Shown here piece after piece: positions 1 through 64,000 of a stretch of 64,000 nt of DNA; position 1 is the first letter of the stretch, and each line of letters opens with the position of its first letter. The notes beneath the pieces were generated by a model, which saw only the letters and a list, made by a program, of their open reading frames with translations, did no database searches and had not been told where the DNA came from. Origin of the DNA: a virus; IMG/VR virus record IMGVR_UViG_3300013233_000246, positions 1 to 64,000 of that record; one strand, given 5' to 3'. Position numbers and translations under genes: made by a program.

Positions 1-10
1 AATATATTGT

Positions 11-1510
11 TTGTTGAATAATATAACACAACTTCCTAAATGTGAGGTTTGTGACAATCATGTAAAATTTAGAAATGATGGTAAGTATGCTGGCTCATAT
101 GCGAATTTTTGTTCTAGAGGATGTATATCCAAAGGCAGTACGACCAAAGCAAAAAAGAGAAGCACCACATTAAAGAATCACGGTGTTGAAAATCCATTTC
201 AATCGGAAGAAATAAAAAAAATAATAAGAAAGACCATGTTAGATACCCATGGCGTTAAGTATCCACTTCAGAATCCTCAAATTTTAGAAAAGATGGAAAC
301 CACCATGTTGGATTTATATGGTGTTAAGAATGCTAGATCCAGTATCGAATTTAATACCAAAATCAAAAAAACAAACATGGCACGTTATGGTTCTGAAAAT
401 CCATTTAGTGCCGAATTGATAAAAAATAAAATCAAACAGTCGATTAAATTGGAACACGGTGTCGAACATATATCACAGAAACATATTTCCGAATTGTCGA
501 TGAACCTATTAAACAATAAAGAATGGCTACGCGAACAACACCATGCAAATAGTAGGTTATTGATTGATATTGCGGATGAGCTTGGTGTTACTTATACAAC
601 AGTTGGGAGATATTTAAAAAAATTTGATATAGATATTAAACATTATGGTACGTCTATAGCAGAAACAGAAATATTGCGATTTTTACAAGAAACCATACCT
701 GATGTTGAAATTAAAACTAACATTACATCTATAATAAAACCATATGAGCTTGACATTTATATACCAAAATATAAGTTAGCTATTGAATATAATGGATTAT
801 ATTGGCATTCTGAAGCAGCCGGTAAAGATGCCAAGTACCATTTAATGAAAACTCAAAAGTGCGAAGAACGTGACATTCGTCTTATTCATATTTTTGAAGA
901 TGAATGGAGAGATCAGCAACAAAAATGTAAGGATTCACTTAGGCACTTTATAGGGAAATCTGATAAAGGGATATATGCAAGAAAGACAACAATTTCCGAA
1001 ATAACATGGAAACAAGCTAAAGAATTTTTGAATGAATATCATTTATTGAATGAGGGCAAACCGGGTAATTATAGAATTGGCGCTTTTGATGAGAATAATA
1101 ATTTGATTGGTGTTATGGTTTTTGGACAATCAAACAATGAAGGTGGTGATTGTGCAACAGAACTTAAGCGATTTGTTACAAATAAGAAAAATAATCCAGG
1201 TTTAGGTTCAAAAATGTTCAAGTACGCAATAAAAGAAAAGGGGTATGATGAAATCATTGCATTTGTTGATCGTAGATGGTTTACTGGAAATGTAAAAGAT
1301 CACATAGGATTTAAAAAAATATCAGAAGTTGCTCCTTCTGTATGGTGGACAGATGGTAAAACCCGTTATCATAGAAGATTTGTTACAAGAAAAAAATTAA
1401 TTGTAGAAGGATATGATGATAATATGAGCAAACGTGAAATATTGGAATCTATTGGATATAGTAGAATATGGGATGCAGGAAAACTTAAACTTGGATGGTA
1501 TAGTACATAA
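11..1510 (+). CDS. Putative homing-endonuclease-like protein (Zn ribbon + KxGVEN repeats + HTH + PD-(D/E)xK/Vsr-like nuclease + C-terminal GNAT/Mom-like domain); probably 5'-truncated by the window edge
   Basis: CEVC..FCSRGC; repeats HGVENPF/HGVKYPL/YGVKNAR/YGSENPF/HGVEHIS; ELDIYIPKYKLAIEYNGLYWHS; C-terminal ELKRF..IIAFVDRRW. The frame is open back to the window start. Confidence 0.75.
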   Translation: MLNNITQLPKCEVCDNHVKFRNDGKYAGSYANFCSRGCISKGSTTKAKKRSTTLKNHGVENPFQSEEIKKIIRKTMLDTHGVKYPLQNPQILEKMETTMLDLYGVKNARSSIEFNTKIKKTNMARYGSENPFSAELIKNKIKQSIKLEHGVEHISQKHISELSMNLLNNKEWLREQHHANSRLLIDIADELGVTYTTVGRYLKKFDIDIKHYGTSIAETEILRFLQETIPDVEIKTNITSIIKPYELDIYIPKYKLAIEYNGLYWHSEAAGKDAKYHLMKTQKCEERDIRLIHIFEDEWRDQQQKCKDSLRHFIGKSDKGIYARKTTISEITWKQAKEFLNEYHLLNEGKPGNYRIGAFDENNNLIGVMVFGQSNNEGGDCATELKRFVTNKKNNPGLGSKMFKYAIKEKGYDEIIAFVDRRWFTGNVKDHIGFKKISEVAPSVWWTDGKTRYHRRFVTRKKLIVEGYDDNMSKREILESIGYSRIWDAGKLKLGWYST

Positions 1511-1535
1511 TATACGACAACATTCCAAAAAAGTT

Positions 1536-1561
1536 GATAAATACATTGAAACTCATAAATA
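1536..1561 (+). promoter_or_regulatory. Two tandem T4-type late promoters (GATAAATA, CATAAATA)
   Basis: Match the T4 gp55 late consensus TATAAATA at positions 2-8; upstream of the AAGGAG RBS of the head operon. Confidence 0.7.
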
Positions 1562-1574
1562 AAAGGAGAAGATT

Positions 1575-1736
1575 ATGTCTGACAAAGTACAATTAGATAA
1601 AATGCTTGACAACATAATAAAAGATAAAGGTGAACAAGCAGAAGTTCATTTCCATGATTATCTACAAGGCAAAATGCAAGATACATTATATGGAACTGCT
1701 GATGAAGCTGATGAAGCCGAAACTGAAAACGATTAA
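1575..1736 (+). CDS. Small prohead core protein (gp67-like), 53 aa, absent from the ORF track
   Basis: MSDKVQLDKMLDNIIKDKGEQAEVHFHDYLQGKMQDTLYG..; strong AAGGAG RBS; similar to the N-terminus of the next ORF; lies before gp21. Confidence 0.7.
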   Translation: MSDKVQLDKMLDNIIKDKGEQAEVHFHDYLQGKMQDTLYGTADEADEAETEND

Positions 1737-1756
1737 AAATTTAAAGAGGATTAAAA

Positions 1757-2167
1757 ATGGACAAAGCAAAACGACTTGAAGCAATTCAAAAAATGCTTGA
1801 ATCACTAATCAAGGAAGATACTGAAACGGCCAATAGTCATTTTAGTGAATATGTAACAGCAAAAACTCGCTCATTAATTCTTGGTGATGTTGAAGACGAG
1901 GCTGTTGTAGAACAATCTAAAGAATCAGCATTCAGTAACTCTGGAACTGTCATGGATGACGACGTTAAAGGTGACGTTAAGTTTAAGAATGGTGGTAAGA
2001 AAACACTTAAGAAGCATGGCAATTCTTCTAAAGAACTTGAAGATGAAGTTAAAGGAAACATAAAGTTTAAGAACGGTGGCAAGCAACCAGCTAAAGTTTT
2101 AGAACCAACTCCTAAGCCAGATAGTTTTGATGATGGACGTAGATATTCAAACGGAACTTGTGATTAA
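1757..2167 (+). CDS. Prohead core protein (gp67-like) with internal duplication
   Basis: N-terminal helix KMLESLIKEDTETANSHFSEYVTAK; repeat DDVKGDVKFKNGGK / DEVKGNIKFKNGGK; GAGG RBS. Confidence 0.6.
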   Translation: MDKAKRLEAIQKMLESLIKEDTETANSHFSEYVTAKTRSLILGDVEDEAVVEQSKESAFSNSGTVMDDDVKGDVKFKNGGKKTLKKHGNSSKELEDEVKGNIKFKNGGKQPAKVLEPTPKPDSFDDGRRYSNGTCD

Positions 2168-2168
2168 T

Positions 2169-2405
2169 ATGGAACTTGTTGATATTATTAACCTGAGCGA
2201 ACCATTGGAAGAAAAATCTAAACCTTCTTCTGGTCTTTCAAAAGGTGAAAAATCGAGTATCGTTAAAAAAGCCAAGAAAGGCGAAGACGTTGGAAAAAAG
2301 GGTAAAAACTTTGACAACGTAGCAGCTAAAGCAGCTAAAGAATATGGTTCTAAGGAAGTAGCTGAACGTGTTGCTGCCGCAGCAATGTGGAAAAATGCAA
2401 AATAA
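2169..2405 (+). CDS. Basic head-associated hypothetical protein
   Basis: KPSSGLSKGEKSSIVKKAKKGEDVGKKGKNF..AAAAMWKN domain typical of T4-like phages; ATG 2169 follows the previous stop. Confidence 0.6.
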   Translation: MELVDIINLSEPLEEKSKPSSGLSKGEKSSIVKKAKKGEDVGKKGKNFDNVAAKAAKEYGSKEVAERVAAAAMWKNAK

Positions 2406-2426
2406 GAAACATTAAGGAAAAGGATT

Positions 2427-3062
2427 ATGTCATCACAATTATTATTTGAAGAACTATCACCATCACAAGCAGGATTGATAACAGAATCCAGCTCAGATGG
2501 TGCCAATACATGGCTTAATGGTATTTTTATGCAAGGTGGTATTAAAAACCGTAATGGTCGTTTATACCCTATCAATGAAATTGCAGCTGCTGTTACTTCA
2601 GCTCAACAAAAGATTAATGAATCTAATGGAATATTTGGAGAACTTGATCATCCACAAACACTATCAATCAATCTTGATCGTATTTCACATGTTATAACTG
2701 AAATTCGTATTGAAGGTCAAAATGCAATCGGTAAAGCAAAATTACTTAGTACTCCAATGGGTAACATTGCACGTGAACTTGCAAATTCTGGTGTAGCACT
2801 TGGTGTATCCTCGCGTGGTGCTGGACAAGTAAATGAAGATGGTGGTGTAACTGGATTTAATTTTGTAACTGTAGATATCGTTGCACAACCATCCGCACCG
2901 CAGGCATATCCATCAACAGTAGTGGAATCACTTGATATGGCAAAGAATGGACATAACATTATAAGCCTTGCAGAAGACATGAAACGCGATGAAGCAGCAC
3001 AAAAATATTTCAAAAAAGAAATAGAAAAATGGATAAACACTGGACTTTTTGCAAAAAAGTAA
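2427..3062 (+). CDS. gp21: Prohead core protease
   Basis: GIFMQ..KNRNGRLYP, GELDHP, DRISH, GVSSRGAG, DIVAQPSAPQA motifs. Confidence 0.96.
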   Translation: MSSQLLFEELSPSQAGLITESSSDGANTWLNGIFMQGGIKNRNGRLYPINEIAAAVTSAQQKINESNGIFGELDHPQTLSINLDRISHVITEIRIEGQNAIGKAKLLSTPMGNIARELANSGVALGVSSRGAGQVNEDGGVTGFNFVTVDIVAQPSAPQAYPSTVVESLDMAKNGHNIISLAEDMKRDEAAQKYFKKEIEKWINTGLFAKK

Positions 3063-3104
3063 AATTTTAATACAGGTTTAGTGTGGCGGAAACCCGCATT
3101 CTAC

Positions 3105-3144
3105 AAGGGTTTTAGAATATCTATATATTCTAAAACCCTTTTTT
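3105..3144 (+). terminator. Rho-independent terminator (16-bp perfect stem)
   Basis: AAGGGTTTTAGAATAT-CTAT-ATATTCTAAAACCCTT followed by a T-run. Confidence 0.8.
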
Positions 3145-3154
3145 ATGCGTATTT

Positions 3155-3162
3155 CATAAATA
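3155..3162 (+). promoter_or_regulatory. Late promoter CATAAATA
   Basis: Late consensus upstream of gp22-gp23. Confidence 0.7.
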
Positions 3163-3225
3163 TTTATTAGCAAAAAACATTTTAACTGTTTGAAAATATA
3201 AACATTTATACATTAGGAGAAGATA

Positions 3226-4224
3226 ATGGAAGAATTGCTGCAAAAATTATTGGAAGCTGACATCCTTTCTGAAGATACAAAGAAAGATCTTGAAACCGCA
3301 TTCCAGACTAAATTAGATGAAGCCATCACTGCCGCAAAAGAAACCGCTGCTGATGATGTCCGTGCAGAACTAACAGAACAGTGGGTTGAACAACGTGATC
3401 AACTTGTTGAAGCTGTGGATGCAAAAGTGGACGATTTTCTTGGACGTGAAGTCGAAGAACTAAAAGAAGACATTGAACGTTTCCGTGATTTGGAAGCTGA
3501 ATATGCAGAAAAGCTTGTTGAAGCTAAAGCTGCTATGTCTGACGAACTTAAAGATGACTTGTTGGAACTTGTTGAGAAAGTAGATTCATTCCTTGAAATG
3601 CGTCTTGCTTCTGAACTTGATGAATTACACGAAGATCTTGAAGCACAACGTAAGAACGATTTCGGTCGTCGTGTGTTTGAAGCATTCTCTGAAGAATTCA
3701 TGGTTAACTATTCTGATGAAGAATCTGCTGAAATCAGCCTACGTGAAACACAAGAACGTTTACATGACGCTGAAGAAGCTTTACAAGAATCCGAAAAAGC
3801 ACGTGCGGAAGTAGATCGCCTTGTGGAAATGGAAAGAATTTTAGCACCTCTTACTGGACGCCAGAAAGAAGTGATGGAAGCAATCCTTAAAACTGTTGCT
3901 ACGGAGCAGTTGGAAGAAGGATATAAGACCTTTATTGGTCGCGTAATCCGTGAAAACGACTCAGAGAAGGAAGGTTCAGTACTAGCTGAGAAAGAAGATT
4001 GTGATGATGACGATGACGACGATGACGACAAGTCCGATAACTTCAAGAAGAAGTCTAAGAAGAAGTCTGATAAAGATGACGACAAGAAGAAAAAAGATGA
4101 CGACGAAGAAATGGAAGAAGGCGTACTAATCACAGGCGACAAACAGGAAATTATGGTAGAAGGTGTTTCTGTTGAAATGTCTGAAACTACTAAGAAACTG
4201 CGTATACTCGCCGGTATTGAATAA
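3226..4224 (+). CDS. gp22: Prohead core scaffold protein
   Basis: Acidic coiled coil between protease and capsid genes; FGRRVFEAFSEEF; poly-D/poly-K block; C-terminal KLRILAGIE. Confidence 0.88.
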   Translation: MEELLQKLLEADILSEDTKKDLETAFQTKLDEAITAAKETAADDVRAELTEQWVEQRDQLVEAVDAKVDDFLGREVEELKEDIERFRDLEAEYAEKLVEAKAAMSDELKDDLLELVEKVDSFLEMRLASELDELHEDLEAQRKNDFGRRVFEAFSEEFMVNYSDEESAEISLRETQERLHDAEEALQESEKARAEVDRLVEMERILAPLTGRQKEVMEAILKTVATEQLEEGYKTFIGRVIRENDSEKEGSVLAEKEDCDDDDDDDDDKSDNFKKKSKKKSDKDDDKKKKDDDEEMEEGVLITGDKQEIMVEGVSVEMSETTKKLRILAGIE

Positions 4225-4259
4225 GAATAATAACTTAAACCCCTAAAGGAGAAATTAAC

Positions 4260-5723
4260 ATGGAATCATTATTCGAAAACTGGAATGAAACCAAAGCAGC
4301 AATGCTTGAAGGTTTAGATTCTGGAAAACAAAAAATCGTTGGTCAGCTTTTGGAAAACCAAAAGTCTTCAATGATTACAGAAGAAGCTGCGGCTGGTGCA
4401 ACAAGTGCACATGACATCTCAGGCTTCCGTAAAATTTTAATCCCAATGATACGTCGTATTATTCCTGGCACTATTGCTACTGAGTTAGTTGGTGTCCAGC
4501 CTATGACTGGTCCTGTTGGATTAGTATACACGCTACGTTACCGTTATGCGGAAGCAGTAGCAAGTACATCACACTCTAACCCATTTGGTCTTCCAGGTGC
4601 TATTGGAGTTGGTGACGAAGTATTTGGTAATAGTTCACCTATCCGCCAATGGTATTCATCTGGTGCTGGTGATGGTGCTCCTGCTGGTGTAGCAGACGCA
4701 CAAGTTGCTGGTGCATCTGGTATTAATAGTGCCCCTAACGCAGAAACACCAATTTCTACAGCAGAAGGTACTGGTAATGCTTGGCCTTCAAGTCTTGGTG
4801 CTGCTGATACTTCACAGTTTGGTCCATTTGCTGAAAACGTTGCGGACTTAGGTCGAGGCGGCGTAGCTGGTTCACTACACGGTGGTTCTGGTAGCTTCTT
4901 GGAAGGTTCTGGTGGTCGTAAGATGACTATGGACGTTGTAAACCAAGCAGTTGAAGCTGGCTCGCGTAAATTACAAGCTGGTTGGACTATTGAAGCTATG
5001 CAAGATCTTAACGCACAGCATGGTCTTGACCTTGAATCAGAAATGACTCAAGCACTATCTGCTGAAATCGTTCAAGAAATTGACCAAGAAATCATCACTG
5101 ACTTACTTGCACTTGCTGGTACAGTTGATTCATTTGATGGTGCTGGTACAGGTTCTTACGGTACTGCTGGTAACTACACACCTGCTTATGTTGGTGACCG
5201 TCTTGCTAACCTTGGTGTTATTATCAACCGTGTAGCAAACGAAATCGCACGTAAAACACGTCGCGGTGCTGGTAACTACATCGTAGTTTCACCATTAATC
5301 GTTTCTATTCTTCAGTCTGCAAGCAAGTCTGTATTTGCGCCTGCTATTGAAGGTTCATTTAAAGGTCCAAACAACACTATGTTAGTTGGTACTTTGAACG
5401 GTTCAATCAAAGTGTATTCTTATCTTTGGAATCAAGTTGGTGCTGGCGTAGACTTAGGTCCAGCTTCTCCACAAGGAAATGCACAAGATACTATCCTTGT
5501 TGGTTATAAAGGTGGTAACGGTGAAACGGACACAGGTTATTTCTACTGTCCTTATATTCCACTAATGTCTTCTGGCGTTGTGGTTCACCCAACTACGTTC
5601 CAACCTGTAGTTAGTTTGATGACTCGTTATGGTAAAGCAGTATTCACCCATACACAAACATCCCTCGGTAATTCCGCAGATTATTACGGAAAAATCAATG
5701 TGGTAAACCTAGACTTAGCATAA
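4260..5723 (+). CDS. gp23: Major capsid protein
   Basis: LIPMIRR, VGVQPMTGPVGLVYTLRYRY, RKLQAGWTIEAMQDL, TRRGAGNY, YCPYIPL, TFQP..TRYG. Confidence 0.98.
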   Translation: MESLFENWNETKAAMLEGLDSGKQKIVGQLLENQKSSMITEEAAAGATSAHDISGFRKILIPMIRRIIPGTIATELVGVQPMTGPVGLVYTLRYRYAEAVASTSHSNPFGLPGAIGVGDEVFGNSSPIRQWYSSGAGDGAPAGVADAQVAGASGINSAPNAETPISTAEGTGNAWPSSLGAADTSQFGPFAENVADLGRGGVAGSLHGGSGSFLEGSGGRKMTMDVVNQAVEAGSRKLQAGWTIEAMQDLNAQHGLDLESEMTQALSAEIVQEIDQEIITDLLALAGTVDSFDGAGTGSYGTAGNYTPAYVGDRLANLGVIINRVANEIARKTRRGAGNYIVVSPLIVSILQSASKSVFAPAIEGSFKGPNNTMLVGTLNGSIKVYSYLWNQVGAGVDLGPASPQGNAQDTILVGYKGGNGETDTGYFYCPYIPLMSSGVVVHPTTFQPVVSLMTRYGKAVFTHTQTSLGNSADYYGKINVVNLDLA

Positions 5724-5735
5724 GCTAAACTCACT

Positions 5736-5762
5736 AAAGCCCTGTTTTTACAGGGCTTTTTT
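5736..5762 (+). terminator. Rho-independent terminator
   Basis: AAAGCCCTGT-TTTT-ACAGGGCTTT followed by TTT, just after gp23. Confidence 0.85.
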
Positions 5763-5800
5763 GTTGTCTATTGGGAAATAGTCCCGCCTAATACCATGTT

Positions 5801-5833
5801 GATAAATAGTATTATATATGATATAATACTATT
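5801..5833 (+). promoter_or_regulatory. Late promoter GATAAATA overlapped by a 13-bp inverted repeat
   Basis: GATAAATA 5801-5808; AATAGTATTATAT-ATG-ATATAATACTATT 5805-5833 just before the GGAG RBS. Confidence 0.55.
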
Positions 5834-5846
5834 AGTGGAGAATATA

Positions 5847-7520
5847 ATGCCAATAGCAAAAAATAAACAAGAAGAATTTAATAAACAATACATAAATGGT
5901 TTATTGAATGAAAATAGAATAAAATTATTAGAACCATTTACAGGCGCAAAAAAACACCATACTATGGAATGTTTGGTATGTGGTCATATATGGAGAGCTA
6001 CACCTATATCCAAACGAAGAAATTATAAAATTTATGGTAAAGGTGGTTGCCCACAATGCAATACGACCACTCGCGATACTGGATATAAAAAAATAAGAGA
6101 ACAAAATCTCAAAAAATTAAAAGATAGGGGAATTGTAGTTTTAACAAAAGATTATGATGGTAGGACATATCTTGATTATGATAACAACCCACATAAAAAA
6201 ATAAAAGTAAAAAATCTTAATTGTGGGCATATATTTGAATGTTCACCAAGTAATCTATTAAACGCAAAAACAGAGTGTGCAATATGTGGGCCACAAAACA
6301 GGGCGAAGCCATTAATACAGTGGTCTAAAAACAATTCCAAAGAATGGAAAAAAACAGCAGGTGAATGGGAAATATATAGGAATTCCGCCCATGAATTAAC
6401 ACGACTAGAATACAATAAAAATAAACATATTATAAATCCAAAGAATCTGCCACGTGGTAAAGCTGGTGTTGTAGGAGCTTATCATCTTGATCACATAGTT
6501 CCAGTGAGATTTTGTTTTGATAACAATATACCACTTGAAGTTTGTGCACATATATCCAATTTACAAATGTGTCCATGGAGAGATAATATATCTTCACGAA
6601 ATCACATAAAAGGATCGCTACCGCCAATGTTCTTACAGTATGTTGAAAGTGGAAAGCGTATCAAAAAACTGGCGAATAGTCTAAAAGTACAAATTTTACC
6701 CAATGCCAAGTTATTTTATCAATTGGATGATATCAACATTACACTTTATGATAAAAAATCTAAAGTGGGGATTGTTATAATACCGTTGGATAAATCATTT
6801 GCTAATATGAAAACTGCACATCTTTCTATGAAAACTATGCAAAAAAATAACATCAAACCATTTATAATTTTTGAAGATGAACTCAATAAAGATTTTATTG
6901 TTAATAAAATAGAACATTATTTAGGTAAATCCAATAAGAACATACATAGGATTCATGGCAGAAAATGCATTATTAAACAAATAGAATCTAAAGAAAAATC
7001 AAAATTTTTGAATACTTACCACATTCAAGGAAATGATAAATCCCAAATATCTTATGCCGCCTATCACGAAGACGAATTGGTCGCAGTAATGACATTCACC
7101 AAACCTCGTCCACTATTGGGATATAAAGATCCAGATAGAAGTGTGTATGCTGACATGTGGGAATTATCACGATTTGCAACTAATACAAATTATAGAATTC
7201 CTGGGATAGCAAGTAAGCTATTATCTACTTTTAAAAATGAAAATGTATGGGAAAAAATAATAAGTTATGCAGATAAGCGATGGAGTGTCGGGAATCTTTA
7301 CGATGTTCTTGGATTTACTATGGAAAAATCTAATCCCCCTGATTATTTTTATATTGTTGATGGTATACGAAAACACAGATGGAATTATAGAAAAGATAAA
7401 TTAAAAGAAATATTGTCAAATTATGACCCAAATATTACAGAATATGAAAACATGGAGAATGCTGGATATTATAGGCTGTGGGGATGTGGCACCTTGCGGT
7501 ACGTTCTTATAAATACTTAA
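5847..7520 (+). CDS. Zn-ribbon/HNH endonuclease-like protein with degenerate PD-(D/E)xK domain and C-terminal GNAT/Mom-like domain
   Basis: CLVCGH..CPQC, CGHIF..CAIC; YHLDHIVP..NLQMCPWRDN; C-terminal WELSRFAT..IISYADKRWS..YDVLGF; start at ATG 5847 after GGAG. Confidence 0.75.
   Translation: MPIAKNKQEEFNKQYINGLLNENRIKLLEPFTGAKKHHTMECLVCGHIWRATPISKRRNYKIYGKGGCPQCNTTTRDTGYKKIREQNLKKLKDRGIVVLTKDYDGRTYLDYDNNPHKKIKVKNLNCGHIFECSPSNLLNAKTECAICGPQNRAKPLIQWSKNNSKEWKKTAGEWEIYRNSAHELTRLEYNKNKHIINPKNLPRGKAGVVGAYHLDHIVPVRFCFDNNIPLEVCAHISNLQMCPWRDNISSRNHIKGSLPPMFLQYVESGKRIKKLANSLKVQILPNAKLFYQLDDINITLYDKKSKVGIVIIPLDKSFANMKTAHLSMKTMQKNNIKPFIIFEDELNKDFIVNKIEHYLGKSNKNIHRIHGRKCIIKQIESKEKSKFLNTYHIQGNDKSQISYAAYHEDELVAVMTFTKPRPLLGYKDPDRSVYADMWELSRFATNTNYRIPGIASKLLSTFKNENVWEKIISYADKRWSVGNLYDVLGFTMEKSNPPDYFYIVDGIRKHRWNYRKDKLKEILSNYDPNITEYENMENAGYYRLWGCGTLRYVLINT
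7508..7515 (+). promoter_or_regulatory. Late promoter TATAAATA with ATG 6 nt downstream
   Basis: Perfect T4 late consensus; no SD sequence. Confidence 0.7.
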
Positions 7521-7880
7521 ATGAAACTATATCAACTATTTGAAAATCCCACAGATTTTTCTAACCTCATAAAAGATAAGTATAACCTTACTACATTCTT
7601 TGTATATGAACGTCCTGACACAATAGCCCTAGATATGATAGAAGTGCCAAAGGCTGATCGCAAACAGGGTATTGGAACAGCAGTAATGAACGAACTTATA
7701 CAATACGCAGATGAACAAGGCAAAAGAATAGTATTGACCCCAGGACTTAAAGATGATAGGCATGGCACCACATCACGTGCACGCTTAGTAAAATTCTACA
7801 AACGCTTTGGTTTTGTTGAAAATAAAGGTAGAAATAAAGACTTCGCAATATCAGATGGTATGTTCCGAAATCCCCAATAG
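7521..7880 (+). CDS. GNAT family acetyltransferase with capsid-targeting-like leader
   Basis: RKQGIGTAVM (motif A), FYKRFGF (motif B); N-terminus MKLYQLFE. Confidence 0.85.
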   Translation: MKLYQLFENPTDFSNLIKDKYNLTTFFVYERPDTIALDMIEVPKADRKQGIGTAVMNELIQYADEQGKRIVLTPGLKDDRHGTTSRARLVKFYKRFGFVENKGRNKDFAISDGMFRNPQ

Positions 7881-7912
7881 GTTACATTTTTGTAAAGCCA
7901 AATAACCACAAT

Positions 7913-7920
7913 CATAAATA
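7913..7920 (+). promoter_or_regulatory. Late promoter CATAAATA
   Basis: Late consensus in an intergenic gap. Confidence 0.6.
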
Positions 7921-7951
7921 ATTATATCTATAAAATTAACTGGGATTTATC

Positions 7952-8284
7952 ATGAGTTTTGAATTAACCTTCAGACAATATCTTCAATCTAAAGACGCTC
8001 TTCGTGAAGCTGTTAATGAGACACCACAACAGACTAAAGAATATCTTGTAACCAAATATTGTAAGTTAGTAGTTGGTGAAAGTAAAGATAACAAAGAACA
8101 AATAAATCTAAAACCCAATAACAAGGTAATAGTTGAATGGTTATATGATGATATTGATAATCCATCAATAACCAATATAACTTTCGAGGGTGTGTGTGAT
8201 TCTATAGATAGTGAAGATCATACAACCTATTGGCAAACCTACAAATTACAACGTTGGTTGCTAAGAAATACAAATCAACAATAA
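7952..8284 (+). CDS. Hypothetical protein
   Basis: ORF downstream of a late promoter; N-terminus LTFRQYL resembles T4 internal-protein leaders. Confidence 0.65.
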   Translation: MSFELTFRQYLQSKDALREAVNETPQQTKEYLVTKYCKLVVGESKDNKEQINLKPNNKVIVEWLYDDIDNPSITNITFEGVCDSIDSEDHTTYWQTYKLQRWLLRNTNQQ

Positions 8285-8306
8285 TTACTATCCCACCGCT
8301 ACAAAT

Positions 8307-8314
8307 CATAAATA
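8307..8314 (+). promoter_or_regulatory. Late promoter CATAAATA
   Basis: Late consensus upstream of the neck operon. Confidence 0.65.
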
Positions 8315-8340
8315 CATCAATATAATCGGAGTGTTTATTG

Positions 8341-11300
8341 ATGTCATCCTTTGAAAGCATCCAAGATGCCGCTTTTGCGCTAAAGGCAGAAGGGCAAGAA
8401 ATAAAAATTAAGCTAAAAAAAGGCGTTCCTGCCACCGGGCAAGCGACTGTAGAATGGACTATCCCTAAGCCAGCTCAGGGATGTGAATCATCTGATACGG
8501 GCGCGTATGCTGGTATTTTAATACTAATTTCACCAGAACCAATGACAGGTGCTAATGTACCACAAGACGGAACAGTATATGTCGCCGACCCTACTGCTGA
8601 TTACGATTTATCAACTGCTGATAAAATAGGTAACGCTTATGTTGTTGGTGCTTTTTATGAATGTGAAGAAAAAGCACGCGGTGAATCCTTAACAACATCA
8701 TTAGTTATAAGTGATATGAATGCAGGTGAAGTTTATTATGTTGCTGGTTATGCTTTGGATTGTCAGAATAGATATCATTCTGATGGTATACGTGCATATT
8801 CAGATAGATTTGGTTCTAAGACAGGGAGCGACCTTGCCGCAAAACAAATTATTGATCTCGGTGAAGCTGGCGCGGGCGTATTACCGACAGATGGCACGGG
8901 ACTTATCCCTGGTGTGAATTATGAATTTGATGTCATCTACGACAATACTTTCCCTGATGGTACGGACTTTAAAACAATACCAGTTAACATTGATGGTATT
9001 AATGGTGGCACATATGAAAATCTTTTAATTGAGATTCGCGATGCAATAGCCCTTGCAAATAATCCAACACAATCACCAATCGCCCCTGGTTCTGGTAGTT
9101 TTTATTGGAACGCAGTAGAAGAACAACTTTATCAATTTGATGGACAATCGTACACTGCAATAGATTCAATAAATGAACCTATCGACCCATCTGTAATCAC
9201 GCCAGGTACGTATTGGTATGAAACAACTACTGGTATTTTATATCGTTTTAATATACCAAGCCCCACAGGATGGAATGTTATACCATTAACCACTAGCGAA
9301 TCAGATCCAACAAATCCTGATTGTGAATCCTATTGGTTTGATGGTGTTATTGGTAGGCAGTGGAACGGATCAACGTGGTGTGAAACACCTACAACAATTT
9401 CTATTACAGATCCGAGTGATTGTCCAATATTAGCATGTGGTACTTATTGGTTTGATGAAATCAATAGTATATTAAAGGTATGGAATGAAGTTGGCACAAC
9501 ATGGGATGTAACTACTGCTATTTTTTGGGATGAAGCGCCCAACAATATTTCAAATGGTACTTATTGGTTTGATGATGTTGTTGGAAAGTTATTCATCCGA
9601 AATGCTGGAATGTGGGTAGATATAACAATCACCACAAAAATTCAAACAATTGAACCATCGCCAAAAGTAGATGGTATGTTGTGGTATAATCCAGAAACGG
9701 AAGAACTTAAACGATACGTTTTGGCAATATCAGATTGGGTAGATGAGAAAGTTTTGGTTTGGTCTGAAGATCCAACCAATATTGAATCTTGTGATTTGTG
9801 GTGGAACTCTGTAAATGATAAGCTTTATACATGGGATTCAGCAAACAATGAATGGGATGAAGTAGCTGTCTTTATACAAAGTGCAATTGACCCATCAAAC
9901 GCAGCTATTATTGGTATTGGTGATTTGTGGTATAATCCAACAATATCTAAACTATTTAAATGGGATGGTAGTATTTGGGTTGAAGTTAATCATATTTCAA
10001 AAGCTACTGACCCTCGTGTAATAGCTTTGGGTGATTCTTGGTATATGCCATCAACAAATAAATGGTTTGTTTGGGACACACCAAATGCTGGCTGGAATGA
10101 AATAAATCCAATTGATTCTGAGTTTGATCCTACAAGTATTCCAAGCGGAACTTATTGGTATGATACATTAAATAATGCATTGTTTGTTCGTAATGGTGTT
10201 GTGTGGGAAACTGTTTTATTTTCAACACAACCATTTGTCCCAATGCGTGGAGAACAATGGTATGATTCTTTAAATAGAATTTTATATGAATGGACTGGAA
10301 CAATGTGGGAAGAAGCAATCCCTGTTGCAATGGTCAATTTTAATTCAAAAGGTGGTATAACTTTCACATCTTCTGAAGCAGGCAGTCACGCAGTAGTTAT
10401 TATTCCAGCTCCAGAAGGAAATGTTTCTAACTTTACACCATGTTCTATAGGAACTGGTTTTGCATTTCAAGGAGTGGATGATATAGGTGCTGCACAATGT
10501 CAGTTCAATAACAAATCAAATATTGGTAGGATATACACAGCACGTGATATTCCAAATAATTCATATTTGTGGAGTAATTTATCATTTCCAGGTGGTGTAT
10601 TATTACCAGAAGGAGGGAACGATGGTCAATCAGGTGTACCTTCTTATCTTGAAGTTGGGGTTGGTACGGATGGTTCACCCGATGAACGCCGTGAACTTAT
10701 GGATAGTATTCGTAGGCAATTAGGACATCCAACAGTAACAGTAGAATTAGATAATGTACAATTGGATACTTGTGTCAACATCGCATTGGAAACATTTAGA
10801 CAACGTGCAGCCGCTGCCACAAGACGTGGATTCTTTTTTATGGATATTGAACCAGGAAAACAACAATATCTTATGACAAATAAAGTAATCGGTTATAATA
10901 GAATCGTAACTGTAATGTCTGCATATAGATTTACGTCTGCGTTTTTATCATCTGCACACGGTGCTGGCGCATACGGTCAGATTGTATTACAACATTTATA
11001 TAATATGGGAACGTATGATTTAACGTCTTTCCATTTGGTTAGTCAATATGTTGAGCAATTGGAAATGTTATTTGCTACACGATTAACATACGGTTTTCAT
11101 GAACACAACAGAATATTATCTTTTTATCATGCGTTTACAAGAACAGAGAAAGTTCTTTTGGATTGTATGGTGGAAAGAACAGAACAAGATTTACTCAAAG
11201 ATAGATATAGTAAAATGTGGATAGAACGGTATGCATTGTCGGAGGCTATGATGATGTTATCACATATTCGTGGTAAGTTTGCCTCATTGCCGGGAGCAGG

Positions 11301-11439
11301 CGGTGGTGTTTCTTTGAATGCCGCAGAATTAGTAACATTGGGTCAATCTTATCGTGAGGATTGCTTATTACAATTAGATGAATTTGTAGCTGATACACCA
11401 GAAGATGTAGGCCTACATAGTACATTCATATTAGGATAA
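8341..11439 (+). CDS. gp13: Neck protein (gp13-like) with large N-terminal extension of Trp-rich repeats
   Basis: C-terminal ~250 aa: RRQLGHPTVTVELDNVQLD..IRGKFASLPGAGGGVSLNA; about 11 GxxWYD..L..W.G..W repeats upstream. Confidence 0.85.
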   Translation: MSSFESIQDAAFALKAEGQEIKIKLKKGVPATGQATVEWTIPKPAQGCESSDTGAYAGILILISPEPMTGANVPQDGTVYVADPTADYDLSTADKIGNAYVVGAFYECEEKARGESLTTSLVISDMNAGEVYYVAGYALDCQNRYHSDGIRAYSDRFGSKTGSDLAAKQIIDLGEAGAGVLPTDGTGLIPGVNYEFDVIYDNTFPDGTDFKTIPVNIDGINGGTYENLLIEIRDAIALANNPTQSPIAPGSGSFYWNAVEEQLYQFDGQSYTAIDSINEPIDPSVITPGTYWYETTTGILYRFNIPSPTGWNVIPLTTSESDPTNPDCESYWFDGVIGRQWNGSTWCETPTTISITDPSDCPILACGTYWFDEINSILKVWNEVGTTWDVTTAIFWDEAPNNISNGTYWFDDVVGKLFIRNAGMWVDITITTKIQTIEPSPKVDGMLWYNPETEELKRYVLAISDWVDEKVLVWSEDPTNIESCDLWWNSVNDKLYTWDSANNEWDEVAVFIQSAIDPSNAAIIGIGDLWYNPTISKLFKWDGSIWVEVNHISKATDPRVIALGDSWYMPSTNKWFVWDTPNAGWNEINPIDSEFDPTSIPSGTYWYDTLNNALFVRNGVVWETVLFSTQPFVPMRGEQWYDSLNRILYEWTGTMWEEAIPVAMVNFNSKGGITFTSSEAGSHAVVIIPAPEGNVSNFTPCSIGTGFAFQGVDDIGAAQCQFNNKSNIGRIYTARDIPNNSYLWSNLSFPGGVLLPEGGNDGQSGVPSYLEVGVGTDGSPDERRELMDSIRRQLGHPTVTVELDNVQLDTCVNIALETFRQRAAAATRRGFFFMDIEPGKQQYLMTNKVIGYNRIVTVMSAYRFTSAFLSSAHGAGAYGQIVLQHLYNMGTYDLTSFHLVSQYVEQLEMLFATRLTYGFHEHNRILSFYHAFTRTEKVLLDCMVERTEQDLLKDRYSKMWIERYALSEAMMMLSHIRGKFASLPGAGGGVSLNAAELVTLGQSYREDCLLQLDEFVADTPEDVGLHSTFILG

Positions 11440-11455
11440 ATTAAAGGAGAAAAAA

Positions 11456-12172
11456 ATGTCCATATTAAAAAAAGTATTAAATGAACTGAGTCCTTATGGT
11501 GAAATGGGTTTGCCCACAGGTCAGGGTTCGCAAGGAATTGGAAATGAAGATTCACAACAAAAAAACACCAAACTTACTGCGGCGTATAAGCTACAGAAAT
11601 TGGCACAAAATCATCAGACTGATATGCAGGGAAATGCACCACAAAGTTTAAATGATAGACTTCGGCACCATACCCGTGCGGAAGAAGAAGAAAATGATAT
11701 GAATTATGATATGGGTGGTGGCGAAGATTATCCATCTGATGAAGAAATGGGCGGCATGGAAGATGAAATAAACCAAACATCAATGAATGATATGAGTATG
11801 GACGACATGGGCATGGATGTTGGTGAGGATGGTGTAGATATAGAAGAAGTTAAAAACTTTTTTACTGACAATCCATCACCAACAGATGAAGAAATTGCAC
11901 AATATGCAGGTGAGCGGGGAATTGAAATGGATCAATTGCGCCAAGAAGTCTATGCACTAATTCAATCACTACTGGATGCTGCTAAAGGTGATGAAGAAAT
12001 GGGCATGGATGATACCCAAGGCATGGATGACATGGACGGTATGAGTAGTGATGATGACATGTCAGCTGACGAAGAAGATATGGGTGATGAACAGAGTGGT
12101 CTTAATACTAAGTTTGATTTTTCCTCTGGCATTGACGACGATGAATTTGAAATTAGATCTAAACTGAGATAA
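11456..12172 (+). CDS. Acidic Met/Asp-rich protein, probable prohead core/internal protein
   Basis: AGGAG RBS; low-complexity DDMGM repeats around a small helical domain. Confidence 0.6.
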   Translation: MSILKKVLNELSPYGEMGLPTGQGSQGIGNEDSQQKNTKLTAAYKLQKLAQNHQTDMQGNAPQSLNDRLRHHTRAEEEENDMNYDMGGGEDYPSDEEMGGMEDEINQTSMNDMSMDDMGMDVGEDGVDIEEVKNFFTDNPSPTDEEIAQYAGERGIEMDQLRQEVYALIQSLLDAAKGDEEMGMDDTQGMDDMDGMSSDDDMSADEEDMGDEQSGLNTKFDFSSGIDDDEFEIRSKLR

Positions 12173-12174
12173 AA

Positions 12175-12738
12175 ATGCTTTTACGTGAAATACATGTTGA
12201 TAATTTTAAGATGGCGATGGGAACATTGTATGAAGAATGGCAACAACATGTAGACCATACACGATCATCTCGGTTTGTTCCGAAGGAGTATGATGATATG
12301 GAAGGCGGTGCGTTTTGGATAAACGCATATACTAATGACATTCTACAAGGACAGTTGTCGCATGTGGAAATGATCCGACAAAACCCAAAAGTTTTTGGGT
12401 TAACGGATGACGGTATGCCTGTTGGAGATTTAGAAGACTTTGGAATAGATGACCCTGAGTATGAAGCATGGTTGAATAAAAACGACCCCAACACTAGCAA
12501 GATGAAGTATGGTGTTTTTATGGATGGGTGGATTCGTGGTTCTTATGAACAAGATGATTACTTTGAAGTAACAGGAATAAGTCCTGTTATAAAAAAGGCA
12601 TCTGATAAATTAATGGAAATTATAAATTCTGTTAATCCAAAAAAAGTAGTTATTGAAATAATGGATGAAGGAACATATAAAAATACGTTCACATTGCCGG
12701 AAGATAAAGATAAATTAAAAGGATTTATAAGTAAATGA
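12175..12738 (+). CDS. Hypothetical protein (leader MLLREI)
   Basis: Tightly coupled ORF within the neck operon. Confidence 0.65.
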   Translation: MLLREIHVDNFKMAMGTLYEEWQQHVDHTRSSRFVPKEYDDMEGGAFWINAYTNDILQGQLSHVEMIRQNPKVFGLTDDGMPVGDLEDFGIDDPEYEAWLNKNDPNTSKMKYGVFMDGWIRGSYEQDDYFEVTGISPVIKKASDKLMEIINSVNPKKVVIEIMDEGTYKNTFTLPEDKDKLKGFISK

Positions 12739-14429
12739 AAGAATGCAACGGCTTCGCTGATTCGTGTACGGGAACAGTAGGACCCAAATTTGACAACCCT
12801 ACAGATGCCCCGAACGGTGGTGCACCTTGTGGCACAAGTCTTGTGTCCGACAGAGATATCTCTGCTGGTTCAATAAAGTGTAGTGGGTTTAGTTTACAAA
12901 ATAATAATGCTAATGATTTCATAGAAGATGTCGTTGAAGAAGCTTTAAATATAGGCGGCGCTGATTTAAATATCTATAAGCTTTTGGGTGTACACGAACA
13001 AGGAAAATTAGTTGATTGTACAGGTAGAGGAAACCCTATTTCAAATGGTGATGCCGCCAATTTTCCAGCTTCAAATGCATTTGATAAATTTATAACGGAA
13101 TGGCGTTCAGTGCAAAAGGGAGCAGGTGTAATTCCATCTGCGTATATTGGTTATGACTTTGGTAATATAAAAACAAACGATGATTCCAGACCTTCATATG
13201 GTGTAGAAACCAGCATATTTAAACACATTGCTACTATAGCTATCAAACAAAGCACAAATTCTAATAGTAGAGTAACCCGTGCCCGCATAGAACGTTCTGA
13301 TGATGGTAAAAAATGGTATGGTGTATCTGTAGTAAATTTTCCAGATGATGATTGTCTTAATACTATACAATTTAAACACTCTGTGCCATCGAGATATTGG
13401 CGAATACGACCAATAGACTTCGCAGGTACAACAACTAACGACTCGTGGTCTGTTGTAGCTATACAAATGTTTCACAATTATATTGCTACAGAAATTAACA
13501 ATATTCAAGATAAGGTATTATTGGAAAATCGTGATAGGGACTATGCTGACGAAAATATAACAATAAAAGGTTATTATGATTTAACGGATGTACCAACAGA
13601 ATTGTCTGCATTTGGTATAGAATTACCATCACTAACAATGTATATGACTGTAAGTTTTTCTGCGTGTGTTAAGTTGTTAGGTCGCCCCTTGGTAATTGGT
13701 GATATAATGGAGATACCAAGTGAAGCTCAATATTCCGCCGAGTTGAAAAAAATACTTAAATGGATGGAAGTAACTGATGTGTCATGGTCACCAGAAGGAT
13801 ATACCCCAGGTTGGCGACCAACATTGCTTCGTATAGTAGCACAACCGGCATATGCAACTCAAGAAACCCAAGACATATTTGGTGATTTAGATGAAGCATT
13901 GCCAGATGAATTAGGTACTGTTAAAGGTGGTGATGGTAATAGCCCAATATATCAGGATTATTTTGCTGTTAGTCAAACATTGGAAGCTGAAGCAAAAGAT
14001 GCCGTACCTGAACGTGGTGCAGAGGCATCCAGTCATGTTCGCCAATTTGAACAAGATGAAATTGATACAGCGGCTGAACAAGGTGTTGATATAACTAAAA
14101 TAGGTTTAAACCCTCGCGGATTATATGTGGAAGATGCTATGCCACCAAACAATGCACCGTTTACAGAAGATACTGATTTTCCTAATAGTCCAAAGCATGG
14201 TGATTATCATAGGATGACATATGCGGGACTTTCAAAGGATATACCAGCACGGCTTTATCGTTACTCTGAATCTAAAGGAAGATGGATATATTTGGAAACA
14301 GACTTACGTGCACAATATAATCCAGCCAAACCAATTTTAAAAGAATTTATAACATCACCAAATGCAGTTGATGAAGACTCTATAACACAAACCCGCGAAA
14401 GAATCAGCGATAATTGTGAGGAAAATTGA
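12735..14429 (+). CDS. gp14: Neck protein (gp14-like) with inserted discoidin/F5-8-like domain
   Basis: VEEALNIGG..IQDKVLLENRDRDY..LSAFGI..GRPLVIGDIMEIP; insertion NAFD..WRS..IGYDFG..ERSDDGKKW..RYWRI. Confidence 0.75.
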   Translation: MKECNGFADSCTGTVGPKFDNPTDAPNGGAPCGTSLVSDRDISAGSIKCSGFSLQNNNANDFIEDVVEEALNIGGADLNIYKLLGVHEQGKLVDCTGRGNPISNGDAANFPASNAFDKFITEWRSVQKGAGVIPSAYIGYDFGNIKTNDDSRPSYGVETSIFKHIATIAIKQSTNSNSRVTRARIERSDDGKKWYGVSVVNFPDDDCLNTIQFKHSVPSRYWRIRPIDFAGTTTNDSWSVVAIQMFHNYIATEINNIQDKVLLENRDRDYADENITIKGYYDLTDVPTELSAFGIELPSLTMYMTVSFSACVKLLGRPLVIGDIMEIPSEAQYSAELKKILKWMEVTDVSWSPEGYTPGWRPTLLRIVAQPAYATQETQDIFGDLDEALPDELGTVKGGDGNSPIYQDYFAVSQTLEAEAKDAVPERGAEASSHVRQFEQDEIDTAAEQGVDITKIGLNPRGLYVEDAMPPNNAPFTEDTDFPNSPKHGDYHRMTYAGLSKDIPARLYRYSESKGRWIYLETDLRAQYNPAKPILKEFITSPNAVDEDSITQTRERISDNCEEN

Positions 14430-15199
14430 TGGCTACTACAATTCTAAATGACTATTATTATGATGAACAGTTTCGCTCATATATAGTGCAATTTGCCGCA
14501 GTTTTTGCTGGCATTAAAGTAATGATTGGTCAAAATGAAGATACAAAACCAAAACTTATAACAGTGCCAATTAAAAATGCAAGCTCTGATAGGGTAGTTG
14601 GTTCTATTATAGGTGAGCAATCACAAAACAAACCACTACGTATACCTATAATGTCATTTCAGCTTGTTGGGATAGATCAAGCCCCAGAGCGAAGAAAGGG
14701 TATTGGATTTGTTAAACGAAATACTTATATGCCAACAGGTGGAAGCTTTCCTGATGATATGACAGTTGTAGAACAGCGTCAACCAGTGCCATATAAAATG
14801 CAGTTTGAATTAGCTATATGGACAAGTAATCAAGATCAACATTATCAAATAGTAGAACAGATATTGACATTGTTTAATCCAATATTGCAGTTACAGACAT
14901 CAGATGAATTGTTTGATACTACGAGAATAACATCCATGGAATTAATTGATGTTAGGCTTGAAGAGAATGTACCACAAGGTACAGATAGAAGATTGATACA
15001 AACAAGGATGGGATTTGTAGTGGATTTATATTTATCTACTGCTGCTATCACTCACAATAACTATGTTAAGGATATATATGTACGAATTGGTGCAATCGGA
15101 ACAAATAGTACAAATTCTTATAATATTATATCGGATCTGGATGCACAGGGAGAAGAATACGAGAAAGTATTCACAACTGATGATATAGATGTAACCTAA
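14429..15199 (+). CDS. gp15: Tail sheath stabilizer / tail completion protein
   Basis: YYYDEQFRSYIVQFAAVF, PVPY, QIVEQILTLFNP. Confidence 0.88.
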   Translation: MATTILNDYYYDEQFRSYIVQFAAVFAGIKVMIGQNEDTKPKLITVPIKNASSDRVVGSIIGEQSQNKPLRIPIMSFQLVGIDQAPERRKGIGFVKRNTYMPTGGSFPDDMTVVEQRQPVPYKMQFELAIWTSNQDQHYQIVEQILTLFNPILQLQTSDELFDTTRITSMELIDVRLEENVPQGTDRRLIQTRMGFVVDLYLSTAAITHNNYVKDIYVRIGAIGTNSTNSYNIISDLDAQGEEYEKVFTTDDIDVT

Positions 15200-15230
15200 T
15201 AGCTTAAATTTGTTTGTTTTTGGGATATGT

Positions 15231-15238
15231 TATAAATA
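15231..15238 (+). promoter_or_regulatory. Late promoter TATAAATA
   Basis: Perfect consensus upstream of the sheath gene. Confidence 0.75.
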
Positions 15239-15288
15239 CTAATAACCACATACGTGGAAGGATTTTAAATGGTTAAGGAGAACTAACT

Positions 15289-17064
15289 ATGGCAACTTTG
15301 GTAAGCGCAGGTGTAAGTGTAACGGTAACAGATGAAAGTTTCTTCATCCCTGTATCTGCACCCACCGTACCTTTATTTTTTATTGCTACACAAGACGAAA
15401 AATTACAATCTGATGGCTTGACGCCAGCATCTGGCACATTTGAACATGGTGTTATACGAACAGTAACAAGTCTTCAGCAAAGTACAGAACTTTATGGTAT
15501 TCCAAGCTTCTTAGAAGATGCTGGAAGCGGTGCTCCTCACCATGGTGATGCACGAAATGAATATGGTGTATTTGCATTAAATCAATATTTGGGTCTTGGA
15601 AACAAGGCATATGTTATTCGTGCAAATGTAAATCTTAATGATAATTTGACAGATCTTCGTACTTTATGGGATACAAAATTTGCAGAAGCAAAAATTGTCC
15701 TTGAAAATCTTATTCAAAATTTTATCAATGAAAAAGATGCAATTGGTACTGGTTCACCAGCAGTTCCAAATCCACCAGGTACTACAACAACAGTAACAGC
15801 AGCAGAATTGCAATCATTGGCAAACACTGCAACGCAAGATTTATTTAATTCGTCTTCTTTTACTAATATTGAAACCGACTTTTTTGGTTCTATAATAATT
15901 GCTTCAGCATTGAACGTTTATGGTTCTGGTTATAACTTACCACCAACAGGTGTTTATGATAGTTTTAATTTTATTTCTGCTAACATTGCATTACCAGCAT
16001 ACGCTTCATATCCAGGTGGTGGTACAGTAGCGGGTGAATTTACACCACAAGAAGGCGGAGATTTCTTAGTTGCGACTGGCGATGATATGAAATTTACACT
16101 AGAATTCTTGAATGGTACCAGTCTCGGAGCAAATGATGCGGCTCGTCGTAATTCAATCGTTACTGCATTACAAGCGGCAGTTAACAGCAATACTGGTATT
16201 CGCGCCGAATCTTTTGATTACAACCTAATTACATGTCCTGGTTATCCAGAAGTGGCAGATGAACTTCTAACACTTGTTGCTGATATGCAGGATGAAGCTA
16301 TGGTAATATCAGACACACCGATGAACTTGGATGTTGATGGTATTACAAACCCATCTACTGGTTGGGCAGCAAGTACTGCTCGTCAACGCAGTAACCATAT
16401 AGCATACTATTATCCATCAGCTCAAGCATCCAATTTGGATGGTAAGAATGTGGTTTGTGCAGCATCGGGTGTAGCACTTAGAACTTATACATTCAGTGAT
16501 AACGTTTCATTCTTGTGGTTCGCACCAGCAGGAATACGTCGTGGACTGATTTCGGGCGTTTCAGATCTTGGTTACGTTACGGGGGCACTTGGTACACCAA
16601 CAACATTTGAGCCATTGGCACTTAATCCCGGTGAACGCGATGCGCTGTATCAATATGCAGCTGGTAGTGATATAAATCCATTAGTATTTTTCCCAGGTCA
16701 GGGTTTTGTTGTTTGGGGGCAGAAGATGTCTACGCCAGCAGCATCAGCACTTGATAGGGTAAACGTTTCTCGATTGGTTAAATATATTAAACGCCAATTA
16801 AGAAAGAATACATTAGCATTCGTTTTTGAACCCAATGACGCATTGACCCGTGATAATCTTAAAGCGGTTGTTGATAATTTCTTGGGTGATTTAATTGTTA
16901 AGCGCGGTTTATATGATTTTGTTACTGTTTGTGATGAAAGCAATAATACACCAGATCGGATTGATAGAAATGAAATGTATATAGATGTTGCAATAAAACC
17001 AGTTAAAGCAGCTGAATTTTTATACATACCAATTCGTGTAGTAGCAACTGGTGCATCAATTTAA
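15289..17064 (+). CDS. gp18: Tail sheath protein
   Basis: LVSAGVSVTVTDES, WFAPAGIRRG, SALDRVNVSRL, FEPND, VCDESNNTPDRIDRN, IKPVKAAEF. Confidence 0.97.
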   Translation: MATLVSAGVSVTVTDESFFIPVSAPTVPLFFIATQDEKLQSDGLTPASGTFEHGVIRTVTSLQQSTELYGIPSFLEDAGSGAPHHGDARNEYGVFALNQYLGLGNKAYVIRANVNLNDNLTDLRTLWDTKFAEAKIVLENLIQNFINEKDAIGTGSPAVPNPPGTTTTVTAAELQSLANTATQDLFNSSSFTNIETDFFGSIIIASALNVYGSGYNLPPTGVYDSFNFISANIALPAYASYPGGGTVAGEFTPQEGGDFLVATGDDMKFTLEFLNGTSLGANDAARRNSIVTALQAAVNSNTGIRAESFDYNLITCPGYPEVADELLTLVADMQDEAMVISDTPMNLDVDGITNPSTGWAASTARQRSNHIAYYYPSAQASNLDGKNVVCAASGVALRTYTFSDNVSFLWFAPAGIRRGLISGVSDLGYVTGALGTPTTFEPLALNPGERDALYQYAAGSDINPLVFFPGQGFVVWGQKMSTPAASALDRVNVSRLVKYIKRQLRKNTLAFVFEPNDALTRDNLKAVVDNFLGDLIVKRGLYDFVTVCDESNNTPDRIDRNEMYIDVAIKPVKAAEFLYIPIRVVATGASI

Positions 17065-17087
17065 TAATACAAGGAAGGAAATAAAAA

Positions 17088-17678
17088 ATGTCTACAATTA
17101 ATGATATGGGAATCCCAGGCGTTGGAAATGGAATTTTACATCCAAAGCAGAAGAACCGTTGGAGAATAACATTTGCTAACCTCGGTGGCGGTGCAGATTC
17201 ACAACCATTAAGTATGCAAGCCATAACTGTTACTCGTCCAATTTTACAGTTTGATGAAATTCAATTAGACCGTTATAATTCGCGTGCATGGATAGCAGGC
17301 AAATATACTTTTGAACCAATCACACTTTCGTTTGAAGATGATGTTAGTGGTACTGCTTCAAGAGTTATTCAGGCACAGTTGCAGAAGCAACAATGGTTAA
17401 TTGGTGCTGAAGGTCAGTGGATGGCAGCAACAGGAGAGGGTTCGCTGTACAAGTTTGTAACATATCTTGATATGTTAGATGGTAACGACCAAGTCACTGA
17501 AAAGTGGACTATTGAAGGTTGTTGGCTACAACAAGTGGATTATACTGATTTGGACGTAGCTTCTGGTGAAGTTGTTCTTATTACAGTTAACTTGCGTTAT
17601 GACCATGCACGACAAGACCTTGAAGGATTTAAATATTCACAAGGTGAAGGTGTCGCTACAGGTGGTTCTGGCGTATAA
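17088..17678 (+). CDS. gp19: Tail tube protein
   Basis: Follows sheath; PKQKNRWR, AGKYTFEPITLSFEDD, WTIEGCW, LRYD. Confidence 0.9.
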   Translation: MSTINDMGIPGVGNGILHPKQKNRWRITFANLGGGADSQPLSMQAITVTRPILQFDEIQLDRYNSRAWIAGKYTFEPITLSFEDDVSGTASRVIQAQLQKQQWLIGAEGQWMAATGEGSLYKFVTYLDMLDGNDQVTEKWTIEGCWLQQVDYTDLDVASGEVVLITVNLRYDHARQDLEGFKYSQGEGVATGGSGV

Positions 17679-17703
17679 CCTTCTATACAGAAGTAAGGTA
17701 CAC

Positions 17704-17730
17704 AAACGGGGACAAAAGTCCCCGTTTTTT
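17704..17730 (+). terminator. Rho-independent terminator
   Basis: AAACGGGGAC-AAAA-GTCCCCGTTT followed by TTT. Confidence 0.88.
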
Positions 17731-17746
17731 CTCATTGATAATAATA

Positions 17747-17754
17747 CATAAATA
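17747..17754 (+). promoter_or_regulatory. Late promoter CATAAATA
   Basis: Late consensus directly after the terminator. Confidence 0.7.
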
Positions 17755-17777
17755 CAACCATAACAGAGGAAGTTAAT

Positions 17778-19280
17778 ATGGCAGCAGATCCACGATTTAA
17801 TTTTATTATTAGTTGTCCTAATGCGGGTAAAAAATCACAAGAAGACGGCTTTAATAGGAAGGAGTTTTTCGGCACTTTGGGAAAAATTGGTGATATTGAA
17901 GCACTTAATCGTATAGGTGGTGGTAAAGTATCACAAGGATTGCGCAGCCTAGCGTCCGCATCAGATGCCATACGTAGTGGTGATACGTCGTCTGCAATAA
18001 TAACAAATGGTGTTTCTGGTGATCAATCGGGTGCTAATGTGGTGCTTGCTGAAGTAGGTATTAACCCACAACAAGCACAGAAAGCAGGTCAATTTAATCC
18101 AGGTGTATTAAACCGTGGTATCGCAGAAGCCGAAAACGTTTTCGAGCAAGTTAAGCAGGGTGATTTCACATTAGAAAAAATACCTGGTTCTTTTCAGAAC
18201 TTACAAAATTTATCAGATTTGGCTGGTGGTGTTTTTACTGAAGAAGCAACAGCCACCCCAATAGAATTGTGTGGTGCTAAACCATATGCTAGAGCCTTGA
18301 TCAACTTCGCACCAAAACACAAATTTATGTTTGTTGTGCAGTTTACATTCAAAGAAGAATATGCAAGGTTTGATGATTCTGGAAGATATATGGCATTTGT
18401 AGTAAAGACATCTTCAAGACCAAATATCAATATAGAACACGAAGATGTTAATATGTATAACTTCTGGTCTAAGGTGGCAAGAAAAACTACATACGAACCA
18501 ATAACTATGCGTTTTCATGATGACCAAGCCAGCAAGACGCAATATTTTATCAATAACTATATACGCGCAATAAGTCCTATTGCAAAAACAAGAACTAAGT
18601 TTGATAACCAAGGCGGAAATTCTAATCATGCGTGGTTAGAAGATCGTGGTATGATAAATGGTACTGATAAAACGGCTTCATTGACAAAACTTAAAGGTGA
18701 CAATACATCAATATTTGATGAAATAAGAGTATTTCACATTTACAATTATGGACAATTGATGTCTGTCAATACATATATAAATCCAAAAATAACATCTATA
18801 AATTTTGATGATTTGGACATGTCAGAGGGTTCTACCGCAAATGAGATAGAAATTCAATTTGCTTATGACGCGTTAAATATAATAGATCTATTTCCTATTA
18901 GGGGAAGCGAGAAGAAAGTTGAAGAGTTGTCTGGTGGTGCCATCGGTCAAGACCTTCATAGTATTGTTCCAGTATTTGAAGTTGGTCCATCAGCAGGCGA
19001 ATCGGCGGGTGGTAATTTTGGTATAGAAGATTCTATCACACCAGCATCCGACACCGACATTGAAGATCCATCTGGTTTAATAGCTGCCGGCTCGGATTTA
19101 ATTGATGGGGCAATTTCAACCGCACAGGATGCAGTTGCTTCAGTACAAGGTGTTGTGAGTGGTGTAGTTTCGACGGCAAATTCTAAGATTGATGCATTGC
19201 AAGCAGAACTTGCAGCGGGCGGCCCCGATAGTGGTAAGACACCTAATGGCTTTGGTAAAATACCCAATGGGTTTGGATAA
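17778..19280 (+). CDS. Tail-tube-fold baseplate protein (gp48/gp54-like)
   Basis: Central tube-like domain KFMFVVQF..VKTSSRP..YEPITMRFHDD..NPKITSINFDDLD..IQFAYD. Confidence 0.65.
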   Translation: MAADPRFNFIISCPNAGKKSQEDGFNRKEFFGTLGKIGDIEALNRIGGGKVSQGLRSLASASDAIRSGDTSSAIITNGVSGDQSGANVVLAEVGINPQQAQKAGQFNPGVLNRGIAEAENVFEQVKQGDFTLEKIPGSFQNLQNLSDLAGGVFTEEATATPIELCGAKPYARALINFAPKHKFMFVVQFTFKEEYARFDDSGRYMAFVVKTSSRPNINIEHEDVNMYNFWSKVARKTTYEPITMRFHDDQASKTQYFINNYIRAISPIAKTRTKFDNQGGNSNHAWLEDRGMINGTDKTASLTKLKGDNTSIFDEIRVFHIYNYGQLMSVNTYINPKITSINFDDLDMSEGSTANEIEIQFAYDALNIIDLFPIRGSEKKVEELSGGAIGQDLHSIVPVFEVGPSAGESAGGNFGIEDSITPASDTDIEDPSGLIAAGSDLIDGAISTAQDAVASVQGVVSGVVSTANSKIDALQAELAAGGPDSGKTPNGFGKIPNGFG

Positions 19281-19726
19281 TGAAAACTAAACAACATAAA
19301 AAGGGATTTTTTGTTCCTAGAAATCCACACAAATACATTGGTGATCTCAACAATATAGTCTTCCGCTCATCTTGGGAAGAAACTTATATGCAATTCCTAG
19401 ATAATAATATGCAGGTTAAGCGTTGGGGTTCGGAAATAATATCCATCCCATACATAAAACCCACTACGGGTAGAGTCCATAAGTATTTCCCAGATTTTTA
19501 TGTAGAATATGAAAACCGCAATGGTGAATTGCTTAAAGAAGTCATTGAAGTAAAGCCATTAAAACAAATCAAGAAGCCTACTGTCCGTGGAAAAAGTAAG
19601 AAAACACAACTTTATGAAAGCTTGACGTGGGCAATTAATATGTCTAAATGGAAGTCAGCCCAACTTTTCTGTGATAAATACGGGTTCAAGTTTAAAATAA
19701 TGTCTGAACGGGATATATATAAATGA
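19280..19726 (+). CDS. gp4: Head completion nuclease
   Basis: PRNPHKYIGD..FRSSWE..WGSE..IPY..YFPDF..IEVKP..N.SKW. Confidence 0.92.
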   Translation: MKTKQHKKGFFVPRNPHKYIGDLNNIVFRSSWEETYMQFLDNNMQVKRWGSEIISIPYIKPTTGRVHKYFPDFYVEYENRNGELLKEVIEVKPLKQIKKPTVRGKSKKTQLYESLTWAINMSKWKSAQLFCDKYGFKFKIMSERDIYK

Positions 19727-20181
19727 GCACAGAAATTAAAACAATTGAAGAGTTGGTGGAACATCCATTGGAAGAAGCCTTCGACATCGAACCTGGTACC
19801 ACAGTATCAGTGCATACTGAACGTTCATCTGAGATGGTTGAAACTGAACAGTATGATAATAAAGATGATGAAATTGATGAGCAGTTTCAAGAGATATATG
19901 ACCGTGCAATGGCAGCATTTGAAGATCAGGTCGCAGAAGCTGAAGTAGTAGAAGGCAAATATAAAGCACGTAATATGGAAGTTGGTGTTCAATTACTAAC
20001 AGCAGCTCTTCACGCAGCGAAAGAAAAATCTAACCAAAAACAACACAAAGATAAATTAGATGTTGCGAAGAAAAAGGCAACCGGACAAACAAATACACAG
20101 AACAACGTTTTTGTTGGAAGCCACAAAGATATCATAGATAGATTACTCCAAAAAGGAAATACGTACGATCAGGAAGAATGA
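19723..20181 (+). CDS. gp16: Terminase small subunit
   Basis: Upstream of TerL; ARNMEV helix and NNVFVGS motif. Confidence 0.7.
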   Translation: MSTEIKTIEELVEHPLEEAFDIEPGTTVSVHTERSSEMVETEQYDNKDDEIDEQFQEIYDRAMAAFEDQVAEAEVVEGKYKARNMEVGVQLLTAALHAAKEKSNQKQHKDKLDVAKKKATGQTNTQNNVFVGSHKDIIDRLLQKGNTYDQEE

Positions 20182-20217
20182 TTGGTAACCTACTTAATTT
20201 AAGGGCTAAATACTATT

Positions 20218-20955
20218 ATGAAAGAACATCTACTGGAAAAGTTAACTACATATAAAGAATTAGCACTTTGCGCAAAAGACCCTGTTTACTTTATTGATAA
20301 TTATGCTACTTGTATAAATCCAACACATGGCAATTTTCCCATGGTGCTTCAGGAATATCAAGAAGATTTATTAAAGACATATGTTAATAGTAATACAATA
20401 GTTAATGCACCCAGACAATCTGGTATAACATTAACAACAAGCATGTATATTTTGTGGTATGCGATGTTTAATCCATTTAAAACTATAGGGATAATATCTG
20501 ATAAAAGACAAAGTACCTTTTATAATTTAGTGATGGTACGCCACGCATACAACAATCTTCCCGATTTTCTTAAAGAGATTGTTGGTATTAAAGTCAACAA
20601 TAAGGGATCTATGCAATTTTCAAACGATTCGTTGATTTTAGCACTTTCCACTGAACCTTGTTCTATGCGTGGAATATCTTTTGATATGATACATTTGGAT
20701 AATTTTTCTTATGTTAAAGAAAGTAAACAGGAAGATATATATGACTACGTTCAAATATCTACATATGCCAACAAATCAAAGATAATAATAACCTCAACGG
20801 GAGCTAATGCTGTAGGAAAGTTCCATGAACTATTTCAAGATGCTTTAGTAGGTATGAATTCCTTTAAGTCTGTGCACATAAAAATAGATAGTCTTTCTCC
20901 ACAATATAAAAGATTAATCGTTAAGGAGGATGATTATGGCACGCAAATTAAATAA
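20218..20955 (+). CDS. Truncated terminase large subunit ATPase paralog with degenerate Walker A/B
   Basis: DPVYFIDNY, LQEYQ, PRQSGIT (K to I), HLDNF (E to N); no nuclease domain. Confidence 0.8.
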   Translation: MKEHLLEKLTTYKELALCAKDPVYFIDNYATCINPTHGNFPMVLQEYQEDLLKTYVNSNTIVNAPRQSGITLTTSMYILWYAMFNPFKTIGIISDKRQSTFYNLVMVRHAYNNLPDFLKEIVGIKVNNKGSMQFSNDSLILALSTEPCSMRGISFDMIHLDNFSYVKESKQEDIYDYVQISTYANKSKIIITSTGANAVGKFHELFQDALVGMNSFKSVHIKIDSLSPQYKRLIVKEDDYGTQIK

Positions 20956-22492
20956 TAGATTAAGAACAGAAAATCAAGAAATAGAATATACCGAAGAACA
21001 CGTAGCAGAACTTTTAACGTGTGCCACAGATCCTGTTTATTTTATTAGTAGTTATGTCAAAGTACAACATCCAACCAAAGGTGCTATGCCATTTAAACTA
21101 TATGACTATCAGAAAAAGATGGTTAATATTTTTCATACAGAAAGATATAGTATAACGCTTTCTGCAAGACAAACAGGAAAATCTGTAACATCCGCCGCAT
21201 ATCTATTATGGTTTGCGATGTTTAATCGTGATAAAACTATTCTTATTGCCGCAAATAAAAATGCCAATGCCATGGAAATGATATTGCGTATACGTTACGC
21301 ATATGAAGAATTGCCATTTTGGCTTAAGCCTGGTGTTAAAGATGATGGTTGGAATAAACATGAAATTGGTTTTGATAATGGTTCGCGTATAGTATCAACA
21401 GCCACCTCGGCTGATTCTGGTCGTGGTATGGCTATTTCGTTATTGTTCCTCGATGAATTTGCATTTGTTAAACCAACAATTCAAGATGAATTTTGGACAT
21501 CAATATCACCAACACTATCAACTGGTGGTGCTTGTATAATGACATCAACCCCCAATGGTGATATGAACATTTATGCCCAGGTGTGGCGTGCAGCATTGGC
21601 TGGCACGAATGGTTATAAGCCAATCCATGTTAAGTGGAATGAACCGCCTGGTCGCGATGAAAGATTCAAGGAAGAGGAAATTGGTCGCATTGGTACAAGA
21701 CGTTGGTCGCAAGAATATGAATGTGAATTTTTGTCATCTGATGCACAATTGATCGATTCTTTGTTTTTGGCAAACCTTACAAAAGAACTGGATGGAATTT
21801 TACCATTAACAAATATCCGTGGTGTTACGTTTTTCGAGAAGATTAACCCAGCGTCAACATACTTGGTTGGCGTAGATCCATCGTCGGGTAACGGCGAAGA
21901 CTTTAGTGTAATTGAAGTATTTGAATTTCCTTCATTAAAACAGGTTGCAGAATATCGTTCCAATACAATGTCAATGAAAGATTTATATGACGTTTTGAAG
22001 AATGTTTTATTATATCTTGAAGATAGGGCAGAAACTGTGTTCTTTTCAATAGAAAATAATGGCGTTGGTAATGGTCTTATTACATTACACGAAGCCGATG
22101 AAGATCCAGTAACATTAGCAGAATTTATTTCAGAACCTGGTAAGGAAAAAATGGGGTTTACAACAACCGCCAAAAGTAAGATGAAGAACTGTGTTACTTT
22201 TAAAGAAATAATTGAACGTGGACAGATGAAAGTTAAGTCGCATACCCTATTGAGTGAAATGAAATCGTACGTAAGATATAAGGGTGCCTATGCAGCGCAG
22301 GCTGGTGCATCTGATGACTGCATATCTGCATGTCTTATAGTTATACGTATATTGGAAGAAATATCACAATATGAAACTGCCGCATACGAAACCTTGTATT
22401 CCGCAGAAGTGCAAGAATGGGATTCAGAAACATGGGATGGATATGATGGTGGTTACGACGAATCGGAAGAAGGTTTGCCTATTTTATTATAA
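20936..22492 (+). CDS. gp17: Terminase large subunit
   Basis: ARQTGKS, LFLDEFAF, TSTPNG, QEYECEF, GVDPSSGNGEDFS, IENN, DDCISA; AAGGAGG RBS. Confidence 0.97.
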   Translation: MARKLNNRLRTENQEIEYTEEHVAELLTCATDPVYFISSYVKVQHPTKGAMPFKLYDYQKKMVNIFHTERYSITLSARQTGKSVTSAAYLLWFAMFNRDKTILIAANKNANAMEMILRIRYAYEELPFWLKPGVKDDGWNKHEIGFDNGSRIVSTATSADSGRGMAISLLFLDEFAFVKPTIQDEFWTSISPTLSTGGACIMTSTPNGDMNIYAQVWRAALAGTNGYKPIHVKWNEPPGRDERFKEEEIGRIGTRRWSQEYECEFLSSDAQLIDSLFLANLTKELDGILPLTNIRGVTFFEKINPASTYLVGVDPSSGNGEDFSVIEVFEFPSLKQVAEYRSNTMSMKDLYDVLKNVLLYLEDRAETVFFSIENNGVGNGLITLHEADEDPVTLAEFISEPGKEKMGFTTTAKSKMKNCVTFKEIIERGQMKVKSHTLLSEMKSYVRYKGAYAAQAGASDDCISACLIVIRILEEISQYETAAYETLYSAEVQEWDSETWDGYDGGYDESEEGLPILL

Positions 22493-22496
22493 ATGC

Positions 22497-22525
22497 TTGA
22501 CATCTGTAACCCATTATGATAAACT
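22497..22525 (+). promoter_or_regulatory. Sigma70-type early promoter
   Basis: TTGACA-17-TAAACT with extended TG; predicted +1 coincides with ATG 22532. Confidence 0.7.
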
Positions 22526-22531
22526 TACCCG

Positions 22532-23641
22532 ATGAATGATTTAAGAACAGAATTTATTACATGGTATTTCAACGAATTCACGCACACGGACTTATTCCGC
22601 AAGATGTTGGAGACTGTTGAAGGTTCACCGCACCACCGTGAAACCAATGTAGGTGTACATACCAATATGGTAGTGGGTCAATACATATCCACAAGCAATG
22701 AACATTGGACGCTTGAAGTTCTAATTGGGGCATTTGTGTGCGCCTTTCATGATACTGGTAAGCCATATTCACGTCAAGAGGCATTTAGTGAAGAACGTGG
22801 TAAGTACTACCGATTTGGTGGGCATGAACTATCGTCTGCGCGTTTTTGGGAAACTTGGGCAGTGGATAATTACGAAACCCTTACTGATCTGTTTGATTTA
22901 ACGGCTTTGGATATATATGCCATTGGGATTCTCATAGAAAATCATCTTCCTTGGTCAATCAAAAAGCCCGCAAAACGCATTGCTTTGGCACAAAGCATTA
23001 AGGGTGTAGCAGATTTTGACACCTTCCGTGATATATTATTTGCGGATACTTGGGGTCGTATATCAGATGACGGGATAGAAAAACGTGCCACTGTCACCAA
23101 ATGGTGTGAAGATTTTGAAGTATTATATAACGATGTTGAAAATTTTAACGCAAATATTGGCAAATCAGACGCACCAGTAGCCTATGTGCTTATTGGCGCT
23201 TCTGGGTCTGGCAAATCTACATTTTTTGCTAATCTGAAGGATGATTTTGAGCATTTCTCTTTAGATTGTTATCGTCACGAATGGTATGACATGGAAGATT
23301 ATCGAAACGCGTTTAAACTGGCGTGTGAAGATAAGAAGTTTATTGATAAGGCAAATTTTGAATATGCTACTATGACCCGTTCTGGAAAGAGTATAGCATT
23401 AGATAATACTAATACTTCCAAGAAACGTCGTGCGAATTATATTCGCCAAGCCAGAGCCAAAGGATATAAGGTAGTTGCTGTAATATTCCCAATAGGGTTA
23501 CAAACCTTATTGGATCGTCAACATACTCGTGGTGAGAAGACGGTTCCAGAAGATGTTGTTCGCAGACAATATATGACATTGAGTTTACCAGCATATGGCG
23601 AGTTTGATGAAATAATAGTATCAGATGGTAACCTTAAATAA
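22532..23641 (+). CDS. HD-domain phosphohydrolase + P-loop polynucleotide kinase (RM378-type Pnk architecture)
   Basis: HHRE..HT..FHDTGK..GHE..H..D; GASGSGKST, LDNTN, R..R..KTVP. Confidence 0.85.
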   Translation: MNDLRTEFITWYFNEFTHTDLFRKMLETVEGSPHHRETNVGVHTNMVVGQYISTSNEHWTLEVLIGAFVCAFHDTGKPYSRQEAFSEERGKYYRFGGHELSSARFWETWAVDNYETLTDLFDLTALDIYAIGILIENHLPWSIKKPAKRIALAQSIKGVADFDTFRDILFADTWGRISDDGIEKRATVTKWCEDFEVLYNDVENFNANIGKSDAPVAYVLIGASGSGKSTFFANLKDDFEHFSLDCYRHEWYDMEDYRNAFKLACEDKKFIDKANFEYATMTRSGKSIALDNTNTSKKRRANYIRQARAKGYKVVAVIFPIGLQTLLDRQHTRGEKTVPEDVVRRQYMTLSLPAYGEFDEIIVSDGNLK

Positions 23642-23669
23642 AAGCCCCCAACGGGGGCTTTTATTTTTT
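23641..23669 (+). terminator. Rho-independent terminator
   Basis: AAAGCCCCC-AAC-GGGGGCTTT followed by a T-rich tail. Confidence 0.85.
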
Positions 23670-23671
23670 GT

Positions 23672-23679
23672 GATAAATA
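23672..23679 (+). promoter_or_regulatory. Late promoter GATAAATA with ATG 6 nt downstream
   Basis: Late consensus directly after the terminator. Confidence 0.65.
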
Positions 23680-23684
23680 TATTC

Positions 23685-24281
23685 ATGAAAGAAAAATATA
23701 TGTTTATTCGTGGTAAACGAGTGTTAGACCAAATGGCAGCCTTAGAAATTATCGCGGAACAATCTACTTATAATCAATTAAAGACCAACGTTGACAATTT
23801 TGTGCCACAAGGTTCTGGCCGTGGCGATGGTACAAAGCGATATAAAAGGCAATATGCGACAGGTGAAGTTAATTTGAAAAATGTTGTATGGCGGGCAGCG
23901 TATGGTGTTAAGGCTCTGGAAGTTACGGCAAATGCACTCGGTGGTGAAAAGCCCTATCAACCAAAAATAATTTTTAATGGTGTAGATTTTGATGATGAAG
24001 ACACTGAAGATAATATAACCGTTCCAGCTGAGGCGGGGGATATACATTTTCAGAAAATAAATTTATCAGAAAAGACTATGCGTGTAAGATGTGACTGTCC
24101 AGATTTCTATTGGAGATTTGCATCATTTAATGCTAAAGATAAAAGTCTTAATGGACGAGCGCCAAAGCCATATCAATCAAAAACAAACAGAGGTCCTGTC
24201 AACCCACAACAAGTCCCTGGTATGTGTAAGCATCTTTTAAAAATAATTGAAGTTTTAAAACAGAATGGTGCTGTTAATTAA
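23685..24281 (+). CDS. SWIM zinc-finger protein
   Basis: VRCDCPDF..NP...PGMCKH. Confidence 0.75.
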   Translation: MKEKYMFIRGKRVLDQMAALEIIAEQSTYNQLKTNVDNFVPQGSGRGDGTKRYKRQYATGEVNLKNVVWRAAYGVKALEVTANALGGEKPYQPKIIFNGVDFDDEDTEDNITVPAEAGDIHFQKINLSEKTMRVRCDCPDFYWRFASFNAKDKSLNGRAPKPYQSKTNRGPVNPQQVPGMCKHLLKIIEVLKQNGAVN

Positions 24282-25357
24282 TGAACTGTTTTATCTGGTT
24301 TAGTTGTTACTGACCGGGTTTCGTCTTCTTTTAGAATATCCTTAATGCGATCTTCTTTTTTGGAATCAACCTCGACAATATCTTTACCACGAATAACTTT
24401 CTTTCCACTCGATACTTGTTTCTTTGTATTGGAAACTTTCTTAGTAGGTTCAATAGTTTCTTCTTTTAATATATTTTTAATAGCTTTGTCGTGTTGTTCT
24501 GTGGTAGTATCTTCGTGTTTTTCACCAATACCAGTAACGGCTTTGATTAAACTATTCGCAATTTTCTTCGCCGAAAATCCATCATCTGATTTTTCTTCTG
24601 TAGGTTTTGTTGTAGGTTCTTCCAATACAACATCTTCCTTCTTTGGAATTGTGTATATTTGTCCACCAGTATTAGCTTTTGGTGACTGTTGAAAAATATC
24701 TTCTTTGACCTTTTTAGATTCATCTTTCTTAACAATTTTCTTTTTGGCGCCGGCTTTTTTAGAAACTACTTTCTTTTCTACCTTCTTCGCTTCACTGGAT
24801 TTCTTTTCAGCACCAGCCTTGCTAATTAGTTCAACAACATTGTTATCGAGTTTATCTTTTTTAATATCAGATGAAACTGGTTTTTTCTTTGCAAGATCTT
24901 TCTTTAATGTTTCACTATCTATCATTTTTAGAGGTGCTGGCTTAATTAAAGCTTTATGTTTTGGTTTTACAATAGTAGCTTTTTCTTTAGTTTCCTTCTT
25001 AACAGATTTTTTGACAGTCTTAGGTTTGGCAGGAGAAAGAATAATATTTTCTGGATCGCTGATAGTTATACCCCTTTCTCCAATGACGTTAACTTCACCT
25101 TTAAGACCTTCAAAAGCATACCCATCTACTATAACACTTATATGAAATGGATATTTAGAATTCTTCAATATCTTCATTGGTGGTATTTCTACTGACCAAG
25201 TAGCGCCCTTACCTTTCTTAGAATCAAAGCCGAGTTCCATCCCTTCACCTTCTATGATGAATCTTACTGACATATTATCATCATCTGCACCACTTACTTC
25301 AATGTCAAATTCTAATATATTTTTTTTGTCATTTGAGATGTTAACTACTTTTTGCAT
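24278..25357 (-). CDS. Hypothetical protein with beta-rich N-domain and Lys-rich disordered tail
   Basis: Long minus-strand ORF, co-oriented with the two upstream minus-strand genes. Confidence 0.7.
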   Translation of the reverse strand: MQKVVNISNDKKNILEFDIEVSGADDDNMSVRFIIEGEGMELGFDSKKGKGATWSVEIPPMKILKNSKYPFHISVIVDGYAFEGLKGEVNVIGERGITISDPENIILSPAKPKTVKKSVKKETKEKATIVKPKHKALIKPAPLKMIDSETLKKDLAKKKPVSSDIKKDKLDNNVVELISKAGAEKKSSEAKKVEKKVVSKKAGAKKKIVKKDESKKVKEDIFQQSPKANTGGQIYTIPKKEDVVLEEPTTKPTEEKSDDGFSAKKIANSLIKAVTGIGEKHEDTTTEQHDKAIKNILKEETIEPTKKVSNTKKQVSSGKKVIRGKDIVEVDSKKEDRIKDILKEDETRSVTTKPDKTVH

Positions 25358-25369
25358 TTTATTGTTCCA

Positions 25370-25810
25370 TTATTTTTTCTTTTTAAAATTGGTTATACTT
25401 ACCCCAATTCTATGGTAAACTCTTTTTATTCCACCAAATGCTACTACAACTTTCTTATAACCACGTTCCGCTATACTTAATACTTTAACAACTATCTTAG
25501 TTCTGTTTATTGGTACAAGAAATATCTTTTCAATTTCTATATCACCCATTCTCATTTTAAGTATTACTTGTTTCTTAACCTTATATACTTTCTCAGGGTC
25601 ATAATGGTCTTTATCAACTGGTTTGAATATATCCCAAGCATTATCAAATTTATTCCATGCTCTACCATGATATGGACCACCGCCACTAGGAGGTACCTGC
25701 ACATTTTGACAATATAACGAAAAATGTGTAGTAATTATTCCGTCACATGCCTTATGATTTATACCCAAGCCATGCGTTATTATTTTCTGACCAGCTAATC
25801 CTATGGACAT
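25370..25810 (-). CDS. Hypothetical protein
   Basis: Minus-strand operon member overlapping its neighbour. Confidence 0.65.
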   Translation of the reverse strand: MSIGLAGQKIITHGLGINHKACDGIITTHFSLYCQNVQVPPSGGGPYHGRAWNKFDNAWDIFKPVDKDHYDPEKVYKVKKQVILKMRMGDIEIEKIFLVPINRTKIVVKVLSIAERGYKKVVVAFGGIKRVYHRIGVSITNFKKKK

Positions 25811-26463
25811 ACTGGCTTACCGTCACTAGAAGCAATTGGCTTTCTTTCACATACAGAATTTGTAGAAGGTGTACCATTTTGGTCAAGTAAACTAAATACG
25901 CGAAGTATAGTAGTACAATCATCATCGTAAACCGTAAGTGTTTTGGCGGCATCATCAATTTTTGTACGATTGGTATCATACTTAAGCAGCAGCGTTACTA
26001 AATCATTAACGGCAGCAATATCTAAAAATAAATTTGTCGTGTCTGCTTTAATTTGACTGACAATTAGCCCAGCACTTCCTGGGTTTAGGTGTGTTGGTGA
26101 TAATTCTTCATCCCAAACACCATTGATTATATTATTTTCAATAGGGTCAATTGAACCAGTCTGATATCTTTCTGTGGATGGTAATATGGCACCGCCATCT
26201 GTTCTTATTAGATATTTTTTGGTTGGGTCGTAACCTATTAAATCAGTAAACAAAAAGGTATAAAAACCATCACCAATTGCTGGTGAACCAGAATCAATGA
26301 TTTCTGACATAGCACCATCTACATTTTGCCCTGAACCAGATGGTGAGCCAACAATTAATGTCTGCACAGCTCCATTCACTTCCCAGATTCTAACTGTGGG
26401 TGTTAATCCTGTCTGTGGTACACCATTATTGGTGAATAAACTATTGACTTCAATCTGTGCCAT
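25801..26463 (-). CDS. Probable virion structural protein
   Basis: ATG 26463 after GAGG RBS; GLTPTVRIW..GFYTFLF..RTDGG; C-terminal NRTKID..LTVYDDD. Confidence 0.65.
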   Translation of the reverse strand: MAQIEVNSLFTNNGVPQTGLTPTVRIWEVNGAVQTLIVGSPSGSGQNVDGAMSEIIDSGSPAIGDGFYTFLFTDLIGYDPTKKYLIRTDGGAILPSTERYQTGSIDPIENNIINGVWDEELSPTHLNPGSAGLIVSQIKADTTNLFLDIAAVNDLVTLLLKYDTNRTKIDDAAKTLTVYDDDCTTILRVFSLLDQNGTPSTNSVCERKPIASSDGKPVCP

Positions 26464-26497
26464 AGTAGGCAATCCTCGTTATTATACGCATATTATT

Positions 26498-26505
26498 TAT
26501 TTATC
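26498..26505 (-). promoter_or_regulatory. Late promoter GATAAATA (minus strand)
   Basis: TATTTATC on the plus strand, upstream of the inverted three-gene island. Confidence 0.6.
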
Positions 26506-26533
26506 ATTAAATATATCAAGGAAATAAAAAACA

Positions 26534-26541
26534 TATAAATA
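26534..26541 (+). promoter_or_regulatory. Late promoter TATAAATA (divergent)
   Basis: Perfect consensus upstream of the fibre operon. Confidence 0.7.
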
Positions 26542-26567
26542 TAGTAAACACTTTTTGGGAAAGAAAT

Positions 26568-26807
26568 ATGAACAATTTTGCACTAATTGATGAGCTAAAT
26601 ACAAAAAAAGAAGAAAATACATCCCCCTTAGCAGAAGGGATTGAATATCAGGAGTATGAATTGACAGTAGATGGTAAACCCCAATCTGTAAGTATCCCTC
26701 TTAAGGAATCTGAAAATTTTGAAAAGTATCTCACCGAATCTAATATTATATTAACGCGTAAGACACTGAAAGTTATCCTAAGAGAATTTCGTGGTATACG
26801 AGCATAA
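26568..26807 (+). CDS. Hypothetical protein
   Basis: First ORF after the late promoter. Confidence 0.6.
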   Translation: MNNFALIDELNTKKEENTSPLAEGIEYQEYELTVDGKPQSVSIPLKESENFEKYLTESNIILTRKTLKVILREFRGIRA

Positions 26808-26821
26808 TTAGGTTATAATAA

Positions 26822-27316
26822 ATGACTTTTGTTTTAACAAGACCTACTTCCGGTGGTGCAGGTGGTGGCACAGTACCAGGGATGACAATATCTACAATAA
26901 ATGGTCAGCCTGTCCTCACATTAGAAGATACTACCCGTGGTAATAAAATATTGTCTGTGGCAGAAATACCTATAGTATATGCAGAAAATAAACTAGGAAA
27001 TAATGATTGGGTAGAGATTGGTAATGCCAATAATGCTGATACCGCTTACATTGCCACCTTTGATGGAACTATTGTTTCAGCAACCGCACAGTGTGAAAAT
27101 GTAAGAAATAATGACAAAAATATACATCTTTATATTAATAATGTTGATCAAGGTCCAATAGGTTCACTAATAGGCCCAACTTTGGATACTTTTATAAATA
27201 CCACAATAGATATTAATTTTAATCAATCAGATTCAATTAGGCTTAGATCTAAAAATGGAATATCTGGAAGAATAGAAGATACAGTAATAAAACTAGTACT
27301 AAAATGGAGAGGATAA
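26822..27316 (+). CDS. Stand-alone fibre tip domain, paralog of the C-terminus of the next gene
   Basis: LTLEDTTRGNKILS..AENKLGNNDW..RIEDTVIKLVLKWRG. Confidence 0.7.
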   Translation: MTFVLTRPTSGGAGGGTVPGMTISTINGQPVLTLEDTTRGNKILSVAEIPIVYAENKLGNNDWVEIGNANNADTAYIATFDGTIVSATAQCENVRNNDKNIHLYINNVDQGPIGSLIGPTLDTFINTTIDINFNQSDSIRLRSKNGISGRIEDTVIKLVLKWRG

Positions 27317-30175
27317 ATGAGTTTTATAGTTAGAAATTTAACAGCGGGAGCAGTTCTACTTGATGATCTTGGTATAGAGATACCAGCCGCAACAGATTTT
27401 GATATGCTTGACGAATCTGCTAATGATGTACAAGCATCTGGTCAAACGGGTGGTGATTTAAATGTACAAGTAAATGCGGGCAGTCTGGTAGTTCTTGATC
27501 CAAGAGATGGATTGACACCATTATCACAAGCCGACAGTATTTTAGTAATACAATTGCATAATGATCCAAATTGGGGCATACATGGTGCTGTAATAAATGA
27601 TTTGGATGATGTTGATACTACTGGCGCAGTAACCGGCGATGTATTGCAAATTGGTGGAACAGGAAGTTTTACTGTTGTTACACCTTCCGTATTGGGTGGA
27701 AATATAGCACTGGGAGATTTAAGTGATGTTTCTGATTCTACTGGTCATACCCTTGGTGAATTCTATATTTTAGAAGGTAATGGTGCTGGTGGACATACCA
27801 TGGTTAATGGTGCAACAGACACCTCGCTTTTTGTTCCATTTTTAGAAGATACGACTGGTAATGTTGTTGGTGGTGGTACGCAAACAGATATAACACTTAC
27901 CTATAATGTTGCCACGAATAAGATGGATGTATCAATTGATGATAATTTTCTTAGGAATACAGGTGATACATTAGATTCTGGTACGTTGAATGTTGCATCC
28001 GGTGCATCATTAGTGGTAGCTGCTGGTGGAGATTTAATAATTACAGACCCTCCTGTTAATGGTACTGACGCCACAAATAAAGATTATGTAGATTCTGTTG
28101 CGCAGGGGGCTGACGTAAAAGATTCTGTTAGGGTTGCAACAACTCCGGCTGGTGGTGATTTGGGTGGAACTTATAATGCCACAGGTGGCACAGGTGGCAC
28201 AGGTAATATAACAGGAATCTCTGGAAATACCATAGATGGTGTCGTACTTGCCACAGGTGAGCGTATAATTGTAAAAGATCAAACAGATACTAGACAAAAC
28301 GGTATATATGTTGTAGCGTCAGTAGTAGCTTCACCTGCAACTTTAAATATTGAACGTGCAACAGACCATGATGGAACCCCTGCCAATGAAGTGTCTGCTG
28401 GTAATTTAGCTTTTGTTGAACAAGGAACATCCAACGCCAACACGAGCTGGATTGTAACAGGAACAGGAACATTAACATTAAACACAGATAACATTAACTG
28501 GACACAATTTTCTGGTTCCGGATCATTTACAGCAGGCGCTGGTTTGGGTTTATCTGGTACACAATTTTTCTTAGATGTTAATAACTTAACTGGCATTGCC
28601 GCAATAGGTACAGATGAAATCGCTTTTAATGATGTTACTGATAATACTACCAAGAAGCGGTCATTCAATAGTATAATTTCTGATCTTAATATTTTCACCA
28701 GTGGAAATCTGACTGCATCGGATGGTGTTTTAATAACTGCCGGCGGCGATATTCAATTGGATATTACTAACTTGCCCACAGCAGCAACACCTTCATTGTT
28801 GGCAGAAATGGTATTTGATGTTGGTGGCACAGGAACACACAATAAAGCAACCGTTGGTGATTTTTTCAATGGTTTGGATGTACCTTACAATATCACTACA
28901 AATGGCATATTGGCAAGAACTGCAAATGATACTTATGCGTCACGAACATTAACAGCATCTATTTCAGCTGGTGAACAAGGTACTACTATAACAAATGGTG
29001 ACGGTGTATTAGGAAACCCAATTATTGGTATTGATGTTACTGGTCTTAATCTTTCTAGTAATGTTATGGCATCTACAGATGAATTATTGATGTTTGATGG
29101 TACGAACAATGTTAAAGTTTCTGGTCAACAAGTAGCCGATGGCGTTTCTGCTATTCTTGGTGGTTTAGGTAATGCTTATACTACTATACAAGGTGACATT
29201 GGCACTGCTGTAGCAGGAAGTACAACAGATACATTAGCGTTTATTGGTGCTGTTAATGGTGGTATAGTAACGGTGGCAACGGATAGTGCGCCAGATACTG
29301 TTACTTTTGCATTTGATTTGCCAGATCTCGCTGGTGGTGTAGGAACAGTAGCATTGACCGATACGATTGCTGTTGGTGAAGGATTAAATACTGTAACTTA
29401 TACATTCCAGGATATGGTTACTGATTTGGGCATTCCTAGTGGTGTTGGATCATTAACTGGAATTATTGTTGGAGATGGAGCAGGTAATTACATTGTTCGT
29501 TCCATAGCGGTTGATGGAGCAGGTGCTTTGGATGGTATTGCTATCACCAATTCCACTGGTGTTGCTGCCAATCCAACGATAGGATTAGATATAAACGGTA
29601 ATGTTGCAGCAGCAGAAGATTTGGCGGCAACAGATAAAGTTATTGGATATAATACATCCGCAAATGCGAATCAGACATTTACTGGTCAAGAGGTTGCTAA
29701 TGGCGTTTCTACCATGTTAGGTCTTGGTGGATTGGCAGTTACTACAATAAATGCAAGTGTAGGTACACAGGATGTATTAACATTGGTTGATACATCAAGA
29801 GGTAATAAAATATTATCTATTGGTGATACTTCTGTCACATGGGCAGAAAACCGAGTTGGTAATAATGACTGGCTACAGATTGGATCTGCCGTAGATGCAA
29901 AATCAGGATATATAGTTCCACTCAATGCTACTATTGTAAAAGTAACAGCACACACTGAAAATAATAAAGGTCATACTAAACCTATATTATTGTATGTAAA
30001 TGGTGCACTTAACAGTACAATAGGTACATTTAACGGAGTCGCAGGTGAAGATACTTTTGAAGATGTAACGGTAGATATTAATGTTGCTGCTGGTGATAAA
30101 TTGCGTTTGCGTGGTGGAACAGGTGGGCGTATTGAAGATACTGTCATCACACTTTGGATCAAATGGCGAGGATAA
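27317..30175 (+). CDS. Virion fibre protein (Gly/Thr-rich)
   Basis: ATNKDYVD, VKDQTDTRQNGIY fibre modules; C-terminal tip ending WIKWRG. Confidence 0.8.
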   Translation: MSFIVRNLTAGAVLLDDLGIEIPAATDFDMLDESANDVQASGQTGGDLNVQVNAGSLVVLDPRDGLTPLSQADSILVIQLHNDPNWGIHGAVINDLDDVDTTGAVTGDVLQIGGTGSFTVVTPSVLGGNIALGDLSDVSDSTGHTLGEFYILEGNGAGGHTMVNGATDTSLFVPFLEDTTGNVVGGGTQTDITLTYNVATNKMDVSIDDNFLRNTGDTLDSGTLNVASGASLVVAAGGDLIITDPPVNGTDATNKDYVDSVAQGADVKDSVRVATTPAGGDLGGTYNATGGTGGTGNITGISGNTIDGVVLATGERIIVKDQTDTRQNGIYVVASVVASPATLNIERATDHDGTPANEVSAGNLAFVEQGTSNANTSWIVTGTGTLTLNTDNINWTQFSGSGSFTAGAGLGLSGTQFFLDVNNLTGIAAIGTDEIAFNDVTDNTTKKRSFNSIISDLNIFTSGNLTASDGVLITAGGDIQLDITNLPTAATPSLLAEMVFDVGGTGTHNKATVGDFFNGLDVPYNITTNGILARTANDTYASRTLTASISAGEQGTTITNGDGVLGNPIIGIDVTGLNLSSNVMASTDELLMFDGTNNVKVSGQQVADGVSAILGGLGNAYTTIQGDIGTAVAGSTTDTLAFIGAVNGGIVTVATDSAPDTVTFAFDLPDLAGGVGTVALTDTIAVGEGLNTVTYTFQDMVTDLGIPSGVGSLTGIIVGDGAGNYIVRSIAVDGAGALDGIAITNSTGVAANPTIGLDINGNVAAAEDLAATDKVIGYNTSANANQTFTGQEVANGVSTMLGLGGLAVTTINASVGTQDVLTLVDTSRGNKILSIGDTSVTWAENRVGNNDWLQIGSAVDAKSGYIVPLNATIVKVTAHTENNKGHTKPILLYVNGALNSTIGTFNGVAGEDTFEDVTVDINVAAGDKLRLRGGTGGRIEDTVITLWIKWRG

Positions 30176-30214
30176 AGTTTGTGGGGAATAATACCCCCAC
30201 AAAATTAAATAATA

Positions 30215-30718
30215 ATGAGTTTTATAATACGCAATATTTCTGGTGCGCCAATAGAAGTTGATGATATTGGTATACGTTTAGAGATTGGAGAAGATGTAAG
30301 TCTTGTTGAGGAAGCATCCAAAGATATTGCGGTATCCGATGATTTAATATTAGCGATACAGAATTCTGAAATTATTGTTTTGGATCCTCTTGATGGATTG
30401 ACGCCATTAACACAAGCCCAAAGTATTGAAGCGATTCGGGTTGCAAATGATCCTCATTTTAGGATTCATGGTGGTGAATTATCACAATTAGATGATGTGT
30501 CTAACACAGTACCACCTGATGGTTATGTATTGACGTATAATCAAATATTACAATTGTGGGAACCACAGGCAGGAGGGGGAAGTGGTGGACCAGCTGCATC
30601 ATGTTTCCCATTTTTTAAATCTGATGGTACGGAAGATGATATTAAAGTAACAGGCGGCCAATTTCCATTTTTTAAATCTGATGGTACACAAGATAATATA
30701 ATAATACAAATTTGTTAA
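30215..30718 (+). CDS. Short virion protein, paralog of the N-terminus of the preceding fibre; C-terminal tandem repeat
   Basis: MSFIIRN..DDIGI..VLDPLDGLTPL..NDPHFRIHG..LDDV; FPFFKSDGT twice. Confidence 0.7.
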   Translation: MSFIIRNISGAPIEVDDIGIRLEIGEDVSLVEEASKDIAVSDDLILAIQNSEIIVLDPLDGLTPLTQAQSIEAIRVANDPHFRIHGGELSQLDDVSNTVPPDGYVLTYNQILQLWEPQAGGGSGGPAASCFPFFKSDGTEDDIKVTGGQFPFFKSDGTQDNIIIQIC

Positions 30719-30727
30719 GGAATAAGA

Positions 30728-31624
30728 ATGGCAGATAAAATACCAGTACGGGCAAGATTTATAGGTACAGATGTAACCGCCTTGCAAGAATTTGAACCTA
30801 CAGATACAATTGCACTGTCAATTATATCTGGTTTCGCAGCTGGTGTAACTATAGAACTTGGCAATAATAGCATTGCTGCTTTGGCGGATGTTAATACACC
30901 TACACCAGCAAATAACGAAGTGTTGACTTTTAATAGTGGTACTGGTAAATGGGAAGCACAAGTATCTCCAGGAAATAGTGCTGCTATTTGGGGAAATATC
31001 ACAGGCACGTTATCAAATCAATTAGATTTACAATCAGTATTGGATACAAAGATTGAAACAGCTTCTAATGTTGGAACTGGTGATGGTGTATTTGCACAAA
31101 AAGTAGCACAGGATTTAGAATTAAAAACATTGGTAGCAGGTGAGAGTATCCAGATAACACCATCTGCAACAGAATTGTTGATTGATAGTAGAAGGGATAA
31201 ATTTTTTGCACATAACGGAGGAATTACCCAAACCTTTGGGAGTGGTCGTATAACTGTTTTGTTTCCAACAGTAGCTAGGAGTGATGCTGCATATACATAT
31301 AATTCTGGTGAAGTTACAATCAACACCGCCGGGTGGTATTTTATAGAATATCAAGTATCTGCTGATAACACAGGAAATTCAAGATCGACATCGGAGATAG
31401 GTGTTACGATAAATTCACTAACAACTTTCCAACCAGGGTCATTTGGATACGGATATCATAGAAATTCATCTGATGGCAAAGGTTCATTTACTGGTAGAAT
31501 ATTAGTACAATTATCAGTCAATGATATAATTCGTATTAGAATTCGTAGAGATGGTAGTGGATCTACATTAGAAACATTACCAGATGCTTGTAGATTGACA
31601 ATAATTAGTACGGGAGCACCATAA
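30728..31624 (+). CDS. Fibre/adhesin protein with C1q/TNF-like C-terminal domain
   Basis: LADV..EVLTFN...W; WGNITGTLSNQLDL; GEVTINTAGWYFIEY..VQLSVNDIIRI. Confidence 0.65.
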   Translation: MADKIPVRARFIGTDVTALQEFEPTDTIALSIISGFAAGVTIELGNNSIAALADVNTPTPANNEVLTFNSGTGKWEAQVSPGNSAAIWGNITGTLSNQLDLQSVLDTKIETASNVGTGDGVFAQKVAQDLELKTLVAGESIQITPSATELLIDSRRDKFFAHNGGITQTFGSGRITVLFPTVARSDAAYTYNSGEVTINTAGWYFIEYQVSADNTGNSRSTSEIGVTINSLTTFQPGSFGYGYHRNSSDGKGSFTGRILVQLSVNDIIRIRIRRDGSGSTLETLPDACRLTIISTGAP

Positions 31625-32439
31625 TGTCAGTAGAAGTAATTAAAACATTTACCACCACATGTTATGGAGCAGTGCACGATGCAATAAATAATGATGCAGC
31701 TTTTTCTGCTGTAACATTAGAACAAGTTGTAGCATCAGGTGGAACAACCACATCATTTTTCTTTAGCACTGTATTAACTGGACCGGAAGATATAGCGCTA
31801 GACAATTTATTGGCTGTGTGGGTATGCCCCCCTACTGTGTCACCGGACAGCCCTAATGGAACATTAGTATCCACAGAACTTGATACGGTAGATGTATCAG
31901 CAATAACAGAAGATTCATATATTATATATGATTTTTCCGCGAGTAAATGGGATATAATTCCAACTCCAACCAGTGGATCTTCTGGAAAACTATTACAGGT
32001 TAAAATGGGGGATATTCCTGCACAATCAGGCACCACCAAAATACCAAAAGATTCCTCAGTGCCATTAATAACAGAGGGGTCTGAAATATGGTCGCAAACT
32101 TTCACGCCAACAAATACCGCAAGCGTAATACGAATAAATACTAACGTGACTGCATCCTTCTCTGAAGATAAAAAGAATATAGTTTTTGCAGTTTTTCGGG
32201 ATAATGTGTGCATCGGAACAGCATTGCAAAATATAACTAAAAAGAAATCTGGATTTGTTGTATCATTATCTGTTACAGACTTACCTAATACTATAACTTC
32301 GGTTACGTATTCAGTAAGAGTGGGTAGAACTGGAAACAATGATGTGTGGTATATAAACGATATTCATAATACTCCAAATGCATTTGGTGGTACATTAATT
32401 AATAATGGATATTCTGTTGAAGAGTTGGAGATAATATAA
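31624..32439 (+). CDS. Putative virion fibre-associated protein
   Basis: GKLLQV..TFTPTNTASVIRI..VTYSVRVG beta-sandwich typical of fibre tips. Confidence 0.55.
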   Translation: MSVEVIKTFTTTCYGAVHDAINNDAAFSAVTLEQVVASGGTTTSFFFSTVLTGPEDIALDNLLAVWVCPPTVSPDSPNGTLVSTELDTVDVSAITEDSYIIYDFSASKWDIIPTPTSGSSGKLLQVKMGDIPAQSGTTKIPKDSSVPLITEGSEIWSQTFTPTNTASVIRINTNVTASFSEDKKNIVFAVFRDNVCIGTALQNITKKKSGFVVSLSVTDLPNTITSVTYSVRVGRTGNNDVWYINDIHNTPNAFGGTLINNGYSVEELEII

Positions 32440-33050
32440 TGCCAAACTATATAGAAATCATAGGTAGATGTTTTGATAGCGTAGAAGCTTCAGTTGTTCA
32501 AGGTGGTGATCCAACAATATATACGGATATTGTTTGGTCAAGTACACCAATCCCCCAAGCAACATTAGATGCTGGGGATTGTACTGGTTCGTTGGTAACA
32601 ACATCTGTCAATTTGGAATCTGGTGAGGGAATTATATTACCACTAACCTTTAATCATGAATCTACTGCTAAAAATAAATGGCTCTCTCATGAGGGGGATA
32701 CAGGACTATCAAGTGATGAAACACCAGCAATAATACCTTTTTCGTGTAAACTTGTTGGTATGACATTTAGCAATTCTAAAAATAGTGTTGAAACAGACGT
32801 TGAGGTATATCAAACACCGAAGAATAGTAGTACACGAACACTGGATTCGACTTGGCAAATAAGAGCGTCCAGGTCGGGATACAAAACGAATGTCGTAGAA
32901 ACTATCTTCGAAGCTGGATCAAAAATAGGAATATATCTTAGGGATAAGGGAACGGATCCGAAGAGAGTAGTGGTAATTTTATATGTTCAAATATTACAAC
33001 TACTACCAGAAGAAAATACAGAAGATTATACAACTTCTGATGATGATTAA
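32439..33050 (+). CDS. Putative virion fibre-associated protein
   Basis: C-terminal domain resembles the tip domain of 26822/27317 (W..IP...L.....F.AG.KI). Confidence 0.55.
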   Translation: MPNYIEIIGRCFDSVEASVVQGGDPTIYTDIVWSSTPIPQATLDAGDCTGSLVTTSVNLESGEGIILPLTFNHESTAKNKWLSHEGDTGLSSDETPAIIPFSCKLVGMTFSNSKNSVETDVEVYQTPKNSSTRTLDSTWQIRASRSGYKTNVVETIFEAGSKIGIYLRDKGTDPKRVVVILYVQILQLLPEENTEDYTTSDDD

Positions 33051-33061
33051 GAGGAAAAATA

Positions 33062-34015
33062 ATGTCACAAATAGTACGAATAAAGAACAACACTATCATT
33101 GATAAAAAATGGGCGGGTCAGTCGGTGTTAGCTGGTACATATTATGATATACCAGAATCGGAAATATCGGCTTGGAAAGATGATGATATGGTATTCACCG
33201 CTATAGCGAATGGAGACGTTATTGTTAACAAAGGCTCGGATATAACGGATGACATATTAGACATAACAGAAGCATGGAAATGGATGCTTGGCGATACATT
33301 ACCAATATCTTCACTTGGCAAACAACTATCAGTTCATTCTTCTACTAAACCGGAAGTTAACGGAAAAGAATTTTTCTTACAATGGACCGGAGCTGGTGAT
33401 GATGTAACTAATGGAATAATTGGGGAAGGAGAATTGCTTTCGTTTTCACTAACTCCCACCGATGCTTCAATAAGTAAAGAGATAAGATTTGATCCACAGT
33501 TTGGTGATACCTACATACATGAAGGATATGCAAAGTGGTATCATGATTTGAATGTATCTAATGGTGCAGGAGATTATATGTCAGCCATGATAGTTTCGGA
33601 TCCAACACAATTACAAACGGTTGCCAGTTTAGATTGTGTGATTGTAAATGATTGGGTTAAATATGCACCTGGTGGTGCGGGTACTGGTACACATGGTTTC
33701 GCCGCAACCCCCATATTAGTTCCTAGAGGATTTAGTAAAGATGGGGATTGGGATTATGATGGAACAAACCTCACACCAAATTTGTTAGGTACTGGTGGTT
33801 ATAATATATCTAGTGTTGAGAGAATTGTTCATAGATATATTAATAAAATACCTATGTGCTTTACTAGTAATTCATTCAACAGACTAACATCAGATGAAAC
33901 AGCATACTTACCACCAGGATATTTTATACGCGTAACAGCATTTAATGTATCTGCTTCCAATTGGAATTGTGCGTTTATGTTTGAAGTTTATAGGGAAAGA
34001 ACAGCAGTACCATAA
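33062..34015 (+). CDS. Putative virion structural protein
   Basis: GAGG RBS; within the fibre operon. Confidence 0.55.
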   Translation: MSQIVRIKNNTIIDKKWAGQSVLAGTYYDIPESEISAWKDDDMVFTAIANGDVIVNKGSDITDDILDITEAWKWMLGDTLPISSLGKQLSVHSSTKPEVNGKEFFLQWTGAGDDVTNGIIGEGELLSFSLTPTDASISKEIRFDPQFGDTYIHEGYAKWYHDLNVSNGAGDYMSAMIVSDPTQLQTVASLDCVIVNDWVKYAPGGAGTGTHGFAATPILVPRGFSKDGDWDYDGTNLTPNLLGTGGYNISSVERIVHRYINKIPMCFTSNSFNRLTSDETAYLPPGYFIRVTAFNVSASNWNCAFMFEVYRERTAVP

Positions 34016-34025
34016 GGAGAAATAT

Positions 34026-34448
34026 ATGTATAAATGTAAACATTTTATAATACAAGAACTAGTATCACCAGGAACTTTTCAAAAGCGTGGTGAAAAAGCA
34101 TGGCAATTATTGGACGACGGGATGCTGATGACATTAGATCGTTTGCGCGACAAATATGGCAAAATGACCGTCAATAATTGGAAATGGGGTGGTGATCGTG
34201 AATGGTCGTGTCTACGAACAGCAGATAGTCCATGGTTTAGCACATACAGCCAGCATTCTTTTGGTAGGGCAGCTGATATAATATTTGCTGATGTAACAGC
34301 AGAATCCGTACGGCAGGATATATTGGCAAATCCAGACGAATTTGCCTTTGAATTTATCAACAGTTTTGAAGAAAATACATCTTGGTTGCATTTTGACGTT
34401 AGAAATTGTGATAGAGTTCTTACATATCCAATACCTATGAAAAAATAG
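34026..34448 (+). CDS. Peptidase M15-type endolysin
   Basis: HFIIQELV, LR..SQHSFGRAADI, WLHFD zinc motifs; TAAGGAG RBS sets the start at 34026. Confidence 0.85.
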   Translation: MYKCKHFIIQELVSPGTFQKRGEKAWQLLDDGMLMTLDRLRDKYGKMTVNNWKWGGDREWSCLRTADSPWFSTYSQHSFGRAADIIFADVTAESVRQDILANPDEFAFEFINSFEENTSWLHFDVRNCDRVLTYPIPMKK

Positions 34449-34464
34449 TCTGTATACCACATGT

Positions 34465-34472
34465 GATAAATA
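34465..34472 (+). promoter_or_regulatory. Late promoter GATAAATA
   Basis: Late consensus in an intergenic gap. Confidence 0.65.
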
Positions 34473-34502
34473 CATGAAAGATATGTATTTAGGATAAATC
34501 GC

Positions 34503-37058
34503 ATGATAGTAAACTTTCAACAAGGTATTGTAAGCCACCAAGATGGTGGATTTTTGCAGGTTAATGGGGCTGTTGTTGGCATATTGGCCACCAACCGTCC
34601 TACCACCATTACAGTAGCGCACAGGCAGACAAATTATACACATTCAGAAGATTTGGCGCTGCCTGCTGCATGGATTGGACCATTCACGGAAATCAATTAT
34701 TGGCTGTACTGGGATTTTAACCCATTAGATTTCACTAGGACTTTTGGTAAAACAAGCCTAGAACCTGTAGCACAATCCATACCACCTGGTTCTGGAAATA
34801 CGGATATTTTTGATGTCGTTGATGGTGCCGCAGGTATTGGTAAATTTATTGTTGAAGGGAAATTCGTTCTACCCATCAATAAGCCATTTGCGGTTTTAAA
34901 CTCTACGGGCAATAATGGTTCATATACTGTTTTGGGAACCATTTATGATGCAAATACTGGACGAACCACAATAACAGTAAATGAAACAGTTCCTGATCCC
35001 GTGGCTGACGGTGAAGTAACCTTAGATATTGATTCTTCAGGCAATCCATTGTTTGTTGATGGACGCCATTGGTTTGATACGTCTACAAATAAGCATTATA
35101 TTCTCAATGGAACGCTGTGGCAGGAAGTAATACGTGTATTTGCTGCACAATTAATTAATGGTGTAACTTTAATAAGCTTTAGTCAGAATTCTGCCCTTGG
35201 TGATTTCACGGGAACGCAAATAGGTAGTAACGTACAAGTCCCTTCTGGAAGGATTTTGTTTGGCGAAGCAAGCAATCCAATACGTAGAGATAATGGAACA
35301 TTTTTCACAACAGAAGATCAGTTTTTCACAAATCAATCTCGCGTTGATGCGTTGCGTTTAGAATCTAATGTTACGCGGGCACAATCTATAGAAGGTACGA
35401 TACTTTCCCAATTTAGCATTGTGGCGTGGACAAATGATGGTCAAGTAACATCTGCGCAATATGATGATACGGGAAATACCGTTCTTGGTATTCTCACAGA
35501 AACAATACAAAATTTAGAAGTTGGAGCAATAATAACACAAGGATCTGTTACCAATCCTGATTGGAATTGGACTGGTGGAATAGATCCTATTCCTGTTGGT
35601 AGTCAATTGTGGGTACAGAATGGACAATTAGTAACATCAAATCCAAACTTGAGTGACCCAATAACATACCCTGTACCCCATGTGCCAGTAGCACGGGTGT
35701 TGGATAAAGATACTATTATTTTTGAACAAGGTCTTGGAGGAGTTGGTCCACGAGGTCCAATAGGTAGTATTAGTAATTTACCAATTGCAGATACTACGGA
35801 TGCGGGCGCTGTAACATTATTAACACCTTCATCCAATTCATTGCGTGGCATTGTAATTAGTGATACAGATTTTAGGTTGACCAATGCTCGACAACCATTG
35901 TCACATTCACATCAAGCATCCGATATAGGATTTATTCCTGGTAGTGGTATTATATCTTCCGATGTTCAGAATGGTATGTTGGAGTTGGGAGCTGGTAAAT
36001 TGGATTTGATTGGTGGTACTATGACAGGACCACTTACATTATTTGCTAATCCATCCAATCCATTAGAAGCTGCAAATAAACAATATGTAGATAATTTAGT
36101 ATCTGGTCTTATTTGGTTAGAACCTGTAGATTTAATTGACATGGTTTCGGATGCAGTAACTACACCGCCAACAAGTCCACAGCTGGGAGAAGCATATATA
36201 ATTCCGTCTGGTGCAACGGGTGCATGGTCAGCAATAGCACAAGGAAACGTAACATCGTGGGATGGCACGGCATGGCAGGATTTGGGTGCAGTTTCTACTT
36301 TTGACGCTTCGCCAAGATTTGGTATTGCATTTTTTGTTTCTGCGACTCCATCGGGTTCTTTTGCTGGTAGAAAAAATGATATAGTAACATATTCTGGTTC
36401 TACCTTAAGTGGGTTTGAAACCCCAATATCAAACAATGCCATATTTGTTCGTTCATCATTGTCTTCAAATGCGTTTAAACGATATGCGTTTAATGGAACT
36501 TCTTGGATATTGTTTAGTAGTGGTCAAAATTTAACAGCCGACGGAACTACAATAGAATTCAATACTAATGTGGTGAGTGTTAAGCCATTTGGCGCTGGCG
36601 GTACTGTTGATGCAGAATTGTGGCAAGGGTTACAACCAACGGATCTTGCTACAGTATATGCCCCTATTGTACATACACACACAATACCATATGATTTTGG
36701 TTTCTTTATAACAGGTCCCATACAACCGAGCGTTCTTGTCGGTTCATTTATGGTTACAAGACCAATATCGGTTAAGTCACCAGCCGCTGAAAGTATAGCA
36801 TATGCTAAAGTTGCTTCTACGGCTTCTTACACACTTGATATAGTACATGAAATACCAACTGTTAGTACAACAACCGTTGGTACAATTAATTTTCAAGCAG
36901 GTATTAATTATGGTATAATAACATGGGGATTTGATACTTCATTCTCCGCAGGTGATTTATTGCAAATAGCAACTCCATCGGGTACACCAGACAGTACTTT
37001 AGGAGAAATAACAATCACAATAGTTGGTTGTGCGTTGGCTTCAACCTGTACATTATAA
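34503..37058 (+). CDS. Fibre/virion protein; N-terminal domain shared with 41678
   Basis: NFQQGIV, YWLYWD, FFTTEDQF, AANKQYVD. Confidence 0.72.
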   Translation: MIVNFQQGIVSHQDGGFLQVNGAVVGILATNRPTTITVAHRQTNYTHSEDLALPAAWIGPFTEINYWLYWDFNPLDFTRTFGKTSLEPVAQSIPPGSGNTDIFDVVDGAAGIGKFIVEGKFVLPINKPFAVLNSTGNNGSYTVLGTIYDANTGRTTITVNETVPDPVADGEVTLDIDSSGNPLFVDGRHWFDTSTNKHYILNGTLWQEVIRVFAAQLINGVTLISFSQNSALGDFTGTQIGSNVQVPSGRILFGEASNPIRRDNGTFFTTEDQFFTNQSRVDALRLESNVTRAQSIEGTILSQFSIVAWTNDGQVTSAQYDDTGNTVLGILTETIQNLEVGAIITQGSVTNPDWNWTGGIDPIPVGSQLWVQNGQLVTSNPNLSDPITYPVPHVPVARVLDKDTIIFEQGLGGVGPRGPIGSISNLPIADTTDAGAVTLLTPSSNSLRGIVISDTDFRLTNARQPLSHSHQASDIGFIPGSGIISSDVQNGMLELGAGKLDLIGGTMTGPLTLFANPSNPLEAANKQYVDNLVSGLIWLEPVDLIDMVSDAVTTPPTSPQLGEAYIIPSGATGAWSAIAQGNVTSWDGTAWQDLGAVSTFDASPRFGIAFFVSATPSGSFAGRKNDIVTYSGSTLSGFETPISNNAIFVRSSLSSNAFKRYAFNGTSWILFSSGQNLTADGTTIEFNTNVVSVKPFGAGGTVDAELWQGLQPTDLATVYAPIVHTHTIPYDFGFFITGPIQPSVLVGSFMVTRPISVKSPAAESIAYAKVASTASYTLDIVHEIPTVSTTTVGTINFQAGINYGIITWGFDTSFSAGDLLQIATPSGTPDSTLGEITITIVGCALASTCTL

Positions 37059-37068
37059 GGATATATAA

Positions 37069-38019
37069 ATGCCAATACAGGTAATTACAACATATAAGAG
37101 AATACCACCATCACCAGTCACATTAAAAAGTGCTGGTGATGATATATTCCCTATTTGTGATGTAACCATATTTCTTACTGCCATAGTGGATAATATACCT
37201 AATTTAAATCAAGGACATACTATATTGTGGGAGCAATTGAGTGGCACACCCGTAACCTTGATAAATCCAGATCAGCAAGTTGCATCATATTTACAAATAC
37301 CACTAGATGAGACAGATAAGGAATTTCGCGTAACAATAGATAAATTTTTTCCTGAAGAACAAAGTTCTACGGTTACTGTTTATGCAACGCCAACATCTAT
37401 AGCCACAACTAAATTTTGGGTAGATTCAAAAAATTTCACACCAGCAACGCCTGTGGATTTTAACACAATTAATGTGACTACATCTGCACAAATACCTGAA
37501 CCACTGGGGGTAAGAAATAATAACGTTACACCCATAGAAATATTTAAGATATTTTGGGATATTCCACCAGATATAATATTGCAACCATTTTTGACACAAA
37601 TGACATTGTTTGAGAATGATATTCCAGTGGCTACATATTTACCTACTGATTTATTGGAATATTTAGGTGGACCAAACGTATACAATGTTTCGTCTGACTA
37701 TATCGTTAATGGCCAACCATCTACGGCAAATAGTAGAAAGAAAGATTTTTTTGGAACAGTTGTTCCAAAAACTAAAGCAATAGATGACATATTTGATGGC
37801 ATTGCATTTACATCGGATACTATATTGACAATTTTTACAAATAATATACAATCCCAAGAATCCATTATGCCAACATCAAGTTTGCCACCAAATGATACAA
37901 ATGTAGTAAGATTCATAAATAATAGTAGACAACTTGACCAATCACCAGTATATTCTTCATTTACTACTGGATCGTCAACAATATTTCGTTCTGACCCTGG
38001 TGGTATAGGCGGAGGATAA
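37069..38019 (+). CDS. Virion protein with PKD/Ig-like N-domain
   Basis: AGDD..WEQLSGTPVTL. Confidence 0.55.
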   Translation: MPIQVITTYKRIPPSPVTLKSAGDDIFPICDVTIFLTAIVDNIPNLNQGHTILWEQLSGTPVTLINPDQQVASYLQIPLDETDKEFRVTIDKFFPEEQSSTVTVYATPTSIATTKFWVDSKNFTPATPVDFNTINVTTSAQIPEPLGVRNNNVTPIEIFKIFWDIPPDIILQPFLTQMTLFENDIPVATYLPTDLLEYLGGPNVYNVSSDYIVNGQPSTANSRKKDFFGTVVPKTKAIDDIFDGIAFTSDTILTIFTNNIQSQESIMPTSSLPPNDTNVVRFINNSRQLDQSPVYSSFTTGSSTIFRSDPGGIGGG

Positions 38020-38026
38020 AGGAAAA

Positions 38027-41000
38027 ATGAAAATTGAAGGAATTGTAACATTAGTATTTCGAGATATTGATACTGGTGAAATAACAAAAACTGTTAAACA
38101 AGACAATAATATAACTACCAATTGGATTGAAACTTCTATGGTTACTAATAGCACGAGTAGTTCTGTCAACCAAGGAAAATTTGGCTCAAAGATATTTATT
38201 AGTGGTTATCTTATTGCTTTTACCGATCCGGATGTATATAAAATTCCACTAGTGCATGGCATTGGATTCATAGAAACAGGAGTTACATCACCAACAATAG
38301 TAAATTCCACAAGCACAACCCATGGATATGGGCAACATCAACAAAGATTCGCTCCTCCTGCAAATACTATTAATATCAATATCATTGGATTGACTTATCA
38401 AACTTCTATAAGTGCTGATACCACCGTTATAGCACAAGCTTATGTTAAGCTCGCCAGCACATGTACACAAACCCCAACAGAAACATTGGATATTTTTTAT
38501 AGAGTTCAATTTCCATACGATTATTTTAAGTTACCAGCACCACCAGATAGGAATACATCAGGTATAAGTTCACTACAAGCGGATATTATGTTAGATCGTT
38601 TTTTTATAACACCAACCAATCAAGATTATTTTAATAATGTATCTTCTGATTGGAATGGTACAATGGATTACACTAGGCTCGCATATAAATCTACAAGAAA
38701 TACAGGTCATGATTTGGGAAATGTTTTTTCAGGAACTAAAACAATATCTGGTGATTCTACATTACACAAAATGAAAGTAGATACTTTAATAACCATTGAT
38801 AAGAGTGTGGGAAATGTTATTGGATTCTTATCATTTGGCCAAGGCTCAACCACTGGTATAAATCCATGGTCGCGGGGCGTTACGGATCTGGGTGTAGATG
38901 TTATTCAAAATATATTTGGTCATTCCTCAACCGCAACTAAACCATTTTTTGATTCAACACAACAAAATTCTGGTGATGGTACGATAGCTTTGAATGGTTC
39001 TTCGTGGACAAATCCAAATTTTCCAAAACAATATAGATTGAATATTACAGGTTCTGGAGCATTGGGTATCGGAACATATCAATTTCAGGTCCGCAATCAT
39101 TTTGGTTTTTTGAACAATTCATATGAAGATATGATTCGATCTATGTCTGGTATGATGGAACAAAATAAACATATGCATGATGGATTTTTGTTTACGATAG
39201 GAACAAATGTGGGAACAACTGCGGATGTTAGAGAAAGACCTAAAATAATAAGATATGATATAGATACAACAAATACTAATGTTTTGTGTATAAACAAAAC
39301 AGAAGTCTATGTATTTAATTTATTGACACAAACCGGCGTTCTTTATAATGTAACAAATAATCCTACATTTACGCCCACTAATATAACACAAGTAACGTAT
39401 GATTCCGCAGGCACTATATATGTTGCATGTAGGGACACAGGAATATATAAAATCTCTACACCATTAGGAATCCCAACAATAACACATATAGATAATACTA
39501 CTACAGGTCTGACTGGTTTATTGGTGAGTAAATGTTATGGTATTGCTATTGGTAGTGGTGGTTTTTTATGGGCTGCATTTGATGGTGGTTTATTTTCATC
39601 TATAGATGGTGGTGTAACATGGACACAGGCTACGTTCACAAATGCTACAATAATTAGTGATTGGAACAGGGTAAAATTTATACAAGTAGACCCATCACAT
39701 GCAGATCAGCGTATGGCATTAGTATATGAATCGAGCACACCAGCAACCGGAACTTATTTACAATTGAGCATCCTTTGGTGGAATAACAATACTTCTACTG
39801 ATGTTCAAGGTGTACAATTCAAATCATTCGATAGAAATATTCAAAGTTCTTATATTGCAAATACTAGATTTTTAGCAGAAGAGCCATGGACATACTTTGA
39901 TTCTTTGAAACCATCACCAACACAAAATAAATGGGGTGGTGCTATGGGTACTACTCCAACTACACAGGATTCTGATGCATATCCTACTTATTTTACATTT
40001 AATACTAATACGTTTATACAAGATATAAATTCTCAACTGCGAACATTTCAAGAACATATAGATTGGGAACTTCATTCTAGTGGAAGCCAAAGCATAATAT
40101 CAATTTCGTCTGTGTCTACTTCGGATGCTAGAATATCATTATATAAAGATGATAATACCTTTACATTTAACAAATATAAGAATGTAAATTCTACGAGCAT
40201 AGGGGATGTTGATTCTATTGAAAAGGGGCCGGTGTGTTATTTGGGAAATTTGGTAGTGTTGGGTTGGCAGCCTACTGCAACATTACAATACTATACGATT
40301 ATGACATGTGGTGATAAAACGGCATCAGGCGGTGCACTCAACTATCTATTATATGATAGTTATGGTTGGAATGGTTCAAATTGGGTATTAGACAACCCTG
40401 GTTCAAAAACCATACACGGCACCGCCGAAGTCTTGAGTGATGGTGTAACTATAGCATTTGATGATAATCTTGGAACACAAACGTTCGTAGCTAACGATTA
40501 TTATACTTTTGGTGTTTTACAAGGCATATGGTTGGATGGCTCTACACAAATAACACACAAAACAGGATTATATTTTAAAAATATTTTACAAAACCAAACA
40601 ACTTTAGAGGTAGGAACTTTATCTGCTATTCCAAGATCACCTGAAATATTTGAACGAAAACCAAATATTTCAGCAACACAAATGACATGGCAAGACCAAT
40701 TTGGTGTGACAACATCCACAATAGATACTGTTCGCACTAATCCCTCTACTGCACTTTATGACGCTGGTGCAAGATCCATAGAAAAAATAACAGGTTTGGG
40801 ATTAACAAATAAATCCCCCTCTGACACAATTTACGGAACTTTTACGTTTGGTTTGTATACTAATATGGGCGGCACCGCTGCATCTGAGGCTATAGCTTGT
40901 GGTTTATCACCAGCTTCAGTGTTAACAACACCAATAGATAGGGCATCTGTGCATTATGGTTTCGAACTTGTAAATGTTGGTACTGGTGTAGACAACGGAC

Positions 41001-41626
41001 TAATGGCAGATATTAGTATAATTGAGCAGGGTAGCATAGTAGCTTCTAATATTAGAAGAATTGACACCACTGCTTCCGCTTCTTTTGAGTTTGAAGTAGA
41101 AATATTAAATGATGGTACTGTAAATTATTACTTATTGAATTCAACATCCACGACACAATCAACAGCAAATTACGTTCCATTGACTAAAGATTTATTGTAT
41201 ACGTCTGCCGCTCCCGCACCCATAGTGGATTATTATGCTGATCTTGCAATGAATGGTGGAAGTGTAGGAATAAATACATCATTGACTTCAAGTCCTGGAA
41301 GTACTTTAAAACCACGCCCTGATAATTATCCAGTCGGCGGTCGTAGATTGGTTAATAGAGTACCAGATGGTCTATATTTGTCTATTGGTGACTTCACGAC
41401 TTCTAAAGGACGGTATGAACCACAATTTTTGGCTATTGATTATTCACAAAATGTAGATATTTTAATAGATGGTACATTAGTTATATTGATTTTAGAAAAC
41501 GATATAGATACATTATTGAACGCTGGCGAAATATCAATATTTGCAAGAGAAGGATTTATCCGCTACAGCGCGGCTGATATAGGCAAAACAATTACCGCCA
41601 CATACAATGTAATACTTAAACAATAG
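38027..41626 (+). CDS. Large virion protein with beta-propeller (BNR/Asp-box) region
   Basis: SSIDGGVTW Asp-box, GTIYVA..GIYKI and LWAA..GGLF blades; Thr/Ser-rich. Confidence 0.65.
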   Translation: MKIEGIVTLVFRDIDTGEITKTVKQDNNITTNWIETSMVTNSTSSSVNQGKFGSKIFISGYLIAFTDPDVYKIPLVHGIGFIETGVTSPTIVNSTSTTHGYGQHQQRFAPPANTININIIGLTYQTSISADTTVIAQAYVKLASTCTQTPTETLDIFYRVQFPYDYFKLPAPPDRNTSGISSLQADIMLDRFFITPTNQDYFNNVSSDWNGTMDYTRLAYKSTRNTGHDLGNVFSGTKTISGDSTLHKMKVDTLITIDKSVGNVIGFLSFGQGSTTGINPWSRGVTDLGVDVIQNIFGHSSTATKPFFDSTQQNSGDGTIALNGSSWTNPNFPKQYRLNITGSGALGIGTYQFQVRNHFGFLNNSYEDMIRSMSGMMEQNKHMHDGFLFTIGTNVGTTADVRERPKIIRYDIDTTNTNVLCINKTEVYVFNLLTQTGVLYNVTNNPTFTPTNITQVTYDSAGTIYVACRDTGIYKISTPLGIPTITHIDNTTTGLTGLLVSKCYGIAIGSGGFLWAAFDGGLFSSIDGGVTWTQATFTNATIISDWNRVKFIQVDPSHADQRMALVYESSTPATGTYLQLSILWWNNNTSTDVQGVQFKSFDRNIQSSYIANTRFLAEEPWTYFDSLKPSPTQNKWGGAMGTTPTTQDSDAYPTYFTFNTNTFIQDINSQLRTFQEHIDWELHSSGSQSIISISSVSTSDARISLYKDDNTFTFNKYKNVNSTSIGDVDSIEKGPVCYLGNLVVLGWQPTATLQYYTIMTCGDKTASGGALNYLLYDSYGWNGSNWVLDNPGSKTIHGTAEVLSDGVTIAFDDNLGTQTFVANDYYTFGVLQGIWLDGSTQITHKTGLYFKNILQNQTTLEVGTLSAIPRSPEIFERKPNISATQMTWQDQFGVTTSTIDTVRTNPSTALYDAGARSIEKITGLGLTNKSPSDTIYGTFTFGLYTNMGGTAASEAIACGLSPASVLTTPIDRASVHYGFELVNVGTGVDNGLMADISIIEQGSIVASNIRRIDTTASASFEFEVEILNDGTVNYYLLNSTSTTQSTANYVPLTKDLLYTSAAPAPIVDYYADLAMNGGSVGINTSLTSSPGSTLKPRPDNYPVGGRRLVNRVPDGLYLSIGDFTTSKGRYEPQFLAIDYSQNVDILIDGTLVILILENDIDTLLNAGEISIFAREGFIRYSAADIGKTITATYNVILKQ

Positions 41627-41635
41627 CCAATATAT

Positions 41636-41643
41636 CATAAATA
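41636..41643 (+). promoter_or_regulatory. Late promoter CATAAATA
   Basis: Late consensus in an intergenic gap. Confidence 0.65.
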
Positions 41644-41677
41644 AGAATAAGTAAAAAAATTCTTATTGGAGATAATA

Positions 41678-44600
41678 GTGGCTCGTATTAATTTTAGACA
41701 AGGCATAGTAAGACACGGAAAAACGCCCAATCAACCATTCTTTCTACAGCAAAATGGAAATGATGTTGATTTATTAATTTCGCCCGAATTAACCACCATC
41801 GCCTTTGAAGATGGCGATAAAGACTATTTATTCACCGAATCTACCTCAATTTCCAATGCATGGTTGAATTTATCAATTCCGTCGCAAGATTATTGGCTTT
41901 ATTGGGAACTTGATCGTATTACTGGTGTGCGCACTTTTGGCACTACAACTTTTGAACCTATTTATTCCCCAACAGCCCCAGTTACCCCAGCGGTTAATCA
42001 AATGTGGTTTGATACTAGTATTGGAAATATTAGTAGTTCCCGTATGCATTACTGGAATGGTAGTGTGTGGATTCACGTATTACGTGTTATAGCATCTAAA
42101 GTTAACAATTTTCAGTTCTTTTCCCCAATAGATGGTTTTTCAGTAGAAAGCAATTATATAGGCACGCAAATAGGTATTACTGGAAACGTCATTTCCAATG
42201 TTGGTTCACTTGCGTATGATAAAAACGGAAAGCCAATAGTAAATCAAGATGGAAGATTTTTTACAACAGAAGACGTATTCACTACTGGTGTACCGGATGG
42301 GGCATCCATAAAAGTAAATAATACCTTAACTCGCGCTAGAGCTACCGAACCTCTTGGCGCATATCAAGTTGTAGTTTTTGATGATTTTGAGAAAGTTTCC
42401 CTTGCGACCACGTTTTTTACTATTGATAAAATATATGGCTTGGTGGATGTTCCTGCAATAATAAATCAGACAGTAAATATTATTACAAAAGGTTCTATAT
42501 TTAACGAAGCGTGGGATTTTTCATCCACTGGTGCCACGCCACCAATGGAAGGTAGCATCAATTCACCAATATACATTACACCATTGGGTGAGCTTACAAC
42601 CGATACAGGTTTTGCTATGCCCGGACAAATCCCAGTGGGTGCTATTATTGGCAAACAGACAATCTTATTTAGTCCTGGAATTTATGGTACTATAAATGTA
42701 CCACCTACAACATCACATAGTGGCTTGGCAAATCTTAATGCTGATGACCATTTACAATATCATAATGATGCAAGGGGAGACATGCGATATTATGAACAGA
42801 CGGTAGCAGATAGTGTTTTTGCCCCAATTATACATACACACACAAAGACTGATATCACCGATTTTGCGCATACTCATCTTGAAGCAGACATCACAAATTT
42901 AGACAAATATACACAAGCTGAAGTTGATACATTTGTTAACAATCTCGATGCTATTAAGGTTAATATTTCTGGTTCTACTATGACAGGACCATTAATATTA
43001 CCTGCTGATCCAACTACATCATTACAAGCCGCAACAAAACAGTACGTTGATGCATTGGCTTCTGGTATAGACGCCAAAGAGTCAGTAGTTGTTAGTACAA
43101 CAGCAGATATTGGTGGAACATATACATCTATAGGTGGTACATCAGGCTCGGGAAGTTTTATTGGTGTAAACATAACTGCATTAGATGGCACTTATTTGAC
43201 TGATTATGATTTTACTACAAATAACAGGGTGTTGGTTAAAGATCAGACTGATCCAAAACAAAACGGCATATATATAGTTACAAACTTTACAACACCGATA
43301 TCGTCAGATTTAGAACGTGCTCCAGATCATGATGGTAGCCCCATTTTTGAAGTTTCTCCCGGCAATTTTGTTTTTGTAACTGATGGTATATCTCTAGCAG
43401 GTTCGGGATGGACAATTTTGGGTGGAACTGCCACAGGACCTAATGGTACAATAGTTTTAAACACAGATAATATTAATTGGGGTCAGGTAGCAGCATCAAC
43501 ACTGTATGAACCAGGGACAAATATATCTATAGATGCTAGTAATAATATAAGTGTTATAGATGCATTATCGGGTGGTACAGTAGATGCACTCAAATGGAAT
43601 AATAATACATTAACTTTGACATTACCAGCTACGGGTCAGCCTATAATTTATAATGCTACAACTCCTACATTTGAAAATGCTAGTTTTTCTTTACCATCAA
43701 ATGTTGGTTTGGGTGATCAAGTTTTAGTTACTGACGGATTGGGTTCTACTTCATGGACAAATCCGCAAGTTACAAATCCAATGACTTCTAGCTTGGATGT
43801 AGCTGGTTTTTCATTAAATAATTCTTTAGGAACGTTTGTATTACCTACTGATAACGGAACTAATGGATTTATATTATCAACTGATGGCGCAGGTCTAACC
43901 TCTTGGATTTCCCCACCAGCTGGTGGAAATCAAACGCCATGGACATCAAATATAGATGCCGCCGGTTTTAGCTTAATAACATTGGACACCGTAGAAGCTG
44001 ATGCAAATGCGATAACATTGAATCCTGGTGATAGCACTGGCGGTGGAATAAACACTGCCGGTGGTGGCGATATAAATTTGCTTGCAGGAAATAATACATA
44101 TAGTTCTGGATCTGGTGGTGCTATAAACATAACGGGCGGTAGTCAGCAATACGATTTAAGTGGTAATGGTGGCGATGTTAACATAACAGCTGGCAACACC
44201 TCACACACAGGATTTTCACAACCAGGATCTGTTTTAATTAAAGGTGGCGATACCGCAGCCGCACAAGGCGGTGCTGTATCCCTTTTTGGCGGTGATAGTA
44301 CAAGTGCATTTGGTCATACTGGACAAATATTCATATCAACATTAAATTCAACGGCTGGATATGCAGGAAATATATCCATACTTTCTGGAAATACTGGTTA
44401 TGATGATGGTACAGGCGGTTCTGTTAATATAGATAGTGGTAATGGATATTATGGTGGAAAAATAACTTTATCACATGGTGCAGGTTCGGGTGGTACTGGA
44501 AGTTATTATCAGGGTGCTGTTATAATATCATCAAAAAATTCAACATCTGGATTACTGCGAATAAGTTCTGGTGGTACGTATCATGCGGAAATAAATGTTC

Positions 44601-45478
44601 CTGTTACCTTGGGTTCATATACAAATTTCACATTACCACCAAATAATGGTACTGTTGGACAAGTATTAACTACAGATGGAACAGGAATAACAACTTGGAC
44701 ATCCTCTTCAGGTCTTCAAAATATAGTAGAGGATTTAACACCTCAATTGGGGGGTGATTTAGATGTTGGATTGTTTAGTATCAAGGGTCCTGATGGTAAC
44801 ACTGTTCCCGGTGGTATTTTAAATTTACATGGTGGTGATGGACTAATAGATCAACCCGGTGGAGCAGTAAATATAACAGGTGGAACTGGTCAAGGTATTG
44901 CATTTGCTGGTAGTGTTAATATAACTGGTGGTGCTTGTACTGGCTCTGCTTATGGTGGTGACGTATTATTGCGCCCAGGAGATTCGGCGACAGGAACCGA
45001 TGGAAGAATTAGAATAGAAGGTCCAACATTAACTTCAGAGGGTGAGATAAGATTGGTTCGCCGACAAAATAGTTTATTTGTTGGATTGTCCACACCACCC
45101 ACCTTATCGGCATCCGTAATTTATAAGCTTCCCACATCCGACGGTTCAAGTGGAGATGTTTTACAAACAGATGGCTCTGCAAATTTGAGTTTTGTAACAC
45201 CTTCTGCGCCAGCATCAAAACCATCATATGAAAAGATTGCTGTAACAGCTTCACCACCGAGTGACGTAGTAAATACCACAGTTTCTATCATAGCAACTAC
45301 AGGAAGTCCCCTACAAGCGAGCTTACAAGTATTTAGAAATGGTATGTTGCAAGAAGAAGATTTAGATGGAGCCATCCCAATAGTGGGAGACTTTATAGTT
45401 TCTGGAGCAAACCAATTGACTTTTGCACCAGGCACACTATTAAATGGTGACACAATAATAATTTATGTATTTAATTAA
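41678..45478 (+). CDS. Long tail fibre-like protein with Gly-rich repeats
   Basis: GTG start after GGAG; NFRQGIV N-domain; ATKQYVD/VKDQTDPKQNGIY module; GGxVxIxGG repeats; VLTTDG.G..SW repeats. Confidence 0.78.
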   Translation: MARINFRQGIVRHGKTPNQPFFLQQNGNDVDLLISPELTTIAFEDGDKDYLFTESTSISNAWLNLSIPSQDYWLYWELDRITGVRTFGTTTFEPIYSPTAPVTPAVNQMWFDTSIGNISSSRMHYWNGSVWIHVLRVIASKVNNFQFFSPIDGFSVESNYIGTQIGITGNVISNVGSLAYDKNGKPIVNQDGRFFTTEDVFTTGVPDGASIKVNNTLTRARATEPLGAYQVVVFDDFEKVSLATTFFTIDKIYGLVDVPAIINQTVNIITKGSIFNEAWDFSSTGATPPMEGSINSPIYITPLGELTTDTGFAMPGQIPVGAIIGKQTILFSPGIYGTINVPPTTSHSGLANLNADDHLQYHNDARGDMRYYEQTVADSVFAPIIHTHTKTDITDFAHTHLEADITNLDKYTQAEVDTFVNNLDAIKVNISGSTMTGPLILPADPTTSLQAATKQYVDALASGIDAKESVVVSTTADIGGTYTSIGGTSGSGSFIGVNITALDGTYLTDYDFTTNNRVLVKDQTDPKQNGIYIVTNFTTPISSDLERAPDHDGSPIFEVSPGNFVFVTDGISLAGSGWTILGGTATGPNGTIVLNTDNINWGQVAASTLYEPGTNISIDASNNISVIDALSGGTVDALKWNNNTLTLTLPATGQPIIYNATTPTFENASFSLPSNVGLGDQVLVTDGLGSTSWTNPQVTNPMTSSLDVAGFSLNNSLGTFVLPTDNGTNGFILSTDGAGLTSWISPPAGGNQTPWTSNIDAAGFSLITLDTVEADANAITLNPGDSTGGGINTAGGGDINLLAGNNTYSSGSGGAINITGGSQQYDLSGNGGDVNITAGNTSHTGFSQPGSVLIKGGDTAAAQGGAVSLFGGDSTSAFGHTGQIFISTLNSTAGYAGNISILSGNTGYDDGTGGSVNIDSGNGYYGGKITLSHGAGSGGTGSYYQGAVIISSKNSTSGLLRISSGGTYHAEINVPVTLGSYTNFTLPPNNGTVGQVLTTDGTGITTWTSSSGLQNIVEDLTPQLGGDLDVGLFSIKGPDGNTVPGGILNLHGGDGLIDQPGGAVNITGGTGQGIAFAGSVNITGGACTGSAYGGDVLLRPGDSATGTDGRIRIEGPTLTSEGEIRLVRRQNSLFVGLSTPPTLSASVIYKLPTSDGSSGDVLQTDGSANLSFVTPSAPASKPSYEKIAVTASPPSDVVNTTVSIIATTGSPLQASLQVFRNGMLQEEDLDGAIPIVGDFIVSGANQLTFAPGTLLNGDTIIIYVFN

Positions 45479-45490
45479 GGATAATTAAGA

Positions 45491-47827
45491 ATGGCTAAAA
45501 TACGCGGCAATCAAACAGAAATAGAAGAAATCTTAAACGATCCATTAGCAGCGGCGTCAAATATAAAATCTGGTTCTCTTAGGATAGCAACACAAATAGA
45601 AGTAGATGCTGGCACCGATACTTTGACAGCAGTAACACCAAATACTTTGTCAAATTTTTCTGGGCTTGGATCAATAACACTTAGTGGTTTGACAGATGTT
45701 ACGATAACAACACCGGTATTGAATGAAGTATTGACGTATAATGGTTCTACATGGGTAAATCAGGCACCATCTGGCGCAGCCGCAAACAATTGGTTGATAG
45801 CTAATAATGGTGTAGATTTCACAACATCACCAACAGCAGCTGGTAGTAATTCTATTTCTATTGGTGATAATGCCCGGAATGTAAATGGTATAAATTCAAT
45901 AACGCTGGGTACTACCGCCTATGCATATAGAACGGGCTGTGTTGCTATTGGTAATGCATCACGAGCAAACCGCGACGGAGCTATTGCTATTGGTGACGGA
46001 GCAAATACGAATGGAACAACAAGTAATAATGCGGCAAACATTGCCATAGGAACTGGTGCACAAGCCACCGATGGTGGTCCTAATATAGCATTGGGTAAAA
46101 ATGCATATGCAGCATCAACAGGAACTATAGCTATTGGTAGTTCTGCCAACGTTTCTGCTGTTGCATCCTTCGCGACTGTAATTGGCAATCTTTCGTCGTC
46201 CTCTTTTGATAGTTGTACTATCATTGGCGCAGGCTGCGTGTCTTCAACATTCAATCAAACGATTATCGGCAAGGATATTACTTCTGCGGATGTGCCAGTA
46301 GATGTTTCATACAGTGTTAAAATTGGTACTGGTGTTGCTGGCCAACTTAATATGTTACACTTACATACAAAAGGATTATTAGAATTGGTTGGTGACAACG
46401 CACAATTTATATTTCCCAATTATATTACAGCTTCTATTCCGGCTACAACGACTGAAGGTGGTGCTATATGGGATGCAACAACCAAAGAACTTAAGATTTA
46501 TAATGGAACTGCATTTACTGCAATTGGTGGCGGGGGTGGACTCGCCAACATTGTTGAGGATACTACACCACAATTGGGTGGTAATTTAGATGTAAATGGT
46601 TTTGATATTATTACTCCATCGAGTTCAACCGCAACATCACCATCACATATACAAATACGTGGTGGTGACAAAACATATGTTGGTGGTGGATATGCTGCTG
46701 ATAGTGTACATTTGTATGGTGGATCTGCGACCAATAATAACCAGGCGGGTGCTGTTTTTTTGCAAGCTGGTAATGCTTCAGGAACAAGCGATGGTGGTGG
46801 TATAACAATAGAATCGGGTTCGGCAACAGGAACTGGTGCATGTGGTACAGTGAATATACGTGGGGTTGATACATCAGGTGCAACTGTTACTAGCGCAGGC
46901 TCTATGGTTTTGCGTGGTGGTAATGCTTTTGGTAGCGCTACTTCCACTGCTGGTGGTGATATATCTATGTATGGTGGTAGTGCAGTCGGCGGCACTGCTG
47001 GTGTAATTACTATAAGGGGTGGCCTGCCATCTGGTTCAGGAGTATCTTCTACGGTGCCTGGTGCAGTCAACATTACAGCTGGCGGGCATCTTACTACATA
47101 TGGTAGTGGTTCAGATTTAAACCTTAAAGCTGGTGCTGGTTTTTTCGGGGCGGGTTTTATTGGTGGTGATGTTAACATTGATGGTGGCCCCGGTAATTCT
47201 AATGCTGACGGTGGTCATGTAAATATAACAGGTGGCAATACCACATATTTTAGTACACAGAGAACCCCTGGTAATGTAGTAATCGCGGGTGGAACAGGCA
47301 CAACACTTGCAGATGGTGGTAATATATCTATTGTTGGTGGTGCTGCGACGGGAGCTGCCTATGGCGGCAATGTCACTATTAAAGGAGGTGCTGATGTAGC
47401 AGGTAATGGTATTGTTGCTATTGGTAATAGTACGGACGGTGCTAAATTAGTATTTAATAACGGAACTAAGATTACAATGTCTGGTACTTTGGATGCCACC
47501 AACAATGACATTGATAATATTAAGACTATTACATTTAACGGTGAAGTTGCTAATACTACAACAACACAGACAGTGGATTGGACTGTTGGTCAAAAACAAA
47601 AGACTACTATTACGGCAGCAACCACAATCACATTTACTGCTCCAATAGGTCTTGCTAATTTAACACTCAAGATTATTAATGGAGGACTTGGTATAATTAC
47701 TTGGCCTGTTAGCATTAAATGGCCTGGCGGTACGGAACCAACATGGACTAGTTCTGGTACTGATATAGTAACGTTCTATTATGATGGGACGGATTATTTT
47801 GGCAGCGCAAGTTTGGCATTTGCATAA
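45491..47827 (+). CDS. Tail fibre/adhesin with YadA-like head repeats and Gly-rich repeats
   Basis: AIAIG/SISIG repeats; GG.V.I.GG repeats; C-terminal KWPGGTEPTWT..TDIVTFYYDG. Confidence 0.78.
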   Translation: MAKIRGNQTEIEEILNDPLAAASNIKSGSLRIATQIEVDAGTDTLTAVTPNTLSNFSGLGSITLSGLTDVTITTPVLNEVLTYNGSTWVNQAPSGAAANNWLIANNGVDFTTSPTAAGSNSISIGDNARNVNGINSITLGTTAYAYRTGCVAIGNASRANRDGAIAIGDGANTNGTTSNNAANIAIGTGAQATDGGPNIALGKNAYAASTGTIAIGSSANVSAVASFATVIGNLSSSSFDSCTIIGAGCVSSTFNQTIIGKDITSADVPVDVSYSVKIGTGVAGQLNMLHLHTKGLLELVGDNAQFIFPNYITASIPATTTEGGAIWDATTKELKIYNGTAFTAIGGGGGLANIVEDTTPQLGGNLDVNGFDIITPSSSTATSPSHIQIRGGDKTYVGGGYAADSVHLYGGSATNNNQAGAVFLQAGNASGTSDGGGITIESGSATGTGACGTVNIRGVDTSGATVTSAGSMVLRGGNAFGSATSTAGGDISMYGGSAVGGTAGVITIRGGLPSGSGVSSTVPGAVNITAGGHLTTYGSGSDLNLKAGAGFFGAGFIGGDVNIDGGPGNSNADGGHVNITGGNTTYFSTQRTPGNVVIAGGTGTTLADGGNISIVGGAATGAAYGGNVTIKGGADVAGNGIVAIGNSTDGAKLVFNNGTKITMSGTLDATNNDIDNIKTITFNGEVANTTTTQTVDWTVGQKQKTTITAATTITFTAPIGLANLTLKIINGGLGIITWPVSIKWPGGTEPTWTSSGTDIVTFYYDGTDYFGSASLAFA

Positions 47828-47867
47828 TAAAATTGGGTTACTGAATATTCAGTAACCCAATTTTATT
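47826..47867. terminator. 42-bp perfect palindrome, probable bidirectional terminator
   Basis: AATAAAATTGGGTTACTGAAT|ATTCAGTAACCCAATTTTATT. Confidence 0.7.
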
Positions 47868-47887
47868 GCAACTATTTTAAAATAAAT

Positions 47888-47927
47888 GATAAATAAGTAT
47901 TGACAAGTAATATTTATATGGTATAAT
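47888..47927 (+). promoter_or_regulatory. Late box (GATAAATA) plus sigma70-type promoter for gp32-uvsX
   Basis: GATAAATA 47888-47895; TTGACA (47900)-16-TATAAT (47922) with extended TG. Confidence 0.75.
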
Positions 47928-47932
47928 TTGTC

Positions 47933-47964
47933 GCATTGATAGGCAATGCTTAAATAACCTATTG
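47933..47964 (+). promoter_or_regulatory. Putative H-type pseudoknot in the gp32 mRNA leader
   Basis: GCATTG/CAATGC stem whose loop ATAGG can pair with downstream CCTAT; followed by an A-rich leader. Confidence 0.55.
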
Positions 47965-48009
47965 ATAAGAAAAGCCAATTTAGATAATAAGAAATGAAGG
48001 AGAAATGAA

Positions 48010-48933
48010 ATGGCACTCACTATAGAACAGCTCCAAGCTGTATTCACCAAAAGCGATAACACCGAATCACGTCCAAGCAACTATTACAGGTTCTGGGATA
48101 TGAAATTTGGCGAAACCGCAACCGTACGTTTTTTACCAGACGCTAATGAAAATAACCCATTAGGATTCATGGTTGAAAAACTTATGCACAACCTTACAAT
48201 TAACGGCGAACGTCGTTCAGTACCTTGTCGCAAGATGGTCAATGAAGATTGCCCTATTTGTAGTGTATCAACTGCTTTCTATAAAGAAGAAGGTGATGGT
48301 TCGCAAAACGGAAAAAATTACTGGCGTAAAAAGCAACATCTTGTTCAAGCGTTAATCATCGAAGATCCACTGGCTCCAGATGCAACCACGGGCGAAAATT
48401 CTGAAGGAAAAGTTTGCTACCTTAATTTAGGTTACCAACTTTACAGTGTTATCAAAGAATCACTTACAAGTGGCGACCTTGATGCAATACCATTTGATTA
48501 TGAAAATGGTTATGATTTTATCATCAAGAAGACAGAAGGTCAAGGTGGTAATCCAAAATATGATGTTGGTTCAAAATTCTCGCGTCGTAGCACATCCTTA
48601 ACCGAAGATGAAATTGCGTTTGTAAAAGATGAAATGATTGACTTGTCAACATTAATTCCTAGTGCAATGGATCTTGATAAAATGGAAGCTATGTTAACAG
48701 CTTCACTTACAGGTGAACATTATGAAGATGGTAATTCATCTGGCGGTAATGCAACCACAGCATCAACAACTACAGAATCTACACCAGTAGTATCTGCCGT
48801 TGAATCTACACCAATTGTTGAAGTTGAATCTACACCAGTAGAAACTCAAACTGAAACATCGGCTGAATATTCTGAAAAGGGTGACGCTGTTTTGGAAATG
48901 ATTCGGAAACGTCAACAAAAATCCGCAGAATAA
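48010..48933 (+). CDS. gp32: Single-stranded DNA binding protein
   Basis: ATVRFLPD, H..C..CPIC zinc site, GYDFIIKK, KYD..SKF; acidic tail with ESTP repeats. Confidence 0.92.
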   Translation: MALTIEQLQAVFTKSDNTESRPSNYYRFWDMKFGETATVRFLPDANENNPLGFMVEKLMHNLTINGERRSVPCRKMVNEDCPICSVSTAFYKEEGDGSQNGKNYWRKKQHLVQALIIEDPLAPDATTGENSEGKVCYLNLGYQLYSVIKESLTSGDLDAIPFDYENGYDFIIKKTEGQGGNPKYDVGSKFSRRSTSLTEDEIAFVKDEMIDLSTLIPSAMDLDKMEAMLTASLTGEHYEDGNSSGGNATTASTTTESTPVVSAVESTPIVEVESTPVETQTETSAEYSEKGDAVLEMIRKRQQKSAE

Positions 48934-48944
48934 GGTAACTTGTT

Positions 48945-50027
48945 ATGGCTGATTTTCTCAAAGGTATAAACAAAAAACTTGAGAAATCTGGATTCGATGT
49001 GGGTGAAGCACTTCCCCCACGTTGGTGGATTTCAACTGGTAATTTTGTTTTAAATAAGATTACATCAAAACAATTTAAACGTGGTATTCCACAGGGACGT
49101 TTGACTGGGTTGACAGGGCCATCAGGAGCAGGTAAGTCATATGTACTTTGTAATATTATGCGTGAAGCACAAAAAGAAGGATGTGTTGTTGTGGCGATTG
49201 ATTCTGAAAATGCATTAGACGATGATTTTGTTAGTGCGATTGGAGTTGATATAAGTGACGATAAATATTCACATATTCACGTCGATACTATTGCTGATGT
49301 TATTAGTGTAACGTCTACTATCATACAAGGTTATAAAGCAGATTACGGTGAAGATGTAAATGCACCAAAAGTTTTTATTGGTTGTGACAGTCTTGATATG
49401 TTGATAACAGATACAGAAATGGATAATTATACCAAGAAGGGTATTGTTAAAGGCGACCAAGGACAAAAGAATAAGCAGTTGAAGGCTATGCTCCGTCCAT
49501 TAGTACATGCTATAAAAAAACTTAACGTGGCGATGGTTGTTACGGATCAAGTTTACAAAAATCAAGATACAATGAATGGTGAAGGTACTTGGATAATTAA
49601 AGATGCAGTTCAATATTCATTGTCCCAAATAATATTGATAACTAAACTTAAGCTAAAAAATGATAAAGCTGATAAACAACACATTACTGGTATTAAGATG
49701 AAGTGCTTGGCGTATAAGACACGCTTTGCACAACCATTTCAATCAGTTACTATCGAAGTCCCATATGAAACTGGAATGGACCCATATAATGGATTATTAG
49801 AAGTTGCTAAAGAACTTGGTGTTATCACACAGGCTGGATCTTGGTATGCATTTAATGGAAAAAAATTCCAATCCAAAAATTTTGATGAAATAGCTGAAGA
49901 AGTGTTGGGAGAATGCGACAAATTAAATGTTGATTTCCTTGAAGCTGCAATGGAAGATTTAGAAGAAGTTGGTGTTCCTAAGCCAATATCACGGGAAGAT
50001 AAAATCTCCAATAAGCTTGATAATTGA
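48945..50027 (+). CDS. uvsX: RecA-like recombinase
   Basis: WISTGN..GIPQGR..GPSGAGKS, IDSENALD, DSL, KTRFAQPF. Confidence 0.95.
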   Translation: MADFLKGINKKLEKSGFDVGEALPPRWWISTGNFVLNKITSKQFKRGIPQGRLTGLTGPSGAGKSYVLCNIMREAQKEGCVVVAIDSENALDDDFVSAIGVDISDDKYSHIHVDTIADVISVTSTIIQGYKADYGEDVNAPKVFIGCDSLDMLITDTEMDNYTKKGIVKGDQGQKNKQLKAMLRPLVHAIKKLNVAMVVTDQVYKNQDTMNGEGTWIIKDAVQYSLSQIILITKLKLKNDKADKQHITGIKMKCLAYKTRFAQPFQSVTIEVPYETGMDPYNGLLEVAKELGVITQAGSWYAFNGKKFQSKNFDEIAEEVLGECDKLNVDFLEAAMEDLEEVGVPKPISREDKISNKLDN

Positions 50028-50040
50028 TACAAAATATCCC

Positions 50041-50089
50041 TTGACTTTTGTAACCATATAGTGTATACTGTGCGCTATATGGTTATTTT
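50041..50089 (+). promoter_or_regulatory. Sigma70-type promoter overlapping a terminator-like hairpin
   Basis: TTGACT-17-TATACT; TAACCATATAG..CTATATGGTTA inverted repeat followed by TTTT. Confidence 0.7.
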
Positions 50090-50106
50090 AGTTTTAAGAG
50101 AATATA

Positions 50107-50679
50107 ATGTTTACCCACCAAATTAAATCAGTTAGACGCCCAGCGGAACTAATGAAAGACAATATGATTGTTAAGCATTACGCCGGTTCTATTTCGTATG
50201 GCACAAATCTACCAACGTCCGACGTGGACTTTCGTGGTGTATTTTGTGCCGACCCAATTAATATCCTCGCACCTTTTCACGTTATTAAAGAATGTAAAGA
50301 TCAAGATGAAGAAGATACTAAGTTGTTTGAATTAAGACACTTCTTTAAACTGTGTGTGGATTGTAACCCAAATATTATTGAAACATTATGGGTTGATGAT
50401 TCAGATATCGTCTTTCACACTCAGGTATATGATTATATTCGTAGTTATCGAAATGATTTATTATCGCAAAAGATTGCCTATACAACTTCAGGGTATGCGA
50501 TAGCTCAATTAAAGCGGCTGAAAAGTGCTAAGAAACATGTTAATTATTTACCAGATTTAATACAGTTGTGTAAATTATTATCGAACGCTGTTATAGATGG
50601 CATTATAGATGAAGAGTTTATAGATATTAATTGTGGAAACAAAGTACTTACTTTTATGCGGGAAAATAAATACATATGA
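50107..50679 (+). CDS. Pol-beta family (RlaP/YcgL/NrdC.11-like) nucleotidyltransferase, N-terminal half
   Basis: GSISYGTNLPTSDVDFRGVF, NPNIIETLW, GYAIAQLKR. Confidence 0.88.
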   Translation: MFTHQIKSVRRPAELMKDNMIVKHYAGSISYGTNLPTSDVDFRGVFCADPINILAPFHVIKECKDQDEEDTKLFELRHFFKLCVDCNPNIIETLWVDDSDIVFHTQVYDYIRSYRNDLLSQKIAYTTSGYAIAQLKRLKSAKKHVNYLPDLIQLCKLLSNAVIDGIIDEEFIDINCGNKVLTFMRENKYI

Positions 50680-50713
50680 TAAATACTTACACACAATTGG
50701 CGTGTATAAGGAG
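50678..50713 (+). promoter_or_regulatory. Late promoter plus RBS-overlapping hairpin of the inserted endonuclease
   Basis: GATAAATA 50678-50685; CTTACACAC/GTGTATAAG stem (1 mismatch) includes TAAG of TAAGGAG. Confidence 0.6.
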
Positions 50714-50718
50714 TCATA

Positions 50719-51753
50719 ATGTATACAGCAGAAAAATTAAAGAACAAAATAGAAAAAAAACTGATACGCAAAGATGGTAGACTCAATTCACCATTTTTAC
50801 AAAACGAAGAAGCCAAAAAATTAATAAAGGCAGCAAGGGAAATAACTAAAGATTTTTTAGATGATACTGCAACATTTTCACAAGTTTGGTGGCATATAAA
50901 AAACGATATTATGTATATACCATTATGTGTTGGATGTAATAAAACGGTACCATGGAATAGTAAATATTCAAGATTTTGCACTCAACATTGTGCGGTCACT
51001 TCGGAAGAAGCTTCACACAGGATGAGTAAACAATTTGGGGGAAAGAAACGATCCCAAAAGGATATTTTAGCCGCAGTTGAAGGAAGAAAAGCTTGGACAA
51101 AAAAACGTGGTTATTATCATAGTAAGGAAACAAGGAAAAAATTAAGTTTCGTTAAAATGGGAAAAGATAATCCTATGTTTGGAAAACCTGCGTGGAATCG
51201 TGGATTAATTGGAATAGATAACCCTACATTTGGTAAAACGAGACCATGTACAGGGATGAAAGGTAAAGACAATCCTCAATATGGTCGGTCCCCATCGCCG
51301 AGAGCTGGTAGAGGTATTAGTGGACACTTTAATGGAAATTATTTTAGAAGTAGTTTAGAATTATTGTACTTAATTTATTGGTATGTTAATAATATTGAGA
51401 TTATTAATGCAGAAACGAAAAGATTTAGGGTAGAATATATTGGTACGGATGATACTCATCATACTTATTCGCCGGATTTTTACCTATGCGAACAAAACAC
51501 ATTGGTAGAATTAAAACCAGAAAAGTTGCATACTAATACTGAAGTTATACTTAAATTTAATGCTTTAAAAAATCATCATTCAGATATCAATTGTGAACTA
51601 AGAGGATTTAAAGGGATTGCTGGTTTTATAAGAGATATCATAGAGATGAATAAAATTGAAGATTATAAACAAAATGGTTTATTAAAAATTACAGATAAAC
51701 AATATGAAAGGTTGAAACGAAATTATGGTGACATCATTAGAGCAACTCTTTGA
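50719..51753 (+). mobile_element. Free-standing homing endonuclease (Zn finger + NUMOD3-like repeats + TnsA-like PD-(D/E)xK nuclease) inserted in the nucleotidyltransferase gene
   Basis: CVGC..FCTQHC; HSKETRKKLS; G.DNP.(F/Y)G three times; FRSSLE..YSPDFY..VELKP. Confidence 0.82.
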
Positions 51754-52423
51754 ACATTATTCTATAAATGATGAAGATAAAAATCGCATGGCTCATGTAT
51801 ATATGCCAAAACAAAAGGATTTTGTTTCGTTGGTGCAATATTTTGGCAATGCGAAAATGTTGAAATTAAATTTAAATGAATGGAATAAAAATCATAGATT
51901 GATACCATATGGTAATAATATTTATGGAATATATGAACAAGCCGGATATGATTTATATGATTCTAGAGGAAACCTAAATAGTACGTTTGAAGGCAATCGC
52001 GAAGATTGTGGAAATCCTATCATGATTGTTAAATTTAATGTTGAAGTATACAAACAAACAAAGGAAGAGTATAATAGGTTTTGGGAATGGAGGAATAATA
52101 GAAATCCAATTAGAATGGCAATGGAAGAAGAATTTAATTTTGATGGTAAACATGCTATGCATTTAGTTCGGCTGTTAAGAATGGGTGAAGAAGTTCTAAC
52201 AACCGGTCAGATTATTGTTAAACGTCCAGATGCAGATGAACTACTTGGTATCCGCAATGGTTCTATGACGTATGAAGAAATTGTTGAATATGCCGAAGAC
52301 ATGGATAATAATATCAAGAAAAATTTATTGAAAAATACAGATCTTCCAAAAAATGTGAATTTGATTAAAGCATCCAACATTCTAATGAACGCACAAGAAA
52401 TGGTTTGGAGTAATGATGCCTAA
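51725..52423 (+). CDS. Nucleotidyltransferase, C-terminal half
   Basis: FWEWRNNRN..R...EEEFNFDGKHAMHLVRLLRMG.E.L..G...VKRPDADELL.IRNG. Confidence 0.85.
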   Translation: MVTSLEQLFEHYSINDEDKNRMAHVYMPKQKDFVSLVQYFGNAKMLKLNLNEWNKNHRLIPYGNNIYGIYEQAGYDLYDSRGNLNSTFEGNREDCGNPIMIVKFNVEVYKQTKEEYNRFWEWRNNRNPIRMAMEEEFNFDGKHAMHLVRLLRMGEEVLTTGQIIVKRPDADELLGIRNGSMTYEEIVEYAEDMDNNIKKNLLKNTDLPKNVNLIKASNILMNAQEMVWSNDA

Positions 52424-52952
52424 AACAAACTCGGATGAGTCAGTACTGAATTTTGGAACTGACAGTCCGTTGTTTACCAAAAAGAAAACCATCAAAAAGA
52501 AGGCACCCAAGAAAAAGATCGCAGTACCAAAAAAGGCAAGGCGTAAAGTTGACCCATTGGAAAACAGCAGTCCATTGTTTGTGGAAAAGGAACCCCCAAA
52601 GAAGCGCGGTCCAAAATCACATGCGCAGATTGAAGAAGAAGCGATTATTACTGAAAATAAACGTGTTGCTAAAAAGGCAACTGCACGCGCAAAGAAATTA
52701 CCAAAAAAGAAAGCTAGGGTTTATCCTAAAGTTACTTCACCAAAAAATTGCAAACACATTCTTCCAGCTTTTAAAAAACAGTTATTGGCACAATGGAAAT
52801 TATTGGAAGATGGGACATTGGCAGAATCTTCTGCTGTTGCTAGTTACATTAATGGTGTAATGGTTGTATGTAAAGAAAAACATCCAAAAGAATATGAAGA
52901 ATTATATATATTAAAAGCAATAGCAAAGAAGGTTTATATTGAACGAAGCTGA
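52413..52952 (+). CDS. Lys-rich hypothetical protein
   Basis: Coupled ORF after GGAG RBS. Confidence 0.6.
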   Translation: MMPKTNSDESVLNFGTDSPLFTKKKTIKKKAPKKKIAVPKKARRKVDPLENSSPLFVEKEPPKKRGPKSHAQIEEEAIITENKRVAKKATARAKKLPKKKARVYPKVTSPKNCKHILPAFKKQLLAQWKLLEDGTLAESSAVASYINGVMVVCKEKHPKEYEELYILKAIAKKVYIERS

Positions 52953-53625
52953 AATCAATAATTTAAGAGAATTATATATTCAAGATTTGAGTAAGATAGT
53001 CAATTGCGGTGGCAATGATAGACCACGAGTACGACATCCTGGAAAATGGGCAAAGTTGGATTCTGTTGTTAATTTGAAAGAAAGTGCAATAACATTGGAT
53101 GGAAGAAAAGTTTGGTGTTGGTCGGATTTGCATTTCTGGCATTGGAACATTCTTGAATTTAGTGAACGTCCATATCCTGATATGTATACAATGCATGAAC
53201 ACTTACTCGCAAATCACAATGAACTTGTGGGTAAAGATGATATTGTTATTTGGGGTGGTGATATTGGCTTTAAAGGTACAACTATTCTCAATGAAATGTT
53301 GTCCGAATATAATGGTTACAAAATCCTTATTGTTGGTAACCATGATTTTAATGGTAAGAAACTTCGCAAATTGGATTTTGATGAAACACATTTAATTTAT
53401 ACAATTGAAACGCCAGAAATTGGGATGGTATTTACACATTATCCGATGTATAATGTACCAGAGGATTGGGTTAACGTACATGGACATTTACATGTGTTCC
53501 CCAACCCATTTTCTGATCATCCACGACACATCAACATTAATTGTGAAGTGCAAGGATATAAACCAAGACCTTTGGATGAAATAAAAGAACAGGCAAGAAT
53601 TAAACTTATAGCAGATAATATATAG
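52939..53625 (+). CDS. Calcineurin-like metallophosphoesterase
   Basis: SDLHF.H, GGD, GNHD, THYP, HGHLH. Confidence 0.9.
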   Translation: MNEAEINNLRELYIQDLSKIVNCGGNDRPRVRHPGKWAKLDSVVNLKESAITLDGRKVWCWSDLHFWHWNILEFSERPYPDMYTMHEHLLANHNELVGKDDIVIWGGDIGFKGTTILNEMLSEYNGYKILIVGNHDFNGKKLRKLDFDETHLIYTIETPEIGMVFTHYPMYNVPEDWVNVHGHLHVFPNPFSDHPRHININCEVQGYKPRPLDEIKEQARIKLIADNI

Positions 53626-53637
53626 GAATGAATAGAC

Positions 53638-54585
53638 ATGGGTAGAAATAATAATATTACCGAATGTGTAGAACAACCGAGTTGTCAATCAGATCGCGAA
53701 GAATTTGATGAAGATAAACATACGATGTGGATGGCAGCAGACGGCGGACAAAGATTTTATTCTTGTGAGGTATCAATACCACAGATACCAGCTGGTCAAT
53801 ATGATATGGAATATGATCATAGTCGTGGCGAACCGTATTTTGAAATTAAAGAACCACTCACAGACGACCTTATCATATTACCAGATTCTGCATCAGAAGA
53901 AGTCATTGCAGCAGTTGAAGATTTTTGGACAAAGAAAGATTTGTTCCACAAGTATGGATTTTAACACAAACGCGGCGTTTTGTTATGGGGACCACCAGGT
54001 TCAGGCAAAACTTGTACAGTGGAAATCATTGCACAGAATATTGTAAATGATGGTGGGGTTGCCATGTATATGAAAGAACCAAGCTTCGCATCTTTTGCAC
54101 TTGACTCTTTTCGTGAAGTAGAACCAGAACGACCAATGGTTGTGATGATGGAAGATGTTGATTCTATTATTCATAACTTCGGTGACGCTGCAATATTGAA
54201 TCTTTTGGATGGTGCCGATCAGATAGAAAACGTCCTTTTTATTGCTACTACAAACTATCCAGAGAAGTTGGATAAGCGGATTCGTAATAGGCCAAGCAGG
54301 TTTGATATTGTAAAGCTTATAGATATGCCTTCGGCAGCTGCACGCGAAGAATTCTTGTTGGTTAAAGACTACCATAGATTTGGTGACGGAAATAATTCGC
54401 TGGAATTAAAGAAGTGGGTAAAAGAGACAGAAGGTTTTTCTGTTGCACATCTGAAAGAAGTCATCATTTCTGTTGAAGTGTTCGGCGTATCGTTTGATGC
54501 TACGTTAAGACGCTTGAGATTGATGATGGATAACACTCCATCTTCAGAAGAGATTTCTAAAGAATTGGGAATGGTAGATAGATAA
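53638..54585 (+). pseudogene. AAA+ ATPase interrupted by an in-frame TAA at 53962-53964
   Basis: The two ORFs share a frame; read-through gives KYGF*HKRGVLLWGPPGSGKT; MEDVD, ATTNYPEKLD..RPSRFD. Confidence 0.75.
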
Positions 54586-54588
54586 ATA
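54581..54588 (+). promoter_or_regulatory. Late promoter GATAAATA
   Basis: Late consensus overlapping the AAA ATPase stop. Confidence 0.55.
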
Positions 54589-54606
54589 ATATTATGGTAA
54601 CAAAAA

Positions 54607-54852
54607 ATGAGTAAGCACGATCGTGGCGCGGTTGCACAAGATGTAGCATATACAGTACATCAAGTGAACACTTTGCCAGAAGATGAAGTAAAGTCCTTGT
54701 ATGGTATTGAAATTCTTAAAGATGGTAAAGTGTTTGACCCAACATATAATCAGGAATTTGGTTCAGTTGGTGAATGGGCAGAATTTTGTGCAAACGAAGA
54801 TATGACGGAATATGATGAACATTTTTCGTATGATGATGCAGGATATGACTAA
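54607..54852 (+). CDS. Hypothetical acidic protein
   Basis: ORF coupled to the HAD gene. Confidence 0.6.
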   Translation: MSKHDRGAVAQDVAYTVHQVNTLPEDEVKSLYGIEILKDGKVFDPTYNQEFGSVGEWAEFCANEDMTEYDEHFSYDDAGYD

Positions 54853-55382
54853 TGTTAATGGAAGAACTACAACCAGAAGAAAAGAAGCAATATAAAATTT
54901 ACGTCGATATGGATGGGGTTTTGGCTGATTTTGAAGCTGGTGTGGACAAAATTTTGGATGGCGGGTATAATGATGATAAGTATCATTCAGATCCTGATTT
55001 CAGAAGTAAGATGTGGCGTGCGGTTGCTAAATATTCTAAAGAAGGTGGTCAACTTTGGTCAGAATTGCCAGCAATGAAAGACGCTAAAGAACTTTGGAGT
55101 TATGTCGAAAAATATAATCCGCAGATTCTAACAGCAACTGGTGACCCTTTATATGGTGCCGAAGAACAAAAGCGAGTATGGGTTCCATGGATGGTGGGTT
55201 CTGACATTGTTGTAAATGTTGTCCGCCGTTCTGCTGAAAAAGCACAATATGCAACACCAGAAAGTATATTAATAGATGACCAACCAAAATCTATTGAACC
55301 TTGGAAAGCCGCTGGTGGTATAGGAATACTACACACATCCGCCGCCGATACAATTAATAAATTAAAAGAATTAGGATTATAA
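54852..55382 (+). CDS. HAD-family 5'(3')-deoxyribonucleotidase-like protein
   Basis: IYVDMDGVLADF, ILT, K..W, ILIDD, W..AGGIGILH. Confidence 0.88.
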   Translation: MLMEELQPEEKKQYKIYVDMDGVLADFEAGVDKILDGGYNDDKYHSDPDFRSKMWRAVAKYSKEGGQLWSELPAMKDAKELWSYVEKYNPQILTATGDPLYGAEEQKRVWVPWMVGSDIVVNVVRRSAEKAQYATPESILIDDQPKSIEPWKAAGGIGILHTSAADTINKLKELGL

Positions 55383-55383
55383 A

Positions 55384-55755
55384 ATGTATATAGCATATGT
55401 TCTTACAGAAGCATCAAAAAATGAACTTTTAGAACGTTTTCCACCAAAATATAGTAAAGTAGTAGCACATCATGTGACTATTCAGTTTGGTGTTCCAGAG
55501 GGTACAGAACCACCAGAAATGGCTGATTTGCGTGTGATTGGTGAAGCGGATAGTGGCGATGGATTACAAGCCCTTGTTGTGTCGGTTAATGGTAGCTATC
55601 GTCGTGAAGACGGTAGTACATATCACATCACATGGTCTTTGGAACCAGACAAATACAAGCCAGTAGATTCTAATAAATTAGTTAATAATTACGAAAAGCG
55701 ATGGAAAGTAGTATTGCCCGTGGATATAGAAACTGTCCCAGAGGTTTTAAGTTAA
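55384..55755 (+). CDS. 2H phosphoesterase (cyclic phosphodiesterase-like)
   Basis: Two HxT motifs: HHVTIQF and YHITWS. Confidence 0.8.
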   Translation: MYIAYVLTEASKNELLERFPPKYSKVVAHHVTIQFGVPEGTEPPEMADLRVIGEADSGDGLQALVVSVNGSYRREDGSTYHITWSLEPDKYKPVDSNKLVNNYEKRWKVVLPVDIETVPEVLS

Positions 55756-56624
55756 GATTTGTTGTGTTGGGTTTTTATAATTTGCCAACCTTTCCATTTC
55801 CCCCGCTGAAGTTTTTTACCATGTCTTTGTGCCCTTAGAAATGTATCAAATGGTGCTTTTAACTCAGCACAGACATCTCTCAGATATCCATTACCAACAA
55901 GTTCATTTTCAGGATTAAATACTTTACAAAATACTGCTAATGGATTTTTTGCACCAACATTTCTGCTCATTTCCTGCCATGTCTTTTTTCTTTTTTTCAT
56001 TAATGTGGGGTCTTGAAATGGATGCTTTCTTTGTTTAAATAAATCTCGTAAATTTTGTTTATGTGCTTCGGTATGAATATGTCCACCAGTTCTAGTTATC
56101 CCAGACCTCTTCATTGCTTCTTTGGATGGTCTTGGTGGTCTGGTATTGTTTTTAATTGCCAGTTGTCTAAAATATTCGCGTAATTCTGGATGATTTTTAT
56201 ATCTTAGATTCATCCCATCACTTATTTTCTTTTTGTGTTCTTCAGATAATGTTTTCCCTGTTCTTTGTGCAGACCACATCAATCTAGTTTTTTCGCAAGG
56301 AATCCATCCATAATTACCTTCACCACCTTTTGTTAGATTGTATCCACTTTCAGTGATATGCGTGTTGTATTCTTCGATAAAATAATTCTCCATAATATTT
56401 AAAGTATGTGCTGCATCCATTGAACAATAAATTACTTCAAAACTAAAATTTTCAATACCATATTTTCGTAAAGCTCTGTATATAGGTCTATGTTTTGTTT
56501 CTGTAGAATGGATATCTACTATATGTTTCTCCCAGCGTTTTTCTGGAGGGTTTTGGGATGTATATCCCACATATTGTTTGTTGTTAACCCTATTGACAAT
56601 TCGGTAAATATAGTGTATAATCAT
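55752..56624 (-). mobile_element. GIY-YIG homing endonuclease with NUMOD3-like domain
   Basis: YIYRIVNRVNNKQYVG, RW..H, RKYG.ENF.FE, E..FI, GYNLTKGGEG, LSEEHKKKIS. Confidence 0.9.
56593..56621 (+). promoter_or_regulatory. Perfect sigma70 promoter for rnlA, antisense within the first GIY-YIG codons
   Basis: TTGACA-17-TATAAT. Confidence 0.8.
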
Positions 56625-56658
56625 GGTACTTTCACTATTAATCGTATCGTTATTACTT

Positions 56659-56666
56659 TATTTATG
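56659..56666 (-). promoter_or_regulatory. Late promoter CATAAATA for the GIY-YIG gene, overlapping the rnlA start codon
   Basis: TATTTATG on the plus strand. Confidence 0.6.
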
Positions 56667-57818
56667 AATATTACAACAAACGACTACCAAAAAACCTTAT
56701 ATAGCAATTTGATGAATCTTGTTGAAGGAAATGAAGCGTTCTTCTTTAATGATTGGGAATTGGGTGGTAATTGGTACAGAAACTTCAATTATTGCTTGGC
56801 TTCATATACAGATTTCTGCGCTACGGACGCGCTAGAATGTCGTGGTATTATGTTTGAAATATCCGAAGGGGGGGGAAATGCTACAATGGTTCGTTTGGCA
56901 TCTATTGGATTTCCGAAGTTTTTCAATGCAGGCGAGAACCCATTTACCATGGATATAGATTTGTCCACTGTAGTTGAACTCGCAGATAAAGCAGATGGAA
57001 GTCTCATAACCACTTATATGGACGATGGTGTTCTACGAGTTAAGACAAAAGGTTCATTGACTTCCGACCAAGCAATAAATGCTAACGCATTTCTTCGTCT
57101 TGATGAAAACGCACAGTTCCGTGCCGAATTAATTAAAGGCGAACAATTGGGATTTACTATTATTTGTGAATGGGTATCGAGCGCTCATCGCATAGTACTC
57201 CCATATTTTAAGCCAGAACTGCGGGTTCTTGGTGTGCGTTCTCGAGAAGATGGGTCGTTTATTCATTTTGATGATATAGATTGCGAACATTTCCCTGAAA
57301 CGTTGGATCGTTGGACTAAGATAATTGAAACTGATGATACGGAAGCATATATTAAATCTGTTTCTGATATGCAACACATAGAAGGTGTGGTAGCTCGCTT
57401 ACCATCAGGTCAATATTTCAAAGTTAAAAGTTTGTGGTATCTCGCTCTCCATCGTACCAAAGATTCTATCACCATCCCACGTCGTTTATTTGAATGTGTG
57501 CTGGAAGAAGCATCCGACGACTTACGTACATTGTTCCATGATGATGAACTTGCTATCAAGATGATCGAAGACATGGAAGCATTTGTTGAACAGAAGTACA
57601 ATCACATGGTTGATTCTGTTGAACGTTTCTATGAACGCAACAAGCATATGGAACGCAAAGAATTTGCTATCCTTGGTCAAGAAGAACTGAACCGTATGTA
57701 CTTCGGGTTGGCTATGCAACGTTATGTAGGTAAGGACGTTGACTATAAAACTTTCTTGAAAGGTAAATGGAAACAACTTGGACTCACGGATGAGAAAACT
57801 GATTTTGAAAACGAGTAA
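56664..57818 (+). CDS. rnlA: RNA ligase 1 (RnlA)
   Basis: ALECRGIMF, KFFN.GE, KADGSL (motif I), KTKGS, EGVV, KVKS.WY..LH.TKD; start set at ATG 56664 because the ORF-track extension overlaps the GIY-YIG gene. Confidence 0.93.
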   Translation: MNITTNDYQKTLYSNLMNLVEGNEAFFFNDWELGGNWYRNFNYCLASYTDFCATDALECRGIMFEISEGGGNATMVRLASIGFPKFFNAGENPFTMDIDLSTVVELADKADGSLITTYMDDGVLRVKTKGSLTSDQAINANAFLRLDENAQFRAELIKGEQLGFTIICEWVSSAHRIVLPYFKPELRVLGVRSREDGSFIHFDDIDCEHFPETLDRWTKIIETDDTEAYIKSVSDMQHIEGVVARLPSGQYFKVKSLWYLALHRTKDSITIPRRLFECVLEEASDDLRTLFHDDELAIKMIEDMEAFVEQKYNHMVDSVERFYERNKHMERKEFAILGQEELNRMYFGLAMQRYVGKDVDYKTFLKGKWKQLGLTDEKTDFENE

Positions 57819-57824
57819 TAAATT

Positions 57825-58115
57825 ATGAGTATGTCAACATATGTTTACGGGATTGTTCCCGCCGATGAACACTTTAAGAAAATGAAAGACCTCTATGATA
57901 AGTGCAAAGAAATGGGTGTTAGTCAACCAAAAGAAGTCATGGACTTTTTTGGTGATGACGAGCCGCCCGATGATAGTGGACTTCTTGTTTGGATGGAAGA
58001 AGGACAAGACCTTGCGGTAGTTGAATATTTTAGTGATGGTCAATCTGGTTTTGAAATTGACATTGCAAAGCTTGATCCAAAGATTAAGAGGCTTCGCTTT
58101 GTAAATAGTTGGTGA
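57825..58115 (+). CDS. Hypothetical protein
   Basis: Compact ORF after rnlA. Confidence 0.65.
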   Translation: MSMSTYVYGIVPADEHFKKMKDLYDKCKEMGVSQPKEVMDFFGDDEPPDDSGLLVWMEEGQDLAVVEYFSDGQSGFEIDIAKLDPKIKRLRFVNSW

Positions 58116-58121
58116 TTTAAT

Positions 58122-58268
58122 ATGAATATGAAAGTAAAACTGCGTGCAGCAGATGAAACAATAATCGAATTGAAGCGTTCAAGACTAATGTGGAAAAACC
58201 TTGCAATTATTTTTGGTTGTGGTATAATCGCATTATCAGTAGTATTTTTTGGTAGGTATACATCATGA
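58122..58268 (+). CDS. Small membrane protein (48 aa), absent from the ORF track
   Basis: MNMKVK..LAIIFGCGIIALSVVFFG; fills the gap and overlaps the next gene by ATGA. Confidence 0.55.
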   Translation: MNMKVKLRAADETIIELKRSRLMWKNLAIIFGCGIIALSVVFFGRYTS

Positions 58269-58507
58269 GTAGAATAGTAGTGACAGTCAGTGGTTTTGCA
58301 AATACAGGTAAATCTACAATAGCATCTATAATTGTGGATGCACTGGCGAAACATGATATACGTTCATTGTATATCAATCCAGAAGGTGAACCCAAATTAC
58401 CAAATGAAGTATTGACCGCAGTTCGATTAGAAGCTCTTAAGGATAAAGGGTTACAAGTTATTGTTGATGAAAAACAAACACATAGAATGAGTATTAAAGA
58501 TGAATAA
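58265..58507 (+). CDS. Small P-loop-containing protein
   Basis: VTVSGFANTGKST. Confidence 0.6.
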   Translation: MSRIVVTVSGFANTGKSTIASIIVDALAKHDIRSLYINPEGEPKLPNEVLTAVRLEALKDKGLQVIVDEKQTHRMSIKDE

Positions 58508-58868
58508 ATTAATAGATGATTACTTTGCATTACAAAAGAAAGTACACGAAGCATTTGGTTATGTTGAAGATTGGGTTAAGATTCCAATGGAAGATTCCCG
58601 TGAATATTTTTGGTTTATAGAGGGTGATGACGATAACGGTGATGACGATAACGGTGAAGTTTTATTTGCTGAAACTAAGGAAGCCCTTGATGATATTGAT
58701 TCTGATGATATTGATTCTGGTGACTATTATTTAAATGAAATATACACACAGCGATTCCTTTCAAAATGGGTTTATCGTACTGAAGATTTTACTATGATAT
58801 GCGTTGACACGCATTGTGACGGAAACAAATATTTACAAATATTTGACAATGAAAAAGAAATAAAATAA
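58500..58868 (+). CDS. Hypothetical protein with two 15-bp tandem duplications
   Basis: GDDDN twice and DDIDS twice; VDTHCDGNKYLQIFD. Confidence 0.65.
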   Translation: MNKLIDDYFALQKKVHEAFGYVEDWVKIPMEDSREYFWFIEGDDDNGDDDNGEVLFAETKEALDDIDSDDIDSGDYYLNEIYTQRFLSKWVYRTEDFTMICVDTHCDGNKYLQIFDNEKEIK

Positions 58869-58877
58869 ATAAAATAA

Positions 58878-59876
58878 ATGAACAGAATAATCACACGTGC
58901 ACTAATGCGTCACCACAATGATTTCTTTAAGATGTCAGAAGATGAACAGGACGCATTCAAATTGCAAGATCATGACGAGCTTGATGAAAAAATTTCTGAG
59001 TTTGTGAACGAAGAAATTGGTTTTGATGAAAAGAAGGATGAATATAATCATAAGAAACTTCTTGAGCGCAATAAAATTATGTTGCATTATCTGGGTATAG
59101 GGTCAAATTATTTCATGCTCAATGAATTTGGTTGGCGTGAAGAAGTCCTCAAATATAAAAACTTCTACGAATATAATGAAGCTAATCACATCTTCCAAGA
59201 AACTTCTTGGGCTGAAGAGTCTTCAGACTATAAACAAAAAGAATTATTTAATAGACTTTCTGAATGGGCACGCGTAGAAATCGACGGAAAGTTTAATTAT
59301 CTTAACATCAACAGTTATCAAATTTGGATTTACTATGCCATAGAAGAATTTGAGATGGATTGGATTGATGATCATATCCCCAATGAATATGTACCTGGGC
59401 CAAATAATGGTAAGAAAGCAAAAGGTGGAACTATTTGGGATATGCGTCCTGATGCCCAAGGCAAAGAAGGTTGGCTTGAACAGATGAGAGACTTTTCACG
59501 TAAATGGATTAGTGCATGGTATGATAAAGCCATCTATGAACATAAATGGAATGTAGTATTCATCAACGATACATCTGGTAAAGATTTTGATGGCGACCCA
59601 AACAAAGAATACATTTTTGGTTCCTTGGATATTCTAAAGAACGTTGGGTTTAAGACTTTCGTGGATGATTGTGAAAAATTGAAAGGTGATTCTGAGTTGG
59701 CATATCAATATAGAGATGGAATCATAAAAGAATTGCGAATCGCTCTCGAAGAAAAGTTCATTGAAGTGCAGAAGACTCCACCCAATGTAGTTAAGCTGCG
59801 TAAAAAAATGAAAGTATCTGTGGCTGATGGTGCATTTGATAGTTTAATAGACACTGGTGATGAAGATGGGGATTAG
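58878..59876 (+). CDS. Hypothetical protein
   Basis: 332-aa ORF with phage-like composition. Confidence 0.7.
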   Translation: MNRIITRALMRHHNDFFKMSEDEQDAFKLQDHDELDEKISEFVNEEIGFDEKKDEYNHKKLLERNKIMLHYLGIGSNYFMLNEFGWREEVLKYKNFYEYNEANHIFQETSWAEESSDYKQKELFNRLSEWARVEIDGKFNYLNINSYQIWIYYAIEEFEMDWIDDHIPNEYVPGPNNGKKAKGGTIWDMRPDAQGKEGWLEQMRDFSRKWISAWYDKAIYEHKWNVVFINDTSGKDFDGDPNKEYIFGSLDILKNVGFKTFVDDCEKLKGDSELAYQYRDGIIKELRIALEEKFIEVQKTPPNVVKLRKKMKVSVADGAFDSLIDTGDEDGD

Positions 59877-60584
59877 GATTAATCGTGTATTGGATTATGG
59901 TTTAACCAATGTTGTGGCAAATAAGGAACGCTGGATTACGGCGATGATCCGCGTTTCAATAAAAATAGTTATCTATTCAATGAATTTGATGAAAAGTATT
60001 CTATTGGGGGCTTCATTGAATATTTGCAGGCACAATTGGAGAAACTCGATGAAGGTGACACGCCTCGTTTTGATTTGCGACTTCTTATACGTGAATTAGA
60101 AGACGAGGAAACAAAATACGACTTCTATAATTCGCTTGTATATGATATGGAAATGGGACTCGACAATGTTATGTGTTTTGTCCCACCGTCACAGGTTCGT
60201 GTATGGCACCGATATGACGATACTATTGATTATTATGATCCTACAAATCGTTCAGAAGATGGTGGCATGCGGACTTTCATCATGGTAGATAGCGCTTTAT
60301 ATCCATATGACTCATATACAAATATTAAAAAAATACCACCTACTACTTTGACTGGTGTTCAACTTTCACATTATTATTCGTTAAAAAATCATGGATTTGA
60401 TAGGCTGGTTGATCCAGAATCGGCATTTAAACACCTTGGGGTTGATAATCTTAATGAATTGAAAAATATGATAATCCCAACAATACCATTAGAACTTGTT
60501 GAATTGTTAAAATATCTTGAGATTTTTGTTGATGAAAGTTGGATTTATCAACTAAGACCCATGATTTACGGTTATTGGGCATAG
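59866..60584 (+). pseudogene. Hypothetical protein apparently broken by a frameshift near 59925-59945
   Basis: MGIRINRVLDYGL.. continues in the -1 frame as DDPRFNKNSYLF..YLQAQLEK..; that frame is open from 59925. Confidence 0.55.
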
Positions 60585-60614
60585 ATTCTTTTTGCTTAGT
60601 TCATTGCAAACTCT

Positions 60615-60622
60615 TATAAATA
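60615..60622 (+). promoter_or_regulatory. Late promoter TATAAATA
   Basis: Perfect consensus before the terminal operon. Confidence 0.75.
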
Positions 60623-60653
60623 CAAGGAAATATGTATAATACGGAGTTCATAG

Positions 60654-61847
60654 ATGAAACCTTTAAATAAATTACGTATAAACGCTGGTCTTCCAATGGA
60701 TCTTACCATTGAAACTGCACCAGATGTTGAAGGTAAGCAAATCACAGAAGCACGCGAAGCCCCAAGAATGTCCCGTGACTTAGCCACAACGGATAAGCGC
60801 AGTCTTGGTTCAAAAGTACGTGGTGTTGAACGTGCGATGGATCACATCAGACAGGCAATTGGTGTTTTAGAAAAAATCCCCGCAACTGATTATAGTGGTG
60901 AAATCCCTCACTTTATAAGCGAGCTTGAAGATTTGTTGGATGGTGATACCCGTAGTGGTATGACTGGTTATCTTGATACTATATCTGGCGAGCGCGATAA
61001 TTTTGGCAAAGAACCAGAACTAGAAGCAGATCCTGAAGAAATGGATGCGGACATGGAAATGTCGGATGATCCAGAGATGGCTGTTGATGATGAAATGGGT
61101 GCAATGGATGATATGCCACCAGAAGAAGATGAAGTTATGCCCGAAGCTGATGATTTCATGAAAAATCTTACACCAAAGCAACAAGAACAACTAGCAGCTG
61201 CTATTGCCACGCTTAGTATTCTTACCAATGGAAGCATGATTAAAGAAACTATGATGCGCGTTGCTAAGATAACAGGCAAAACTCTTGAAGAAGCGGCTGG
61301 TTATTATAATGTGAATTATGATAGTTGGGAAGATTCTTCGCGACCTGTTAATGTTTCCAATGGTTCTGCAAATGATGAACAAGTAATGGATACTATGTCT
61401 GATCCTAAGAAAGAAGGTCCAGAACAAACAAAAACAATGGATCAGCAAGATAATTCACCTGTTGATAAATCTGGAGATGACTTATCTAACACAATCAAAA
61501 TTCCTAAATATGTAACAAAGGGTTTGAAAGATGCTATTGCAGACTTTCGTAAATCTGAAAAGGATGAACAAAAACGAAACAAAGGATTTGCAAAAGACGC
61601 AGAATACCTTTATAGGGATTCTGCCCGTGCGTTTGAAGAATTATTGGAATTGCTCAATGGTAGTGTTTACGATTTTAAGCTTGCTCAAGTTAAAATGTCA
61701 TCTTTGATGGGACCTATGCTTCATAAGATTCCACCCAAAATAGTTAAATTTATTGCATCCGGCGGTGAACCACAATCATTGAAAAGTTATATGACTGAGG
61801 TACCTAAGAAGTACCCAATCACTGGACCACGGAATACAATGAAATGA
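60654..61847 (+). CDS. Probable prohead core/internal head protein
   Basis: N-terminal LNKLRINAGL like the gp22 C-terminus; ITE/IKE/LEE candidate protease sites; M/D-rich linker. Confidence 0.6.
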   Translation: MKPLNKLRINAGLPMDLTIETAPDVEGKQITEAREAPRMSRDLATTDKRSLGSKVRGVERAMDHIRQAIGVLEKIPATDYSGEIPHFISELEDLLDGDTRSGMTGYLDTISGERDNFGKEPELEADPEEMDADMEMSDDPEMAVDDEMGAMDDMPPEEDEVMPEADDFMKNLTPKQQEQLAAAIATLSILTNGSMIKETMMRVAKITGKTLEEAAGYYNVNYDSWEDSSRPVNVSNGSANDEQVMDTMSDPKKEGPEQTKTMDQQDNSPVDKSGDDLSNTIKIPKYVTKGLKDAIADFRKSEKDEQKRNKGFAKDAEYLYRDSARAFEELLELLNGSVYDFKLAQVKMSSLMGPMLHKIPPKIVKFIASGGEPQSLKSYMTEVPKKYPITGPRNTMK

Positions 61848-62314
61848 AAGTAAAAGATATTATAAGTGAAACATTCGGACAAGGATTCTCCAGTGGCGAA
61901 GACAATGGGTATGGTGAAAACTATGCTTCCGAAATGGAACAGGAAACTATTAATTCAGAAATGGCTGCCGATTATAAAAAGGATAGGACGCCTGTAAGTG
62001 AATTTGATATTGAAGAAATAAAACGTTTGGTCAGCCCTGCTGCTAGAAACAGCCGGGATGTTAAAAAGCAAGTTGATGGTGTTATTGCCGACTGGCAAGA
62101 AATGATGGATGAAGATTCATATATAGAAGATGATCTTTTCAATAAAACATATGCACAGTATAAAGCATTAAAAGATTCCAAAGATGAACCACTTATTAAA
62201 TTTAATAAAATGCACGCAATAACAAAGGAAGTTAAGGATGCCGCAGATAAATTTGAAGAATATTCAAATAGTGATAAAGCGGATCAGTGGAAAGACGAAA
62301 AAGGTTATTTCTAA
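61844..62314 (+). CDS. Putative internal head protein
   Basis: Leader MKVKDIISE; ATGA coupling. Confidence 0.65.
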   Translation: MKVKDIISETFGQGFSSGEDNGYGENYASEMEQETINSEMAADYKKDRTPVSEFDIEEIKRLVSPAARNSRDVKKQVDGVIADWQEMMDEDSYIEDDLFNKTYAQYKALKDSKDEPLIKFNKMHAITKEVKDAADKFEEYSNSDKADQWKDEKGYF

Positions 62315-62319
62315 AAATA

Positions 62320-62508
62320 ATGAAACTTAAAGAAGTGGCAAATAAGCCACTACAATATGGTGACCGAGTGGTACATGTGGACGAAGATTCAAAGTACGCA
62401 GGTCTTATTGGAAAGATAGTGGAAATGAACCCTTCTATGGCGATGGTAAAATGGGAATTTCAAAATAAGCCAATAGCAATGACATTAAATGGATTGAAAC
62501 GAGCATGA
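62320..62508 (+). CDS. Small SH3/KOW-like putative internal head protein
   Basis: Leader MKLKEV; GDRV..G..GKIVE..VKWE. Confidence 0.6.
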   Translation: MKLKEVANKPLQYGDRVVHVDEDSKYAGLIGKIVEMNPSMAMVKWEFQNKPIAMTLNGLKRA

Positions 62509-63125
62509 AAGTAAAGGACATAGTAGAAGGTAGGCATCCGCACGATCAATATTATCGTCCAAAGCCAAAAAGCCAATTTAAAACTAAGCCCCGCCCAAAG
62601 AAAACCCTCCATTATACGAAGGATATGTTTGATAATTGGGCAACTGACATTCGTACGCGATTTTCTGATGCTACTGCGTATTACGACGAAGAAAATGAAG
62701 AGGTTATAGCAACTTCACCCGATAAGAAACACACATATGGTAAATGGTCTAAGAATCGTAAAGGGGATTACAAAGGCGTATCCTTTTACAATAAAAGACC
62801 ATTAAACACTGTTACGCGTTCAAAGCGGTTGACACCAACAGCAGAAGGATTGGATGTGAAAATATTAAAAGATTTGTTATTTGAAAATGAAACGGTAGAA
62901 GATCTTCCTGATGATTTAGTTAATCAACTAGAACAGCGGGCACAGGATGAAAGGTCGGCAGGCGGATCTGTTGAAATTAATTATGGTTTGCCTTATGTTG
63001 CCGTAACCATGTCAGATGGCGCAGAATATTTTTTCCAGGGTGAAGAAGCTGATGATTTGTTGTCGGAAGTACCAGACAACATACACCCAGAAGATTTTAT
63101 ATTGATGATAGCACAGAATTGGTAA
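62505..63125 (+). CDS. Putative internal head (poly)protein with two leaders
   Basis: MKVKDIVE and internal VKILKDLLFE. Confidence 0.65.
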   Translation: MKVKDIVEGRHPHDQYYRPKPKSQFKTKPRPKKTLHYTKDMFDNWATDIRTRFSDATAYYDEENEEVIATSPDKKHTYGKWSKNRKGDYKGVSFYNKRPLNTVTRSKRLTPTAEGLDVKILKDLLFENETVEDLPDDLVNQLEQRAQDERSAGGSVEINYGLPYVAVTMSDGAEYFFQGEEADDLLSEVPDNIHPEDFILMIAQNW

Positions 63126-63131
63126 TATGAT

Positions 63132-63557
63132 ATGAAAATGATACAAGCTTTATTAGAAATGTCACAACAAAATATAGTTCTTAGAACTAATGATATTGAT
63201 GAATATAATGCCTTTATTGATAAGGCATCAAGACCAGACAACGATTACCATTATGAAGAAGTCCCAGACAAAAATGGTACTGGTCTTTATGATATTATCG
63301 TAGAAGTATTTGATTATGCGAGATCACCTCAAACTAGACACGATCCAGAAAGTGTTGATATAGATTGGGATGTAGTATATTATGGTTCTGGGGATTTTGA
63401 TAATGAACGCGATTTTTATATTGTCAAAGGGAGTATAGAATTGCCAGATAACGTAGAACAAGATATTGAACAACGTCTTATGGAAGATCAGGATGATCAA
63501 AAAGCTAACGAATATGATGATCGTGGTGATTACGAATACGATAGGAATATGAATTAA
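63132..63557 (+). CDS. Putative internal head protein
   Basis: Leader MKMIQALLE; acidic. Confidence 0.62.
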   Translation: MKMIQALLEMSQQNIVLRTNDIDEYNAFIDKASRPDNDYHYEEVPDKNGTGLYDIIVEVFDYARSPQTRHDPESVDIDWDVVYYGSGDFDNERDFYIVKGSIELPDNVEQDIEQRLMEDQDDQKANEYDDRGDYEYDRNMN

Positions 63558-63559
63558 TT

Positions 63560-64000
63560 GTGAAAGTTAATGATATTCTTTGCGAAGCCAATCGTAACAA
63601 AATAATTTTAGTAGACTTTCAACCAGTATATCTAAATGGTGGTTATGGTCACGACGAAGCCCTAGAAAATGTAATAGAATCCCTCAATAAAATGAACCCT
63701 ACGGATATTTTAGTATTTTATAATGGCGAAGAAGTTAGTATTGAAGATACATCTGATGAAGTTTTACAAATGTACATTGAACGTGGTTTAGATGAAAACA
63801 TCGCAAGTAATATGAAATTTCGTGAAAAGTCTTATGCATGGCTTCGTAATTTTATGGACGCTGGTATGGACGCTTCGTTGATAATTGCTATAATAAGATA
63901 CATGGCAATGAACAGAATAAATGATTCGCGAGATATAGATCCAGAAACGATGTCTAGTATAATAGGTAAAGAAAACTACGAAGAATGGGAAGATCTTATT
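63560..64000 (+). CDS. Isochorismatase-like fold protein, 3'-truncated by the window edge
   Basis: GTG start, (M)KVNDILCE leader, IILVDFQPVY, FYNG, FREKSYAWLR; open to the window end. Confidence 0.55.
   Translation, partial: MKVNDILCEANRNKIILVDFQPVYLNGGYGHDEALENVIESLNKMNPTDILVFYNGEEVSIEDTSDEVLQMYIERGLDENIASNMKFREKSYAWLRNFMDAGMDASLIIAIIRYMAMNRINDSRDIDPETMSSIIGKENYEEWEDLI

What the first reader, a model, noticed from the sequence alone, without database searches (positions are those of the whole stretch)
60615..64000. Putative capsid cargo-loading system: unrelated proteins share one N-terminal leader
Seen: consecutive genes behind a late promoter begin MKVKDIISE (61844), MKLKEVA (62320), MKVKDIVE (62505), MKMIQALLE (63132) and VKVNDILCE (63560) but have unrelated bodies. 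A similar M-(K/L)-h-x-(D/E/Q)-h-..E leader occurs elsewhere in the window: GNAT MKLYQLFE (7521), MLLREI (12175), HAD MLMEEL (54852), MELVDII (2169), MSILKKVLNE (11456). Known: T4 internal proteins use a ~10-aa capsid targeting sequence removed by gp21 after Glu, and this phage encodes gp21 with candidate hxE sites in gp23 (MITE) and gp22 (LLE, LAE). Inference: a portable tag packages a mixed enzyme payload (acetyltransferase, nucleotidase, isochorismatase-fold, SH3) for injection with the DNA, making these candidate host-takeover or anti-defence effectors.
Basis: partly seen in the sequence, partly recalled or inferred. Interest (0 to 1): 0.8.

Follow-up and report, generated by a model that had tools for sequence, protein, structure and literature searches.

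The report
Capsid-targeting leader on phage cargo genes
A 93-kb piece of an uncultured jumbo relative of phage T4 puts the same nine-residue N-terminal tag, ending in the cut site of its head protease, on at least eight unrelated proteins; this most likely loads them into the capsid as T4 loads its internal proteins, a principle already known from T4, and packaging has not been shown here.

Summary
The leader M-K-(V/L)-x-(D/E)-I-(I/L/V)-x-E occurs six times in the six-frame translation of the 93-kb contig. All six sit directly on a start codon (0.065 expected). Three are in the window and three lie beyond it. The protein bodies are unrelated.

Two close metagenomic relatives keep the same late-promoter box followed by six consecutive leader genes. 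Cassettes are swapped between them, and one fusion in this phage keeps a leader internally.

In two cargo families (233 homologues) the residue before the mature domain is always Glu, and the residue two before it is Leu or Ile in 230. That is the L/I-x-E motif of T4 gp21. It holds even where the leader lies inside fusion proteins.

The phage has a gp21-family (S77) protease, and its capsid-protein site ITE-41 aligns with the T4 gp23 cut site. AlphaFold leaves exactly the leader unstructured. In the distant relative PA5oct, two of three leader proteins are annotated as found in virions by mass spectrometry.

This is best read as a T4-type capsid targeting sequence in the XacN1/PA5oct jumbo-phage lineage, a new member of a known kind. 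Packaging, cleavage and injection are untested. The scan has noted similar leaders on other phage DNA.

The parts
60615..60633 (+). T4-type late-promoter-like box TATAAATA, with a conserved extension, heading the operon
   Evidence: The block TATAAATACAAGGAAATAT is identical in relatives L065 and L066, whose flanking proteins are only 44-59% identical. NATAAATA boxes precede most structural genes of the contig.
60654..61847 (+). First operon gene, 397 aa and acidic. It has a longer candidate propeptide with L/I-x-E sites at residues 20 (TIE) and 32 (ITE, followed by A).
   Evidence: Both sites are conserved in the L065 and L066 orthologues. No Pfam or PHROG match.
61844..62314 (+). 156-aa cargo gene with leader MKVKDIISE (61844-61870)
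   Evidence: Homologues start MKVNEIINE or MKVHEIINE; distant ones start MLLTE or MLLKE.
62320..62508 (+). 62-aa small basic protein (MKLKEVA); leader status doubtful
   Evidence: The L065 orthologue starts MKLEDVANKP, with Asp instead of Glu at position 5, and the gene is absent from L066. Weak phrog_2251 match only.
62505..63125 (+). 206-aa fusion of two cargo genes with N-terminal leader MKVKDIVE
   Evidence: The N-half matches the 116-aa genes of L065 and L066. The C-half matches the free-standing 90-aa gene of L066 and proteins P0241-P0246, each with its own MK-leader.
62856..62885 (+). Internal vestigial leader VKILKDLLFE (residues 118-127 of the fusion), a candidate internal cleavage site
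   Evidence: It aligns to the N-terminal leader MKLQDLME of the free-standing homologue.
63132..63557 (+). 141-aa acidic cargo gene with diverged leader MKMIQALLE
   Evidence: Orthologues start MKVQELLE and MKIQELFE. No function lead from the ESM Atlas.
63560..64000 (+). 204-aa cargo gene (runs to contig position 64174) with leader (GTG) VKVNDILCE and an alpha/beta domain
   Evidence: and 65/66. 115 of 115 homologues have Glu before the domain, and 114 have Leu or Ile two residues before it. AF2 mean pLDDT is 86.8 with residues 1-10 below 50. Weak cysteine-hydrolase/isochorismatase-like fold match.
7508..7880 (+). GNAT acetyltransferase (7521-7880) with leader MKLYQLFE; TATAAATA lies 5 nt before the ATG
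   Evidence: PF00583 above cut-off. 56% identical to the N-domain of GNAT-plus-kinase-like fusion proteins, in which the second domain keeps its leader.
2427..3062 (+). Prohead protease, T4 gp21 family (Peptidase S77); own N-terminus MSSQLLFE
   Evidence: phrog_207 at 1e-58. PF03420 at 82.5 bits. 33% identical to T4 gp21, with GELxHP and GVSSRG conserved.
3226..4224 (+). Scaffold-like protein; its N-terminus carries KLLE and DILSE motifs
   Evidence: Weak T4 scaffold matches. It sits between the protease and the capsid gene. Homologous to XacN1 ORF275.
4260..5723 (+). Major capsid protein (gp23 family); candidate maturation site ITE-41 (4371-4382)
   Evidence: phrog_138. ITE-41 aligns with the T4 gp23 LTE-65 cleavage site.
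2169..2405 (+). 78-aa ORF just upstream of the protease (MELVDIINLSE); possible prohead-core protein, weak
   Evidence: It sits where T4 has genes 67 and 68 and where PA5oct has EST35_0150, MKINDIITE. No homology shown.

Best explanation
The contig is part of an uncultured jumbo myophage of the XacN1 / Xoo-sp13 / PA5oct lineage with a T4-type head module. The shared 8-9-residue leader, M-K-(V/L/I)-x-(D/E/Q)-(I/L)-(I/L/V)-x-E, is most likely a T4-type capsid targeting sequence. Under this reading, late in infection the tagged proteins bind the scaffolding core of the prohead through the leader. The gp21-family protease then cuts after the terminal Glu (L/I-x-E, then A/G/T/S). The mature proteins stay inside the head with the DNA. 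The operon at 60654-64174 is this phage's counterpart of a T-even internal-protein locus. Further tagged genes lie elsewhere: GNAT at 7521, a kinase-fold protein at contig 66175-66807 (minus strand), a 122-aa protein at 77994, and a very basic 112-aa protein at 89232-89570 (minus strand). What is shown: the leader is non-random; selection acts on the peptide; the L/I-x-E boundary is invariant; the boundary persists at internal junctions of fusion proteins; the leader lies outside the predicted fold; it co-occurs with gp21/gp23-type genes. What is inferred: prohead targeting, cleavage by this protease, retention in the virion, and delivery into the host.
For: (1) Non-randomness: six of six regex hits sit on start codons against 0.065 expected. 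(2) Selection on the peptide rather than the DNA: the leaders differ at synonymous sites such as AAA/AAG, GAT/GAC, ATT/ATA/ATC and GTA/GTT. (3) Protease: family S77, 33% identical to T4 gp21. The capsid-protein site ITE-41 aligns with the T4 gp23 cut site LTE-65. (4) Cut-site signature: the kinase-like family has P1 = Glu in 118 of 118 and P3 = Leu or Ile in 116 of 118. The 63560 family has P1 = Glu in 115 of 115, P3 = Leu or Ile in 114 of 115, and P1' mostly Ala. The Glu lies anywhere from residue 5 to residue 156. This equals the published gp21 motif L/I-x-E (PMC9026906). (5) Fusion proteins keep the leader or junction internally, where it cannot serve initiation: P0108, P0116, P0159, P0160, P0195, P0206 and this phage's own 62505 gene. 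(6) Resemblance to T4 leaders read from NC_000866: IPII/IPIII MKTYQEFIAE, gp22 MLKEQLIAE, gp24 MAKINELLRE. Distant homologues of the kinase-like protein start MKKTFKQFLIE, and other lineages use MKSKEFLNE or MRAKEFVIE. (7) Locus behaviour: L065 and L066 keep the promoter box and six consecutive leader genes, with one cassette replaced, one gene pair fused in this phage, and the 77994 homologue inside the cluster. (8) A leader-pattern scan of IMG/VR returned mostly contigs that also carry gp21, gp23 or terminase homologues. In L006 the leader heads the gene at the scaffold position, and in L002/L011/L018 it heads a 74-aa ORF next to the protease. (9) In PA5oct, EST35_0150 and EST35_0238 carry the leader and are annotated as virion proteins by ESI-MS/MS. 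(10) AF2 gives the leader pLDDT below 50 while the domains score 87-89. (11) Every strict leader gene lies behind a NATAAATA box on its own strand.
Against: There is no direct evidence of packaging or cleavage for any protein of this phage. The PA5oct support is thin: two of three proteins, against a base rate of 93 of 461, which I estimate gives P of about 0.1, and from a relative whose capsid protein is only 38% identical. Some homologues have leaders of only five residues (MKLTE, MILTE). These can hardly hold the T4-like targeting determinants at positions 4 and 7, so the strictly conserved feature is the cut site, not a targeting element. XacN1, the nearest cultured relative, has few strict leaders; its kinase-like homologue carries a longer variant, MKQVRLSQFLSE. 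The exact TATAAATA octamer occurs 17 times, close to my own back-of-envelope chance estimate of about 20, so the promoter argument rests on position and conservation. Most cluster proteins are acidic with unknown function and could be expendable core or scaffold parts rather than delivered cargo.
Confidence: 0.68

Rival explanations
1. The leader is only a prohead-protease processing site on proteins that are structural or expendable parts of the prohead core, like T4 gp67, gp68 and gp22. They are cut and mostly expelled during maturation, and are neither targeted by the leader nor delivered to the host.
For: The invariant feature is L/I-x-E, not the rest of the leader, and some homologues have only five-residue leaders. 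Leader ORFs sit at the gp67/68 and gp22 positions in L002, L006 and PA5oct. Most cluster proteins are acidic like scaffold proteins.
Against: Two tagged proteins are compact enzyme-like folds, a kinase fold and GNAT, which fits cargo better than scaffold. K2, the hydrophobic residues at 3, 6 and 7, and the acidic residue at 5 are also conserved. In T4 the same kind of leader does both jobs (PMC9026906).
Confidence: 0.17
2. The leader is a protein-level signal for something other than the head, for example a degron or chaperone tag, a membrane or secretion signal, or an activation propeptide cut by another protease.
For: No experiment ties it to the capsid in this phage. One of three PA5oct leader proteins was not detected in virions.
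Against: Nine mostly charged residues with no hydrophobic core are not a Sec or Tat signal (direct reading). The boundary matches gp21 specificity precisely. The leader travels with gp21/gp23 modules. Two PA5oct leader proteins are annotated as virion proteins.
Confidence: 0.08
3. The similarity is kept at the DNA level, as a shared translation-initiation region or a recombination cassette, with no function for the peptide.
For: A-rich codons after ATG favour initiation, and MK is a common start in AT-rich phages. Gene swaps and fusions do occur at the leaders.
Against: Synonymous differences between copies. Glu-9 and P3 Leu/Ile are invariant across homologues 30-80% identical, including contigs with 29% and 40% GC. 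The motif is retained at internal junctions of fusion proteins.
Confidence: 0.04
4. Chance, or composition bias of N-termini.
Against: Six observed against 0.065 expected, all on start codons. The leader is conserved in hundreds of homologues.
Confidence: 0.01

Closest known systems
Capsid targeting sequence (CTS) of phage T4 internal proteins IPI, IPII and IPIII (Mullaney and Black 1996, as reviewed in PMC9026906 and PMC3012670)
   Same: A short N-terminal leader of about 10 residues on unrelated proteins. It starts MK, has hydrophobic positions before an L/I-x-E end, and comes with a gp21-family protease and late genes. T4 IPII/IPIII start MKTYQEFIAE; here the leader is MKVKDILxE. Distant homologues of one cargo family start MKKTFKQFLIE.
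   Different: A different consensus, one residue shorter. The cargo has no homology to the T4 internal proteins. At least eight to ten tagged genes lie on 93 kb of what is probably a genome of 300 kb or more. Cargo includes enzyme-like folds. Nothing has been shown experimentally.
Polymorphic ip1 locus of T-even phages, encoding diverse encapsidated internal proteins that counter GmrSD-type restriction (PMC4437046, PMC3012670)
   Same: A late-expressed locus where genes with unrelated bodies and a common leader replace one another between related phages. Compare the 90-aa cassettes of L065 and L066, and the moved 77994 homologue.
   Different: Here six or seven genes sit in tandem. One lineage-specific fusion keeps an internal leader. 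No anti-restriction function is known for any member.
N-terminal propeptides of T4 gp24, gp22, gp67/gp68 and Alt, cut by gp21
   Same: The same h-x-E ends (MAKINELLRE, MLKEQLIAE, MELITELFDE). Small leader ORFs lie next to the protease in relatives.
   Different: Those are conserved structural or core proteins. The cluster here is variable and lies far from the head module.
Propeptides of inner-body and ejection proteins of phiKZ, 201phi2-1 and SPN3US (PMC5694885, PMC9026906)
   Same: Jumbo phages with a distant gp21 homologue that cuts after Glu, and many processed head-internal proteins.
   Different: Those propeptides are mostly over 100 residues, and the motif is S/A-x-E or A-x-E. Here the leader is 5-12 residues and P3 is Leu or Ile in 230 of 233 homologues.
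N-terminal packaging signal of phage P1 DarB (PMC9024508)
   Same: An N-terminal signal sufficient to load a protein into a capsid for delivery.
   Different: It is 30 residues long, no T4-type cleavage is described, and the head assembly system is unrelated. It is an analogy only.

Membership tests
T4-type CTS / internal-protein system | The phage encodes a gp21-family (Peptidase S77) prohead protease | tested here: met
   Window 2427-3062: phrog_207 at 1e-58, PF03420 at 82.5 bits against a cut-off of 27, 33% identity to T4 gp21 with GELxHP and GVSSRG conserved.
T4-type CTS / internal-protein system | The leader ends in the gp21 cleavage motif L/I-x-E | tested here: met
   All eight own leaders have Leu or Ile at P3 and Glu at P1. 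Across two cargo families, P1 is Glu in 233 of 233 homologues and P3 is Leu or Ile in 230 of 233. The motif is as published in PMC9026906.
T4-type CTS / internal-protein system | The same short N-terminal leader sits on proteins with unrelated mature parts | tested here: met
   No blastp similarity beyond residues 1-11. Different predicted folds: a kinase-like fold against an alpha/beta domain.
T4-type CTS / internal-protein system | The leader is dispensable for the fold, i.e. a removable propeptide | tested here: met
   AF2 gives residues 1-10 and 1-9 pLDDT below 50, with the rest at a mean of 87-89. Leader length varies from 5 to more than 12 residues among homologues. Distant homologues of the 90-aa family lack it.
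T4-type CTS / internal-protein system | The major capsid protein is matured at an L/I-x-E site by the same protease | tested here: inconclusive
   ITE-41 aligns with the T4 gp23 site LTE-65. Cleavage itself cannot be tested here.
T4-type CTS / internal-protein system | Late expression, at the time of prohead assembly | tested here: inconclusive
   A NATAAATA box lies upstream of every leader gene or its operon, conserved in L065 and L066. There are no transcript data, and the octamer count genome-wide is near my chance estimate.
T4-type CTS / internal-protein system | The proteins are present in virions with the leader removed | not testable with these tools
   Indirect only: PA5oct EST35_0150 and EST35_0238 carry the leader and are annotated ESI-MS/MS virion proteins. 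The N-terminal state is unknown.
T4-type CTS / internal-protein system | The leader is sufficient to package a foreign protein | not testable with these tools
   This needs a fusion experiment.
T4 IPI / IPII / IPIII protein families | Sequence homology of the mature cargo to T4 internal proteins | tested here: not met
   The cluster proteins have no tblastn match in 50,697 phage records. The kinase-like protein has no match in T4.
phiKZ-type inner-body propeptides | Long propeptides (often over 100 aa) cut at S/A-x-E | tested here: not met
   The leader is 8-9 residues and P3 is Leu or Ile, not Ser or Ala.
Sec/Tat signal peptides | A hydrophobic core of 10 or more residues after a basic N-region | tested here: not met
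   The leader has nine residues, four or five of them charged (direct reading).

The most novel reading that the evidence does not exclude
The leader marks a large, fast-turning-over arsenal of proteins that jumbo phages of the T4 superfamily inject with their DNA. It would include a Bud32/RIO-like protein kinase, a GNAT acetyltransferase, a hydrolase-like enzyme, and very acidic and very basic small proteins. The leader-coding sequence would also act as the joint for cassette exchange and, after gene fusion, as a polyprotein linker cut by the head protease. If so, the motif alone would be a genome-wide predictor of injected host-takeover and anti-defence effectors in uncultured phages.
Probability: 0.35. 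Interest if true: 0.7.

Novelty: new member of a known kind. Interest (0 to 1): 0.5.

Why it matters
T4 loads three internal proteins and Alt through a short leader, and one of them (IPI) is an injected anti-restriction protein. Reviews have suggested that related phages use the CTS to load other proteins (PMC9026906). In the open literature I could search, nothing describes this for the XacN1 / RaK2 / PA5oct group of jumbo phages. Here the leader gives a simple sequence rule: start, 5-12 residues, L/I-x-E, then the mature domain. The rule picks out candidate packaged proteins, including a kinase-fold protein and an acetyltransferase that occur fused in other phages. It also shows how such loci evolve, by cassette swap, relocation and fusion with a retained cut site. 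If confirmed by virion proteomics, it would let injected effectors be predicted from metagenomic phage sequence. It would also supply new packaging tags for protein delivery by phage.

Tried and rejected
- Megablast of the region against GenBank phages found no match.
- tblastn of the 63560 and 62505 proteins against GenBank phages found no match.
- Close-relative search of IMG/VR with the 63560 protein found none.
- tblastn of all contig proteins against XacN1 and PA5oct found head and tail homologues, but none for 60654-64174.
- Leader pattern in XacN1: one exact hit and few relaxed ones. XacN1 uses a longer variant on the one shared cargo protein.
- The ESM Atlas gave no lead for the 63132 protein.
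- Foldseek gave only weak matches for the 63560 protein, best E 3e-3 and TM 0.44, to isochorismatase-type proteins. I do not call it an isochorismatase.
- 62320 is rejected as a secure member, since its orthologue has Asp at the would-be P1.
- A signal-peptide reading is rejected on composition.
- The exact TATAAATA count across the contig is not enriched (against my own estimate). Only position and conservation of the boxes are used as evidence.


Full report
**What the DNA is.** The window is the first 64 kb of a single 93,125-bp contig. It carries a T4-type head and tail module:
- prohead protease at 2427-3062;
- a scaffold-like gene at 3226-4224;
- the major capsid protein at 4260-5723;
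- tail sheath, tail tube, head-completion and terminase genes.

The capsid protein is closest to those of jumbo myophages: Xanthomonas XacN1 (61%), Xoo-sp13, Stenotrophomonas CM1/RAS14, Ralstonia RsoM2USA and Pseudomonas PA5oct (38%). The contig is therefore most likely a fragment of an uncultured phage of about 300 kb or more.

**The observation.** I turned the three clearest leaders into the regex K[VLIM][KENQ][DE][IL][ILV].?E and scanned all six frames of the whole contig.
- There are six matches. Every one follows ATG or GTG at the head of an ORF of 112-210 codons.
- Three are in the window (61844, 62505, 63560). Three are beyond its end: contig 66807 on the minus strand (MKVKDILKE), 77994 (MKLEDILKE) and 89570 on the minus strand (MKVKDILYE).
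- Markov shuffles give 0.065 matches, 0.01 of them at start codons. A residue-shuffled proteome gives 0.07.
- The proteins share nothing beyond the leader, and the cluster proteins have no Pfam or informative PHROG match.
- The copies differ at synonymous sites, so the peptide is what is conserved.

**Why a protease-cut leader is the best reading.** Five lines of evidence point the same way.
- The protease belongs to the T4 gp21 family (Peptidase S77, 82.5 bits). It is 33% identical to gp21, with the GELxHP and GVSSRG blocks conserved. The ITE-41 site of the capsid protein aligns with LTE-65 of T4 gp23, the known maturation site.
- T4 leaders read from NC_000866 are of the same type: IPII/IPIII MKTYQEFIAE, gp22 MLKEQLIAE, gp24 MAKINELLRE, Alt MELITELFDE. 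The published gp21 motif is L/I-x-E (PMC9026906).
- Two cargo families have many metagenomic homologues. In the kinase-like family (contig 66175-66807, minus strand), the residue before the conserved (A/V/T)PLP block is Glu in 118 of 118, and P3 is Leu or Ile in 116. In the 63560 family, Glu precedes the domain in 115 of 115, P3 is Leu or Ile in 114, and P1' is mostly Ala. The Glu lies anywhere from residue 5 to residue 156. P2 is free. Two smaller families behave the same way.
- Where homologues are fused behind another domain, the junction still reads like a leader ending in L/I-x-E: GNAT plus kinase-like in P0108 and P0116; other domains plus the 63560-like domain in P0159, P0160, P0183, P0195, P0206 and P0220. 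An internal motif cannot be there for translation initiation.
- AlphaFold models of both families are confident (mean pLDDT 86.8 and 89.4) except for residues 1-10 and 1-9, which are the leader.

**The locus in relatives.** One metagenome scan with the 63560 family gave 40 loci.
- L065 and L066 are syntenic with window 58878-64497 at 44-77% protein identity. They keep the block TATAAATACAAGGAAATAT ahead of the 60654 orthologue.
- Behind it lie six consecutive genes that all begin with the leader.
- The first of these is the orthologue of this phage's 77994 gene. Here that gene has moved elsewhere and has its own TATAAATA box 28 nt upstream.
- At one position L065 and L066 hold unrelated 90-aa bodies behind the same leader.
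- The L066 version of that gene forms the C-terminal half of this phage's 62505 protein. The 62505 protein is therefore a fusion of two leader genes. It keeps VKILKDLLFE internally at residues 118-127.
- 63132 (MKMIQALLE) is a diverged leader, since its orthologues start MKVQELLE and MKIQELFE.
- More distant loci, some on contigs of 344 and 450 kb, have similar runs with lineage-specific variants close to the T4 sequence: MKSKEFLNE, MRAKEFVIE, MKSTEFITE, MRFKELLE.

This mirrors the polymorphic internal-protein locus of the T-even phages (PMC4437046; PMC3012670).

**Link to heads.**
- A DNA-pattern scan of IMG/VR for the leader returned 17 loci. Most of the independent ones also carry homologues of this phage's protease, scaffold, capsid protein, terminase or a virion protein within a few kb.
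- In L006 the leader heads the gene between protease and capsid protein, which is the scaffold position. In L002, L011 and L018 it heads a 74-aa ORF next to the protease.
- The PA5oct counterpart of that small ORF, EST35_0150 (MKINDIITE), is annotated as a structural protein found by ESI-MS/MS. So is EST35_0238 (VKIKDILVE). A third, EST35_0271, was not detected.
- The PA5oct paper reports 93 virion-associated products among 461 coding regions and does not mention a targeting sequence (PMC7318152). Two of three is therefore only suggestive.

**Cargo.**
- The GNAT at 7521 passes Pfam thresholds. It is 56% identical to the GNAT half of the GNAT-plus-kinase-like fusions.
- The kinase-like protein has a minimal protein-kinase fold: PRPK/Bud32, CK2 and RIO chains, with 179 Foldseek matches at E of 0.001 or better. 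Its invariant columns include K62, E76, D197 and G199. Reading these as the kinase Lys, Glu and DxG catalytic positions is my inference; I did not map them onto the fold matches.
- The 63560 protein is an alpha/beta domain with only a weak likeness to cysteine-hydrolase/isochorismatase folds.
- The 89232-89570 protein is very basic (pI 10.6). Most of the others are acidic (pI 4.1-5.3).

**What is not supported.**
- The HAD-like 54852 (NT5C below the Pfam cut-off) and 12175 have only generic h-x-E near the start.
- The orthologue of 62320 has Asp where Glu should be.
- 2169 and 11456 are plausible by position but unproven.
- As a class, h-x-E ending at residues 7-11 is enriched 2.5-fold at N-termini and includes the protease and the scaffold.

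**Limits.** Nothing here shows packaging, cleavage or injection in this phage. Some homologues have five-residue leaders, so the universally conserved element is the cut site rather than a targeting element.

**Verdict.** This is a T4-type capsid targeting sequence system in a jumbo-phage lineage where the open literature I could search does not describe one. It is a new member of a known kind. The scan has noted the same kind of leader on other phage DNA.

Noticed in passing
window 7508-7523, 23672-23687; contig 66820 (minus strand), 76841, 80704 and others: The distance from a [TGC]ATAAATA box to an ATG peaks sharply at exactly 5 nt: 9 cases, against 0-4 at any other spacing from 0 to 14. 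If transcription starts 6 nt after the box, as at T4 late promoters (my own knowledge), these genes, including the GNAT and the kinase-like cargo, would give leaderless late mRNAs that begin at the AUG.
   Followed up: partly
window 59857-60584: The ORFs 59857-60099 and 60024-60584 together correspond to a single 242-aa gene in relatives L065 and L066. The reading frame changes near 59930-59950. This could be an assembly indel, a pseudogene or a programmed frameshift.
   Followed up: partly
contig 66175-66807, minus strand (L021:3175-3807:-), outside the window: A leader-tagged 210-aa protein (phrog_4301, function unknown) has a minimal protein-kinase fold (Bud32/PRPK, RIO, CK2-like) and more than 300 metagenomic homologues. 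Its invariant columns include K62, E76, D197 and G199. XacN1 and Xoo-sp13 have it. In some phages it is fused behind the GNAT domain that this phage encodes at 7521.
   Followed up: partly
window 2-1510 and 5796-7520: Two large homing-endonuclease-like genes (phrog_3339 and phrog_559) bracket the protease-scaffold-capsid block. PA5oct has a 'Hef-like homing endonuclease' right after its capsid gene.
   Followed up: no
contig 69579-71672, outside the window: A capsid-protein paralogue (a gp24-like vertex protein; only residues 173-370 match) lies directly behind an ORF whose N-terminus looks like a GIY-YIG endonuclease to me by eye; I did not test it against any family library. The N-terminal part of the vertex gene may be displaced or split.
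   Followed up: no
window 20218-20955: A 245-aa paralogue of the N-terminal part of the large terminase sits just before the full-length terminase gene at 20930-22492. Another note of this scan also flagged it.
   Followed up: no
IMG/VR loci L005, L008, L009, L012: Four contigs share a 10-codon mini-ORF reading MKVKDILIEN followed by a stop, which is a leader with no body. It could be the remnant of a deleted cargo gene or a chance match.
   Followed up: no
contig 64800-80000, outside the window: Many short minus-strand ORFs containing GFEP-type peptides are, in my reading, tRNA genes translated by the ORF finder. I did not run a tRNA search. A large tRNA array would fit XacN1-like phages (PMC5852040).
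   Followed up: no
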